Shown piece by piece: positions 1 to 64,000 of a stretch of 64,000 bases of DNA; within the stretch, counting starts at the first letter, position 1, and each line of letters begins with the position of its first letter. Under the pieces are notes generated by a model. The model made no database searches. It saw nothing but the letters and a program-made list of their open reading frames with translations, and was not told where the DNA came from. Location of the stretch: positions 75,909,699 through 75,973,698 of the forward strand of contig NC_090374.1 in NCBI RefSeq assembly GCF_036365525.1, given 5' to 3'. The translations under genes were made by a program, and so were the position numbers. The stretch is from Heterodontus francisci. Lineage: Eukaryota.

Positions 1-2930
1 ACTCAGGAGATATTATTAGAGATGTTGGAAATCATGAGGGTAAGAAAGCTAGCATAAAGGCACTTTACCTGAATGCTCGTAGCATTCGTAACAAGGTTGA
101 TGAGTTAACGGCACAAATCATCGTGAATGAATAGGATTTGGTAGCCATTACGGAGACATGGTTACAGGTTGGTCATGACTGGGAGTTAAATATCCAGGGG
201 TACCAGACTATTCGGAAGGACAGACAGGAAGGTAAGGGAGGTGGTGTAGCTCTGATAATCAAGGACGACATCAGGGCGGTGCTGAGAGATGATATAGGTT
301 CTATGGAGAATGAGGTTGAATCCATTTGGGTGGAAATTAGAAACTCTAAGAAGAAGAAGTCATTGATAGGCATAGTCTATAGGCCACCAAATAATATCAC
401 ATTGGGGCGGGCAATAAACAAAGAAATAACTAATGCCTGTAAAAATGGTACGGCAATTATCATAGGGGATTTTAATCTACATGTAGATTGGTCGAACCAG
501 CTCAGTCAGGGTAGCCTTGAGGAGGAGTTCGTTGAGTGTATCCGTGATAGTTTTCTTGAACAGTATGTAATGGAACAGACGAGGGAGCAAGCTATCCTAG
601 ATCTAGTCCCGTGTAATGAGACAGGAATAATTAATGACCTCATAGTTAGGGATCCTCTTGGAAGGAGTGATCACAGTATGGTTGAATTTAGAATACAGAT
701 GGAGAGTGTGAAGATAAAATCCAATACCAGGGTCCTGCGCTTGAACAAGGGGGACTACATTAGAATGAGGGAGGACTTGGCTAAAGTAGACTGGAAACAA
801 AGATTTTATGGTGGGACAGTTGACTAGCAGTGGAGGACTTTCAAAGCAATTTTTCAAAGTGCTCAGCAAAAGTATATTCCAGTGAAAAGGAAGGACTGGA
901 AGAAAAGGGGTAATCTGCCATGGGTGTCTAAGGAAATAAGGGAGGCTATCAAATTGAAAGAGAAGGCATACAAAGTGGCCAAAAACAGCATGAAACTAGA
1001 AGATTGGGAAAACTTCAAAGGTCAACAGAAAGGCACAAAAAGAGCTATAAAGAAAAGTAAGATAGAACATGAGAAAAAACTAGCACAGAATATAAAGACA
1101 GATAGCAAAAATTTCTATAAATAGATAAAACGTAAGAGTGGCTAAAGTAAACGTTGGTCCTTTAGAGGATGAGAAGGGGAATTTAGTTATGGGATATGAT
1201 GAAATGGCCGAGGCATTAAACAGGTATTTTGTATCGGTCTTCACAGTGGAGGACACTAATAACATGCCAGTAATTGACAAAGAGACGAACGTAGGTGAGG
1301 ACCTGGAAACAATCATTATTACGGAAGAGGTAGTGTTGGGCAAGCTAATGGAGCTAAGGATTGATAAGTCTCCTGGCCCTGATGGAATGCATCCCAGGGT
1401 CCTAAAAGAGATGGCAGGAGAAATAGCAGGTGCACTGGCGGTAATTTTCCAAAATTCGCTGGTAGTCCCAGCAGATTGGAAAACAGCAGATGTGACGCCA
1501 CTGTTTAAAAAGGGAGGTAGACAAAAGATGGGGAATTATAGACCGGTTAGCTTAACTTCTGTCGTGGGGAAGATGCTTGAGTCTATTATCAAGGAAGAAA
1601 TAGCAGGGCATCTCGATAGAAATTGTCCCGTTGGGCAGACGCAGCATGGGTTCATGAAGGGCAGGTCATGCTTGACAAATCTTTTGGAATTCTATGATGA
1701 CATTACGAGCAAGGTGGACAATGGGGACCCAGTGGATGTGGTGTACCTAGATTTCCAAAAGGCCTTCGACAAGGTGCCGCACAAGAGGCTGAAGCATAAG
1801 ATAAGGATGCATGGCGTTAGGGGTAAAGTATTAGCATGGATAGAGGATTGGTTGACTAACAGGAAGCAGAGAGTGGGGATAAATGAGTGCTATTCTGGCT
1901 GGCAATCAGTCACTAGTGGTGTGCCTCAGGGATCTGTGTTAGGACCGCAATTATTTACAATTTATATAGATGATTTGGAGTTGGGGGACCACGTGTAGGG
2001 TGTCAAAGTTTGCAGATGACACTAAGATGAGTGGCAGAGCAAAGTGTGCAGATGACAAACTTTGCAGAGGAACATAGATACATTGAGTGAGTGGGCAAAG
2101 GTCTGGCAGATGGAATACAATGTTAATAAATGTGAAGTCATTCATTTCGGTAGGAGTAACAGTAAAAAGGATTATTATTTGAATGGTAAAACGTTGCAGC
2201 ATGCTGCTATGCAGAGGGACCTGGGTGTCCTTGTGCATGAATCGCAGAAGGTTGGTCTGCAGGTACAGCAAGTAATTAGGAAGGCAAATGGAATTTTGTC
2301 CTTCATTGCTAAAGGGATTGAGTTTAAAAGCAGAGAGGTTATGTTGCAGCTGTATAAGGTACTGGTGAGGCCGCACCTGGAGTACTGTGTGCAGTTTTGG
2401 TCTCCTTACTTGAGAAAGGATGTACTGGCACTGGAGGGGGTGCAGAGGAGGTTCACTAGGTTGATTCCAGAGTTGAGGGGGTTGGCTTATGAGGAGAGAC
2501 TGAGTAGATTGGGATTATATTCATTGGAATTCAGAAGAATGAGGGGGGGGGATCTTATAGAAACATATAAAATCATGAAGGGAATAGATAAGATACAAGT
2601 AGAGAGGATGTTTCCACTGGCAGGTGAAGCTAGGACAAGAGGGCATAGCCTTAAGATTAGAGGGAGCAGATTTAGGACTGAATTGAGAAGGAACTTCTTC
2701 ACCCAGAGGGTTGTTAATCTATGGAATTCCTTGCCTAGTGAAGTAGTTGACGCTTCTTCAGTAAACGTCTTTAAAGCTAAGGTAGATATCTTTTTGAACA
2801 ATAAAGGAATTAAGGGATACGGTGAGAGCGCGGGTAAGTGGATCTGAGTCCACGAAAAGATCAGCCATGATCTTATTGAATGGCGGAGCAGGCTCGAGGG
2901 GCCGGACGGCCTACTCCTAGTTCTTATGAC
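1..2930 (+). mobile_element. CR1 LINE, near-intact ORF2 (APE endonuclease + RT) and 3' tail; runs off the window start
   Basis: ORFs 138-827 (ITETW, GGGVAL, YRPP, GDFN, SDH), 1138-1998 ([32 protein letters not shown]) and 2062-2847 (LYKVLVRPHLEYCVQFWSP). Only a few stops or frameshifts. Confidence 0.95.
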
Positions 2931-3521
2931 TACACAAGCCTGCACCACTGTATAAAGATTTCATAGTTCTATGAAACTCAAAGGACTACTCAATAGAGCT
3001 AGTAATCATTGTGTAACTAAACATGAAAAATTCCTTAGATGCAAGTATTATCCAATTTAAGCCTTCCTCTATAATGAGTGCAGCATTGTGCTTGCTACTT
3101 GCCAAGCTGCTGTATTATTTTAATAAGCTTGTCACAGAAAATGATGGAAACCTCTAATCTCAGCCATAACGTTAGAAGCAGTAAGCAACCATAAGTGAAG
3201 CATTTATCCCCACAAACAAGGAATTGATCTCCAGTCACTTTCTCCTGCAATTGATCGAAATCAAGGGAATCAGCAATTTATCCTTTATAAAGTAGCCTAA
3301 TGTAGAGACCAAAAAGGGGAGAAATTCTAAGTTAGATTAAAGAACTTGCATTTCTTAGAATATTACTAAATATAACAGGTTATAAAATATTTAAGTGTAT
3401 AGTCACTGTGACTTAGGCAAAAGTGGCAAACAACCTGCACACAGAATACGAAATGACAGGTTTCTGGATTATTAATAGTTTTTTTCTTCAATGAAAGGAT
3501 TGAATTAGTTTCTAGGAAAAA

Positions 3522-3626
3522 ATAGTCTTGCATTATTTTTGCACCTTTCACAACCTCAGGACTTCATTGGCTGTAAAGCATTTTGGGAAGTACTTTTTGA
3601 AATGTAGTCACTGTTGTAATATAGGA
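3522..3626 (-). mobile_element. DeuSINE/SacSINE1-like 3' tail fragment with an internal micro-inversion
   Basis: Reverse complement resembles cctacattacaacagtgactac...aagtacttc...ctgaggttgtgaaaggtgc...aatgcaag, the same tail seen at 62130-62220. Confidence 0.65.
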
Positions 3627-4775
3627 ATCACAGAATGGTTACAGGCCTGTAACCAGTCATTTGACCTGTCCAGATCATGCTGACTCTCAGCAAGAGCAAT
3701 TTAGTTAGTCCCACTCGCCCCTCCCTTTCCCCATAGCCCTGTAAAACTTTTCCCTTCACGATTGAATCTGCCTCCACCACCCTTTCAAGCAGTGCATTTC
3801 AGATCATTAACCACTTGGAGCATAAAGAATTTTTTCCCTCATGTTGCCTTGGGTTCTTTGGCCAATCACCTGGTTCTCAACACTTCCACCAATGGAACAA
3901 TTTCTCTCTATCTCCTCTGTCTAGACTCATGATTTTGAGCACCTCTAACAAATCTCCTCTCAACCTTCTCTGCTCTGAGAACAACCACAGCTTCTACAGA
4001 CTATCCGCGTAACTGAAATCTCTCGGCCCTGGAACCAGTCTCAAATCTTTCCCGCACTCTCCCTAAAGCCTTCACATCTTTCTGAAAGTGTGCTCAGAAT
4101 TGGACACAATACTCCAGTTGACACCAAACCAGAGTTTTATAAAGGTTCATCATAAATTTCTTGCTTTTATCTTGTATGCCTTGATTTATAATCCAGGATG
4201 CCATATGCTTTAGTAACCACTTTCTCTACCTGCCCTACCACCTTCAATTTGTGCCCATATACCCCCAGATCTTTGTTCCTGCACCCCATTTAGAATTGCA
4301 CCTATCACTTTATATTGCCTCTTCACATTCTTCCAACTAAAATGTATCCACTTCACACTTGTCTGCATTAAATTTCATCTGCCCATGCCACCAGCACAAC
4401 CCCCCTCACAGTTCACTATACTTCCAAGTTTTGTGTCACTGACAAATTTTGAAATTGTGCCCTGTACAAAGTCCAAATCATGAATACAGATCAAGAAAAG
4501 CAGTGGTCCTAGTACCAATCCGTGGAGACCACCACTTTCTCCAGTCCAAAATACAAACCATTTACTACTATTCAGTTTCCTGTCACTTCGCTAATTTTGT
4601 ATCCATGCTGTCACTGTCCCTTTTATTCCACAGGCTTCAACTTTGCTGGCATCCCTATTATGTAGTACTTCATCAAACGCCTTTTGGAAGTCCATAGCCA
4701 CCACATAACTGCATTAAGGTAACGGCGAGGGTTGATAAGGTTATGAAAAAATTCAATCAAGTTCACTAAATACAA
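3627..4775 (-). mobile_element. Degraded CR1 3' fragment
   Basis: Reverse complement of CR1 RT C-terminus and tail (ggacacaatactccag; aaacgccttttggaagtccata). Confidence 0.8.
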
Positions 4776-5819
4776 GTTGCCTTTAAAAGTGAAGTCACAC
4801 AAGGCATGGAAGATTGCGCATTAAAAGCAGAGGCTAGTTTGGGGTTGCCACAACTCAGTCTATTTTAAACTGATACAACAAGGAACGGTTTGTCTCAGCT
4901 TAGTCCCATCAAACAGGATGAGGAGGAACATTAAGCAATTAGTAATTCTGCTGCAAGTAGGCAGCGGAAGAGGTGTATGCAAAGAATATACTCCTGCAAA
5001 AGGAGGTAGCCAGTTAAGACTATAGGCATGTGGGTGAATCCCTGCTGGTAAATCTCTGCACCACCCTTCTGCTTCCAGATATCAGAATTAATTGAGAAGC
5101 AAACCCATGGTCAGGGGCAGTGAAACTTTCATAACTAATTAAAATCAATTATATTTTTAATTACAACTCTAAAGCACATTTGAAAAATTTTCTACATTAC
5201 AGTCAAAACAAAGACATTGTATGTTAAAATAGAATGGGTGACATTTCATTGCAGGATGCATTGAACACAGCTATGTCAGGTTCCGACTTTCGCAAAATCC
5301 ATTTGAGTGCTGCAGCAAACATTATACATGCAGGTGATATACTGTGGTAGATCTAATATTGTAAGGTCTGTCAGTGCTTGTTCCCAAGAACCAGCTCTAG
5401 TACAGTATTTCAGCTTTGACAGACAACATGCATTGCCACTCCAAAGACAGTGTTGCAAGTGTTTTGTTTACCCTTCTGAAATCGATCTGCACCAAAGTAA
5501 ATTTTTAAAATTAAAAATGCAATTATTTCATGTCTTAATGGCTTCGAGCTTCAGTTGAAGTAATAAAAGCAAACCAATAAATGCAGCCTCAAACCAATTG
5601 CGGATCCTGCGCAGAGATGCTCCCATTGTACTCTGTAGAGCGCTTCAAAGCCACCGATTGTCTCTGGTTGGAGTAGAATTAGACTATCTCCCAACAACCT
5701 CCCCCCAACGCCACTGCTCACCCCCCCAACCCATCCTAAAGTTTTTCAATCCTGAACATTTGCCCGAAATGTACCTCAATGCAGAGACCAGTTTCTCAAT
5801 CCCAGAAAGCACATAGTTT

Positions 5820-6062
5820 TCCAATGGTGCCATGAAACCATAATCGATTGTCATAAAAAAACTCATCAGGTTCACTAATGTCCTTTAGGAAAGGAAATCA
5901 TCTGTCCTTACCTGGTCTGGCCTACATGTGACTCCAGACCCACAGCAATGTGGTTAGTGCTTAACTGCCCTCTGAAATGGCCTAGCAAGCCACTCAGTTG
6001 TCAAGGGCAATTAGGGATGGGCAACAAATGCTTGCCTTGCCAGTGACATCCAAATCCCACAC
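5820..6062 (+). mobile_element. 5'-truncated tRNA-head SINE (body + LINE-derived tail)
   Basis: ggttcactaatgtcctttagg...ccttacctggtctggcctacatgtgactccagacccacagcaatgtgg...cactcagttgtcaagggcaattagggatgggcaa. Homologous copies at 38970-40665, 51790-53060 and 62745-63148. Confidence 0.85.
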
Positions 6063-6671
6063 ACACTCAGGACATGATAGAAAAGCAGCAAATGTACACC
6101 TAGAGCAGTATGTAAATTATATTTGCCGTGGACAGTCCCAGACTCATGCTTCTCTCAATCCCTGGCTGCCCACCATAAGCCAGCAATTATTCTTCCAGTG
6201 TTACTGCATAGACATAATCTAACCATAAGAATGCATTTCAATTTTGTTTCTGAAGTAAATCAAATTGCTCTGGCTATAAATAAACTGCATAAAATACTTG
6301 ACAGTATGTTGACCTCGCAGTAAGCAGTAGCAGATGTGACAGTTGTCTTGAACTCAGAAAAGGCTACATTATACTGCAGTTTCCAAATCCTCTCCTCCAA
6401 CACTTCCAAACATAGCCAAAACCAGGTCCGTTGGCATTGGAGGTTTATAGGATATATAGTTACACTATGACAGCTATGACACTGCAAATATTATACAAGA
6501 TTTATACCACATCCCAAATAGGGAATGTAAACCGAGTGGTAAGACTATAATTTGTTTAATTTTATTAGCTATAATCAGCACATTGCATTTTTCTCCCGAT
6601 AATCTTAAGTTACAGTTGAGTGAACAGAACACCACCAGTAATTGCAAACTTGTGTAATGAGGATGTAGTGC

Positions 6672-8345
6672 CATACGAACATACGAATTAGCAGACGACC
6701 ATTCGGCTCCTCTAGCCTGCTCCGCCATTCAAGATAATGGCTGATCTATTTGTGTCTCTAATTCGATACTCCCATCTACCCGACAACCTTTGATTCCCTT
6801 GCCCAAGAATCTATCTACCGCCGCAAAAATATTCAATGACCCCGCCTGCACCACCTTCTGAGGCAGAGAGTTCCAAAGACGTACAACCCTCAGAAAATTT
6901 CTCCCCATGTCTGTAATAAAAGGACAACCCCTAATTTTAAAGCAGTGCCCCCTAGTTCTGGACTCACCCACAAGTGGAAACATCCTCTCCACATCCACCT
7001 TGTCTAGACCGTTCAGGATCTTAGAAACTTCAATCAAGTCCCCCCTGCCCCTCATTCTTCTAAACTCCACTGAAAACAAGCCCAGACTGTCCAACCTTTC
7101 CTCATAAGACAACCCAATCATTCCAGGTATCAATCTAGTAAACCTCCTCTGAATCGCCTCCAAAGCATTCACATCCTTCCTTAAATAAGGAAATCAAAAC
7201 TGCACACAGTATTCGTGATGTGGTCTCACCAATGCCCTGTATAACTGAAGCATAACATCCTTACTTCTATTTTCAACTCCTCTCATAATAAAGGATAGCA
7301 TTCCATTAGCCTTCTTGATTACTTGCTGTACCTGCATACTAACTTTGTGACTCATGCACGAGAACACCTAAATCCCTCTGCAGCTAGGAATTCTGCAGAC
7401 GTACTCCATTTAAGTAATACACTTTCTTATTCTTCGTGCCAAAAAGTGAACAATTTACATTTTCCCACATTATACTCCATCTGCCAGATTTTTGTCCTTC
7501 ACTCAACCTATCTATATCAGTCTGTAACCTCCCCATTTCCTCTTCACAACATACTTTCCTACCTATCTTTGTCATCTGCAAATTTAGCTACCATGCCATC
7601 GCTCCCCTCATCTAAGTTGTTGATATAAATTGTAAAAAGTTGAGGCCCCAGAGAACCCTGCGGGACTCCACTCGTCACATCCCCCCAATCAGAAAAGGAC
7701 CCATTTATGCATTATCTGTTTTCTGCCAGCCAGCCAATCTTCTATCCCCTACACCGTAAGATCCTACTATGCGCAGTAACCTTTTATGTGGCACCTTGTC
7801 AAATGCCTTCTGGAAATCCAAGTACAGTACGTCAACAGGCTCCCCTTTATCCACAGCATGTCACTCCTTCAAAGAACTCCAATAAATTGGTTAAACAGGA
7901 TTTTCCTTTCACAAAACCATGCTGACTATTCCCAATTACTGTGAGTTTTTCCTAAGTGCCCAGTCATTGCCTCCTTAATGATCGATTCCAATACCTTCCT
8001 CACAACAGACGTCAAACTAACTGGTCTATAGTTACCTGTGCTCTGCCTACCCCCCACCCCCTCTTGAATAGAGGAGTTATATTTGCTACTTTCCAGTGTG
8101 ATGGAACCTTTCCAGAATCCAGCGAATTTTGAAAATTTAACACCAACACATCTAAAAGCTCATTAGCCACCTCTTTTCAGACCCTAGGATAAAGCCCATC
8201 AGGACCCGACTTATCAGCCCACAGATCCATCTGTTTGCTCAGTACCTCTTCCCCAGTGATTGTAATTTCACCGTTCCTCTTTTCCTTCCATCTCCTGATT
8301 TATAGCTATTACTGGAACGTTTTTTTTGCATCATCTATAGTGAGC
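6672..8345 (-). mobile_element. CR1 LINE, 5'-truncated
   Basis: ORF 6729-7172 (LEAIQRRFTRLIPGM...YEERLDSLGLFSVEFRRMRG); RT relics extend to about 8345. Confidence 0.9.
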
Positions 8346-9049
8346 TTACCAGTCAGTTCACTGCCACCACCATCACCACCCCCCCCCCCCCCAAGACAAA
8401 TATTAGGAACCCAGCCCATAAAAGGGAAAAGAGATGGAGTATCCTCAACAATTCTTGGAAGATGGCGGCCAGTGGACAGTGAGGTGAAGAACCCCTGAAA
8501 AAACAGTGGAGTCCCAGCACCCAAGTGAAATGATCAAAGTAAAACATGAAAAATACAAGCGTCCCAACATCCATCTCCCACCCTCAAATGCACCTCCTTC
8601 ATGACCTATAATTCCCCTCCTTCAGAGTGAACAATAATCCGTGACCCATCCAGCCACAAGCAGCAAGTTGTGTTAGCATCACTCCTCTCATTGGCCCAAA
8701 TATCTTCAGTTCACTGTTGGCTGCAACACCTCCACCTCCATCCTCACTCTGGCTGACCTCTCATTCAATGTAGATTCCCCCTCATAGAATAACCTCGTCC
8801 CATCTTATTTTCCTGTTTACAGTAACTCCTTCCTACCAGACAGAATTTCCCATTCACAGAACCCTCTGCCTTCATCCTTTAGGCCATGTAAATAAAACTT
8901 TTAAAAAAAACAAATTCTGCAAGTTAGAACGTTCCCCAAAACAGCAGCCGAGTCCATAATTCAAACAATTTTCTTTTCTTAGCATAGTGAAAAGATCTGA
9001 AATTTAGAATTCTATGAGTCAGGATAAACAAAAGGATTTAGGTACACTA

Positions 9050-11738
9050 GCTTAGTGCTTACGTTACTAGACTAGTAATTCAGACACTAATTCAAATCCC
9101 ATTATAGGAGCTGATGTGAATTTAAATTCAGTTAATTAAAATAAACCTGGAATAAAAAGTTAGCATCACTAATGGTGACCATGTAACTACCAGATTGTTT
9201 GAAGAGGGAAGGAAATCTGCCACCTTTACCTCATCTGGCTTATATGATTTCAGACCCACAGCAATGTTGGCTGACTCTTATCTGCCCTCTGAAATGGTCC
9301 AGCAAGCCATTCAGTTGTATAAAACTGCTACAAGAAACAAGACAGACCAAAGACCTGAAGGACATATCTGCCAGACAGGGCCTAAGAACTTACTTCACCT
9401 AATCCTCACCAATCGACGTGTCACAGATGCATCTGTCCATGACAGTATTGGAAGGACTGAACAATGCACACTCCTTGTGAAGACCAAGTCCTGTCTTTAC
9501 ACAGAGGATATACTCTATTGTGTCATGTTGCAATACTATGCTAAATAGGATGGACTCAGAACAGATCTAGCAGCTTAAAACTGGGCACCCATGAGGCTCT
9601 GTGGGCCATCGGCATTCCACCACAATCTGTAACCTTGTGACCCTGTATATCTTTCACTCCATCATTACCCTCCTGCTAGGGAGCCAACCCTGGTTCAATG
9701 AAGAGTGCACGACAGAATGCTAGCAGCAGCACCAGGTATACTTGAAAATGAAGTGGCAATCTGGTGAAGCTACAACAGAGGACTGCATGCAAGCTGAACA
9801 ACAGAAGCAGCTTGCTATAGAGCTAACCGATCCCACAACTAGATCAAAGCTGTCTGAAGTCTTGCCATGTCCAGTCATGACTGGTGCTGGTCAATTAAAC
9901 AATTAATGGGAGGAGGAGGTTCCACAAACATCCCCATCCACAATGATAGCAAGGTCCAACATGTGAATGGAAAAGACAAAGTCGAGGCTTTGCAACCACT
10001 TTCAGCCAGCAGTGCTGCGTGGATGATCCATCAAAATCTCCTCCTGCGATCCCCACCATCACAGAAGCCAGTCTTCAGCCAATTCAATTCACTCCATGTG
10101 ATAAAGAAACAGCTAAACACACTGGACACAGCAAAGGCTATGGGCCTCGGCAACATCCCTGCTACAGTGCTGAAGACTCGTGCGCCTGGACTAGTCACAC
10201 CTCTAGCCAAACTGTTCCAGTACAGCTATAACACTAGCATCTACCTAGCGAAGTGGAAAATTGCCCAGGTATGCCCTGTCCCCAAAAAGCAGAATAAATC
10301 CAATCTGGCTATTTATTGCCCATTAGCCTACTCTCAATCATTAGCAAAGTAATGGAAGGGTCCATCAAGCAGCACTTGCTCATCAATAACCTTCTCATTG
10401 ATGCGCGGTCTGGATTCCTCCAGGATCACGCTGCTCCAGACCTCATTACAGCCTTGGCCCCAAACGTGAACAAAGGAGCTGAATTCCAGAAATGAAATGA
10501 GAGCGACTGCCCTTGACATCAAGTCAACATTTGACTGGGTGTGGGATTAAGGAGTCCTAGAAAAATTTAAGCCAATGGAATTCAGGGGGAAAACTGGTGT
10601 CATACCTAGCACAAAGGAAGATGGTTGTCATATAAAAGTTCTAATGAAAGGTCACAGACCTGAAAAGTTAACTCTGCTGCTCTCTCCAGAGATGCTGCCA
10701 GACCTGCTGAGTATTTTCAGCACTTAGTTTTTATTTGAGATTTCCAGCATGTGCAGTACTTTGCTTTTATTTAAGATGGCTGTGGTTGTTGGAGGCCAAT
10801 CATCTCAGCCCCAAGACATCGCTGCAGGAGTTCCTCAGGCCAGTGTCCTAGGCTCATGAATTTTCAGTTGCCTCATCAATGACTTTCCCTCCATCCTAAG
10901 ATCAGAAGTGAGGATGTTCACTGATGGTTGCACGGTATTCAGTTACATTCACAACTCCTCAGAAACTGAAGCAGTCCATGCCTGCATGCAATAAGATCTG
11001 GACAACATTCAGGTTTGGGCTGATAAGTAGCAAGTAACATTTGTGCCACACAAGTGCCAGGCAATGATCATCGAGAGAATCTAACCACATCCTCCTTGCA
11101 TTCAACAGCATTACCAACACCAAATCCCCCATCAACTTCCTGGGGGTTACCACTGACCAGAAACCTAACTGGACTGGCCACAAATACTGTGGCGACAAGA
11201 GCAGGTCATAGGCTGGGATTTCTCAGTAACTCACCTCCTGACTCCCCACCATCTACAAGGCTCAAGTTAGGAGTGTGATGGAACACTCTGCATTAGCTTG
11301 GATGACTGCAGCTCCAACATGCAAAGCTACACACCACCCAGGACAAAGCAGTTCGCTTGATTGAGACACTATCCACCACCTTAAATATTCACTCCCTCCA
11401 CACCATGGTTGCAATGTATACCATCTACAAAGGTGCATGCAGCAACACACCATGTCTTGTTCAAAAACTACCGCCTAGAAAGGAAAGGGCAGTAAGCACG
11501 TGGTAACACCGCCACCTCCACGCCTCACACCATCCAGACGTGGAAATATATCCTTCAACATCGCTGGGTCAAAATCCTAGGACTCCCTACTGAACAGCTA
11601 TGGGAGTAGCTTCACCTCATGGATTACAGCAGTTCAACATAGCTGCTCATCACACCCTTCTCAGGGACAATTAGAGATGGGGCAATAAATGGTGGCCTTA
11701 CAACTACACCCACATCCAATGAATAAATATAAAAAAGA
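9050..11738 (+). mobile_element. Degraded EN-RT LINE (CR1-group, distinct family) with tRNA-like/SINE-like 5' head
   Basis: The 5' part matches the SINE head and body. Then an EN relic (LILTN..VTDASVHDSIG) and RT motifs (LDTAKAMGLGNIPATVLKT.APGLVTPLAKLFQYSY; GVPQASVLG; MFTDGC). Ends in gggacaattagagatggggcaataaat...aataaatataaaaaa. Confidence 0.85.
10629..10772 (+). mobile_element. Penelope-like terminal fragment with decayed hammerhead motif, nested in the LINE
   Basis: ttctaatgaaaggtcacagacctgaaaagttaac...ctctccagagatgctgccagacctgctgagtattttcagca, flanked by aagatggttgt / aagatggctgt direct repeats. Confidence 0.75.
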
Positions 11739-11739
11739 T

Positions 11740-12420
11740 GTCCAAGTACACACATCATTAAAAGATAGTGCACTGGTAGAAAAAGTAATCAAAGACTAAT
11801 GGATGATGGCCTAAAGCACAACGGGAGATGGAGACATTGGAATTTAAAATGAGAAGTGTTGCTTCAGTTGTACAGAGCCCGAGTCAGAGCCCACCTGGTG
11901 TACTAGTCAGTTTTGGACATCAAACCTCAGGAAAGATGCATTTGCCTTGGAAAGGGAACAGCACAGATTCACCTGAATGAGAATAGGGCTTAAAAGACTA
12001 AATTATGAGAACATATTTCATAAACCGTGCTTTCATATGTTTGAGTTGTGATCTAATCCAATCAAAGTATTGAAAATGGTTGAAAGATTTGATAGTTTCA
12101 CTAGATTAACCCAATTTCCTCTCGTGGGGGAGTCCAGTACAAGTGGGAATAATCTTATTAGAGCTAGGCCACATGGACGTGAAATCAACAAGCACTTATT
12201 CACAGTTTGTGAAAATATGCAACTCCCTCTCAACTGGCTGTGCAGCCTGGGTCAATTGAAATTTTCAAAATTGAGATAGATGGAATTTTTTTTTGTTGGG
12301 GAAGGGCATGAAAGGATATGGAGCAAAGGCAGGTAAATGGAGTTGAGGTACAGATTAGACATTATTTAACTGAAAGGTAAAAAGGCTCTAGGAGCTGATT
12401 GACCACCTGCTCCGATGTGG
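11740..12420 (+). mobile_element. Old CR1 3' fragment
   Basis: Degenerate LVRPHL.Y / FPLVGESST.G motifs and a CR1-type tail. Confidence 0.7.
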
Positions 12421-12516
12421 TACATTCAAGTCTCCAGGAAAGTATGCAGTAAATTCACAACTGAAAGATTCAGGAAACAAATGACGCAACTTATGGCACA
12501 AGTCACAGATCACACT

Positions 12517-13207
12517 GGTTGGAATTTTACATTGAATGGATGGGAGCCGGACTCAGACGTGAAAGTTGATGGCGAACCCGCTTCCGCCCAGCCTGGGGAT
12601 CCGTCCCGTATTTTACGGATCTCTAGGCTTTAATTGTCCCGAGGCAGGATTTCCACCCACTTGAGGGAGGAGGACCCGCCTCAGTGAGCTGCTGGCCAAT
12701 CAGCGGGCCAGCAGCTCTTAGTCCCAGCAGTGCCACTGAGAGCGGTGGCCACTGCTGGGACTGCAGCCAAGCCAACACCATGGATCAAAGAGGGAAAGTA
12801 AGTGGGGCATGCCTCAGCAGGGGGATCGGTCCTTTCCTGGTGAGGCTCGAGTGTTTCTTTGGGGGGAGGGGGTGTCTTGGGTCCCAGGGGTAGATTGGGA
12901 GGCAGGGGCAGCCCTCAATTGGGTACTCTGTGCCCGACTGCCATGTCCCCCTCCCCCAGGGCGCGGAAAGGCCGGCAGCTTTCACTAGGCGGCCTTTCAC
13001 GTCCCCAGCATATCCTGTGGAGGCGGGCGAGGGCCGTTAAGTGGCCACTTAAGGGTCTTGATTGGCCTCGGGCGGGCAGGACATTTCCCACTCCCCCCAC
13101 TGTAAACTTGTCCGGAGGCGGAGTCAGGGCAGGTAGGCCTCCCGGAGCCTGCCGCTCAATTTTACACCGCCCTCACGCCACCACTGGGCCAGCATAAAAT
13201 TCCAGCC
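12517..13207. mobile_element. GC-rich non-autonomous DNA transposon (PIF/Harbinger-like MITE)
   Basis: TIRs ggttggaattttac ... ataaaattccagcc and 3-bp direct repeat ACT on both sides. Internal homology to 60614-60995. Confidence 0.75.
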
Positions 13208-13843
13208 ACTGTTCCAGGAAATTCTGGTCCATTGTTATATGAAAGGCACTATGTAAGACATCTTGTAACTATGCTGACAATATTCATAAAACCAAAATTT
13301 ATAGTTCCTAGCACATTAATAAATGCATATGACTTTGCAGCCTACTATTACAAACCTTGTAGTGCAAAGATCATTGGAAAACTGTCTGTCGTATTTAAAA
13401 CAATCTCGTGCCCAAAACAGTTTAAAATATTTATAAAGCTGCAACTAAAAGGCTGAAATGTAATGGCAACCGATGACTTGCAATTACCTGATCGAGAAAC
13501 TTTATTTTTAATTTGAGTGGCTGGCTTCATTAGATTTTAAACTACTCACTACAATTACTAAGTTAAATGGATCAAAGGCGGAAATAATACACAGGTTTGG
13601 ATAGGAAGATTGAGTTACATTTGTGTATTGAACGGTTAATTAAATGAGCGAGTTTTACTAGCTAGAATATTTGCATGCAAGTTTTAAATTTCTACAATTT
13701 ACATACATAGTATAAGGTGACAGGATTGGAAAAATAAGGTCGGGGAATGCAAGAGAATGGGTCAAACTGTAACTTCAATCTAGTCCTTGGCAGTAGGAAT
13801 AACTGAAGAGTGATGAATCAAAACCATGGCTGCTACTACTGAC

Positions 13844-14103
13844 CTGTTGTAGAATTGGTCCAAGAGAATTCTTGTCTTTCTGACCAACACCATCTTTCTG
13901 TAATCGGGCCAGAAGCTCTGGTTTCTTGAAGGGTTTTAGTACCAATAAGTGGATCACCCTATCCCTATAAGATCGTTGGGAAACACTGTTGTTTGTATTG
14001 CACTTCCTTATTGTACTTGCAGGATTAATAGGGGTTGACCGTTTCCGTTCAGGTACAGCATCTGGGATGCCCGGAGCGGGTTTACGAATTTGCACTCGCT
14101 TAC
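13844..14103 (-). CDS. ELL2: ELL2 coding exon (equivalent to exon 5), 260 nt
   Basis: tttctag|GTAAGCGAGTG...CAACAG|gtcagt. Translates (G)KRVQIRKPAPGIPDAVPERKRSTPINPASTIRK...YRDRVIHLLVLKPFKKPELLARLQKDGVGQKDKNSLGPILQQ (ORF track 13775..14095). KRVQIRK, PERKRSTP and QKDKNSLG fit ELL2 better than ELL. Confidence 0.96.
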
Positions 14104-15039
14104 CTAGAAATGGTACAAAAACAACTTCTAAAGTAAATGAAAATCAAATGAGAAAATTAAATTGTACATGTATGCTAAAATAAAATGTATTTATTTTGTG
14201 TTCAAAGATAAATGCACGCAAAGTCAAACTGCTTGGACAAAGTCTTTTCAGCAAAGTTTTTGATGACTTTAATACAAATGGTTCTACATTGTTGTTAACA
14301 GTGAACTAACATGGAAACCACATCCATGTTTATAATAAACTACAAACCCACTTAGTTACATCATAACAGGTGACGTTTCTCAAAGCGGACTTAATATTTT
14401 TAGTTCACCTTTCCTCTTCCAAACCAAGTCTCCTTAGCTCTGGAGTTTGCAAATAAGAGAAAGAATTTCTAAGTATAGTTTCTATTGCGTAAACGTGTTG
14501 AAATATAATAGGAGTATGAGTGTCTATTATATAAATTGTTACAATGTTAAATGCTTTAAAAGACTATCTGCATGGCTATCAGCATCCATCTCATTTTACA
14601 ACATTTTATGCTAAATCCAAAATTCTGCAAATGATCATGAATGCCATTAGTGAATTGAGGCAATGCTTCCAGATAGGTCACGTCAGTGACATTACACAAA
14701 GTTAATTTTGAAAATATGGCAAAAATGTGCTTAAAGCTAGCCCATGGTACAATCCTCTCTCGGTAGGCAGCTCAGGGAACAGATGCAGCTGAATTTTGCA
14801 AAGGCACAGGAAAGGTTTGTCCAGAGCTCACCCTTAGTTAAGGACTGCAAAATCTGGCATGGTAGAAACTGTAGTCTGCCTTTAAATGAAAATTGCAGTG
14901 ATGGAAAAGCTGCCTAACTGTTCAGTGTACTAAAGCAAAAACATGTGGGCAACACTGCTACTTTTGATGGTACTGGAGACACTGAAGCACCCAAGGAGGT
15001 TGTACCTATTTGGGGTAAAGGTCACACTCCAGTAAAAGA

Positions 15040-15430
15040 ACAAATTTGAAAATGAGGATGTGAATTTTAAATTGGAAGCATTGGAGGACTGAGAGTCAAC
15101 GTAAGTCAGGACGATAGGCGAGTGTGACTTGGCGTGGTTAGAATACAGGCAGCAGAATTTCGAGCAAGCTGAAGTTTATGAAGAATGGGAAGCTAACCAA
15201 GAGAACAGTGAAGAAATCAAGTCTGGAAGTGAGTGAGCATGACAGTTTCAGAAGAGGGTGGAGGTCAGAAACACGCAATCTTATGGCGGCAAGGCGGTGG
15301 GAGGAAAATGCTGTGGTTGACAGCATCAAAAGACAGCAATGAAGTTAAAAAGGGTGAAGAGAAATAGTGAAACATGTTCATTAATATTTTTGACTTTGAT
15401 TAGGCCATTTCAATAACGTGACAGGGATGG
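15040..15430 (-). mobile_element. Old L2-like LINE relic
   Basis: Reverse-strand translation LTSRLDFF..LL and purine-rich plus strand typical of reversed L2 RT; heavily degraded. Confidence 0.45.
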
Positions 15431-15454
15431 AATCCACACTTGGGAATATGCACA

Positions 15455-16355
15455 GTTCTGCTCTCCATATTATTCAAAGAGAGAGGCACTGGAGAAAGTG
15501 CAAAAATGATTTACAAGTTTGATACCAGAACACAGAGGCTCTTTTCGCTAGGAAAAATAAGGCTGAAGAGTAACCTCGTTGAGGTCTTTAAAATTATAAA
15601 CAGGTTTATAGGGTAGATGCAAACAAAATGCTTCCACTTGGAGGAGAACACAAAACTAGGGGCCATAAATATAGTCACTAATAAATTCAACCAATGAAAC
15701 TTCATTAACCAGAGTGACTAGAATGTGAAACTTGCTACCCATTCACCCACACTATCCCCGTCACCCTGCAAATTTATTTCCCTCAAGTGCCCATCCAATT
15801 TCCTTTTGAAATTATTGATCAGTTCAGTTTCCATCACCCGCGTGGGCAGCAAGTTCTAAGTCATTGCCGCTCACTATGTAAAAAAAGTTCCTCCTCACAT
15901 CCCCCCTGCATCTGTTGCCCAAAACCTTAAATCTGTGTCCCCTAGTCCTTGTACCATCAGCTAATGGGAACCGCTTTTCTTTGTCTACCTTATCTAACCT
16001 ATCATAATCTTGTACACCTCTGTCAAATCTCCCCTCAAACTGCTTTGCTTCAAGGAGAACAATTCCAGCTTCTCCAACCTAACCTCGTAGTTAAATTCCT
16101 TCATCACTGGAACCATTCTGGTTAATCTCCTCTGCACCCTGTCAAGGACCTTCATATCCTTCAGTTGAGGTGACTAGCATAGATGCACTTGAAGTGAAAC
16201 TATATAAATAAATGAGGGAGAAAGGAATAGAAGCATATGCTGATTAGGTCAAAGATAGAAGGGTGGGACACAGCTCATGAAATATAAATGTTGGCATAAA
16301 GATCAGAAGGGCTGAATGGTCTGTTTCTGTGCTGTACATTCTATGCAATTCCATG
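15455..16355. mobile_element. CR1 3' fragment (+) interrupted by a CR1 3' fragment (-) at about 15741-16163
   Basis: Plus-strand CR1 tail breaks at aacttgctacc and resumes at gttgaggtgactagc; the intervening sequence is reverse-complement CR1. Confidence 0.7.
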
Positions 16356-17424
16356 ATTGAAGAGATTCAAACATGGAGTTGCAGGAAAGATTAGCAGGGA
16401 TTCGAGAGCTAACAAATGTGAGCTACATGGAGCAAGGTAACGGTCAGTGCAATCAACCAGATCCATCATAACTGACTAAAAACAAGGAAGTTAACTGGTA
16501 TAAAAGGGAACAAAAATGTAAAAAGTTGTGTTCCTTAATTTTGCAGAGTTTTTAACTGGGCCCCATCAAGCATGGCAAGTTTGAACTCCTGAACACCCTG
16601 AGAGTTATCATTTCAAGCATCATACATTTTGTATCAAACCTGAATGCCACAGCTACATACAGCATTGAGAAATGCTTGCCTGCCGTTAAGGAACCAGTGA
16701 GGTCAGTAGAAGTTATTCCTTTCTGTTCCCTTTCCAAAAAGCCAAGTACTGTGCATTGCTGCATAATTAAGGCATCATAGCTGCTCTTTATTGTACAGGT
16801 ATACATATAAAAAAAAACACATTTCTGGTCAGATACCTCCTGTCTGGTAATTAATCACAAATGCTGCCTAAGAGGATCTCTCATGCCTATATGGGGTAAC
16901 ATCTTCAATACCTTTCACTTGAAGGAACTATGCCAATCCATCCAGACATACCCAGAGAAAGGCATCAAAAGTTACTCCCCCCCATGCAATCATGGCATTT
17001 GTCACTTGCAAGTATATGCATGCACTACCAAATTCCTGATGTGACAGATGCTCCCTGGGCAACTTGGGTGGATCCAGTCGCATGAAAGCTTCATGTATGG
17101 AAACTTTTTGCTAGCTGTCATTTGCAAATGCTCTTCCATGTCTTTCAGAATATGGTACAACTTTTCTTGCACTCCATCTCATGAAACAGATAGTGTGTGT
17201 GGACCCAGTGACATATCCAGAAGACTGCAAAGGGGTCTTTTAAATCCTGAGGTAAGGACAGGTATGGATAACACAACTCAAGTGTCACTACACCTGTATT
17301 TATCAGCCCATCACAAATTCATCTCAATCCTGCAGCACACTGGAACCTCAAAAAAAAATTCATTTTTTATCATGCAATTTACATGCCAATGACAACTAAG
17401 AAATATGGATACTTATGAACAATG

Positions 17425-17828
17425 CTCCCTTAATTTTTTTCTGTGGAGGGCACGGGCAATTTGTTTAAATGCACAGACCCTTTAAATGTTTTAGTACGGC
17501 TGTGCACGAGTGGTAATTTAAAGATGCTGACTTGTATGGTGCCTGCGTTGGGACTAAGATTGCTGTGTGGCTTAGAGGGAACCTGCTTGTGATGTGGGAA
17601 AGCAGCCATAAAAGTGCAAAAATGGAGGAACATCCTGCGAAGTACAGGAGGAGGTAACCAAAGATTTTTTTTTCCTGCAACAGAAAGTCTTCAAAAAGCC
17701 TACTTGCAGGTCAGGTTCAATGGGACATTGAACTTAGTGGAAAGAAAAATTGGGTGGGCCATAAAATGGACCGCCAATCTGCTACTGCCCATTTTTAGAC
17801 CTTCACTGGAGTTGAAAGTTTCACCCAG
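17425..17828. mobile_element. Old MITE-like element related to the Harbinger-type family
   Basis: Ends in gaaagtttcaccc, similar to the aaaattccagcc-type termini; the left TIR is poorly preserved. Confidence 0.3.
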
Positions 17829-19743
17829 TTTGTGCAAAGAATAGTGAGATCAGAAAAAAGATTTTTTAAAAAAACTTATAAATTCACATTTGAGGCACAA
17901 TACAAAGTTGAAGAAATGTACAATCTGGAACATTTTAAAAATATTGTGTTCAATAAAGATCTTTAGCCTTGAAGTTATACTGAGAGATAATGGAAAAGGA
18001 GTACTAGGCATGTTTGTCTGGAGTTCCTGGTTCAGATTGGATTAATTGGCTACTGCATCTGAAAGCAAAGGAATTTCCAGCAAAGCCTTAAAAGACTTCC
18101 AAGGTTATAATCCCACAACATAATTTCATAGCCTCTAAATTCTCAGATGTAGCATCCTTACTAATGCCTTAGCTGAAATCAGCTAAATGAACTTAGCAGA
18201 AACTGAACATAAGGCCATTCTGATCTGTGTCAGTTACTTATTGTTTTAATCAGCTAGGAATTTAAAAAAATGGAAATTTCATTTTGGCTTATTCCGGAGA
18301 ATCATAGAAAACTGCAATTCAGGAACAGGCTATATGGGGCATCCAAGTCTGTGCTGATGTTTTTCTCCACAAGACTAGTCCAACTAGACAAATCCCATTT
18401 CTCTTGTTCTCCCCAAACCCTTTAATATTTATTTTTCAAGGAACTTTTCTTTTGAAAGCTAGCATGAACTGTTTGAGGCAGAGATTTCCACATTCCAACC
18501 ATCTTCTGGGCAAATAATAGCACAAATTCCTAATTACTATTATGCTAATAAAGTACCTAAAACCCACCATTAGTAAACAAGATTCAAAAAAATAAGCATT
18601 TGAACAGGGAAAGACCATTGTGTAATATGTCAATTCCTTTCTCAGATTTTCCTACCTACCCAATTTATCAATACTTCCAGAAACTGATTTAATTGCCTCA
18701 ACCATTATTTACCTAATTATTTGGTTCCAAATGTTCATGCGAACTTTAATGCAGAGAAAAACAATCAATACTCGTTTACTGATAGGTAGGGCCCTACCAA
18801 ATTCACAGCTGTGAAAAATAAGTCATGGACTGTGAAATCTTGGGTCCTCCAGAAAATCAGCCATTTTGCCAACTTTGTGCGTTTTACTGATCGACAAGGC
18901 TCAACTCGCTGATTGGGAGAAGATGAGGGAGGACTTCAGGAACAGTTTTGAGAATAGCAGTCTCAATTGTTGGCAGACAAGAGAATGCCAGAATGAGCAA
19001 ATCAAAAATGACCACAACCATTACTGAACAAAGAAGAACAGTACAGCACAGGAACAGGCAAACCGGCCCTCCAAGCCTGCGCCGATCTTGATGCCTGCCT
19101 AAACTAACACCTTCTGCACTTCCAGGGCCCATATCCCTCTATTCCCTTCCTATTCATGTATTTGTCAAGATGTCTCTTAAACGTCGCTATCGTATCTGCT
19201 TCCACCACCTCCCCTGGCAGCAAGTTCCAGGCACTCACCACCCTCTGTGTAAAGAACTTGCCTCGCACATCCCCTCTAAACTTCGCCCCTCGCACCTTAA
19301 ACCTATGTCCCCTATTAACTGACTCTTCCACCCTGGGAAAAAGCTTCTGACTATCCACTCTGTCCATGCCGCTCATAACTTTGTAAACCTCTATCATGTA
19401 GCCCCTCCACCTCCGTCGTTCCAGTGAAAACAATCCGAGTTTTTCCAACCTCTCCTCATAGCTAATGCCCTCCAGGCCAGGCAACATCCTGGTAAACCAC
19501 CTCTGTACCCTCTCCAAAGCCTCCACATCCTTCTGGTAGTGTGGTGACCAGAATTGCACGCAATATTCTAAGTGTGGCCTAACTAAGGTTCTGTACAGCT
19601 GCAACATGACTTGCCAATTTTTATACTCTATGCCCCAACCGATGAAGGCAAGCATGCCGTGTGCCTTCTTGACTACCTTATCCACCTGCGTTGCCACTTT
19701 GTGACCTGTGGACCTGTACGCCCAGATCTCTCTGCCTGTCAAT

Positions 19744-19799
19744 TTATTATTTAGAGATACAGCACTGAAACAGGCCCTTCGGCCCACCAACAATCACCC
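19744..19799 (-). mobile_element. V-SINE 3' tail fragment nested in the CR1
   Basis: Reverse complement of gtgggccgaagggcctgtttcagtgctgtatctctaaataataaa; it interrupts the CR1 ORF at ctgtcaat|actcc. Confidence 0.8.
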
Positions 19800-21037
19800 A
19801 ATACTCCTAAGGGTTCTGCCACTTACTGTATACCTCCCACCTGCATTAGACCTTCCAAAATGCATTACCTCACATTTGTCCAGATTAAACTCCATCTGCC
19901 ATTTCTCCGCCCAAGTCTCCAACCGATGTATATCCTGCTGTATCCTCTGACAATCCTCATTATCCGCAACTCCATCAACCTTTGCGTCGTCCGCAAACTC
20001 ACGAATCAGACCAGCTACATTTTCCTCCAAATCATTTATATATACTACAAACAGCAAAGGTCCCAGCACTGATCCCTGCAGAACACCACTAGTCACATCC
20101 CTCCATTCAGAAAAACACCCATCCACTGATACCCTCTGTCTATGACAGAGCCAGTTCTGTATCCATCTTGCCAGCTCACCTCTGATCCAGTGTGACTTCA
20201 CCTTTTGTACCAGTCTGCCATGCGGGACCTTGTCAAAGGCTTTCCTAAAGTCCATATAGATAACATCCACTGCCCTTCCTTCATCAGTCATCTTCGTCAC
20301 GTCTTCAAAAAACTCAATCAAATTAGTAAGACACGACCTCCCCTTCACAAAACCATGCTGTCTCGCTCTAATAAGTTCATTTGTTTCCAAATGAGAGTAA
20401 ATCCTGTCCCGAATAATCCTCTCTAATAGTTTCCCTACCACTGACATAAGGCTCACCAGCCTATAATTTCCTGGATTATCCTTGCCACCCTTCTTAAACT
20501 AAGGAACAACATTGGCTATTCTCCAGTCCTCTGGGACCTCACCTGTAGCCAATGAGGATGCAAAGATTTCTGTCAAGGCCCCAGCAATTTCCTCCCTTGC
20601 CTCCTTCAGTATTCTGGGGTAGATCCCATCAGGCCCTGGGGACTTATCTACCTTAATGCTTTGCAAGACACCCAACACCACCTCCTTTTTGATAATGAGA
20701 TGACTGAGACTATCTGCACTCCCTTCACTAGGCTCATCATCCACCAAGTCCTTCTCTTTGGTGAATACTGATGCAAAGTACTCATTTAGCACCTCGCCCA
20801 TTTCCTCTGGCTCCACACATAGATTCCCATCTCTGTCCTTGAGTGGGCCAACCCTTTCCCTGGTTACCCTCTTGCTCTTTATATACGTACAAAAAGCCTT
20901 GGGATTTTCCTTAATCCTGTTTGCCAATGACTTTTCATGACCCCTTTTAGCCCTCCTGACTCCTTGCTTAAGTTCCTTCCTACTGTCTTTATATTCCTCA
21001 AGTGCTTCATCTGTTCCTAGCCTTCCAGCCCTTACAT

Positions 21038-21315
21038 GGGCGGCACAGTGGTTAGCACCGCAGCCTCACAGCTCCAGCGACCCAGGTTCAGTTCTGGGTA
21101 CTTCCCACCTCCAAAAGACTTGCAGGTTGATAGGTAAATTGGCCATTGTAAATTGCCCCTAGTGTAGGTAAGTGGTAGGATAATGGTGGGGATGTGGTAG
21201 AGAATTTGGGATTAATGTAGGATTAGGATAAATGGGTGGTTGTTGGTCAGCACAGACTCAGTGGGCCGAAGGGCCTGTTTCAGTGCTGTATCTATAAATA
21301 TAATATAAATCTAAA
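21038..21315 (+). mobile_element. V-SINE (HE1-like), internally deleted
   Basis: gggcggcacagtggttagcaccgcagcctcacagctccagcgacccaggttcagttc tRNA-like head; most of the V-domain is missing; tail gggccgaagggcctgtttcagtgctgta followed by an A-rich end. Confidence 0.85.
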
Positions 21316-21576
21316 ATGCTTCCTTTTTCTTTTTGACTAGGCTCACAATATCCCATGTTATCCAAGCTTCCAGAAACTTGCCAAACTTGTCTTTCTTCCT
21401 CACAGGAACATGCTGGTCCTGGATTCTAATCAGCTGACGTTTGAAAGACTCCCACATGTCAGATGTTGATTTACCCTCAAACTCAGCACATTCAGTGAAA
21501 GAATTTGGAAGCCAAATTCTGAATGCCGATGGTGGTATATGGTTTTGTACAAGCTACAATGTTTTGTTGGATCACA

Positions 21577-21810
21577 TTACTCGCTGAGTGAAAAAAAAAC
21601 AGCTTTTCCCCATATCACCTTTGGTTCTTTTATCAAACACCTGAAATTTATTTAATTCTATGTTATCGCTGCAATGCCCATACAGAAATGCATCTACCAA
21701 CTTTAATCTTGTGGCTACCTTTTAGCTTATTTGCCTCCAAGCCAATCATAAATGACGCAAATGTTTAGTTTACAACAAACATGTTAAAACTAGTCAATAT
21801 TAAATTGTCA
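21577..21810 (+). repeat. Local duplicate of 24207-24436 inserted into the hAT
   Basis: tactcgctgagt...cttttccccatatcacctttggttc...gtcaatattaaattgtca aligns by eye to 24207-24436; flanked by ttggatcaca at 21567-21576 and 21811-21820. Confidence 0.9.
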
Positions 21811-23206
21811 TTGGATCACAGACGGCAATGGTTCAGCGCCAGAGTCCGAAAGCCATTGCAGCAGAAAGGGAATCCTACACTGTGCTGCTGGAAAACAAAG
21901 ACAAAAAACGAACAACAATTTTATCCCTTTTTCAGAAGGCGACAGAGCTCAGAAAATTGTCAGTTGGTTACAATGGAACCTGCAATTGCTTTTGCAAGCG
22001 CCAACATACCACTGGAAAAACTCGATCACCCAAAGCCGAAGATATTCATTCAACATAATGTGCAAAATGGTGGTTACTTGCCAAGTGCAAATGAACTACG
22101 ACAGGACCATCTACTGAAGGCTTTTGCCAGAGCCAGTTATTAAACATTGGAATTCTTGGTTTTGGGCATTACAGCATCATGCAGCTCACCTAAAATACTA
22201 CTTCGAATTTGTCTCAGAAGATTTCACACGGACAGCAAAAACACAGGTTTAACAGACATTGCAACTCTTCTAAACGATGCTCAGCTTAAAGAGGAGATTC
22301 AAGTTTGTTGCCAAGAATGCTACATAACTGATGGATTTAATTACTTGGACTGAATCTCGACATGTCACAATCCACAAAGCTTTCAATAAAGTAATGCATG
22401 CACTGTTCTCGGCTGAAACAGTCAAACGAACAGCAGTCTGATGACATCGAACTAAATGCCTGTGCTCAACAGGTGTTTTCTTGCATGGTAAAGAAACTCA
22501 AACAGTATTACCACTACAAGGAAGAGTCAAGCTGTGAAGAAAAAGCAGCTCAGAAATTTCAACAATCTTCTGCAGCATTCCTGAAAGCTGTGCGTATCTT
22601 TGACCCTGCACAAATGTAATTGTTGATGGTGGATTTGAACTTGCTTGTGCGATTCCTGGCTTTGACAAGAACAGTAGGCTAGAGATTCCTGCTAATAAAA
22701 GCATTGCAAAAGCAGATTGCACTTTGCCTATGTTGCAGTTTTGGAATTCTGTTGAATGCAGAACCCCCAAATTTGCAAGGCTAGCACAGCGCTGTCTAAC
22801 AACTCCAACAAACTCTAAATGCAGAGAGAAATGTGCCTAAACACTAACAGGTGTTCAGAGCAGAGACAGGGAATGAAGAAAGTGACAGAACGCTCACATT
22901 TCCACCACTGACTTCAGTAAGTAAAGAATGCAACCTGTTCATAGTCAACTTTTTACAGTAATTTTTGATACAATAAATGCCATTTGAAACCAGAAACCTT
23001 TTCTTGTTAATAGATCATTTTCATGGTTTATTGCAACGCTGTGAAATTTATGATTTAAATATGTGAAATCATGTAATTCATGATTCTTAAAATGCTGTAA
23101 CCATGAAATTTGTAAAATATGACTGAGTTTGCTAGGACCCTACTAATAAGATATGCAACTTTAATTTTAATGTACAGAACTTGAGTATTTCTGAAAATAG
23201 AGACAT

Positions 23207-23242
23207 TTTGTCGAAGCTTTTCGTCTTGCACTCATCAGTACA
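23207..23242 (-). ncRNA. Minimal type I hammerhead ribozyme motif (core intact)
   Basis: Minus strand tgta-CTGATGA-gt gcaag ac-GAAA-agctt-c-gacaa: conserved core, short stem II and palindromic aagctt stem III, as known for Penelope hammerheads. Confidence 0.7.
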
Positions 23243-23814
23243 CGTATGGGATGCTAGGCAGATAGGCCGTTATGTCCCAAAATCTGGCGGATTGAATCAA
23301 ACATGTCCCTTCTGCTGTTCGCAACAAGGCACAGATTGTATCCAACCAGCCCATGCTTGCAAAACTCAGAAGTGTCCAACATTGCATGTGATTCACGATT
23401 GAGGATTAATTAGCAAATGTTGTCCAGTGTGCTAAGAATTATGCTGACAACCAATTTAAGATGGCCAGTCAGGCTCGCAGTGTGGTGCATTTGCACATAC
23501 TAAAAGCTACATATATTAATGCACAGAGCCCTGTTCTTTGCAGACAGAATGAACATGTATACACATTGTGTCCGTTTTAGCTAAACAAAATAAGTCACAG
23601 CCATTTGCTGATTCATTCCTCAGGGCAATGCCTTGACCAGAGTCAAGCTGCCTGGTTTAAATTTCAAGCAAAGCTTGGCAGTTAACGGTCAGTCACGATA
23701 AACTGTTGCATTCTTCATTGCAACACCTCTACCGGAGTCCACTTGCCAACCAATTAGCACTCCCTCCTCAAAGTATAAATTTGTTGCTTCTCCCTTACAT
23801 TGGCATTCTTGCGA

Positions 23815-23852
23815 TTTGTCCTGATGAGTGCAAGACAAAAAGCTTTCGACAA
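23815..23852 (+). ncRNA. Minimal hammerhead ribozyme motif (GAAA mutated to AAAA)
   Basis: ttgtc-CTGATGA-gtgcaagac-aAAA-agctttc-gacaa: stem I intact, core G lost. Confidence 0.6.
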
Positions 23853-23977
23853 AATGTCGCTATTTTCAGCAATACTCAAATTTAGAATGTAACTAGAATT
23901 GGTACTTTCATATCTAATCTTTACTTGGCTCTTACTGTCAGAACAGGATTGAGATCTCAAATAGCCACATTGAGATA

Positions 23978-24272
23978 TAGAATCATAGAATGGTTACAGC
24001 TCAGAAGACCTTTCAAGCCCATAATGGCTCTCTGCAAGAGCAGTTTAGCTGGTCCCACTCCCCTGCCCTTTCCCTGAACTCCAACAATTTTTTTCCCCAT
24101 AGCCCTAACAATGTTTTCTCCCTTCAGGTGCCTATCAGCTTCCCTTTTGAAAGCCACAATAGAATCTTCCTTCACCACCCTTTCAAGCAGTGCATTCCAG
24201 ATGATAACTACTCGCTGAGTAATAAAGCTTTTCCCCATATCACCTTTGGTTCTTTTACCAATCACCTGAAAT
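23978..24272 (-). mobile_element. CR1 3' fragment
   Basis: ORF 23957-24325 (VIGKRTKGDMGKSFITQRVVIIWNAL); tagaatcatagaat tail microsatellite. Confidence 0.8.
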
Positions 24273-24879
24273 TTATTTAATTCTACTTTATTGCTGTAAT
24301 GCCCATACAGAAATGTATCTACCAACTTTAATCTTATAGCTACTTTTTAAGCTTATTTGCTTCTAAGCCAGCCACAAATTGCACAAATGTTTAGTTTACA
24401 GCAGATATGGTAAAACCAGTCAATACTGAATTGTCAAGAAAGCTGATCTTTTCTTAATCTACTGGTATGCCTACAGGAGTAGTGTCTGATGATCAGAAAT
24501 TCATCTCTGCCTTTGAGAAAGGAAATTTTCTAAGGACAGTCAAATTTCTGTGCCCAAAGATACTTTGTTACAACTGTGCCGTGCTCCTCACCCCACCACA
24601 AGGGTCTGCTGCCACCAAAATGGCAGAAAGCAGCGGACCTTGGGTCCACTACTGCACTCCACATCTTGAATTTGGGCTGAAATGCTGCCAAAAAGTCAAG
24701 ACTCAAGGCTACAAGTACCACTCCTAACCCCCACCCATCCTTGGGACACAAATCAGGTCTCAGGCCTGCTGCTGCGTTCCTCACTGGTTCTCAAGCAAAA
24801 AAGCCTCTCAAAATACAGTCCTGCGCTGATGTTGTTGGCTTCTGCTTGGCAGCCCCTACCATCCAAAACAAGAACCTAA

Positions 24880-26770
24880 AAATTAAATGAAGCCAATTTC
24901 ATAGGTATGAGGGGAGAGCTGACTAAACAGACACAAAAGGTTTTTTTTTTAGTTCATTCATGGGATGTGGGCGTCACTGGCGAGGCCAGCATTTATTGCC
25001 CATCCCCAATTGCCCCCGAGAAGGTGGAGGTGAGCTGCTTTCTTGAGCCACTGCAGTCCATGTGGGATAGGTACACCCACAGTGCTATTAGGAAGGGATT
25101 TTGACCCAGCACTAGTGAAGGAACGGCGATATAGTTCCAAGTCAGGATGGTGTGTGGCTTGGAGGGGAACTTGCAGGTGGTGGTGTTCCCAAGCATCTGC
25201 TGCCCTTGTCCTTCTAGGTGGTAGCGGTCGCAGGTTTGGAAGGTGCTGTGGTACGTTGCTGCAGTGCATCTTGTAGATGCTATACACTGCTGCCACTGTG
25301 CATTGTGTGGTCAATAAACAATGGGCAATATCTAAAGAAACTATTCAAAATCACGTTCCATTAAAAAACAAAAACTCAGCGAGAAAGATCCATCTGTGGC
25401 TTATTAGGGAAGTTAAGGACAATATTAGATTAAAAGATGGAACCACAGGCCAGTTATCTGGAAAATGCTGGAATCTTAATGTACTTAGAAAACTAAGTAT
25501 GATCAGAGTCAAAATGGTTTTACAGAAGGAAAATCATGTTTGACAAATCTATTGAGGTTTTTTGAGGTGGTAACTCGTAGGGTAGATAAAGGGAAGTCAG
25601 TAGATGCATTATATTTGGATTTCCAAAAGGCATTCGATAAGGTGCCAACAAAAGATTAGTATGCAAGTTAAGGGTTTATGGAGTTCAGGGTATTATAATT
25701 AGCATGGATGAAGCATTGGTTAATGGACAGGAAGCAGACAGTAGGGGTGAACAGGGCACTTTCAAGTTGGCAGGCAATAACTAATGAAATGTAACAAGAT
25801 CAGTGCTGGGTCTCTGCTATTTACAATCTACATTGATGACTTAGACAAAGAGACCAATAGCAATACATCCAATTTTGCTGACGATACAAAACTTGGTGTG
25901 AAAGTAAGCTGTGAGGACATGGAGGCTGCAAGGAGATGTAGACAGGTTAAGTGAGTGGGCAACAAGGTGGCAGGTGGAATATAATATGGGGAAGTTATTC
26001 ACTTTGGTAATGAATAGAAAAGCAGAATATTTTTTTAAAGATGGTCAATGTTGTAATTGTAAATGTTGATGCTCAGATACTTGGGTGTACTCATACAAGG
26101 AACATAAATCAGCATGCAGGTACAGCAAGCAATTAGGAAGACAAACTGGCAATTAGGGATGGGCAATAAATACTGGCATAGCCAGTGACACCCACATTCC
26201 CCAAACGGAATTTTAAAATATGTTGGCCTTTATTGCAAGACGATTGGAGTACACGAATAAGCAAGTCTTCACAGCCGACAGCTGGAGTACTGTGCATAGT
26301 TTTGGTCTCCATATCTAAGAAAGGATATACTTGCGTTGGAGACAGTACAGCGAAGGTTCACTAGATTGGTCCCTGGGATGAGAGGGGTTGAGTAAAATTG
26401 GGCCTACACTCTCTGGAGTTCAGACGAATTAGAGGTGATGTCATTGAAACATACAAGATTCTGAAGGGACTTGACAGGATAGACAGAGGTCATTTCTCCT
26501 GGATGGAGAATCTAGAACACAGGGGCAGTCTCAGGATAAGGATACGATCATTTAGGACTGAGCTGAGGAGAAATTTCTTCACTCACAGGGTTGTGAATCC
26601 TTGAAATTCTCTACCCCAGAGGGTTGTGGATGTTCCATCATTGAGTCTATTCAAACCTGAGATAGCAGAGCAGGCAGGCAAGTGGATTTGAGAATGATCA
26701 GTCGTGGTCGTACTGGTGGAGCAGGCTCGAGGGGTTGTATGGTTGCTCCTATTTCTTATGTTATGTTCTC
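24880..26770 (+). mobile_element. Degraded CR1 with internal deletions and nested tails of the tRNA-head LINE family
   Basis: [15 protein letters not shown] and GLHSLEFRRIRGDVIETYKIL motifs; nested inserts at 24940-25305 (-) and 26148-26205 (+). Confidence 0.85.
24940..25305 (-). mobile_element. 3' end of the tRNA-head LINE family
   Basis: Reverse complement matches 11390-11738 (atctacaagatgcactgcagcaac...ggcaattggggatgggcaataaatgctggcc...A-tail). Confidence 0.85.
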
Positions 26771-26844
26771 ATCCTTTTGTTTTCAAATTAATTTTTTTTT
26801 TACATGGATGAATCTTCATAATTTATGGTTTATTCGCAGCCTAC

Positions 26845-26997
26845 TCAAAGAGACATCTTGACAAATATATGAATAGGAAGGGAATAGAGGGATATGGGCC
26901 CCAGAAGTGCAGAAGGTGTTAGTTTCGGCAGGCATCAAGATCGGCACAGGCTTGGAGGGCCGAATGGCCTGTTCCTGTGCTGTACTGTTCTTTGTAC
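26845..26997 (+). mobile_element. CR1 3' tail, same family as 19027-21480
   Basis: agacatcttgacaaata...ggcaggcatcaagatcggcacaggcttggagggccgaatggcctgttcctgtgctgtactgttctttgt. Confidence 0.85.
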
Positions 26998-27307
26998 TCA
27001 TTAAATGTCCACTGTTACAATTCAATTAATGTTAAGCCAGCCATATTCAGTATTGCTGTTATTTATATAATACACCTTGGCTACTTTGACATTTCCTACT
27101 TCAATACATTTTGATAGAATAAAAATTTGATTTCATTTTTTGATGTTTTTGGGTAAAGTTTGTTCCATCTCCCTTAATTAATGCTTTTTATGACAACTTA
27201 TTAAATTTTCTTTAATTTATTAATTTTCACAAAATTAAACAGCCATTGCCAATACATTTTTAGTGCTTAGACTGAATACATTTTGCAACAAGCTCATTCA
27301 ATACCCA

Positions 27308-27440
27308 CTAAAGAACAAAGAACAGTACAGCACAGGAACAGGCCATTCAGCCCTCCAAGCCTGCGCCGATCTTGATACCTGCCTAAACTAAAAGCTTCTG
27401 CACTTCCGGGGTCCATATCCCTCTATTCCCATCCTATTTT
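27308..27440 (-). mobile_element. CR1 3' tail, inverted relative to 26845-26997
   Basis: aagaacagtacagcacaggaacaggccattcagccctccaagcctgcgccgatcttgat is the reverse complement of the 26845-26997 tail. Confidence 0.85.
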
Positions 27441-28019
27441 GCACAGGTTGTCCTGCTTGTCTGCTGTAAATTCAACAGAAAAGAGTTTCTCGGCTCTTCT
27501 GCCAAAATTTTTGCAAACAAGAATATTCCTGCAGAAATTCAGTGTTTTACAGTATTTCCCTCTGTAAAGAGAGAATGAGAGCAGAGCGTGTCTGACGGGG
27601 AGAACAGCCCCACCTAGAGCATGCAATGTGGTAGAGAAATGGTTGAGACATGAAGACCCAAACAAATCACAGATTTACAGAAGAGAATTTGCATTTATAT
27701 AGTACTTATACCCTCAAAATAACCCAAGGTGCTTCATAGGCTTTAATGTGGATTAATCACAGCAATGCTTAGCTGAAGAATCATTGACTACAGAATCAAT
27801 TCTTAAATTTACTCTGTTTCAGCTTAATTGAGTGTACCTTGATGAGATGAGTTTGCAATGGGATGAACTCAACCAAATAGAAATAACTGACATCTAAAGA
27901 TTTGGCTAAAAATAATGTAATCCATTAAGATTTTTAATCTGTTCCAAAAGATTTAATTATGCTATTACTTCTTAGATATCTATTTCTTAATGAACTTGTA
28001 GTCAGCACAACTGCTTAGT

Positions 28020-28300
28020 CAGAAGCAAATGAATCTAGGTCGACACCTCAGAGAGGGAGTGCTATATAGTCATAGCTGCCTGCTGCACGGCGAGATGGGA
28101 TTTAAAAAGCAGGGACTTGCCCCAATATCCTGGACCCCTCAAACATCAAAAATTCATATCACTGCTGCTTGTGGAACTTTACGGTGAGCAGAATGATTTT
28201 AACCTATATAGCAAGAGACTTTCATTGTATGCAACATGTTTTGAAACATGTTGTGGTGCAATATGGTGCTACATAAAGTAATATTCTCCGCCTTTCTTCC
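28020..28300 (+). mobile_element. Highly degraded DeuSINE-like relic
   Basis: gagggagtgct...catatcactgctgcttgtggaactt echoes 61820-62225. Confidence 0.4.
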
Positions 28301-28307
28301 TTCAAGC

Positions 28308-28965
28308 ATTGTGGTAATGTTACTACACGAATAACCCACAGGCCTGGACTATTGCTCTGAAGACATGAGTTCTAATCTGGCCACAGCAGTTGAGGGAAAT
28401 TTAATTTCAATTAATAAATATATCTGAGATGAAGAGATGTCTCAGTAATAATGATCATGAAACTACCGGAATGTCGTAAAAACCCATCTGCTTCATTAAA
28501 TGTCCCTCAGGATAGGAAATCTGCTGTCCTGAACTGGTCTGGCCGACATGCAACTCTCGACTCAACAATGTACTTGACTCTTAACTGCCCGATGAAATGG
28601 TCTAGCAAGCCACCTCAGTTGTATGAAACTGCTACAGAAAATTCAAAGAACAAAAATCAGACAGACCACCCTGCACTGACCAACGCACCGGATATGAAAA
28701 ATACACACCCAGTGGATCCTGCAAAGTCCTCCTCACGAACATAAGGAGACTTGTGCCAAAATTGAGAGCGCTGTCCCACTGACTAATCAAGCAACAGCCT
28801 GACAAGTCATACTCCGAATTACACCTTGCAGCCAATGTCCCTGGGTACGTCCTGTCCCACCGCCAGGACAGACCCACCAGAGGTGGCAGCACAGTGGTTT
28901 ACAGTCAGGAGGAAGGGACCCTGGCAGTACTCAACATTGATTCCAGACCCCATGCAGTCTCATAA
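28308..28965 (+). mobile_element. 5' end of the tRNA-head LINE (head + body + start of endonuclease)
   Basis: gtggtaatgttacta...acatgagttctaatc head, SINE-like body, then EN-coding relic (NI.RLVPKLRALSH*LIKQQPD...PGYVLSHRQDRPTRGGSTVVYS). Confidence 0.8.
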
Positions 28966-29295
28966 CCTCTGCATTACCTGTTACTATTGGGATGGTACTA
29001 ATGTCCTCCACCGTGAAAACTGAGGCAAAATACTGATTTAGTGTCTCCACCATTTGTGTTCCCCTCTATTAACTTCCCCAGTCTCATCCTCCAAGGGACC
29101 AACATTCACTTTAGCTACTCTCTTCCCTTTTATATACTTATAGAAGCTTTTGCTTTCAGTTTTGATATTTTGTGCTAGTTTTCTTTCATAATTTACCTTT
29201 GCTCTTTTTATTACTTTTTTTTTAAAGTAACCCTTTGTTGATTTTTAAAAGATTCCCAATCTTCCAGCCTGCCACTGGCCTTTGCAATATGACCT
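28965..29295 (-). mobile_element. CR1 ORF2 internal fragment
   Basis: Reverse complement encodes EDWESFKNQQR...[25 protein letters not shown]. Confidence 0.75.
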
Positions 29296-29319
29296 CAGTA
29301 AAGCACACCAAGGTAGCAA

Positions 29320-31530
29320 TCATATTACTGAATTTTGCATGCAGTTTGAGGGAGAGAAGAATGGGTCCAAGACTAATATTTTAAACTTAAACAAGGGCAA
29401 TTATGAGGGCATGAAAGCAGAGCTAGCAAAAAAGTGAACTGGCAGATTAGGCTAAGGGATAGGTCAATAGAGATGCTGCGGCAGATATTTAAAAGGATAT
29501 TTCAGAATACACAGAATAGATACATTCCAATAAGAAAAATTCCAAGGGAAGGACCCACCATCCGTGGTTAATTAAAAAAGTTAATGATAGTATCAAACGA
29601 AGAAAAAGTATAAAATTGCGCAAAGATGGGTGACAGGTCAGAAGATTGGACCGAATATAAAAAAAAGCAAAGATTGACTAAAAGATTCATAAGGAGGGAA
29701 AAATTGGAGTACAAGAGAACTAGCTAGAAATATAAAAACAGATAGTAAGAGTTCCTACAGATGTTTAAAAAAAGAGTTAGCAAAGTTGGTTCTATAGAAA
29801 GTGAGTCTGCAGAATTAATAAGGAAAAATAAGGAGATGGCAGATGAATTGAACAGGCATTTTGTACTGGTCTTCACTATACAGAATACAAGTAACATTGC
29901 AGAAATAGCTGTAAATCAGGAAGTGAAAGGGAGGAACTCAAGAAAATTACAATCACTAGGGTAGTAGTACTGAGCAAATTGTTCGAGCTGTAGGCTGATC
30001 AGTCCCCAGGTCCTGATGGACTTCATCCTAGGATGTTAAAAGAAGTGGCTAGTGAGATAGTTGATGCGTTGGTTTTAATTTTCCAAAATTCCCTAGATTC
30101 AGGGAAGGTTCCGTTAGATTGGAAAATAGTGAATGTAACTCCTTTATTCAAAAAGAGAGGGAGACAGAAAGGAGGAAACTGCAGCCCTGTTCGCTTAACA
30201 TCTGGCTTAGGGAAAATGTTAGAAGCTAAAGACGTTGTAGCAGGGCATTTAGAAAAATTCAAGGTAATCAAGAAGAGTCAACATGGTTTTGCGAAAGGGA
30301 AATAATATTTAACCAATTTATTGGAATTCTTTAGAGTAGTAACATGTGCTGTGGATAAAGGGGATGTATGTACTTAAATTTCCAGAAGGCATTTGATAAG
30401 ATGCCACATCAAAAGGTTATTGCGGAGTATAAAGCTCATGGTGTTGGGGGCAACATATTGGCATGGATAGAAGATTGGCTACCTAACAGGAAAAAGAGTA
30501 GGTATAGAAGGGTCATTTTCTGGTTGGCAAGATGCAATGAGTGGTGTTCCACAGGGATCAGCACAGTGCTTCAACTTTTACAATTTATAAAAATGACTTG
30601 GATGAAGGGACCGAAGGTATGGTTGCTAAATTTGCTGATGACACAAAGATAGGTAGAAAAGTAAATTGTGAAGAGAACGTAAGGGGGCTACAAAGGGGTA
30701 TAAAATAGGTTAAGTGAGGGCGCAAAGATTTGGAAAATGGAAAATGTTAAATTGTCCATTCTGGCAGGAATAATAAAAAAATTATCTAAATGGTGAGAAA
30801 TCGCAGAGCTCTGAGATGCAGAGGGATCTGGGTATCCTTGTGCATGAATCACAAAAGGTTAGTATGCATGTACAGCAAGTAATCAGAAAAGTTAAAGAAT
30901 TATATTGTTTATTGCGAAGGGAATAGAGTACAAAAGTAGGGAGGTAATGCTTCAGTGAGCCAGGGCATTGGTGAGACCACATCTGGAGTACCGTGTACAG
31001 CATTGGTCTCCTTATTTAAGGAAGGATGTAAATGTGTTGGAAGCAGTTCAGAGAAGGTTTACTAGACGAATACCTGGAATGGGCAGGTTGTCTTATGAGG
31101 AAAGGTTGCACAGGCTAGGCTTGTATCCACTGGAGATTAGAAGAGTAAGAGGCAACTTGATTGAAACACAAGATCCTCAGGGGTCTTGACAGGGTAGATG
31201 TGGAAAGAATGTTTCCCCTTGTGGGAGAATCTAGAACTAGGGGGTCACTGTTTAACAATAAGGGGTCCCCCATTTAAGAGAGTGATGAGGCAAATTTTTT
31301 TCTCTGAAGGTCGTGTGTCTTTGGAACTCTCTTCTGCTAAAGGCAGCGGAAGCAGTGTTCAAATATTTTTCAAGTAGAGATAGACAGATTCTTGATAAGC
31401 AAGGGGTTGAAAGGTTATCCGAGTTGGTGGGAAGTTGAGGTTACAATCGGATTAGCCATGATCGTACTGAATGGCAGAGCAGGCTCGAGGGGCAGAGTGG
31501 CCTACTCCAGCTCCCAATTTGTATGTTCGT
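29320..31530 (+). mobile_element. CR1 LINE, 5'-truncated
   Basis: ORF fragments 29761-31189 with RT motifs and a CR1 tail ending gtatgttcgta. Confidence 0.9.
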
Positions 31531-31699
31531 AAGCTGTCACACTAATTTTAAACTGATACAGCTGAAGGAATTTTTAGTGCAATGCAGCATAAATTAAATC
31601 TAGCAGGATCTCCTGTCGGCTACAATAGGAAACATAAATGTACTACATGTACTAATAGCATTGTGCAATGAGAAAGTATTAATTAACAATCTAGTTGTG

Positions 31700-34002
31700 C
31701 GGGGGTCCCTTGCGGAGGAGCAAACATAGCATGATAGAATTCTTCATTAAGCTGGAGGGTCCTGAATCTAAATAAAGGAAACTACAAAGTAATGAGGCGC
31801 GAGTTAGCTATGGTAGATTGGGGAACTTTACTAAAAGGGCTAATAGTGGATAGGCAATGGATAATATTTAAAGAACGCATGCATGAACTACAACAATTAT
31901 TCATTCCTGTCTGGCACAAAATAAAACTGGAAAGGTGGCTCAACCGTGGCTTACAAAATAAATTAGGGATGGTATTAGAGCCAAAGAGAAGGCATATAAA
32001 ATTGCCAGAAAAAGCAGCAAGTCTGAGGATTGGGAGCAGTTTGGAATTCAGCAAAGGAGGACAAAGAGATTGATTAAGTGGGGGGAAATAGAGTATGAGA
32101 GCAAACTTGTGGGGAACATAAAAAACTGACTGTGAAAGCTTCTATTAATATGTGAAGAGAAAAAGATGAGTGAAGACAAATGTAGGTTCCTTACAGTCAG
32201 AAACGGAGGAAATTATAATGGGCAACAAAGAAATGGCAGATCAATAAAACACATACTTTGGTTGTGTCTTCACAAAGGAAGACACAAATAACCTCCCAGA
32301 AATGTTAGGCAACCAAGGGTCTAATGAGAGGGAGGAACTGAAGGAAATCAGTATTAGTAAAAAAAAAAAGTGCTAGGGAAATTAATGGGGTTAAAGGCTG
32401 ACAAATCCCCAGGGACTGATAATCTACATCCCAGAAGTACTAAAGTAAGTGGCCCTGGAAATAGTGGATGCATTGGTGGTCATCTTCCAAAATTCTAGAG
32501 ACTCTGGAGCAATTCCTACAGATTGGAGGGTGGAAAATGTAATCCCGCTATTTAAAAAGGGAGGGAGAAAAAAAAACAGGGAATTACAGACCAGCCAGCC
32601 TTACATCAGTAGTGGGGAAAATGCTAGAGTCTATTATAAAGGATGTGATAGCAGAACACCTGGAAAGCATAAATGGGATTGGGCAAAGTCAGCATGGGTT
32701 TATGAAAGGGAAATCATGCTTAACAAATCTACTGGAGTGTTTTGAGGATGCAACTAGCAGAATAGATAAGGGAGAACCAGTGGATGTGGTGTATTTGGAT
32801 TTTCAGAAGGCTTTTGTTAAGGTCCCACATAAGAGATTAGTGTGCAAAATGAAAGCACATGGGATTGGGGGTAATATACTGGCATGGATTGAGAATTGGT
32901 TGACTGACAGGAAACCGAGAGTAGGAATAAACTGTTCTTCACCCCCACCCCCTCCCCACATCCCTGGAGTGGCAGGCAGTGACTAGTGGGGTAACACAGC
33001 AATCAGTGCTTGGGCCCCAGCTATTCACAATATATATTAATGACTTGGATGAGGGAACTAAATGTAACATTTCCAAGTTTGCAGGTGACACAAAGCTGGG
33101 GGAGACTGAGCTGTGAGGGGGATGCAAAGAGGCTCCAATGTGATTTGGACAAGTTGGGTGAGTGGGCAAATGCATGGCTGGTGCAGTGTAATGTGGATAA
33201 ATGTGAAGTTATCCACTTTGGTTGTAAAAACAGAAAGGCAGATTATCTGAATGGTGATAGATTAGGAAAGGGGGAGGTGCAACGAGACCTGGGTGTCCTT
33301 GTATACCAATCGCTGAAAGCAAGCATTCAGGTGCAGCAAGCAGTTAGGAAGACAAATGGTCTGTTGACCTTCATTGCAAGAGGATTTGAGTACAGGAGCA
33401 AGGATGTCTTACTGCAGTTATACAGGACCTTGGTGAGACCACATCTGGAGTATTGTGTGCAGTTTCGGTCTCCTTATCTGAGGAAGGATGTTCCTGCCAT
33501 GGAGGGAGTGCAAAGATGATTTGCTAGGCTGATTCCTGGGATGGCAAGTTTGACATATGAGGAGAGATTGGGTCGACTAGGCCTATATTCACTAGAGTTC
33601 AGAAGAATGAGAGGGGATCTCATAGAAACATATAAAATTCTAACAGGACTAGACAGACTAGATGCACGGAGGATGTTCCTGATGGCTGGGGAGTCCAGAA
33701 CCAGGGGTCACAGTCTCAGGATATGGGGTATGCCATTTAGAACAGAGATGAGGAGAAATTTCTTCACTCAGAGGGTGGTGAACCTGTGGAATTCCCTACC
33801 GCAGAAGGCAGTGGAGGCCAAGTCATTAAATATATTCAAGAAGGAGATAGATATATTTCTTAATGCCAAAGGGATCAAGGGATATGGGGAGAAAGCAGAA
33901 ACAGGGTATCGAATTGGACAATCAGCCATGATCTTTTTTGAATGGCAGAGTAGGCCCAAAGTGCCGAAAGGCCTACTCCTGCTCCTATTTTCTATGTTTC
34001 TA
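31700..34002 (+). mobile_element. CR1 LINE, 5'-truncated
   Basis: ORF fragments 32449-34050 ([35 protein letters not shown]); tail cctactcctgctcctattttctatgtttcta. Confidence 0.92.
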
Positions 34003-34274
34003 AAAAATATACTTTTTCCATCAGAACAGCTTTCCGTATTACTCCACTAATGTTCTGAACCAGTTTAGTGCTATGGTGGTGTTTCTATTCTGACCCTAAA
34101 TAGGATCATAATGTGGACAGCAATACAGTGACCAGCTCAACATCAAATTCCCTGGGTCCCTCACAATATGTAATATATCATAAGGCTATGTTCCCAGACA
34201 GAAACCAGAATAAATCAGCAGCGTAAACAGAGCAAAATATTGCAAGTAGGTTTTGCTTCTTTGACCTACACAAT

Positions 34275-34402
34275 AATAGCTTGCATTTATATAATACATT
34301 TGCCGTAGTAAAGGCGCTTCAAAGGAGAAAACATTTGACACTGAGCCACGAGACATTCAAACAGGTGACCAAATGTTTGTTCAAAGTAGGTTTTGAAGGA
34401 AA
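34275..34402 (-). mobile_element. L2-like 3' tail fragment
   Basis: cttgcatttatataatacatt...aaggcgcttc...tttgacactgagccac...gtaggttttgaagga; similar to 35730-36085. Confidence 0.5.
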
Positions 34403-34809
34403 TTGCCAAGTAAAAAAGTAGTTAAATAGCAGTACACATCTGGTCAACCTGAGCACTTTACGATACATTTACTGTATAACACTGTCACCAATTAACATTG
34501 ACTTTGATGGTCACATATAACAGAGATCTTGGATCATAGCAATGTAAGAGAGATTTTTTGGACAGATGCTGCTGTAACACTCAGATGCTGCGACAGCCAT
34601 GTTTTCTAGCCAGTTTGGAGCTTCCTTGGCTCTTGGAAAGCATAACAGCCAGAAATAAAGTTGCAAGCCATGATTTTGAAGAAAATGCAGACATATGCTT
34701 ATCCTTTTTCTCTGCCATTTCCATTAGACTAACATGGCATTATTGATAGTTTGAGTTCACATATTTTACTGAATTCTACATTTAAGTAACAAAAAAAAAG
34801 GGCCCTCAC

Positions 34810-34973
34810 CTACAAATCGTCCACCAGGTTTAATGACTTTGGTACTTCGACTACGGGTTTCCTCCTCTGCTTGAGTCATGCGTTCTCGTGTTAGCTGGTA
34901 AGAATCATTCGTTGCACATATTATAATTTTATCCTGTATGCTTCCAAAGCAGTCAAGTTCTGCAACTCCATTG
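34810..34973 (-). CDS. ELL2: ELL2 coding exon (equivalent to exon 4), 164 nt
   Basis: Long pyrimidine tract, then tctctag|CAATGGA...TTTGTAG|gtgagg. Translates [54 protein letters not shown](G), ELL2-like ([30 protein letters not shown]). Confidence 0.96.
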
Positions 34974-35729
34974 CTAGAGAGAGGAAAAAAAGAGAGAAAA
35001 AAGGAGAATGTTAAATTCAGAAGCTGAAGTTAACTTCAAAGTTCCATCACCTTCATGACATCAACAAACTTGAGCTGTATTTGAACAAAAATTTATTAAA
35101 ACTGGATATGTATGGCATATTTTAAAAAGGTACAAATGACCAGTATATATGCCTTTTATTCAATTTCCTAAAGGTTATAATTACTTACTCAAGGTTATTG
35201 TGCATTCAGAAACAGGTTATCTAAGAATTCGACAGCAACACTAGCAGCATGCTTTCAGCTGCAACAATCCATTTAGGGAGAGGGGCAGAACATTGTGATT
35301 TCAGAAAATAGGAGTTTAAAGACTATTAATTTTGGAGTTTCAGTTTATCCATCAATTGTGATCATCTTCAATTCCTCTTCCTCCTCCAAATGGATCAATA
35401 ACATTAGTTGGAGGTCAGTACAGTTACATCAGTCTGTTAGGATATATTGTCCTCTATTTACTAATGTTACTAACAAAGTCAATATGGGTATAAAATGTGA
35501 GAACTTTATAGTTTGTCATTCATGCTGATGATTTTTTGTTAACACTAGCAAATGGAAAAATCCCTCGAAGCCTTTCAATCCTCTTTTGTGACCATCACAT
35601 TGAGGGATGTCAGTGCTGAGCAATGGACTATTTTCCCCACTTGAGAACCACGTGAAACAATATTCCCTTTCTGCCAAAATCATATCCTCCACCACAGCCA
35701 TACCCCCCTCCTCCTCCCCACCACAAACA

Positions 35730-36085
35730 AAAACAACTTGGCCAAGGAGCTTCTCATGAGTGTTATCATGTGAAATTTGAAATTGGGCCACAAGGCGATA
35801 TTAGGGCAGATGGCCAAAAGTTGGATCAAAGCAGTAGGCTTCAGGGAGCATCAAAGGAGAAAAAGAGGGGTTCAAAAGCAGAAGGATTGAGAGGCAGCAA
35901 GGTTTAAGGAGGGAATTCTAGAGCTTAGGGCCTGGACAGCAGAAGGCACGACCGCCAATGATGAAGCAATTAAAATTGGGGGTGCCCAAGAGGCCAGAAT
36001 TGGAGGAGCACATATCTGAGAGTTGTAGGGGTAGAGGAGATTACAGAGATAGGGAGGGGTTGGTCATGGAGGGATTTGAAGTTGG
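35730..36085 (-). mobile_element. L2-like LINE 3' fragment
   Basis: gggaattctagagcttagggcctggacagcagaaggcacg is the reverse complement of an RAFCCPGPKL.NSL-type L2 C-terminus. Confidence 0.6.
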
Positions 36086-37049
36086 ACAATGTTACAGAAA
36101 TGGAAATAGGTGGAATTTTACCCCAAGATCATCCAATACTGTATTAGGATAATTCTTCCACTGTCTATTTTCCATGGTGGCCATACTTGTAGTAAGATGC
36201 GTTGTTAGTTCAACTCCAATTGGTTACAAATTTTGAACAGTTTATGCTGTGGACCTACATGTGCTGCAAAGTGGGTTGAAACCACCAAATTCATTTTGTA
36301 TGAAACCCTTACAGTCAGCAGAGATACCAGCCAATCATCCCATCAGTCTGGGCTCAATTTCAAGCTAGACGCCAGAGGTGAAACATGTGTACTAACCTAT
36401 TGTGCCAACCTTGTCTTCCAGACCATTACTATTTTAGTTTCTAGTTTAAAGCATCATTTAAAGTGCCAGCACTTGCCAATTTTTTCACAAATGTTTTACC
36501 AAACTAGGAGAAATGGTGGGGGGGGAAGCGAGAGAGAGAGTGTTCTTGGCTTCTCTTACTTATACCCATTTTTTTCTAGCAGAATTATAGGAATATCTGC
36601 ATTTGAAATCATAAAATGAGATTGCATCAGCAAGATGAGGTTCTTGAAATGGTCCAAGTAATCAGAATTCTCAGTTTCTTGAAATCATGGAATACGATTT
36701 TAGCCTATAATACTTCACTCCCATTTTTTTTGTTGCAATCATTGACAATGATTTTAAAGATCTACCAAATTCACCACTTTCTACAAATTTCAACAACCTA
36801 CCACACCATTCCTTTAGAATAAAAATACTGTCAAACTAATCCCCACTTGACTGCTTACATAAAATCAACCAGAATGCCAACAAACAATAATCTAACATTT
36901 AGATCAAACAGGTTGGCTTGGGCATTCTTTGATCAAGTTAGCTTGAATATACATGAAATGGGATACAGTGTATGTAGCATAAGTCTCTAAATGAGTCTTC
37001 TCACTTGAGTCATCCACTGAACTAAGAAATAAAAGCTGGTTTACAGTAC

Positions 37050-37171
37050 CTGGAAATATACTGCTGGACACAGTCAAAGCTTCCCTGAGGATTATCTTTT
37101 CCAACATTAGATACATAAAAGTCAAAGTTACGTGCTTCTTTGTGGGCATCTGTTCTTGGAATCTTTATTAA
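37050..37171 (-). CDS. ELL2: ELL2 coding exon (equivalent to exon 3), 122 nt
   Basis: Minus strand ttctccatag|TTAATAAAG...ATTTCCAG|gtactg. Translates [40 protein letters not shown], matching the ELL N-terminal domain as recalled for vertebrate ELL2 (LVKIP...[20 protein letters not shown]). Splices in frame to the next exon. Confidence 0.95.
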
Positions 37172-37529
37172 CTATGGAGAAAGGAAAATGAAAGCTAGCA
37201 ATTTTTTTTTTTTAAAACCACAAAAATCAGATCTGAAGTAGGTTTTCCTTGGATAAATCAAACATACTTTTTCAGCAGTGTTTAGAAACCAATGCAACTT
37301 AAAAAATAAGTATATCTAGCAACATTTTCTCACGATCTGTTTAATGTTCTTCTATTGAGTTGTCATATGCAGCTTCCTGGCAATGGAATTTCCATTTCAG
37401 GAGAAAGTGCAAAGCGGAATACAGGTCACAGAAACATCAGTGTCCACAAGGAAGCATTTATTTTCTGCATTGATTATGCTGAAGCTTTTGATATGGTTAG
37501 CCAAGCGAAATGAGACGTTTTGTTTTCCC

Positions 37530-38110
37530 TGTAGAACCATAGACATTTAACCTGTTCCACCATTCTATTAGAACGTGGCTGACCTGTATCGCAACTCCAT
37601 TTACCCACTTTTGTTCCATGTCCCTTACCCCAACAGAAATTCATCAAGCATAGTCGTGAAAGTTTCAATCAAGCCAGCATCCACAGCTTTTTGAGGGAGT
37701 TTTCCAGATTTTCACTACCCTTTGTTTGAAAAAGGGGATCTTGATTTCACTCGAATGGCCTAGCTCCAATTTTAATCTTCAGGATTTCCCCAGCAGGGGA
37801 AATAATTTCTATTTCTGACCCATCAAATTCTTAGCTTTTTAAAAACATTGATAGATCAACACAAAATTCTAAACTCAAAAGGTAACCAAGCCAACATTAT
37901 GCAACCTGCCCATGAACTTTAATCCTTTCAGCCCCAAAATCATTCTGGTGAATCTGCACGGTATACTCTCCACACTTAATATCTTTGCTGAGCTAAAATG
38001 CCTGATAGGGTCTAACCAAGGCTCAGTAGAACGGAAGCATCATTTCCTCCCCATTGAGATTCCGGCCAAAACTATCAGCTCTTCTGGTTACTTTCTGTCC
38101 TTGTGCAATA
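37530..38110 (-). mobile_element. Old CR1 3' fragment
   Basis: Degenerate reverse-complement CR1 tail and RT C-terminus. Confidence 0.55.
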
Positions 38111-38273
38111 GCTTTTGGTTATCCCCATCTCACTTAAAATATTCAATTTGGATCTGCAAAATCTGAATGGTCCCAGATCTGTCCCCCTCCTCGCTCCCCA
38201 CCGCCCCAGAGAGATTCAACAGTAATCCTGACTTCTTATACCACCAAAAACCCAGTTACACCTCATTCAACGA

Positions 38274-38534
38274 GGCTCAATTTTGTCAGTGGTTTTTACA
38301 GCAAGAGTAGAGCATAAAAACTAAGCTCACATCAACTCAAGTGACTTCTAAGACCTCCATCAGTAAGGACTTCAACAGCAAACCTGTGAACGAACAGGGA
38401 ATCACTAGCTCCACCATTCAATAAGTTCATGGTTAACTCTGCATGTGCAGACTCCAGAAGCTTGTGTTAGTTTCATAATGTAATGACAGCAAACATGGGC
38501 AGTTTCACCATCTTACAGTTGTAAAATCTGAGCC
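38274..38534. mobile_element. Short MITE-like element
   Basis: Termini ggctcaattttg ... gtaaaatctgagcc form an imperfect TIR of the same type as 12517-13207. Confidence 0.5.
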
Positions 38535-38969
38535 GTTTGATAGCCCTACCACATAGATAAGAAGCAATTTTATGTGCACATCAGTTTAGCTAGGTTTTGT
38601 TAGATAATTTTTGGGGCAAGGTCAAAGAGAATTGCTGCTTGTGAATTAATTGATGTTCTAGCATGGTACAGAGCAATTTGGTCAAATGACCTATCAGAGT
38701 CCGAAAACATCAAGACAACCTGCAGCAAAGCCAAAGAGCTACTCTAATCATAATAGATCTTTATACAAGACAAGGCAAAATTAGGAATTTTGGCCCCTGC
38801 AGGTTTACCCAACATTGACAAGAAAATCTGCTCACTAACCTAGTACTAGAACTGGGAATGTCACATCGGAGGGTTTCGATATAGTGTGTGATGTTATGAT
38901 AGCTGCCAAAATGTTTGACATCTTAGAAGCCAAGACTTCTACTGACTGCAGGTGACCATATAGAGCAAA

Positions 38970-40665
38970 CTTTTTAATTTATTCTTTCATGAGATGCGGG
39001 CATCGCTGGCAAGGAAAGCATTTGCTGCCCATCCCTAATTGCCCTTGAAATGGAGTGGCTTGCGAGGCCATTTCAGAAGGCAGTTAAGAGTCAACCACAT
39101 TACGTACGAACATACATATGAAGACGCAAATTAGGAGGAGTGGGCCACTCAGCCCCTCGAGTCTGCTCTGCCATTCAATAAGTTCAAGGCTGAATTGATC
39201 ACTCCACATGCCCGCCTACCCCCGATTACATTCCACCCCGTTGCTCATCAAGAATCTATCTACCTCTGCCTTAAAAATATTCAAAGACTCTGCTTCCATT
39301 GCCTTGTGAGGAAGAGAATTCCAAAGACGCACAACCCTCAGAAAATATTTCTCATCACTGTCTAACAATAAGGGGTCACCCATTTAAAACAGTGACCCCT
39401 AGTTCTAGATTCTCCCACAAGGGGCAACATCCTTTCCACATCCACCCTGTCAAGACTCCTCAGGATTTTAAATCTTTTAATCAAGTCACCTCTTACTCTT
39501 CTAAATTCCAGCGGATAAAGGCCTAGCCCGTCCAATCTTTCCTCATAAGTCAGCCTGCCCATTCCAGGTATTAGTCTAGTCAACCTTCTCTGAACTGCTC
39601 CCAAAACATTTACATCCTTCCTTAAATAAGGAGACCAATACTTTACACAGTACTCCAGATGTGGTCTCACCAATGCAGTGTATAGCTGAATCATAACCTC
39701 CCTACTTGTGTATTCAATTCCCTTTGCAATAAATTATAACATTCTATTAGCTTTCCCAATTACTTGCTGTACTTGCATACTAACCTTTTGTGATTCATGC
39801 ACAAGGACACCCTGATCCCTCTGCATCTCAGAGCTCTGCAATGTCTCACCATTTAGATAATGCTTCTTTTTTGTTCTTCCTGCCAAAATGGACAATTTCA
39901 CATTTTCCCACATTATACTCCATTTTCCAGGTCTTTGCCCACTCACTTAACTTATCTATATCTCTTTGTAGCCTCATGTCCTCTTCACAAAATACTTTCC
40001 TATCTATCTTCATATCAGCAAATTTAGCAACCATACCTTCGGTCCCTTCAGCTAAGTCATTTATATCAATTGTAAAAAATTGAGGCCCCAGCACAGATCC
40101 CTGTGGCACACCACTTGTTACATCTTGCCAACCAGAAAATGACACATTTATGCCATCTTTGTTTCCTGTTAGCTAGCCAATCTTCTATGGATGCCAATGT
40201 TACCCCTACACCATGAGCTTTTTTTTTTTCACAACGTCCTTTGATTTGGCACCTTATGAAAAGGCCTTCTGGAAATTTAAGTACAATACATCCATCAGTT
40301 CCCCTTCATCCACAGCACATATAACTCCCTCGAAGAACTCCAATAAATTGGTTAAACATGATCTCCCTTTCACAAAACCATGCTGACTCTGCCTGATTGC
40401 AGTGCTGTGGGTCTGGAGTCACATGTAGTCCAGACCAGGTAAGGATGTCAGATTTCCTTCCCGAAAGGACATTAGTGAACCAGATGGGTTTTTAAATGAC
40501 AATCGATGATAGTTTCACAGCACCATTACTGAGACTAGCTTCCTATTACAGATTTTTTTTTTTTAATTAAATTTAAATTCCATCAGCTGCCATGGTGGGA
40601 TTTGAACCGGTGTCCCCATGGCATTAGCCTGGGCTCTGGATTACCACTACACCATCATCTCCCTG
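38970..40665 (-). mobile_element. tRNA-head SINE split by a CR1 insertion
   Basis: The tail half at 38970-39102 ends gagtcaaccacatt; the element resumes near 40400 with gctgtgggtctggagtcacatg and runs to the head (ggtgggatttgaacc = B box, ccactacaccatc = A box, both reverse-complemented). Confidence 0.85.
39103..40400 (-). mobile_element. CR1 LINE, 5'-truncated
   Basis: ORFs 39362-39694 and 39846-40145 with [10 protein letters not shown] and LVRPHLEYC. Confidence 0.9.
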
Positions 40666-40689
40666 AGCCAATTGCTGGCAGAAGGAATA

Positions 40690-41420
40690 GGGAGAGATAA
40701 TATATACTTAATGGCACAGTTCTAAAGAGTGTGCAGGAACAGAGGGACCTGGTGGTGCATGTGCATCAATGTTTGAAGGTGGCAGGACACATTGAGAAAA
40801 TGGATAGCAAAGCATATGGCATCTTGGACTTCATAAACAGAGGCAGTGAGCAAAAAAGCAGCGAGGTTATGCTGAAATTTTATGAAGTTCTGGTTAAGCC
40901 CCAACTGGCGATATTGCATCCAGTTCTGGTCACCACACTTTAGGTGGTGATCCTGGAGAGGGTGCAGAGGAGATTTACCAGAATGGTTCCATGGATGGGG
41001 GATTTTAGTTACAAGGTTAGGTTGGAAAAGCTGGGGTTGTTCTCCTTAGAGCAAAGATGATTAAGGGGAGATTTAACAGAGGTGTTCAAGATTATGGCAG
41101 GCATAGATAAGTTAGACAAGGGAAAAACTGTTCCCATTAACTAGGACTAGGGGACACAGACTGAAGGTTTTGGGCAAGAGATGCTGGGGGAAATGTGACA
41201 AGAACGTTTTTTTACGCAGCGGAATGGAATTCGTTGCCAACGAGGTTGGTGAAAGCAGAGACAATGATTTCAAAAGGAAATTGGATGGCCACTTGAAGGA
41301 AATAAACTTGCAGGGCGACAGGGATCAGGTAGGGAAGTGGGACTGACTAGATTGCACCGTGGAAAGCTGGCACGGACTTGATGGGCCGGATAGCCTCCTT
41401 CTCTGCCATAAACGACTACA
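40690..41420 (+). mobile_element. CR1 3' fragment
   Basis: QEQRDLVVHVH...AYGILDFINRG...; CR1-type tail. Confidence 0.8.
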
Positions 41421-42087
41421 ACCCCCATCGCTTCCCGTTCAAGCGCAGGAGATCCAACACCTGACCTTTTACCTCCTCCCATCCCACCGTTAAAGGCCCC
41501 AAACAATCCTTCCAAGTGAAACAGCTATACACTTGTATGTCTTTCAATTAAGTATACTGTATTCGCTGCTCACTCTTCTACACTGGGGACACCAAACACC
41601 AATTGGGTGACCGCCTTGCAGTACACCTTTATTCAGTCCATAAGTATGGCCGAGTTTCCAGTCACCTGTCATTTTAATTCTCACTCCCACTCCAATCTCT
41701 TCGTCCTCGCCCTCCTACATTGATCCAATGTGGCTCAATGCAAGCTCAAGTAACAGCACCTCACATTTCCACGTAGCACCCTAACAGCCTTCCAGACTCA
41801 ACATTGAGTTCAACAAATTCAAATTATGACCTCAGCCCCCATTTCTTTTGGACATCAACTGTTGATGTCTCTACTTTTCCCATTTACACATCCTTCGTTC
41901 CTTTACTTGTCCCATTAATGTTTCCTTTTGCTTTGCACCATCATCCTTTTTGTCATGCCTTCCACGACATTAGTGCTTACCTTTTGGTCTTTCCCCCACT
42001 CCCCCTTTCCCTGCTTCTGTAATTGCTTAAAACATGTTACAGAACTAACTTTTTCCAGTTTTACCACCAGGTCATCAACCTGAAATG
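41420..42087 (+). mobile_element. Penelope-like element (GIY-YIG endonuclease relic + 3' region), continued at 46327-46405
   Basis: GPKQSFQVKQLYTCMSFN*VYCIRCSLFYTGDTKHQLGDRLAVHL at about 41495-41630; decayed hammerhead region aggtcatcaacctgaaa cut by a CR1. Confidence 0.8.
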
Positions 42088-45000
42088 GAAACACAGGAGG
42101 AGTAGGTCATTCGGCCTTTCGAGCCTGCTCCGCCATTCAATACGATCATGGCTGATCATCCAAACTCAGTAACCAGTTCCCGCTTTCTCCCCTTATCCTT
42201 TGATCCCTTTAGCCCCAAGAACTATATCTAACTCTTTTTTGAATATATTTAATGATTTGGCCTCAACTGCTTTCTGCGGTAGAGAATTCCACAGGTTCAC
42301 CACACTCTGGGTGAAGAAATTTCTCCTCATCTCAATCCTAAATGGCTTACCCCTTATCCTTAGACTGTGACCCCTGGTCCTGGACTCCCCCGCCATCGGG
42401 AACATCTTTCCTGCATATATCCAGTCCTGTTAGAATTTTGTAGGTTTCTATGAGATCCCCTCTCATTCTTCTAAACTCTAGCGAATACAAGCCTAATCGA
42501 CCCAATCTCTTCATATGTCAGTCCCGCCATCCCAGGAATCAGTCTGGTGAACCTTCGCTGCACTCCCTCAAGATCATCCTTCCTCAGATAGGGAGACCAA
42601 AACTGCACACAATACTCCAGATGTGGTCTCACCAAGGCCTTGTATAAGTGCAGCAAGACATCCTTGCTCCTGTACTCGAATCCTCTCGCGATGAAGGCCA
42701 ACATACCATTTGCCTTAACTGCCTGCTGCACCTGCATGCTTAGTCAGCGACTGGTGCACAAGGATACCCAGGTCTCGCTGCACCTCCCTCTTCCACAATC
42801 CATTGCCGTTCAGATAATAATCTGCCTGTTTTTGCCACCAAAGTGGATAACCTCATGTTTATCCACATTATACTGCATCTGCCATGTATTTGCCCACTCA
42901 TTCAGCCTGTCCAAATCACACTGGAGCTTCTCTGCATCCTCCTTACAGCTCACACTCCCACCCAGCTTTGATATATTACATTTAATTCCCTCATCTAGAT
43001 CATTAATATATATTGTGAATAGCTGAGGTCCTAGCACTGATCCCTGCGGTACCCCACTCGTCACTGCCTACTACTCAGAAAAAGACCCGTTTATTCCTAC
43101 TCTTTGTTTACTGTCTGCCAACCAGTTCTCTATCCATGTCAGTACCTTACCCCCAATCTCATGTGCTTTAATTTTGCACACTAATCTCTTGTGTGGGACC
43201 TTATCAAAAGCCTTCTGAAAGTCCAAATACACCACATACACTGGTTCTCCCTCATCTATTCTACTAGTTACATCTTCAAAAAATTCCAGTAGTTTTGTCG
43301 AGCATGATTTCCCTTTCGTAAATCCATGTTGATTTTGTGCAATCCTGTCATTGTTTTCCAAGTGCTCTGCTTTATAATGGACTCCAGCATTTCCCCCACT
43401 ACTGAGGTTATGCTAACTGGTCTATAATTCCCCGTTTTCTCTCTACCTCCTTTTTTAAATAGTGGGGTTACATTAGCTACCCTCCAATCCGTTGGAACTG
43501 TTCCAGAGTCTGTAGAATTTTGAAAAATGACCTCCAATGCATCCACTATTTCTAGGGCCACTTCCTTAAGTAGTCTGGGACGTAGATCATCAGGCCCTGG
43601 GGATTTATCAGCCTTCAATCCCGTCAATTTCCCTAACACCATTTCCCTACTAATACTGCTTTTATACAGTTCCTCCTTCTCATTAGACCCTATGTTCCCC
43701 AACATTTCTGGCAGGCAATTTGTGTGCTCCTTTGTGAAGACAGAACCAAAGTATGTATTTAATTGGTTTGCCATTTCTTTGTTCTCCATTATAAATTCCC
43801 CCGGTTCTGACTGTAGGGGACCCACATTTGTCTTCACTAATCTTCTCTTCACATATCTATAGAAGCTTTTACAGTCAGTTTTTATGTTCTCTGCAAGTTC
43901 ACTCTCATACTATTTTCCCCTTCTTAATCAATCCCTTTGTCCTCCTTTGCTGAATTGTAAACTGTTCCAAATTCCCAGGTTTGCTGCTTGTTCTGGCCAT
44001 TTTATATTTCTCCTCCTTGAATCTAATACTATCCCTAATTTCTTTTGTAAGCCACGGTTGAGCCACCCTTCCCGTTTTATTTTTGCGCCAGACAGGAATG
44101 AACAATTGTTGTAATTCATCCGTGCGCTCTTTAAATGCTCGCCATTGCCTATCCACTGTCAACCCTTTTAAGTAACATTCCCGAATCTATCATAGCCAAC
44201 TTGTGCCTCATACCTTCATAGTTTCCTTTATTTAGGTTCAGGACCCATAGTCTCGGAATCAACTCTCACTCTCCAGCTTGAAGAATTATCATGTTATGGT
44301 CGCTCTTCCCCAAGGGACCCTGCACAACAACATTTTTAACTAATCCTTTCTCATTACACAATACCCAGTGTAGAATGGCCTGTTCTCTAGTTGGTTCCTC
44401 AATGTATTGGTCCAAAAAACCCATCGCGTACACACTCCAGGAACTCCTCCTCTACAGTATTATTGTTAATTTGGTTTGCCCAATCTATATGTAGGTTAAA
44501 TTCACCCATAATTACAGTTGCACCCTTATTGCATGCGTCTCTAATTTCCTGTTTAAAGCCATCCTCTACATCACCACTGCTGTTTGGGGGTCGATATACA
44601 ACCCCCAACGTTTTCTGCCCCTTGATGTTTCTTAGCTCCACCCATACAGATTCCACATCAGGATTCTCTGAGCTATTATCCCTCCTCACTATAGTATTGA
44701 TTTACTCTTTTACTAACACTACTCCACCTCCTTTCCCTTTTTGCCTGTCCTTCCGAAATATTGACTACCCCTGGACGTTCAGTTCCCATCCTTGGTCACC
44801 CTGCAGCCATGTCCCCATAATCGCAACTATATCACATCCATTTACATCTATTTGTGTGGTTAATTTGCCTATCTTATTGCGAATACTCCACGCATTGAGA
44901 CACAATGCCTTTAGGCTAGTCCTTTTTGACATCCTTTGTCATCTTATTATTTCACACTATGGCCCTATTTGTTTCTTGCCCTTGATTTCTATGCCTTCCA

Positions 45001-46326
45001 CTTTTGCCTTTTTGTTTCCTGTCTTTCGTTTCTATCCTGGTTTCCTCCTCCTCAGTCTCCCCGTTCAGGTTCTCATCCCCCTGCCATTCTAGTTTAAATC
45101 CTCCCCAACACCACTAGCAAATGCCCCTGCGAGGACATCGGTTCCGGTCCTGCCTGAGTGTAACCCCGTCCCGCTTGTACACGTCCTACCTTCCCGAGAA
45201 CCGGTCCAGACGTCCCAAGAATCTAAATCCCTCCCTCCTACACCAAAAGGGACCTCATCCCTTTTTCCACCTATCGTTGGTATCGACATGTACCACGACC
45301 ACTGGCTGTTCACCCTGCACCTTCAAAATGTCCTGCAGCCGCTCCAAGACATCCTTGACCCTAGAATCAGGGAAACATACCATCCTGGAATCTCGTTTGT
45401 GGGCACAGAAACGCCTGTCTGTTCCCCTTACAATTGAATCTCCTAACACTATGGCTCTCCCAGTCTTTTTCCCCCCTTCCTGTGCAGCAGAGCCATCCGT
45501 GGTGCCATGAACTTGGCTGTTGCTGCTTTCCCCTGGGAGGCCATCCCCCCCAACAGTATTCAAAGTGATATATCTGAGAGGGGGGTGGCCACAGGGGACT
45601 CCTGCACTACCTGCCTGCTCCTACTACTCTGCCTGGTGGTCACCCATCCCTTTTCTGCCTGTGCAGCCATTACTTGCGGTGTGACCACCTCACTAAACAT
45701 GCTATCCACGACATGCTCAGCATCACGGATGTTCCACAGTGAATCCACCCACAGCTCCAGCTCTGTAATGCAGCTAGCCAGTAGCTGCAGATGTAAACAC
45801 TTCCTGCACACATGGTCATCATGGACACTGGAAGAGTCCCTGAATTCCCACATAGCGCAGGAGGAGCATATCACGGGTACGAGTTCTCCTGCCATGACTT
45901 ACCTTTAGATTACCTAGTTACTCCCTTTAAAAAAATACTCATTACCGTAGGAGCCTTGTTCTACTCCAAACACTACCCACTACAATCTAAAGTCCTTAAT
46001 AAATTACACTAATTTAAAAAACACACCTTAGTAGTACTCACCTTATCACTTTTACGGTAGGTTTTGAGATTTTTTTTTTTTTTTTTTTAAAGCTATTTAA
46101 ATGCACTGACAGCTGTTACTTAACCAACTAAATCAGCTTACAGATTTCCCATGATGTCAGCCAGTCTTTTTTCCCTTTTTTGAACCTCAGCGTGCGGAGA
46201 CAGAGAGCCTGCGAACAGGTAAGTGAGGGCCTCGAGCCCCGCTCTATCCTTTTCAGGTCCCGCTCCAGATCAGCCTCCTCCCAGGTCTGCCTGCCACCGC
46301 TCCAGTCTTCAGCTAAGTCCAGGGAA
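42088..46326 (-). mobile_element. Apparently full-length CR1 LINE (5' UTR, ORF1 zinc-finger/esterase, ORF2 EN-RT), decayed
   Basis: ORF1 pieces 45560-45895 (CSSCAMW...HVCRKC) and 45255-45563 (AIVLGDSIVRGTDRRFC, SGNH esterase-like); EN 44399-44689; RT 42193-43852; gaaatg direct repeat at 42082-42087 and 46327-46332. Confidence 0.92.
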
Positions 46327-46405
46327 GAAATGTTAACTTTTGCTCTCTCCACATATCCTGCCTGGCCTGCTGAGTATTTCCAGCATTTTCGGTTTCTATT
46401 TCATT
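46327..46405 (+). mobile_element. Remainder of the Penelope-like terminus
   Basis: gaaatgttaacttttgctctctccacatatcctgcctggcctgctgagtatttccagcatttt is colinear with the uninterrupted copy at 10660-10740. Confidence 0.8.
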
Positions 46406-46464
46406 GATTGTGCTTTTAAGATGAGGGAAGGACTCAAATTCGAAATGCACTGGCTTCAGTTCTG

Positions 46465-47120
46465 TGGGCATAACAGTAAGACCATCACTTAGCGTTATTA
46501 CGGGGTAAAACAGACAGCAGCCTCTGGACTCGACTCGTACAGTTAAACACAGAAATCTGGAAGCTGCTGTCACCACAGGCTTTGCTATTGCAGTCCTTGC
46601 CAAAAGACTGTGCATCGAAATGACTGCGACATGAACTAGCTGTACTTGCTGACCAGTCCCACACTAAAAATGGCTGAAAACATTTGCTGCATTCAGTGAG
46701 TTTTTGAACACATGCAATAATTGCTGAACAACCTCTCTGGCACTGGGCAAAAGAAACATTACAAGTGTGGAGTCTCATTCCCTGAAAATTGGTGTTGGAG
46801 ATTTTAAAAATTACATATTTAACTTTTGTGTTTTCTCTCTTCCCAATTAATCTCATCTGTATTTCTTAGTCTTTATTTTGCTTTCTATACATTTAAATTG
46901 AATTCAAATTTCTGCTTTATACTTCCTGGTTTGAATGTTGTATGTCAGTGAGGATTCTTCAATCTGATTGGTTGAAGAGCCACACTATTTCTTGCCCTAC
47001 TCAAGATGCCCTGTAGAGTGCGCTGCGCTGGGCAAGGCACCAGAGGGAATCTACAGAGAAGCCTGTGGATACTCTGGAGGGGAATGCTGTTCCTTTACCG
47101 CTGACAGCAAAATCCATTAT
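46465..47120. mobile_element. Old non-autonomous DNA-transposon-like relic
   Basis: Shares phrases with 38274-38534 (reverse complement of tgtgcagactccagaagc; ends cagcaaaatcc); boundaries unclear. Confidence 0.3.
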
Positions 47121-47419
47121 AGTCAAGATATGACCAGCTATGCATGCATTAATGGGAATTTGCTACCTGCTGTAACTAGAATTTTACTACTATACTATTA
47201 CTCACTGGCTAAAGCAGTGTAGCCAAAAGCTTTAAAAATAATGTTTGAAGAATTTGGTTGTAAAAGATTCATTAAAAATGGCAGGAACAACCCCAACACC
47301 CCATCACCTGACAGTATGCAATTTTTCAACTCAAAATTAAAAATAAATTAAAGAAAAAGCTTATAACTAGGTATTTGAGTACTGAGTAAACAAAGCTCAT
47401 CCTAATTTAGGATGTACAG

Positions 47420-47523
47420 TACTGTGGTGGTTACGTTACTGACAAGTAATCCAGAGACCTGGACCAAGAATCCAGAGAAAAATTCTAAGCTCATCATGGC
47501 AGTAAGAGAATTTGAATCCAGTA
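47420..47523 (+). mobile_element. tRNA-head SINE/LINE head fragment cut by an LTR
   Basis: gtggtggttacgttactgacaagtaatccagagacctggac...catcatggcag. Confidence 0.55.
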
Positions 47524-48168
47524 TGTCATGTTACCTGCTAAGAATAAGACACATTAATTTTGTCAGGAACATTGATTTTAAAAGGTTACTGGAGTTAAGA
47601 AAGGACTTGTTAAACAGATCAGCCATGGCTGGAAAAGACATTTGCATATTAACAGAGTGTGTTTGGAAGGACAAAGCAGCCATTCCCTGATACATTCAAG
47701 CCACAATGGACTCTTGATCACCAGACGTTGAAGGTGGGGGAGCTCGCATTCCAGGCTGACTGCTAAGATGGCCAAATACACAAACGGACATGGTCAAACC
47801 AGCTAGTCACATGACCGACCTGCTGGGCAACCTGAGTTTTTTGAATTTGTACACAGTTTGGGGAGAAAGACTGTTTGCTCCTGGATTGAGAAGAACTCTC
47901 CTGTCTGCTCCCAACTCTTTCTCACAAGCCTCTGAATCCACTGAAGGCACATGAACCCCAGGAGAGAAAAGTCTCCTACAGCGAAGGTGGTTTAATAAGA
48001 ATGCTGGGTCCCAATGAAAAGCAAGATCTACCTACAATCAAGGACTCTACAGTGAGCTCCAAGAATCGTAACAACTCCAGATATTTCTTCAAACCTTTCC
48101 ACTTTATTTTCTTCTGCTCTTTTGTGTCTCTATTTGCACGTGTGGATTGCGTGTGCATGCTAGCGTGT
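47524..48168 (+). mobile_element. Truncated solo LTR, same family as 55988-56829
   Basis: Starts tgtcatg; colinear homology with 56110-56590 (ggacaaag...ccacaatggact.ttgat.accagac.ttgaa...agtcacatgac...gaaaagtctcctacag). Confidence 0.7.
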
Positions 48169-48169
48169 C

Positions 48170-48725
48170 ACCAAGAAATCCAAAAGGGAATTCAGAAGAA
48201 ATTTCTTTACCCAAAGAGTGGTGAGGATATAGAACTCGTTACCACAGGGAGTGGTTGAAGTGACTAGTATAGGTGCATTTGAAGGGTCTGAGTGTACAAA
48301 CACAACACTAAAAGTTGTGCCACAGCAAATCAAGCACTCTGGTTTATTTCTAGAATTTAAAAGTAGGAAATTATGCTAATCTGCATAGAAATTTGGTTGG
48401 ATCGGAGTATTGTGTGCAGTTCCAGTCTCCATATTATAAAACATGTATATAGAGGCATTGGAGAGGGTGCAGAGAAGATTTTAAAAGAATGATACCAGAA
48501 ATGCAAGGATATACACAAAGGATAGGCTCTTGATCAGCAGACTGGGTGAGTCTCTTTTCTCTTGAAGGGAGGCTAGACAAGCATATGGAGAAGGGAACAG
48601 AGGGATACACAGATTTAGATAAGGAAAGATTGGTGGGGGCTCAAGTGGAGAATACATACCAGCATGGACTGGTCGGGCCAAATGGCCTGTTTGTGCTCTA
48701 TACCCCAATGTAATCCTGTATAATT
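48170..48725 (+). mobile_element. Rearranged CR1 3' fragments
   Basis: RRNFFTQRVV and EYCVQFQSP..EALERVQRRF motifs out of the normal order; CR1 tail. Confidence 0.65.
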
Positions 48726-48897
48726 TTCCAACATAACGGCATATGCTTCTTAAAACGCGAGCTTTTATTGCAGCCATAGTTGCTTCCCCTTCCTTTTAAA
48801 ATAAATGTTCCAGTTTTCTTCATAGATATTTCTCGGTCAGCGCCCATTTAGATCTCTAATCTAAAAAAAAAGTTCAGCGGTGCTCCTTGCTCTTTAC

Positions 48898-49778
48898 TGT
48901 TATGACCGAGGTGGGAGGAGTGCACGGTCTTTTCTAGTTCCACTTCTCCACAGGCCACAACATAGATTTAAATGTCTACCCAGTTACCAATACAGCCAAT
49001 CATACACTCTTCTTTTTAATCCCAAAATAAAACACATCAACCAGGTTTCTTTCCTAAACAACAAAATTATCAGTTAATGAAGAACCAAGACATAACCAGT
49101 AACAAAGCAAAGCATTAACAGACTTCTCTGGCCAAATACATGCTAATTTTTGATTTAAAGATGGATATGGAAGGAAGTCAGTTGTCCCTTTTTTTGGTCT
49201 GGCGTCTGGGTATATGGAAACGGGTCACTGGGATTTCAGAAGCAGTCCATTCTGGAGATATTGAGAATTATTCCAGCAGGTTTTCCAGGAGAAATGTGGC
49301 ATCAGGGTTTTCTGCCAGCACACATTTGAATCGCAGGATTTTTTCAAACTTCTCCGGAGCTATGCAGCACCACGGATTTTAGTTCTCCCACACTGGATCT
49401 TTGCAGGATTCCTTCAAAGAGGTAGAGAAGGGGGTGAGCTGGGTGGTTTCCTTTTCTCCTGGCAGGAAAACACCAACTGTCTTCAAGCAGTTCACACCCC
49501 AACTGCACAAAAAACAATCCAAACCCCAGAGAGTCTACCTCCTGACCTCCATAAACCTTGACATGTGGCTTCTCTGTAACCTTTTTGCCCCAGGTCACCA
49601 AGGGTTCTGTTGTTTAATGAATCCAAAACACACGACTTCCAGCAAAGTGGCTTTCAAACAACATCTCAAGAGTCCCTTTGGTGAACTTTGCAATAAAAAC
49701 ACATCCATGGAATCTTTTCAGTTTTAACACAAGTCCTCAAAAAAAAATTTTTTAAAACATGGAAGCACTTTTGTAACA
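48898..49778 (-). mobile_element. Solo LTR (881 bp, Gypsy-like) with 4-bp TSD
   Basis: ttac|TGTTATGACC...TTTTGTAACA|ttac. Termini TGTTA/TAACA; one end (cacctcggtcataaca in reverse complement) resembles the end of 55988-56829. Confidence 0.8.
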
Positions 49779-51789
49779 TTACCATGACTTGCCCTCTCCT
49801 GTTGTTGCACTTGCTTTCTGCTGCTGACCTAGACAGTTTTTCAGATTTGTCAAGCTGACCTTGATGGCTGCGCCCCTCTCCATACAATGTTGCTGGTGTT
49901 TCCATGATCCTCAAGTCCAGCCTTTTCATACTGTGTTACACACCATTTTAGCAAATAGCCAGTAAGTACTTCCTTAGTTACTGAAGCTCGGTTTTTGGTC
50001 TTACCATTTTTATCAAATAACAAAAAAAGTTAATGTGCACATCCATACCCCATGGAAATGGATATTGAGATCAAATGCTGAGTAGATGTATTACCCATTT
50101 TTCTTTTAATTTACTAATCAAAACGCAATTAGCCAGATCTAGGTTGCCAATTAGCCACATATGGCTAGTCTAACATATTGGATAACACTGAAAGAGAAAC
50201 CTAATGTGAGTTTCAGAGTGATTTAAAAGGTTAACTTCACTTAAATCTTTTGATTTAATTTGTTATTCAATGAAATTGCTCCAACTGAGAGTTGGCAAAA
50301 CCTGTAAATTACAGATACCTTAGGAACTGGCATCAGCTGTCATATTTGCTAGTGCCCTTATTTACAAATTGGTCAGCGTTCTGTAGAAATTCAGTGGAAT
50401 GAGGAGGTTTTTAAACCATCATCCAGAAAGGCAGAGAAACTGCACCATTCCTGGCATAGAGCCGTGAAAGCATTTAAACCAAGAGTGTTTTCTCTGTCAC
50501 TATGGATGCTGGGTAGATGGCTCCCCCATTCGACAAAAGCTGCTCCTTTCAGTGGCTACTGTCTCCCACAGACCTGTCTGCCCTTTTTTTTTTATAAAGT
50601 TAGAAAAGTGCTTGACGCATTGAGGGCTGGCCTCGTTGGGAATTTGAGACTGTGGTTTCAGAGTGCTTCTAGTACATTTTACCATATAAAGTTATTTGGG
50701 TCTCAATAAGTGCCTGTTTTTTGCAGTCGTCTGGCAGGCGATTTGGGAGTGTCTGTTCATACAGGTTTCACTATTTTTAATGGACACTCATCAACCCTTT
50801 GTGAAAATGAAATGAATGAGCAGAAATTGATAGTGCTGACTTGTATTGGTTATGCAAACATGAGTAAATAAACCTGCACATTAATGTCAAAAGAAAATTG
50901 AGGAACGTTTGAGAATAATCCAAAAAATTAATTAAGTTTCTAAATGAAGGCTGCAACGGACAGTTAGAAATCATACTAGTGCTCAACCTGCAGTACTTTT
51001 TTAAAATTCTCAACTGCTGAGAAACTGCAGTATTAAAAAATTTGACTAATTAAGGTGCAATACTTGATAGACAAATTAGGTCATTAACACAACTTTAGTT
51101 CACTGAACCAAACAAGTTTTGATCATTGCCTTAAAAATACTGTTTTGCTGGTTTTATTAATGAAAAACCATTGCAAGTGTAAAAGTGAAGACTATTATCA
51201 ACAGCAGCAAACTGACTCTTGACTGCACTGAAAGCCGGAGTTACAAGGCCATTGCTCCAGGAGACAGATTCAGAACACGTTTAAAATCATGTTCAAGTTA
51301 CAAGACAGCCTAATGGAACATCTGGGAACTGTTTAAATTTAATTTTAATGTGAGCAGAGAACTAACAGTCCCTGCCAACTCTCTGCCAACATTAAAATTT
51401 ATCACTTACTTGGAAACCAGTGAATGCAGCTTTGTGCATGCATACACACATACCTGCACAGATCTCTCGTGTCTCTGGGCAGAAAATGGCAAAGGATTTA
51501 GTCCAGTTCAGATCTACCAGCTCCACATCACATTTCTACAAAGATACCACTACTATTAGAGATTGGATGAAATGACTCCTTAAGGGAACCAGGATGTAAC
51601 AATAGTAAGAAACAAGGTGAACAAAGAATTGGGAGAGACAGGTAGCACTAGAGTAATAAATAGTAATATATTAGGTGGGGTCAGACAAAGAGGGAAAATA
51701 AGGTGCAAATTAGGGTTACAGAGCATTATTGTGAATGTGCAAAGTGTGGCAAATAAGGTCGGTGAGCTGAAGGCACACATACCTGCATG

Positions 51790-53060
51790 GAAAGACGGTG
51801 GTGCTGTTGTAAGGTCTTTTAACTAGTAATCCAGAGACCCTGACTAATGCCCAGGGATAACCGATTCAAATCCCACCACAGCAGCTGGTGGAATTTAAAG
51901 TCAATTTTTATGAATAAAAAATAAATCTGGAATTGAATGAAGTGTCTCCTAACAACCCAGAGCAGTTGCTGACGTCAATGCACCCGAAAACTTGCCAGCA
52001 CGAATCCGCGCATGTGCGCGTGGCATTACCACATAAAGACGTCAGTATTGCCTCACTGCTCAATGGCTGCGACTGCTGCCTCATTACCCTGCTTCCTCCA
52101 GTGATCCCCGCTTCTCTTCCCCACTCCCTCTCGCGCCCGTCTGCTCACTGCTCCACCCTGCTGTTCTTTCCTGCTCCCGACTGCTCATTTCCCGCCTTGC
52201 CATTCGCACCCCCCGCTTCTCTGTGCAGCGAGGCATGGAGTGAGCGGCGGGAGGGAACGGCGAGCAGATGGGTGTGGGACAGAACAGCAGGTCGGCGCCG
52301 CGAGCAGACAGGCGTCAGAGGCAGCGTGGAAGAGAAGCAGCAACTGAAGCTGTGATCGCAGGATTGAGCAGGGTACGGTTTGGTGTGGGGGGGGGGGGGG
52401 GGGGGGTTGGGGGTGGTCACATGGAGGCAGCAATTGCGGCCATTGAGGGAGGTCCTTGGGGGGTAAAGTTGTTCCCAGTGTGGCAGTGGGGTCCTTCGTG
52501 GATGAATTTCCCCTGGAGGAGGAACCTCCCCCCACCCCCACCACCCCAAGGCACAGGGATGGGGGTCTCATTTTACAAGGCATCCTCTCCGTATAGCGGA
52601 GGCCCTCCCCGTTGGTAAGATCTCAGCAGCAGCAGGAAAAGGCCCTTAATAGTCCACTTAAGGGCCTCAATTGGCATCTGGCCAGGAAACCGTTGTCAGC
52701 CTATCCTTCCCCCAGGAAGATCGCTGGGCGACGGGGAGGCGACAGGTCTGCTGCCCCGCCATCCGTTGCGATCCTCCGTGGCACCCCCCACCCCAACCCC
52801 CTCTCGGGGGCCTCACAAAATCCTGGCCCTAGTCTGAGTCATGGTACCATGAAATTATCATTGATAGTCATAAAAACCCATCTGGTTCACTAATTAGAGA
52901 AGAAAATCTGCGGTCCTTACCTGCTCTGGCCACAGCAATGTGGTTGACTCTTAACTGCCCTCTGAAATGGCCTAGCAAGCCACTCAGTTATCAAGATCAA
53001 TTAGGGATGGGCAGCCTTGCCAGCAATGCCCACATCCCATGAAAGAATTTTTTTTTTTAT
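51790..53060 (+). mobile_element. tRNA-head SINE split by a MITE-like insert
   Basis: Head gacggtggtgctgttgtaa...cgattcaaatcccaccacagcagctggtggaattt at 51795-51935; body and tail at 52830-53050. Confidence 0.8.
51940..52829. mobile_element. GC-rich MITE-like element (Harbinger-type terminus)
   Basis: Ends caaaatcctggccc; shares ccacttaagggcctcaattggc with 13045-13070; left terminus unclear. Confidence 0.55.
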
Positions 53061-53850
53061 AAATGCTGCAGCGATAATGGAGGCCTGGCTCAGAAAATGG
53101 CAGGACTGGATACTGAGTATTCCTGGATACAGGGTGTTCAGGAAAGAAAGAAAGGAGATGGGGTGGCATTAAGGATAATATAATTTAACGATGCTGGAGA
53201 GGGGATGTTCTGTAGGGGTCAGGGACAGAATCTATTTGGTTAGAGTTAAGAAACAACAGAGGTACCATTAAACACTGGGTGTATTCTATAGACCACTAAA
53301 TAGTGGGAGACTATAGAGGAGCAAATTTGCAGGGAAATTACAGAGGTGCAAAAACTATAGACTAGTTTCAATGGAGGACTTTAATTATCCTAATATAGAC
53401 TGGGATAGTAATGGTGTAAAGGGCAGAAATGGAGAAGAATTTATGTGGTGTGCTCTGGAGATTTTCTTGATCAGTATGTTCCTGGTTCAGCGTGGAAGGA
53501 GGCATTGCTGGATCTGGTTCTGGGAAGTGAGGTGGGTCAAGTGGATCAAATGTCAATACAGGAACATCTAGGGAACAGTGATCTAGTATCTTAAGGTTTA
53601 GCATAGCTATGGAAAAGGACAAGCAGCAACCTAGTCTAAAAATATTTAACTGGAGAAGGCTCAATTTCAGTAGGCTGAGAGCGGATCTGTCCCAGGTAAA
53701 TTGGAATCAAAGACTGGCAGGCAAAACTGTTACAGAACAATGGGCTGCCTTTAAAGAGGAGATAGTTTGGGTACAGTCAGGGTACATTCCCATGAGGGAG
53801 TGAGGAAGAGCATCATAGCCAGAGCTCCCTAGATGATGAAAGAGATAGAA

Positions 53851-54167
53851 GGGCGGCACAGTGGTGCAGTGGTTAGCACCGCAGCCTCACAGCTCCAGGG
53901 ACCCAGGTTCAATTCTGGGTACTGCCTGTGCGGAGTTTGCAAGTTCTCCGTGACTGCGTGGGTTTTCGCCGGGTGCTCCGGTTTCCTCCCACAGCCAAAG
54001 ACTTGCAGGTGATAGGTAAATTGGCCATGGTAAATTGCCCCTAGTGTAGGTAGGTAGTAGGGAATATGGGATTACTGTAGGGTTAGTATAAATGGGTGGC
54101 TGTTGGTCGGCACAGACTCGGTGGGCCGAAGGGCCTGTTTCAGTGCTGTATCTCTAAATAAATAAAA
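53851..54167 (+). mobile_element. Full-length V-SINE (HE1-like)
   Basis: A box gtggtgcagtggttagc, B box ggttcaattc, V-domain gtttgcaagttctcc...gcgtgggttttcgccgggtgctccggtttcctcccacagccaaagac, CR1-type tail and (taaa)n. Confidence 0.92.
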
Positions 54168-54800
54168 TGAAGCAGAAAAAAGGATGTGCATGATAAATGT
54201 CACACTGATAATACATGTTAGAACCAGGCAGAATATAGAAAACTCAAAAGGGAAGTGAAAAAGAAAATACAAGAGGCAAAGAGAGAGTATGAGAAGAAAC
54301 TGGCAGCTAAAATAAAAGCAAATCCAAAATTTCTTCTATAGGCATATAAATAGTAAAAGGATAGCAAGAGGAGGAGTGGGGTCAATTAGGAACCAAAAAG
54401 GTGTTGCATGCATGGAGGCAGAGGGCATGGCTGAGGTACTAAATAAGTATTTTACATCGGTCCTTACCAAGGAAGAAGGTGCTGCCAAAGGTCATAGTGA
54501 AAGGAGGTGGTAGTTGAAATGCTGGATGGGCTAAAAATTGATAAAGGTGGTATTGGAAAGGCCAGATGTACTTAAAGTTGATAAGTCACCAGGACTGGAT
54601 GAAATGAGTCCCAAGATGTGGAGGGCAATAAGTGTGGAAAGTTGTGGAGGTACTGACAATCTTCCAATCCTCCTTTGATATAGGGGTGATGCCAAAAGAC
54701 TAGAGAATTGCAAATGTCACACCCTTGTTCAAAAAAGGGTGCAAGGACAAACCCAGCAACTGCAGGCCAGTCAGTTTAACCTCAGGTGGTGGGAAAGTTG

Positions 54801-55150
54801 TTAGTGGTGCAGTGGTTAGCACTGCAGCCTCACAGCTCCAGCGACCTGGGTTCGATTCTGGGTATTGACTGTGCAGAGTTTGCAAGTTCTCCCTGTGACC
54901 GCGCGGGTTTTTGCCGGGTGCTCCGATTTCCTCCCACAGCCAAAGACTTGCAGGTTGATAGGTAAATTAGCCATTATAAATTGCCCCTAGTATAGGTAGG
55001 TGGTAGGGGAATTGAGGGAAGGTGGGGATGTGAGGGTAATGGGATTAATGTAGGATTAGTATAAATGGGCGGTTGATGGGCGGCGCAGACTCGGTGGGCC
55101 AAAGGGCCTGTTTCAATGCTGTATCGCTAAATAAAATAAAAAATAAATAA
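54801..55150 (+). mobile_element. V-SINE (HE1-like)
   Basis: Same head, V-domain and tail as 53851-54167. Confidence 0.9.
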
Positions 55151-55987
55151 GAGATGACTCAAGACAAACTTAAGTCACTTGGATAAGCGTGAATTAAGGA
55201 AAGCCAGCATGGATTTCTTAAAGGCAAATTGCACTCAACTAACTTGATTGAGTTTTTGATATACAGAGGGGGTTATTAGGATAATGTGGTTGATGTGGTG
55301 TATACGGACTTCCAATAGGCATTTGATAAGGTGCCACATAACAGTCTTAACAGTAAAATTGAAGCCCATGAAATAAAAAAGGAAAGTGGCAGCACAGACA
55401 GTGACAGGAAACAGAATAGTGGTGAACTGTTGTTATTCAGACTGGAGGAAGATGTACAATGGGGTTCCCTAGGGGTTAGCACTTGGACCACTACTTTTCT
55501 TGATATATACTAATGACTTAGACTAGGATGTTCAGCACACAATTTCAAAACTTGCCGATGGCACAAACTTGGTAAGTATTGTGAATTTTGAGGAGGATGT
55601 GAAAGACTGCAAGAGGACAGACAGGCTGATGGAATTGGTGGACACGTGGCAGATGAAATTTAATGCAGACAAGTGTGAAGTGATGCATTTTGGTAGGAAG
55701 AATAAGGAAAGGCTATATAAATTAAGTGGTACAATTCTAAAGGGGGTGCAGGAACAAAGATATTTCCTAACTCTCAATAAAGATATATACCACTGAGAAA
55801 GACAGACTCTAGGAGACAGATGCACCATCTGTGGCTAACTAAGGAAGTTAAGGATGGTATCAAACAGAAAAAGCCATACAATGCTGCAAAAATTACTGGT
55901 AGGTCACAAGATTGTGAAAAGTTTAGAAACCAGCAAAGGATGACTAAAAACAAAAGAGAAATTAGAAGAGTAAACTAGCAAATATAT

Positions 55988-56829
55988 TGTCATGCAGGCC
56001 TCCACCTGCCAAGAATGGGGTACAGACATTTCACCACATGGACATTAAATTTTAAAATTGTTGGTGGGAAGAAAAGGTGGTCTATAACAATGGGTTGCCA
56101 AGCCCCTGACTGAAAAGACAGTGCTTGGAAAGGACAAAGGGACCACTCCCTGCTCCAATTTAATCCACAATGGACTTTTGATTACCAGACATTGAATTTG
56201 GTGAAGCTAGCATTCCAGGTAAAATACTAAGAGGGCCGAACAGACAGACGTGGTCAGACCAATTTAGTCACATGACTAACTGGCTGTTGGGTTTTTTTGA
56301 ATTTGAACTTGCCATAGAGTTGTGAAACTCAAAGCTGTTTGCTCCTGGACTGAGAACATCTCTCTCCTGTCTGCTCCCATCTCTTTCAGAACTGAAGACC
56401 CATGAACCCAAAGAAAGAAAAGTCTCCTACAGTGAACAAGGTTTAAGGAGAATACTGGGCACAAGCAAAAAGCAAGACTACCTACAAAAGGACCATAGCG
56501 AGCTCTAAACTCTTCTGATATTGCCTCAAACCTTACTACTTATTTTTTCTTCTGCTATTTTCTGTCTCTAATTGCATGCGTGTGTGGGATGCGGAGTGCA
56601 TCTATAGGCATTAACAAAATTAGAGTTTAAGTTTTAATAAATGTCACTTTTCTTTAAACCCAAGGAAGCCTATTTGTGCTCCTTTCTTTGCCTTATAATT
56701 GCAAAGCGGTGAACGAGGATTCACTAAGGGGCAGCTCAAAACACACTGCTTAAAATTAAACCCTTTTACAATAGGACTAGGTGAAGGCTAAAAGGGACCC
56801 CTAGACACCTTTCTCACCTGGTCATAATA
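55988..56829 (+). mobile_element. Solo LTR nested in CR1
   Basis: tgtcatgcagg...cacctggtcataata; AATAAA near 56636; the CR1 sequence resumes right after (aaaaggaagagagtagct). Confidence 0.75.
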
Positions 56830-57779
56830 TAAAAAGGAAGAGAGTAGCTAAAATAAACATTTCTCCCTTGGAGGATGAGATTGGGAAATTAATAATGGGA
56901 AACAAGGAAATGGCAGAGACTTTGAACAATTACTTTACTTAGCATCTGTCTTCACGGAAGACAAAATTATCCCAATAATAGTGGAAAATCAAGGGGCAAA
57001 AGGGAGGGAGAAACTTAAAACAATTATCACTAAAGAAAAAGTACTATGAAAACTAACGGGACTAAAAGTGGACAAGTCCCCTGGACCTGGTGGCCTGCAC
57101 CCAAGGGTCTTAAGAGAAGTGACTCTGGATATAGTGGATACATTGGTTGTCATCTTCCAAAATTCCCTAGTTTATGGAAAGGTCCCAGTGGATTTGGAAA
57201 ACCGCAAATGTAACACCTCCATTCAAGAAAGGAGGGAGACAGCCCAACGTCTGTCATTGGGAAAATGCTGGAATCCATTATTAAGAAAGTAGTAGCAGCA
57301 CATTTGGAAAATCATAATACAATCAAGCAGTCAACATGGTTTTGTGAAAGGGAAATAGCGTGAGACAAATTTTTTTTTTTTTTTTTTTTATTTAGAGTTC
57401 TTGGTTACCAAGCAGGATGGATAAAGGGGAACCAGTATACGTAGTGCATTTGGACTTCCAAAAAGCATTTGATAGGGTGTCACATAAAAAGGTTACTGTA
57501 CAAGAGCTGTGTTGGAATAATATATTAGCATGGAGAGGGGGGATTGGCTAACTAACAGGAAACAGAAATAAATGGAGCATTTTCAGGTTGGCAAACGGTA
57601 ACTAGTAGGGTGCCACAGGGATAAGTGCTGAGGCCTCAACTAATTACAATCTACATTAATGACTTGGATGAAGGGACCAAGAGCATCCAGTATATTGTAG
57701 CCTAATTTGTGGACGATACAAAAGATAGGTAGGAAAATAAGTTGAGGAGGACACAGAGTTTGCAAAGGGATATAGATTG

Positions 57780-57958
57780 GTTGCTGGGTCAAAATCCTGG
57801 AACTCCCTGCCTAACAGCACTGTGGGTGTACCTACACTCCAAGAACTGCAGCAGTTTAAGGCAGCTCACCACCACCTTCTCAAGGGCAATTAGGGATGGG
57901 CAATAAATGCTGGCCTAGCCAGTGACACCCACATTCCATGAATAAATAAAAAAAGAAA
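57780..57958 (+). mobile_element. 3' tail of the tRNA-head LINE family
   Basis: gctgggtcaaaatcctggaactccc...caagggcaattagggatgggcaataaatgctggcctagccag...aataaataaaaaa. Confidence 0.85.
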
Positions 57959-58454
57959 AGCTTCACTTGGTTGATTCCGGAGGATGAAGGAGTTGCCTTT
58001 GAGGAAAGGTTGAGCAGATTGGGCCTATACGCATTGGGAGTTAAGAATGAGAGGTGATCTTATTGAAAAATACAAGATTCTGAGGGGGCTTGACAGGGTA
58101 GATGCTCAGAGGATGTTTCCCTGTGTGGGGGAATCTCTAGCATGGGGGCAGTGTTTCAAAATAAGGGGCCTCGCATTTAAGACAGATAAAAGGAGGAATT
58201 TCTTGCGAGGGTTGTTAATCTTTGGAATTCCCTTCCCCAGAGAGCAGTGGATGCTGGGTCATTGAATACATTCAAGGCTGAAATGGACAGATTTTTGATC
58301 TCCAAGGGAGTAAAAGGGTTATTAGGGGTGGGGGGGGTGCAGGCAGGAAAGTGGAATAAGGCCACAAATCAGATCAGCCATGATCTTATGGAATGGCAGA
58401 GCAGGCTCAAGGGGCCAAATGGCCAACACCCACTCTTATTTCTGATGCTCACAT

Positions 58455-59140
58455 TCTTAAAAAAGACCTGGGGTATATGTGCAAAATTGTTGAAGATGTC
58501 GAGTTGGGTTGAGAAATGGCATAGGGGGTCCGGGGCTTTATAAATAGAGACACACAGTACAAAAACAAGGAAATAATGAAGAGCCTTTATAAAACATTGG
58601 ATCAGCCTCAACTGAGAGTATTGTGCCTAATTCTGGGCACCGCACTTTAGGAGGAAAGTGAAGGCATGAGAGAAGGTTCAGAAAAGATTTGAGAATGGTT
58701 CCAGTGATGAGGAACTTCATTCATGGGGATAGATTGAGAACTACCCCAGTTTCTCCAGAGAAGATTAAGAGATTTGATAGAGGTGTTCAAAATCATGAGG
58801 GGTCTAGACAGAGGAGATGGAGGGAAAGTTCCCATTGGCAGAAGGGTCAAGAACAAGACAATACAGATTTAAGGCGACTGGCAAAAGAACCAAAAGCAAC
58901 ACGCTGATAATTTTTTTTTAATGCAGCAAGTGGTTACAATCTGGAATACAGTGCCCAAGTATGCTGGAGGCAGATTCAATCGTGGCTTTCAAAAGGGAAT
59001 TGGATAAGCACCTGAAAGGAATAAAATTGCAGGGCTGCAGGGAAAGGGCAGGGAGTGGGACTAGCTAAATTGCTCTTGCAATGAGCCGATACAGACTCGA
59101 CTGGCCTCCTTCTGTGCTGTAACGATTCTATGATTCTTAG
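58455..59140 (+). mobile_element. CR1 3' fragment
   Basis: RT C-terminal relic and tail ccttctgtgctgtaacgattctatgattct. Confidence 0.75.
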
Positions 59141-59994
59141 AAACTTTTCATAGAAAATAAATTCCTGTATTTGGAGGAGTAGCTCCAGGTGGGCAAATAT
59201 TATAAAATTGAAAATGCAGAGCACACTTGTGCAAAGAATCTATTTCTCAGGAAACTACAGTAAAGGCTTTGCATCTTTGGTGTTTTTAGGTACATTCAAG
59301 GCTACTGTTGAAAAAGTTCTCAAGCATTAAAAGGACTGGTAAAAGGGGCTTAACCTAAAATGAGTGTCAGCTTTCAGTATTTACCAAATAGCATTGCAGA
59401 CAGTTTTGTGCTGTTCATAACCTTTACATATCTTTCAATCTGCCCTTGAGAGGAATGTATGAAAAAGTAAGAGGTATAAGTAACAAAACAATTGAAGTAA
59501 TTGTAGGATTTGATCCTTTAACAGACTCTTCAGAAAAACAGCATATTACATTCTAACTTTCCACAGTTGATCTGTACCACTGGTTCAGGCTTCTACACGG
59601 GTGAGCTCTCCACTTAGTGCAAGCAAATTTCAGCCTCTGGTGTTGTGACCTAGCTTCACCTTCACCCACTCCCCCAAAATCTTAGTTCTTGGTTATAGCT
59701 TGATTCCTTGAAGTAGAGGGAGCCATTTTATTTGCTATGCAAAATGCTGGGCTTGGAGCAAGCAATAATAATTCTATTACTAATGTGCAAAGACAATAGC
59801 TGACTAAGTCTAGCTGAGAGGGTCAATTATAAGTACTACAAAAGCCTGATGTTGGAAACCAAGAAACAAAAGCACAATTCAATTGATTTAGTCCATAAAA
59901 TTTCTTTAAAATGGTACAAGCCCTGAAAAGATTTTCAAAATCTTCCACTGAAGATAGTCACTTAAAAGTAACATTCCGGCCTCTTCCCTCAAGA

Positions 59995-60098
59995 TCATGC
60001 ATCAAACAAAAAATGCGGCCATGAACTTACTGAACGGCGGAGCAGGATCCAAGGGCCGAGAGGCCTACTTCTGCTCCTAATTCATATGTTCGTATGTA
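59995..60098 (+). mobile_element. CR1 3' tail
   Basis: ggcggagcaggatccaagggccgagaggcctacttctgctcctaattcatatgttcgtatg. Confidence 0.7.
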
Positions 60099-60613
60099 AC
60101 AGAGTTCAAAAGCTGCAGCATAGGCAAAGTACAATCTGCTTCTTTTGCAGTCCTCTTATAAAGCTGGAATCTACAGCCTAAAGTTCTTGTCAAAGCCCAG
60201 AATCCCAAACAAGTTTAAATCCACCAACAGGTGCATTTGTGCAGGATTAAAAGATAAGCACAACTTTCAGGAATGCCGCAGAAGGTTGTTGAAATCTCAG
60301 CCGCTTTTTCTTCATTGCTTGTCTCTTCCCTGTTGGGGTAATATCGTTTCAGCTTCTTTGCCATACAAAGAAACACCTGTTGAGCACAGGCATTTAATTC
60401 AGTGTCAGAGTGTTGTTCGTTTGACTGCTTCAGCCCAGAACAGTAGATCCATTACTTTGTTCTAAGTTTTGTGGATTGAGAGATGCAGAGATTCAAACGA
60501 AGTGATTAAATCCAGTCATGTAGCATTCTTGGCAACAAAATGAACCTCATTAAGCTGAGCATTGTTTAGAGGGGTTACAAGGTCTATTAAAATCTGTGCT
60601 CTACTGAAACCAA

Positions 60614-60995
60614 GGCCAGAATTTTGCAGTGGTCGGACAGGAGCTGGCCACCGACCGAAAAGTCGGTGGCGATCCCGCTTCCGCCGGGCCCAGGGATCCA
60701 GACTGGATTTTACGCTTCCCCAGGCCATTAAATGGTCTTGGGTGGGACTTCCACCTCATTGAGGCAGGAAGTCCTGCCTAATGGAACTGCTAGTCAAATC
60801 AGTGGGCTGGCAGCTCTTACTCCCAACAATGCCACTGGGAGTGGTGGCCACTGCTTGGACTGCAGTCCAGCTTCAAGATCAAGATGATGGAGAAGACAGA
60901 AAAGAGGTAAATTTTTGGGGCCTCCCCTGAGAGATTGGTCAGGCCCCGACAAGGCAAGGGGGTCGATTGGAGGGGGTGGGGGGGCTTCGGCCTTA
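60614..60995. mobile_element. Half MITE, same family as 12517-13207
   Basis: ggccagaattttgc terminus; ccgcttccgcc...ggggatcc and cagctctta.tccca.ca.tgccactg.gag.ggtggccactgct shared with 12580-12770. Confidence 0.7.
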
Positions 60996-61801
60996 CCAGA
61001 CATAAAAAACAAAGCCACACACAGTTGTCTTGCTCCAATCAGTGGGCTCATCACAAAAACTCATGCATTAATCTTTGAGGTCACCTCCTCACAATGCATA
61101 GCAAAAAACTTTCAATGGGTAGTTCTGTCGTAGTTTATTTGCACTTGGCAAGCAACCATTTTGCACATTTTGTTGAAAGAATATCTGCAGCTTTGGATGA
61201 TCAAGTTTTCCCAGTGGTAGGTTGGTGCTTGCAAAAGCATTCACAAGTCCCATTATAATCAACTGACGATTTTCTGAGTTCTCCGTCGACCTCAAAGAGA
61301 AATGAACTAATTGTTTTTTGCGTCCTCATTTTCCAGCAGTGCAGTGCAGGGTGCTCTCTTTCTGCTGCGATGGCTTTCAGACTCTATGCGGCGCAGAACC
61401 ATTGCCAGCCCTGTGAGATCCAATGAAATATTGCAGCTTGTATATAACCGCATTCCACCATAGGCATGGAGAATTTGGAAGCCAAATTCTTTCACTCGAT
61501 ATACTGCAGTAATGGTTGTGGCCGTTTTTGATTTGCTCATGCTGGCATTCTCACTTGTCTGCTAATACTTGAAACTGCTTCTCAAAACTACATTGGAAGC
61601 CTTTCCTCATCTACCAAATCAGCGAGTTGGGCATTGTGTCAATCGCAAACACGCATGTTCACACCATGCCCAGGAATAACCGAGGTGAGCCTCATCATAA
61701 AATAAAACGTGCGAAGTTCACAAAATAGCCAATTTCACAGAGGACCTGAGATTTCATGTCCGTGATGCATTTTTCACGACCATAAATTTGGTACAGCCCT
61801 A
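60996..61801 (-). mobile_element. hAT transposon with CGGBP1-like N-terminus (copy 2, 3'-truncated)
   Basis: TIR tagggctgtaccaaattt at 61801; ORFs 61307-61540 (MSKSKTATTITAVYRVKEFGFQILHAYGG..YTSCNISLD...IESESHRSRKR) and 61089-61295 (AFASTNLPLGKLDHPKLQIFFQQNVQNG.LPSANKLRQNY); CDEPTD motif near 61040-61057. Confidence 0.85.
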
Positions 61802-61814
61802 CTTATATAGCAAG

Positions 61815-62228
61815 TCTGAGACAGCTTAGTAGTAAGACCCTCACTACTCAGCCAGATCATGAGGTTAAGCCCTATTTCTGAGACCTGAGCACATAAACTC
61901 AGCTGGCACTTCACTATAGTACTGAGGGAGTGGTGCATTGTGTCGCTGTCTTTCGGATGACATGTTAAACTGAAGCCCTACCTCCTCCACTCGTCACTAC
62001 TCGAAGAGCGGGGGGTGGGGGGGTCCCCCAGGTACCTTGGCCTATATTTCTCTCTCAACCATCTAACCAGATTATCTGGTCATTTATCTCACTGCTGTTT
62101 GTGGGACCCTTCAAACTGGTTGCTGCATTTGCCTACATTAGAGCAGCGACTATAAAATGTAATCCATCTGTTGTGAAGCACTTTAGGATGTTGAGAACAT
62201 GAGTTATACAAATGTAAACTTTAAAAAA
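61815..62228 (+). mobile_element. DeuSINE (SacSINE1/AmnSINE-like)
   Basis: tRNA-like head, gtactgagggagtggtgcattg...gtctttcggatgacatgttaaactga, attatctggtcatttatctcactgctgtttgtgggacc (Deu-domain-like as recalled) and L2-type tail. Confidence 0.7.
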
Positions 62229-62419
62229 AATTCCTTTATCAAAACTAATTCCATGATTGTGCAACTACATTTGCTACACTTGCTAATCCAAGATTTTTTT
62301 TGGCTATAAAACAAATTGAATTATCCAATAATTTGAATTAAGCAGTGTGAATAACTTGGTAAAGCAAGACTCTATAGCTGCAGCATCAATTCAAGCTTAA
62401 TTCAGCTCAAGGGAAATAA

Positions 62420-62745
62420 AAGCATTTACAGCACAGGAGGCAGCTATTCGGCCTATCGAGCTCATAGCAGCTCTCCATGGAGCCATCCAGTCAGTCCCAC
62501 TCCCCCACTCGATCCCCACAGCCCTGCAAGTTTATTTCCTTCGTGGCCACTCAATTTCCTTTTGAAATCAGATTGTCTCCTTAAACCACACTTGGGGGGG
62601 GGGGGGGGGGGAAAAGAGAGCTCCAGGTCATCATCACCCACCACATGACAAAGTTCTTCCTCTTCATCCCCCTGCATCGCTTGCCCAAAACTTTCAATCT
62701 GTGTCTCATTAACTGATGGTGCAAGGACTAAGGGAACAGTTTTGC
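62420..62745 (-). mobile_element. CR1 3' fragment
   Basis: Reverse complement of the same tail family as 41160-41420. Confidence 0.75.
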
Positions 62746-63148
62746 CCTTGAGAAGGTGATGGTGAGCTGCCCTCTGGAACCACTGCAGTCCTTTGTGTAG
62801 TGGTGTTGTACAACTGAATGAAATGGCCTAGCAAGCCAGAGTGCAGCTAAGAGTCAACCACATTTTGCTGGGTCTGGAGTCACATGTAGGCCAGACCAGG
62901 TAAGGATGGCAGATTTCCTTCCCTAAAAGACATTAGTGAACTAGATAGGTTTTGACAACAATCGATGGTAGTTTTATGGTCACCATTACGAAGACTAGCT
63001 TTCAATTCCAGATTTTTATTCATGAAATTTATTAATTGAATGTAAATTCCGCCAGCTGCCATGGTGGGATTTGAACCCATGTCCCCAGATTATCCTGGGT
63101 CTCTGGATTGCTAGTCCAGTGACGTTACCACGACGCCACCGTCTCCCC
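62745..63148 (-). mobile_element. tRNA-head SINE, long-junction variant with a micro-inversion
   Basis: Minus strand ggggagacggTGGCGTCGTGGtaacgtcactggactagcaatccagag...GGTTCAAATCCcacc (A and B boxes), body, then cagttgtacaacaccactacacaaaggactgcagtggttc...caagggca. Confidence 0.85.
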
Positions 63149-63585
63149 ACAGGACTGTTCTTATATCCTTTCTTGAAAAAGGGCATCACATTTTCCATTC
63201 TCCATTCCCTGTATCCAGGGAAGATTGGAAGATTATGGCAAGCCCATCTGCTAACACCACCCCCGCTTCCTTTAGTAACCTGGGATACAAGCCATCCAGA
63301 CCAGACCCATGTGTAGCCAACCTTTTTAGTATTTCCCCCCCACCCCTTCAATTTTTACCCTATTCATGGCCTTTACTCTCTCTTCTACTGATATATTGTC
63401 AGATTCCTTTTCTTTAGTCGACACTGATACAAAGTACTCTAAGTATTCTAGCCTTGCCCTGTGCCCCTAAGCATACATTACCCTCTTTGTCCCGAATAGG
63501 CCCCACTCCACCTCTTACTACCTGCTTGCTATTTACATGCCGGTAGAAGATTTTTGGGTTCCTTTTGATGTTGACTGCCATTCTG
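63149..63585 (-). mobile_element. CR1 ORF2 internal fragment
   Basis: Reverse complement: NIKRNPKIFYRHVNSK...GPIRDKEG; WRMENVMPFFKKG. Confidence 0.7.
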
Positions 63586-63914
63586 GCTCTTACTCCTGGC
63601 TACACTGATGTTAATATTTTCATTTATTGCCTTAAGATAGTTTTAACAGATTGTGCAATATTTACACAATTCAGTGTTTTCCATTAAAAGCAAAATAACT
63701 GGCAGCTTTTATTTCCTTCAAGTTATCCAAATTAATCCAGTTAGCTGTAGAAACTATGAGCAGGAACCCTGAATTCTCACTTCTGTTTTGTGTATAAATA
63801 AGGGAATGAACTACAGAGCAGTAATTCTATCAATATGTTAAGATGGCTTTGCCTTCATGGCTTAGGAATGTCATGTGAGCCTCCAAGATGGAATTACTAC
63901 TTTGTTACTCACTT

Positions 63915-64000
63915 CTAGAGGGAATGTGTGTTGTGAGGAAGATGCAAAGCAGCTTCGAGGGGATTTGCAAAGGCTTATGAGCGGGTAAGAACGTGGCAGA
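63915..64000 (+). mobile_element. CR1 RT fragment running off the window
   Basis: GNVCCEEDAKQLRGDLQRL...VRTWQ. Confidence 0.6.

Follow-up and report, generated by a model that had tools for sequence, protein, structure and literature searches.

LINEs are held to be RNA polymerase II (Pol II) elements, and SINEs to be Pol III elements composed of a small-RNA head and a borrowed tail. In the 64,000-nucleotide stretch of Heterodontus francisci DNA analyzed here (the window), the same tRNA-like head and body stand at the 5' end of a SINE and of two LINE copies. This arrangement raises the questions of whether the head is the genuine start of an autonomous LINE, whether the SINEs descend from that LINE, and which polymerase transcribes it.

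SINE and LINE copies in the window share a tRNA-like 5' end

BLAST searches within the window and alignments grouped ten pieces into one family: LINE copies A and B, one SINE with a long tail, three SINEs with a short tail, two pieces made of the head or of head and body, and two tail-only pieces (Table 1). The initial annotation had placed the A and B boxes of the local SINE on the minus strand near 63060-63148. We located them in the SINE at 62742-63148 (minus strand), the A box at 63128-63138 and the B box at 63067-63077, and ARAGORN called a tRNA on this head. Its best Rfam match was tRNA-Sec (26.8 bits, E 0.0036), under the gathering score of 47; no Rfam family matched at gathering level anywhere in the window. 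As that annotation had also seen, the head and body of the SINE form the 5' end of both LINE copies, with BLAST matches of 66.7% over 282 nt to copy A (E 9e-20) and of 71.1% over 249 nt to copy B (E 6e-28).

Table 1. Positions of the LINE and SINE copies of the family in the window
Feature	Positions	Strand	Remarks
Copy A, decayed tRNA-like head	9041..9105	+	About 25 nt of the variable arm gone; B-box remnant near 9090-9099
Copy A, body (Zenon 5' UTR) plus the beginning of the stretch after it, in common with copy B	9106..9337	+	
Copy A, broken EN-RT frame, linker, RT	9350..11500	+	Continues from about endonuclease residue 200
Later, unrelated 144-nt insert in copy A	10629..10772		11-bp target duplication (10/11 match)
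Copy A, 3' end and A-rich tail	11500..11737	+	Common to the SINE tails
Copy B, tRNA-like head and body	28303..28636	+	
Copy B, spacer of about 90 nt from body to endonuclease	28637..28725	+	Same position in published consensus rows (by eye)
Copy B, N-terminal part of APE endonuclease	28726..28965	+	61% to shark protein P0161, E 2e-18
SINE, long-tail form: head, body, junction, LINE tail	62742..63148	-	Junction at 5-nt repeat CTACA (62796-62800); 3' end lost
SINE, short-tail form, 5'-truncated: body and last ~65 nt of the LINE	5822..6066	+	Joined at 4-nt repeat TCAA
SINE, short-tail form, 5'-truncated	52829..53045	+	
SINE, short-tail form, 5'-truncated	38972..39101	-	
Head+body piece	40400..40668	-	Cut before the junction; SINE or LINE indistinguishable
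Head-only piece	51793..51940	+	
5'-truncated LINE end (tail only)	24943..25290	-	
5'-truncated LINE end (tail only)	57783..57956	+	

Where the body ends, copies A and B are 88% alike over a span of 67 nt (BLAST), and about 33 nt crossing this boundary, up to 9337 in A and 28640 in B, are common to both, with a score reached by none of 500 shuffles. The proposal that both copies enter the endonuclease at the same junction holds for this common stretch but not for the entry into coding sequence, which differs since copy A has lost about 0.6 kb. Copy A, which starts at about 9041 with a decayed A box, is interrupted about 15 nt past the stretch common with copy B, and its frame carries many stops and frameshifts. 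Of the two, only copy B preserves the order of body, spacer and first endonuclease motif (28726), a motif that aligns with residue 28 of the relative P0031. The A and B boxes of copy B are also decayed, and a minus-strand CR1 piece cuts this copy at 28965. The shark protein P0161 matches the endonuclease parts of both copies. A SINE tail is absent between body and coding sequence in copy A (shuffle P 0.80) and in copy B (shuffle P 0.62), and we detected no significant target site duplication (TSD) around copy A (P 0.67). At its 3' end, copy A terminates in the same tail as the SINE, as alignment confirmed.

Two side observations concern these copies. The spacer contains a conserved ATG, found in copy B (28637-28725) and in published consensus rows, that starts a short reading frame in a different phase from that of the endonuclease. 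The 144-nt insert of copy A, which we take to resemble the end of shark Penelope-like elements, has a second piece at 46327-46401 and contains a decayed hammerhead-like core.

The LINE copies are degraded Zenon elements

The LINE copies of the window are degraded members of the abundant elasmobranch Zenon family, already catalogued in 2026 (PMC13343379, here and below for the parts of the paper available to us). Zenon elements are known from elasmobranchs, the coelacanth and hagfish, always without an ORF1 and with a poly-A tail, and the elasmobranch ones are stated to have been absent from repeat databases until then (PMC13343379). In the window, an APE endonuclease and an RT lie in one frame without an ORF1, as in Zenon of the CR1 group; the lack of an ORF1 between head and endonuclease, reported in the initial annotation, was borne out and is a known trait of Zenon (PMC13343379). 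The 3' ends of copy A and of both tail-only pieces are A-rich runs, as in Zenon elements. By eye, the 5' 400 nt match the published elasmobranch Zenon consensus sequences, and two motif strings derived from the window were confined to those rows.

The RT-region protein matches came from Heptranchias, Heterodontus, Pristiophorus and Rhincodon, and the closest full-length relatives were single-frame EN-RT proteins of amphioxus, Lepidoptera and metagenomes, the nearest of which, P0031, contains Exo_endo_phos and RVT_1 domains. In a 36-row tree of the linker and RT start, copy A grouped with two shark proteins (Heptranchias and Heterodontus; 100/100) and apart from the two canonical CR1 pieces of the window, in a tree with unresolved deep forks and no named Zenon reference among its rows. 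Pfam recognized one of four window pieces, weakly (RVT_1 in copy A, E 0.023). The endonuclease piece of copy B matched one of four proteins of similar length and none of 258 longer candidates. Scans with shark DNA patterns found nothing in viral contigs and nothing in metagenome contigs. Separately, the shark gene models P0002, P0003, P0004 and P0013 include an in-frame block of Zenon linker/RT sequence, through exonization or annotation error.

Because few intact Zenon frames survive in published genomes (0/2313, 1/1419 and 3/612; PMC13343379), the elasmobranch family may be largely dead.

The tRNA-like head is the 5' end of the family

Supplementary Table 2 of the same paper covers 1,003 families by the paper's count, and we compared the first 400 letters of each sequence in its ten Zenon rows (PMC13343379). 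By eye, all seven elasmobranch Zenon rows, from five species, open with the head, body, junction and spacer seen in the window, whereas none of the three hagfish and coelacanth rows has the head and body. Within the first 400 letters of the sequences of the table, five B-box strings matched six rows and one body string matched seven, all of them elasmobranch Zenon, so the layout is no general artefact of the pipeline. Six of the seven rows, from sharks and one ray, keep the A and B boxes at the extreme 5' end, and the seventh (HypSab) has an altered B box. The tRNA-like head is thus present in the published elasmobranch Zenon sequence, though unremarked there: in the main text as available, "tRNA", "promoter" and "polymerase III" do not occur, and no SINE is linked to the family (PMC13343379). 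A tRNA-headed Zenon or a Pol III-driven autonomous LINE was not described in the largely open-access literature that we searched.

Reads of the source species extended this comparison. We aligned four runs to copy B, requiring 80% likeness, and 14,598 of the 11,989,820 records in raw run X8 aligned. Depth in X8, which is not a measure of copy number, was 0 in the unique flank, peaked at 1642+1460 in the body and was no lower at the endonuclease start (2179+2291). Upstream of 28708, 1,646 loose read ends agreed on one sequence (agreement 0.87), which by eye is the published spacer; the 960 loose ends behind the body (28613) were mixed (0.60), which is the expected outcome where both SINE tails and LINE spacers follow. 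Depth was 10-50 over the head and spacer of copy B and 10-30 over the diverged spacer, regions too diverged to collect reads. Among the reads and contigs listed, none bridged body and endonuclease under a 31-letter rule. Given this and the low depth over the spacer, the link between body and endonuclease in the source species is a chain of overlaps.

With only two local copies, both old and without a TSD, one might attribute the layout to chance, to a local insertion of a SINE into a LINE, or to an artefact of consensus building. That reading is effectively refuted: no tail follows the body in copy A or B, the layout recurs in all seven elasmobranch rows and in no other row (PMC13343379), and one sequence dominates upstream in the 1,646 reads. 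A tail of this kind was among the marks of such an insertion named in the initial annotation. The family is built of the head, a body of about 220 nt, a spacer of about 90 nt, EN-RT and an A-rich tail, in five elasmobranch species and in the reads of the source species. These results support the head as the true 5' end of a single-ORF autonomous family, as had been suggested from the window alone.

As a head-less comparison set, we used 29 Zenon-like metagenome loci from a motif scan. ARAGORN called a tRNA in none of the 29, and none was similar to the head or body beyond A-runs. Relaxed ARAGORN settings gave scattered calls on both strands, which we treated as noise. Local alignment of head and body with the upstream regions of 26 of these relatives (three were too short) revealed no convincing counterpart; L029 was the sole locus to score above all 100 shuffles against the SINE, in 78 tests, and the match was not reproduced with copy B. 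Several head-less loci have an in-frame Met and a short basic peptide before the endonuclease. Among other features of these loci, the related loci L008 (~350-360) and L023 (~163-173, both frame-oriented) begin at a common point with an A-box-like string, with no B box, and the insect-type loci L002, L022 and L027 have a GC-rich conserved 5' block before the frame, perhaps a structured RNA. The tRNA head is likely an elasmobranch gain, as it is absent from the relatives in hagfish and coelacanth and from those of invertebrate type, although some head-less loci may be 5'-incomplete.

SINEs as probable internal-deletion products of the LINE

Six local copies reach the end of the body: two continue into the LINE spacer and four into the LINE tail. 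In these four SINEs, the body is joined to the LINE tail at two microhomology junctions. The long-tail SINE retains LINE-type letters past the body (1 of 500 shuffles) up to CTACA, a motif that recurs in the tail where the sequence resumes. The three short-tail SINEs join at TCAA, which lies in the tail and, according to the reads and consensus rows, also at the end of the body. All four short copies with both sides available thus consist of LINE 5' and 3' ends only, with the junction at short direct repeats, as in SIDEs. The short copies also have the makeup of SINE2 elements, namely, a tRNA-like head with A and B boxes and a LINE-derived 3' tail, with no coding frame. The SINEs look like deletion products, in agreement with the initial view of the SINE as a head-plus-tail derivative, and the structure of the junctions suggests that they probably arose from the Zenon LINE by internal deletion. 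For the short-tail form, the immediate source could be the long-tail SINE instead of the LINE.

The direction of this relationship might be reversed: an older tRNA SINE with a Zenon tail would have passed both head and body on to a Zenon LINE through template switching, and today's SINEs would stem from that SINE. This question is separate from that of the polymerase used. SINEs usually evolve by module exchange (PMC5499810), Zenon mobilizes several SINE superfamilies in bivalves (PMC11481361), and no counterpart of the body was detectable in the 5' regions of head-less Zenon elements, where the best of 26 loci was unconvincing. In addition, a small diagnostic indel separates copies A and B from the four local SINE-type bodies in which the site is present, so these SINEs come from a different subfamily than A and B do. 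Both indel types occur, by eye, among the published LINE consensus rows (PMC13343379), which weakens this last point. Moreover, a LINE receiving the module would have to take the 5' part of the SINE exactly up to its body/tail joint, a coincidence that deletion at direct repeats does not need, and deletion between 5-bp direct repeats is documented for Zenon (PMC6740152, partial text). We regard the transfer from SINE to LINE as unlikely.

Under the deletion origin that we prefer, template jumps or recombination between the short direct repeats (CTACA; TCAA) that flank the coding region would delete the frame, and the remaining head, body and tail would constitute a complete tRNA-type SINE at once. 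A LINE family with its own tRNA head would hence offer a one-step route to SINEs. As to annotation, LINE 5' ends may account for many of the shark "SINE" hits, and the tRNA-headed Zenon SINE is not to be filed under SacSINE1/Deu without a test.

Possible transcription of the LINE by Pol III

A and B boxes of the tRNA type recruit Pol III, and a run of at least four T terminates its transcription. The scan for such terminators, proposed in the initial annotation, showed them to be scarce on the coding strand, with 1 run of at least four T against 5.7 expected in 2,856 non-redundant nt, and with runs of one to three T and runs of A, C and G at expectation. T-matched controls contained 45 such runs in 13,792 nt, a comparison of 1 with 9.3 (Poisson P 0.0009). 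Over all five local pieces, the deficit had a P of 0.003 against base shuffles and of 0.057 against dinucleotide shuffles, the depletion resting on 2.9-3.7 kb of decayed DNA. Head-less relatives carry 7-31 runs of four or more T per full frame (n = 16), and the other LINE pieces of the window carry 5-9 (n = 5). A similar deficit of C runs was present in the control frames (10 vs 19.1), so run deficits may have other causes. The scarcity of TTTT on the coding strand favors, short of proof, a read-through of the element by Pol III.

From these sequence features, we consider it about evenly balanced, with a slight lean toward the affirmative, that Pol III drives transcription of the Zenon LINE from its tRNA-like head. 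An ancestor of the elasmobranch family would have acquired the tRNA-derived head; with TFIIIC bound to the A and B boxes, Pol III would transcribe across the nearly TTTT-free coding strand. The product would be an uncapped RNA of about 3.3 kb, and every full-length insertion would bring along a copy of the promoter. Translation of the frame would have to be cap-independent or begin at a non-AUG codon, the weakest step of the scheme. In HypSab_Zenon-1, the one intact-looking consensus that is printed up to and including the first endonuclease motif, we saw by eye no in-frame ATG after the last upstream stop (PMC13343379). The EN-RT protein would then bind the 3' tail and insert the element by target-primed reverse transcription, a step established for LINEs. 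If the head does drive the LINE, the element would be a natural multi-kilobase Pol III messenger, the translation of which must bypass the cap.

The head might instead be a fixed, passive part of the 5' UTR, with Pol II transcribing the LINE from a body promoter or through host read-through, as for other Zenon and CR1 elements; the importance of the head would then be confined to the SINE derivatives. Pol II generally transcribes LINEs (PMC5786205), butterfly Zenon and Persaeus have no Pol III promoter (PMC6740152), an uncapped coding RNA of 3.3 kb is hard to translate, and the T-run deficit is not significant against dinucleotide shuffles. What a passive head leaves unexplained is the retention of both boxes at the 5' extremity of six of the seven consensus rows, in sharks and a ray (PMC13343379), and a deficit that is specific to runs of at least four T and absent from head-less relatives. 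We judge a passive head to be a serious contender that is on the unlikely side.

A further alternative is that the tRNA-like fold serves as a processing signal, RNase P cutting a host read-through transcript at the head and setting its 5' end, by analogy with the self-cleaving ribozymes of R2 and RTE. The precise common 5' start of the seven consensus rows (PMC13343379) and the acceptance of the SINE head as a tRNA by ARAGORN would suit such processing, and other single-frame LINEs are known to have their 5' ends set by ribozymes (PMC5786205). Structure speaks against it: the acceptor stem is largely missing from the Rfam alignment and was not recovered in a four-copy fold, and the head folds no better than shuffles. 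The loss of the acceptor stem makes processing less likely, and this model does not predict the T-run deficit; we consider it very improbable. The body also had an unremarkable folding energy (z -0.72), and one of its 28 predicted pairs showed a two-sided change. No Rfam ribozyme, HDV-like ones included, matched at gathering level in the window or at E 5 in the SINE copy, a search that can miss decayed or family-specific ribozymes.

Taken jointly, the best explanation appears to be a tRNA-headed Zenon of about 3.3 kb, the head of which is likely an internal Pol III promoter and the SINEs of which likely arose by internal deletion, a combination to which we give a modest preference over its rivals as a whole. 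Its boldest form is tentative and falls somewhat short of even: an autonomous protein-coding retrotransposon would be transcribed end to end by Pol III from a captured tRNA promoter, through a 3-kb frame free of T-runs, be translated uncapped and in the absence of an in-frame AUG, give birth to SINEs by a single deletion, and represent a living LINE-SINE link that filled shark and ray genomes.

Comparison with known systems

The premise of the initial annotation that SINEs share only the tail with their LINE was overstated, as Persaeus (PMC6740152, partial text) and the bipartite SINE bodies of RTE and Vingi are known. Nearest to the window's LINE copies are the elasmobranch Zenon LINEs CarCar_, HypSab_, RhiTyp_, ScyCan_ and SquAca_Zenon (Stuart et al. 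2026, PMC13343379), which likewise lack an ORF1, end in an A-rich tail and measure about 3.3 kb. Head, body, junction and spacer are alike by eye, and in the portions available nothing differs in kind.

SacSINE1 and the DeuSINEs (PMC5499810, in part) also include a tRNA-headed shark SINE of similar length. They contain a Deu domain, by which we made the comparison with SacSINE1, and this domain is absent from the Zenon SINE body. A reading of the body as a Deu domain was dropped, as the published Deu alignment differs from it (PMC7245038, supplement). The UCON3 domain motif had no match in the window at up to 3 mismatches. A Deu motif occurs in the window only at 61945-61968, in another SINE (0/100 shuffles), and a second Deu motif had no match. 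This separate, old Deu-bearing SINE (~61810-62225, plus strand), which has no BLAST similarity to the tRNA-headed Zenon family, is likely a true SacSINE1-type copy. A third SINE family, presumably of HE1 type and with a tRNA head called by ARAGORN, has three near-full copies at 54796-55150 (plus strand), 53860-54167 and 21046-21309.

The bipartite SINEs Bov-tA, AfroSINE and CoeSINE4 (Kojima 2018, PMC5786205) have the same composition of tRNA head, LINE 5' UTR and LINE 3' end. In these, the head was added after the deletion and the autonomous RTE or Vingi element is head-less, whereas in sharks the autonomous element itself carries the head.

The Persaeus SIDEs of lepidopteran Zenon (Wang et al. 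2019, PMC6740152, partial text) are, like the window's SINEs, nonautonomous combinations of Zenon 5' and 3' ends; their deletion is bordered by 5-bp direct repeats and arose several times. Neither Persaeus nor its Zenon is reported there to have tRNA homology or a Pol III promoter. The 5' end of the shark LINE is itself tRNA derived, and its deletion product, unlike Persaeus, is therefore a SINE.
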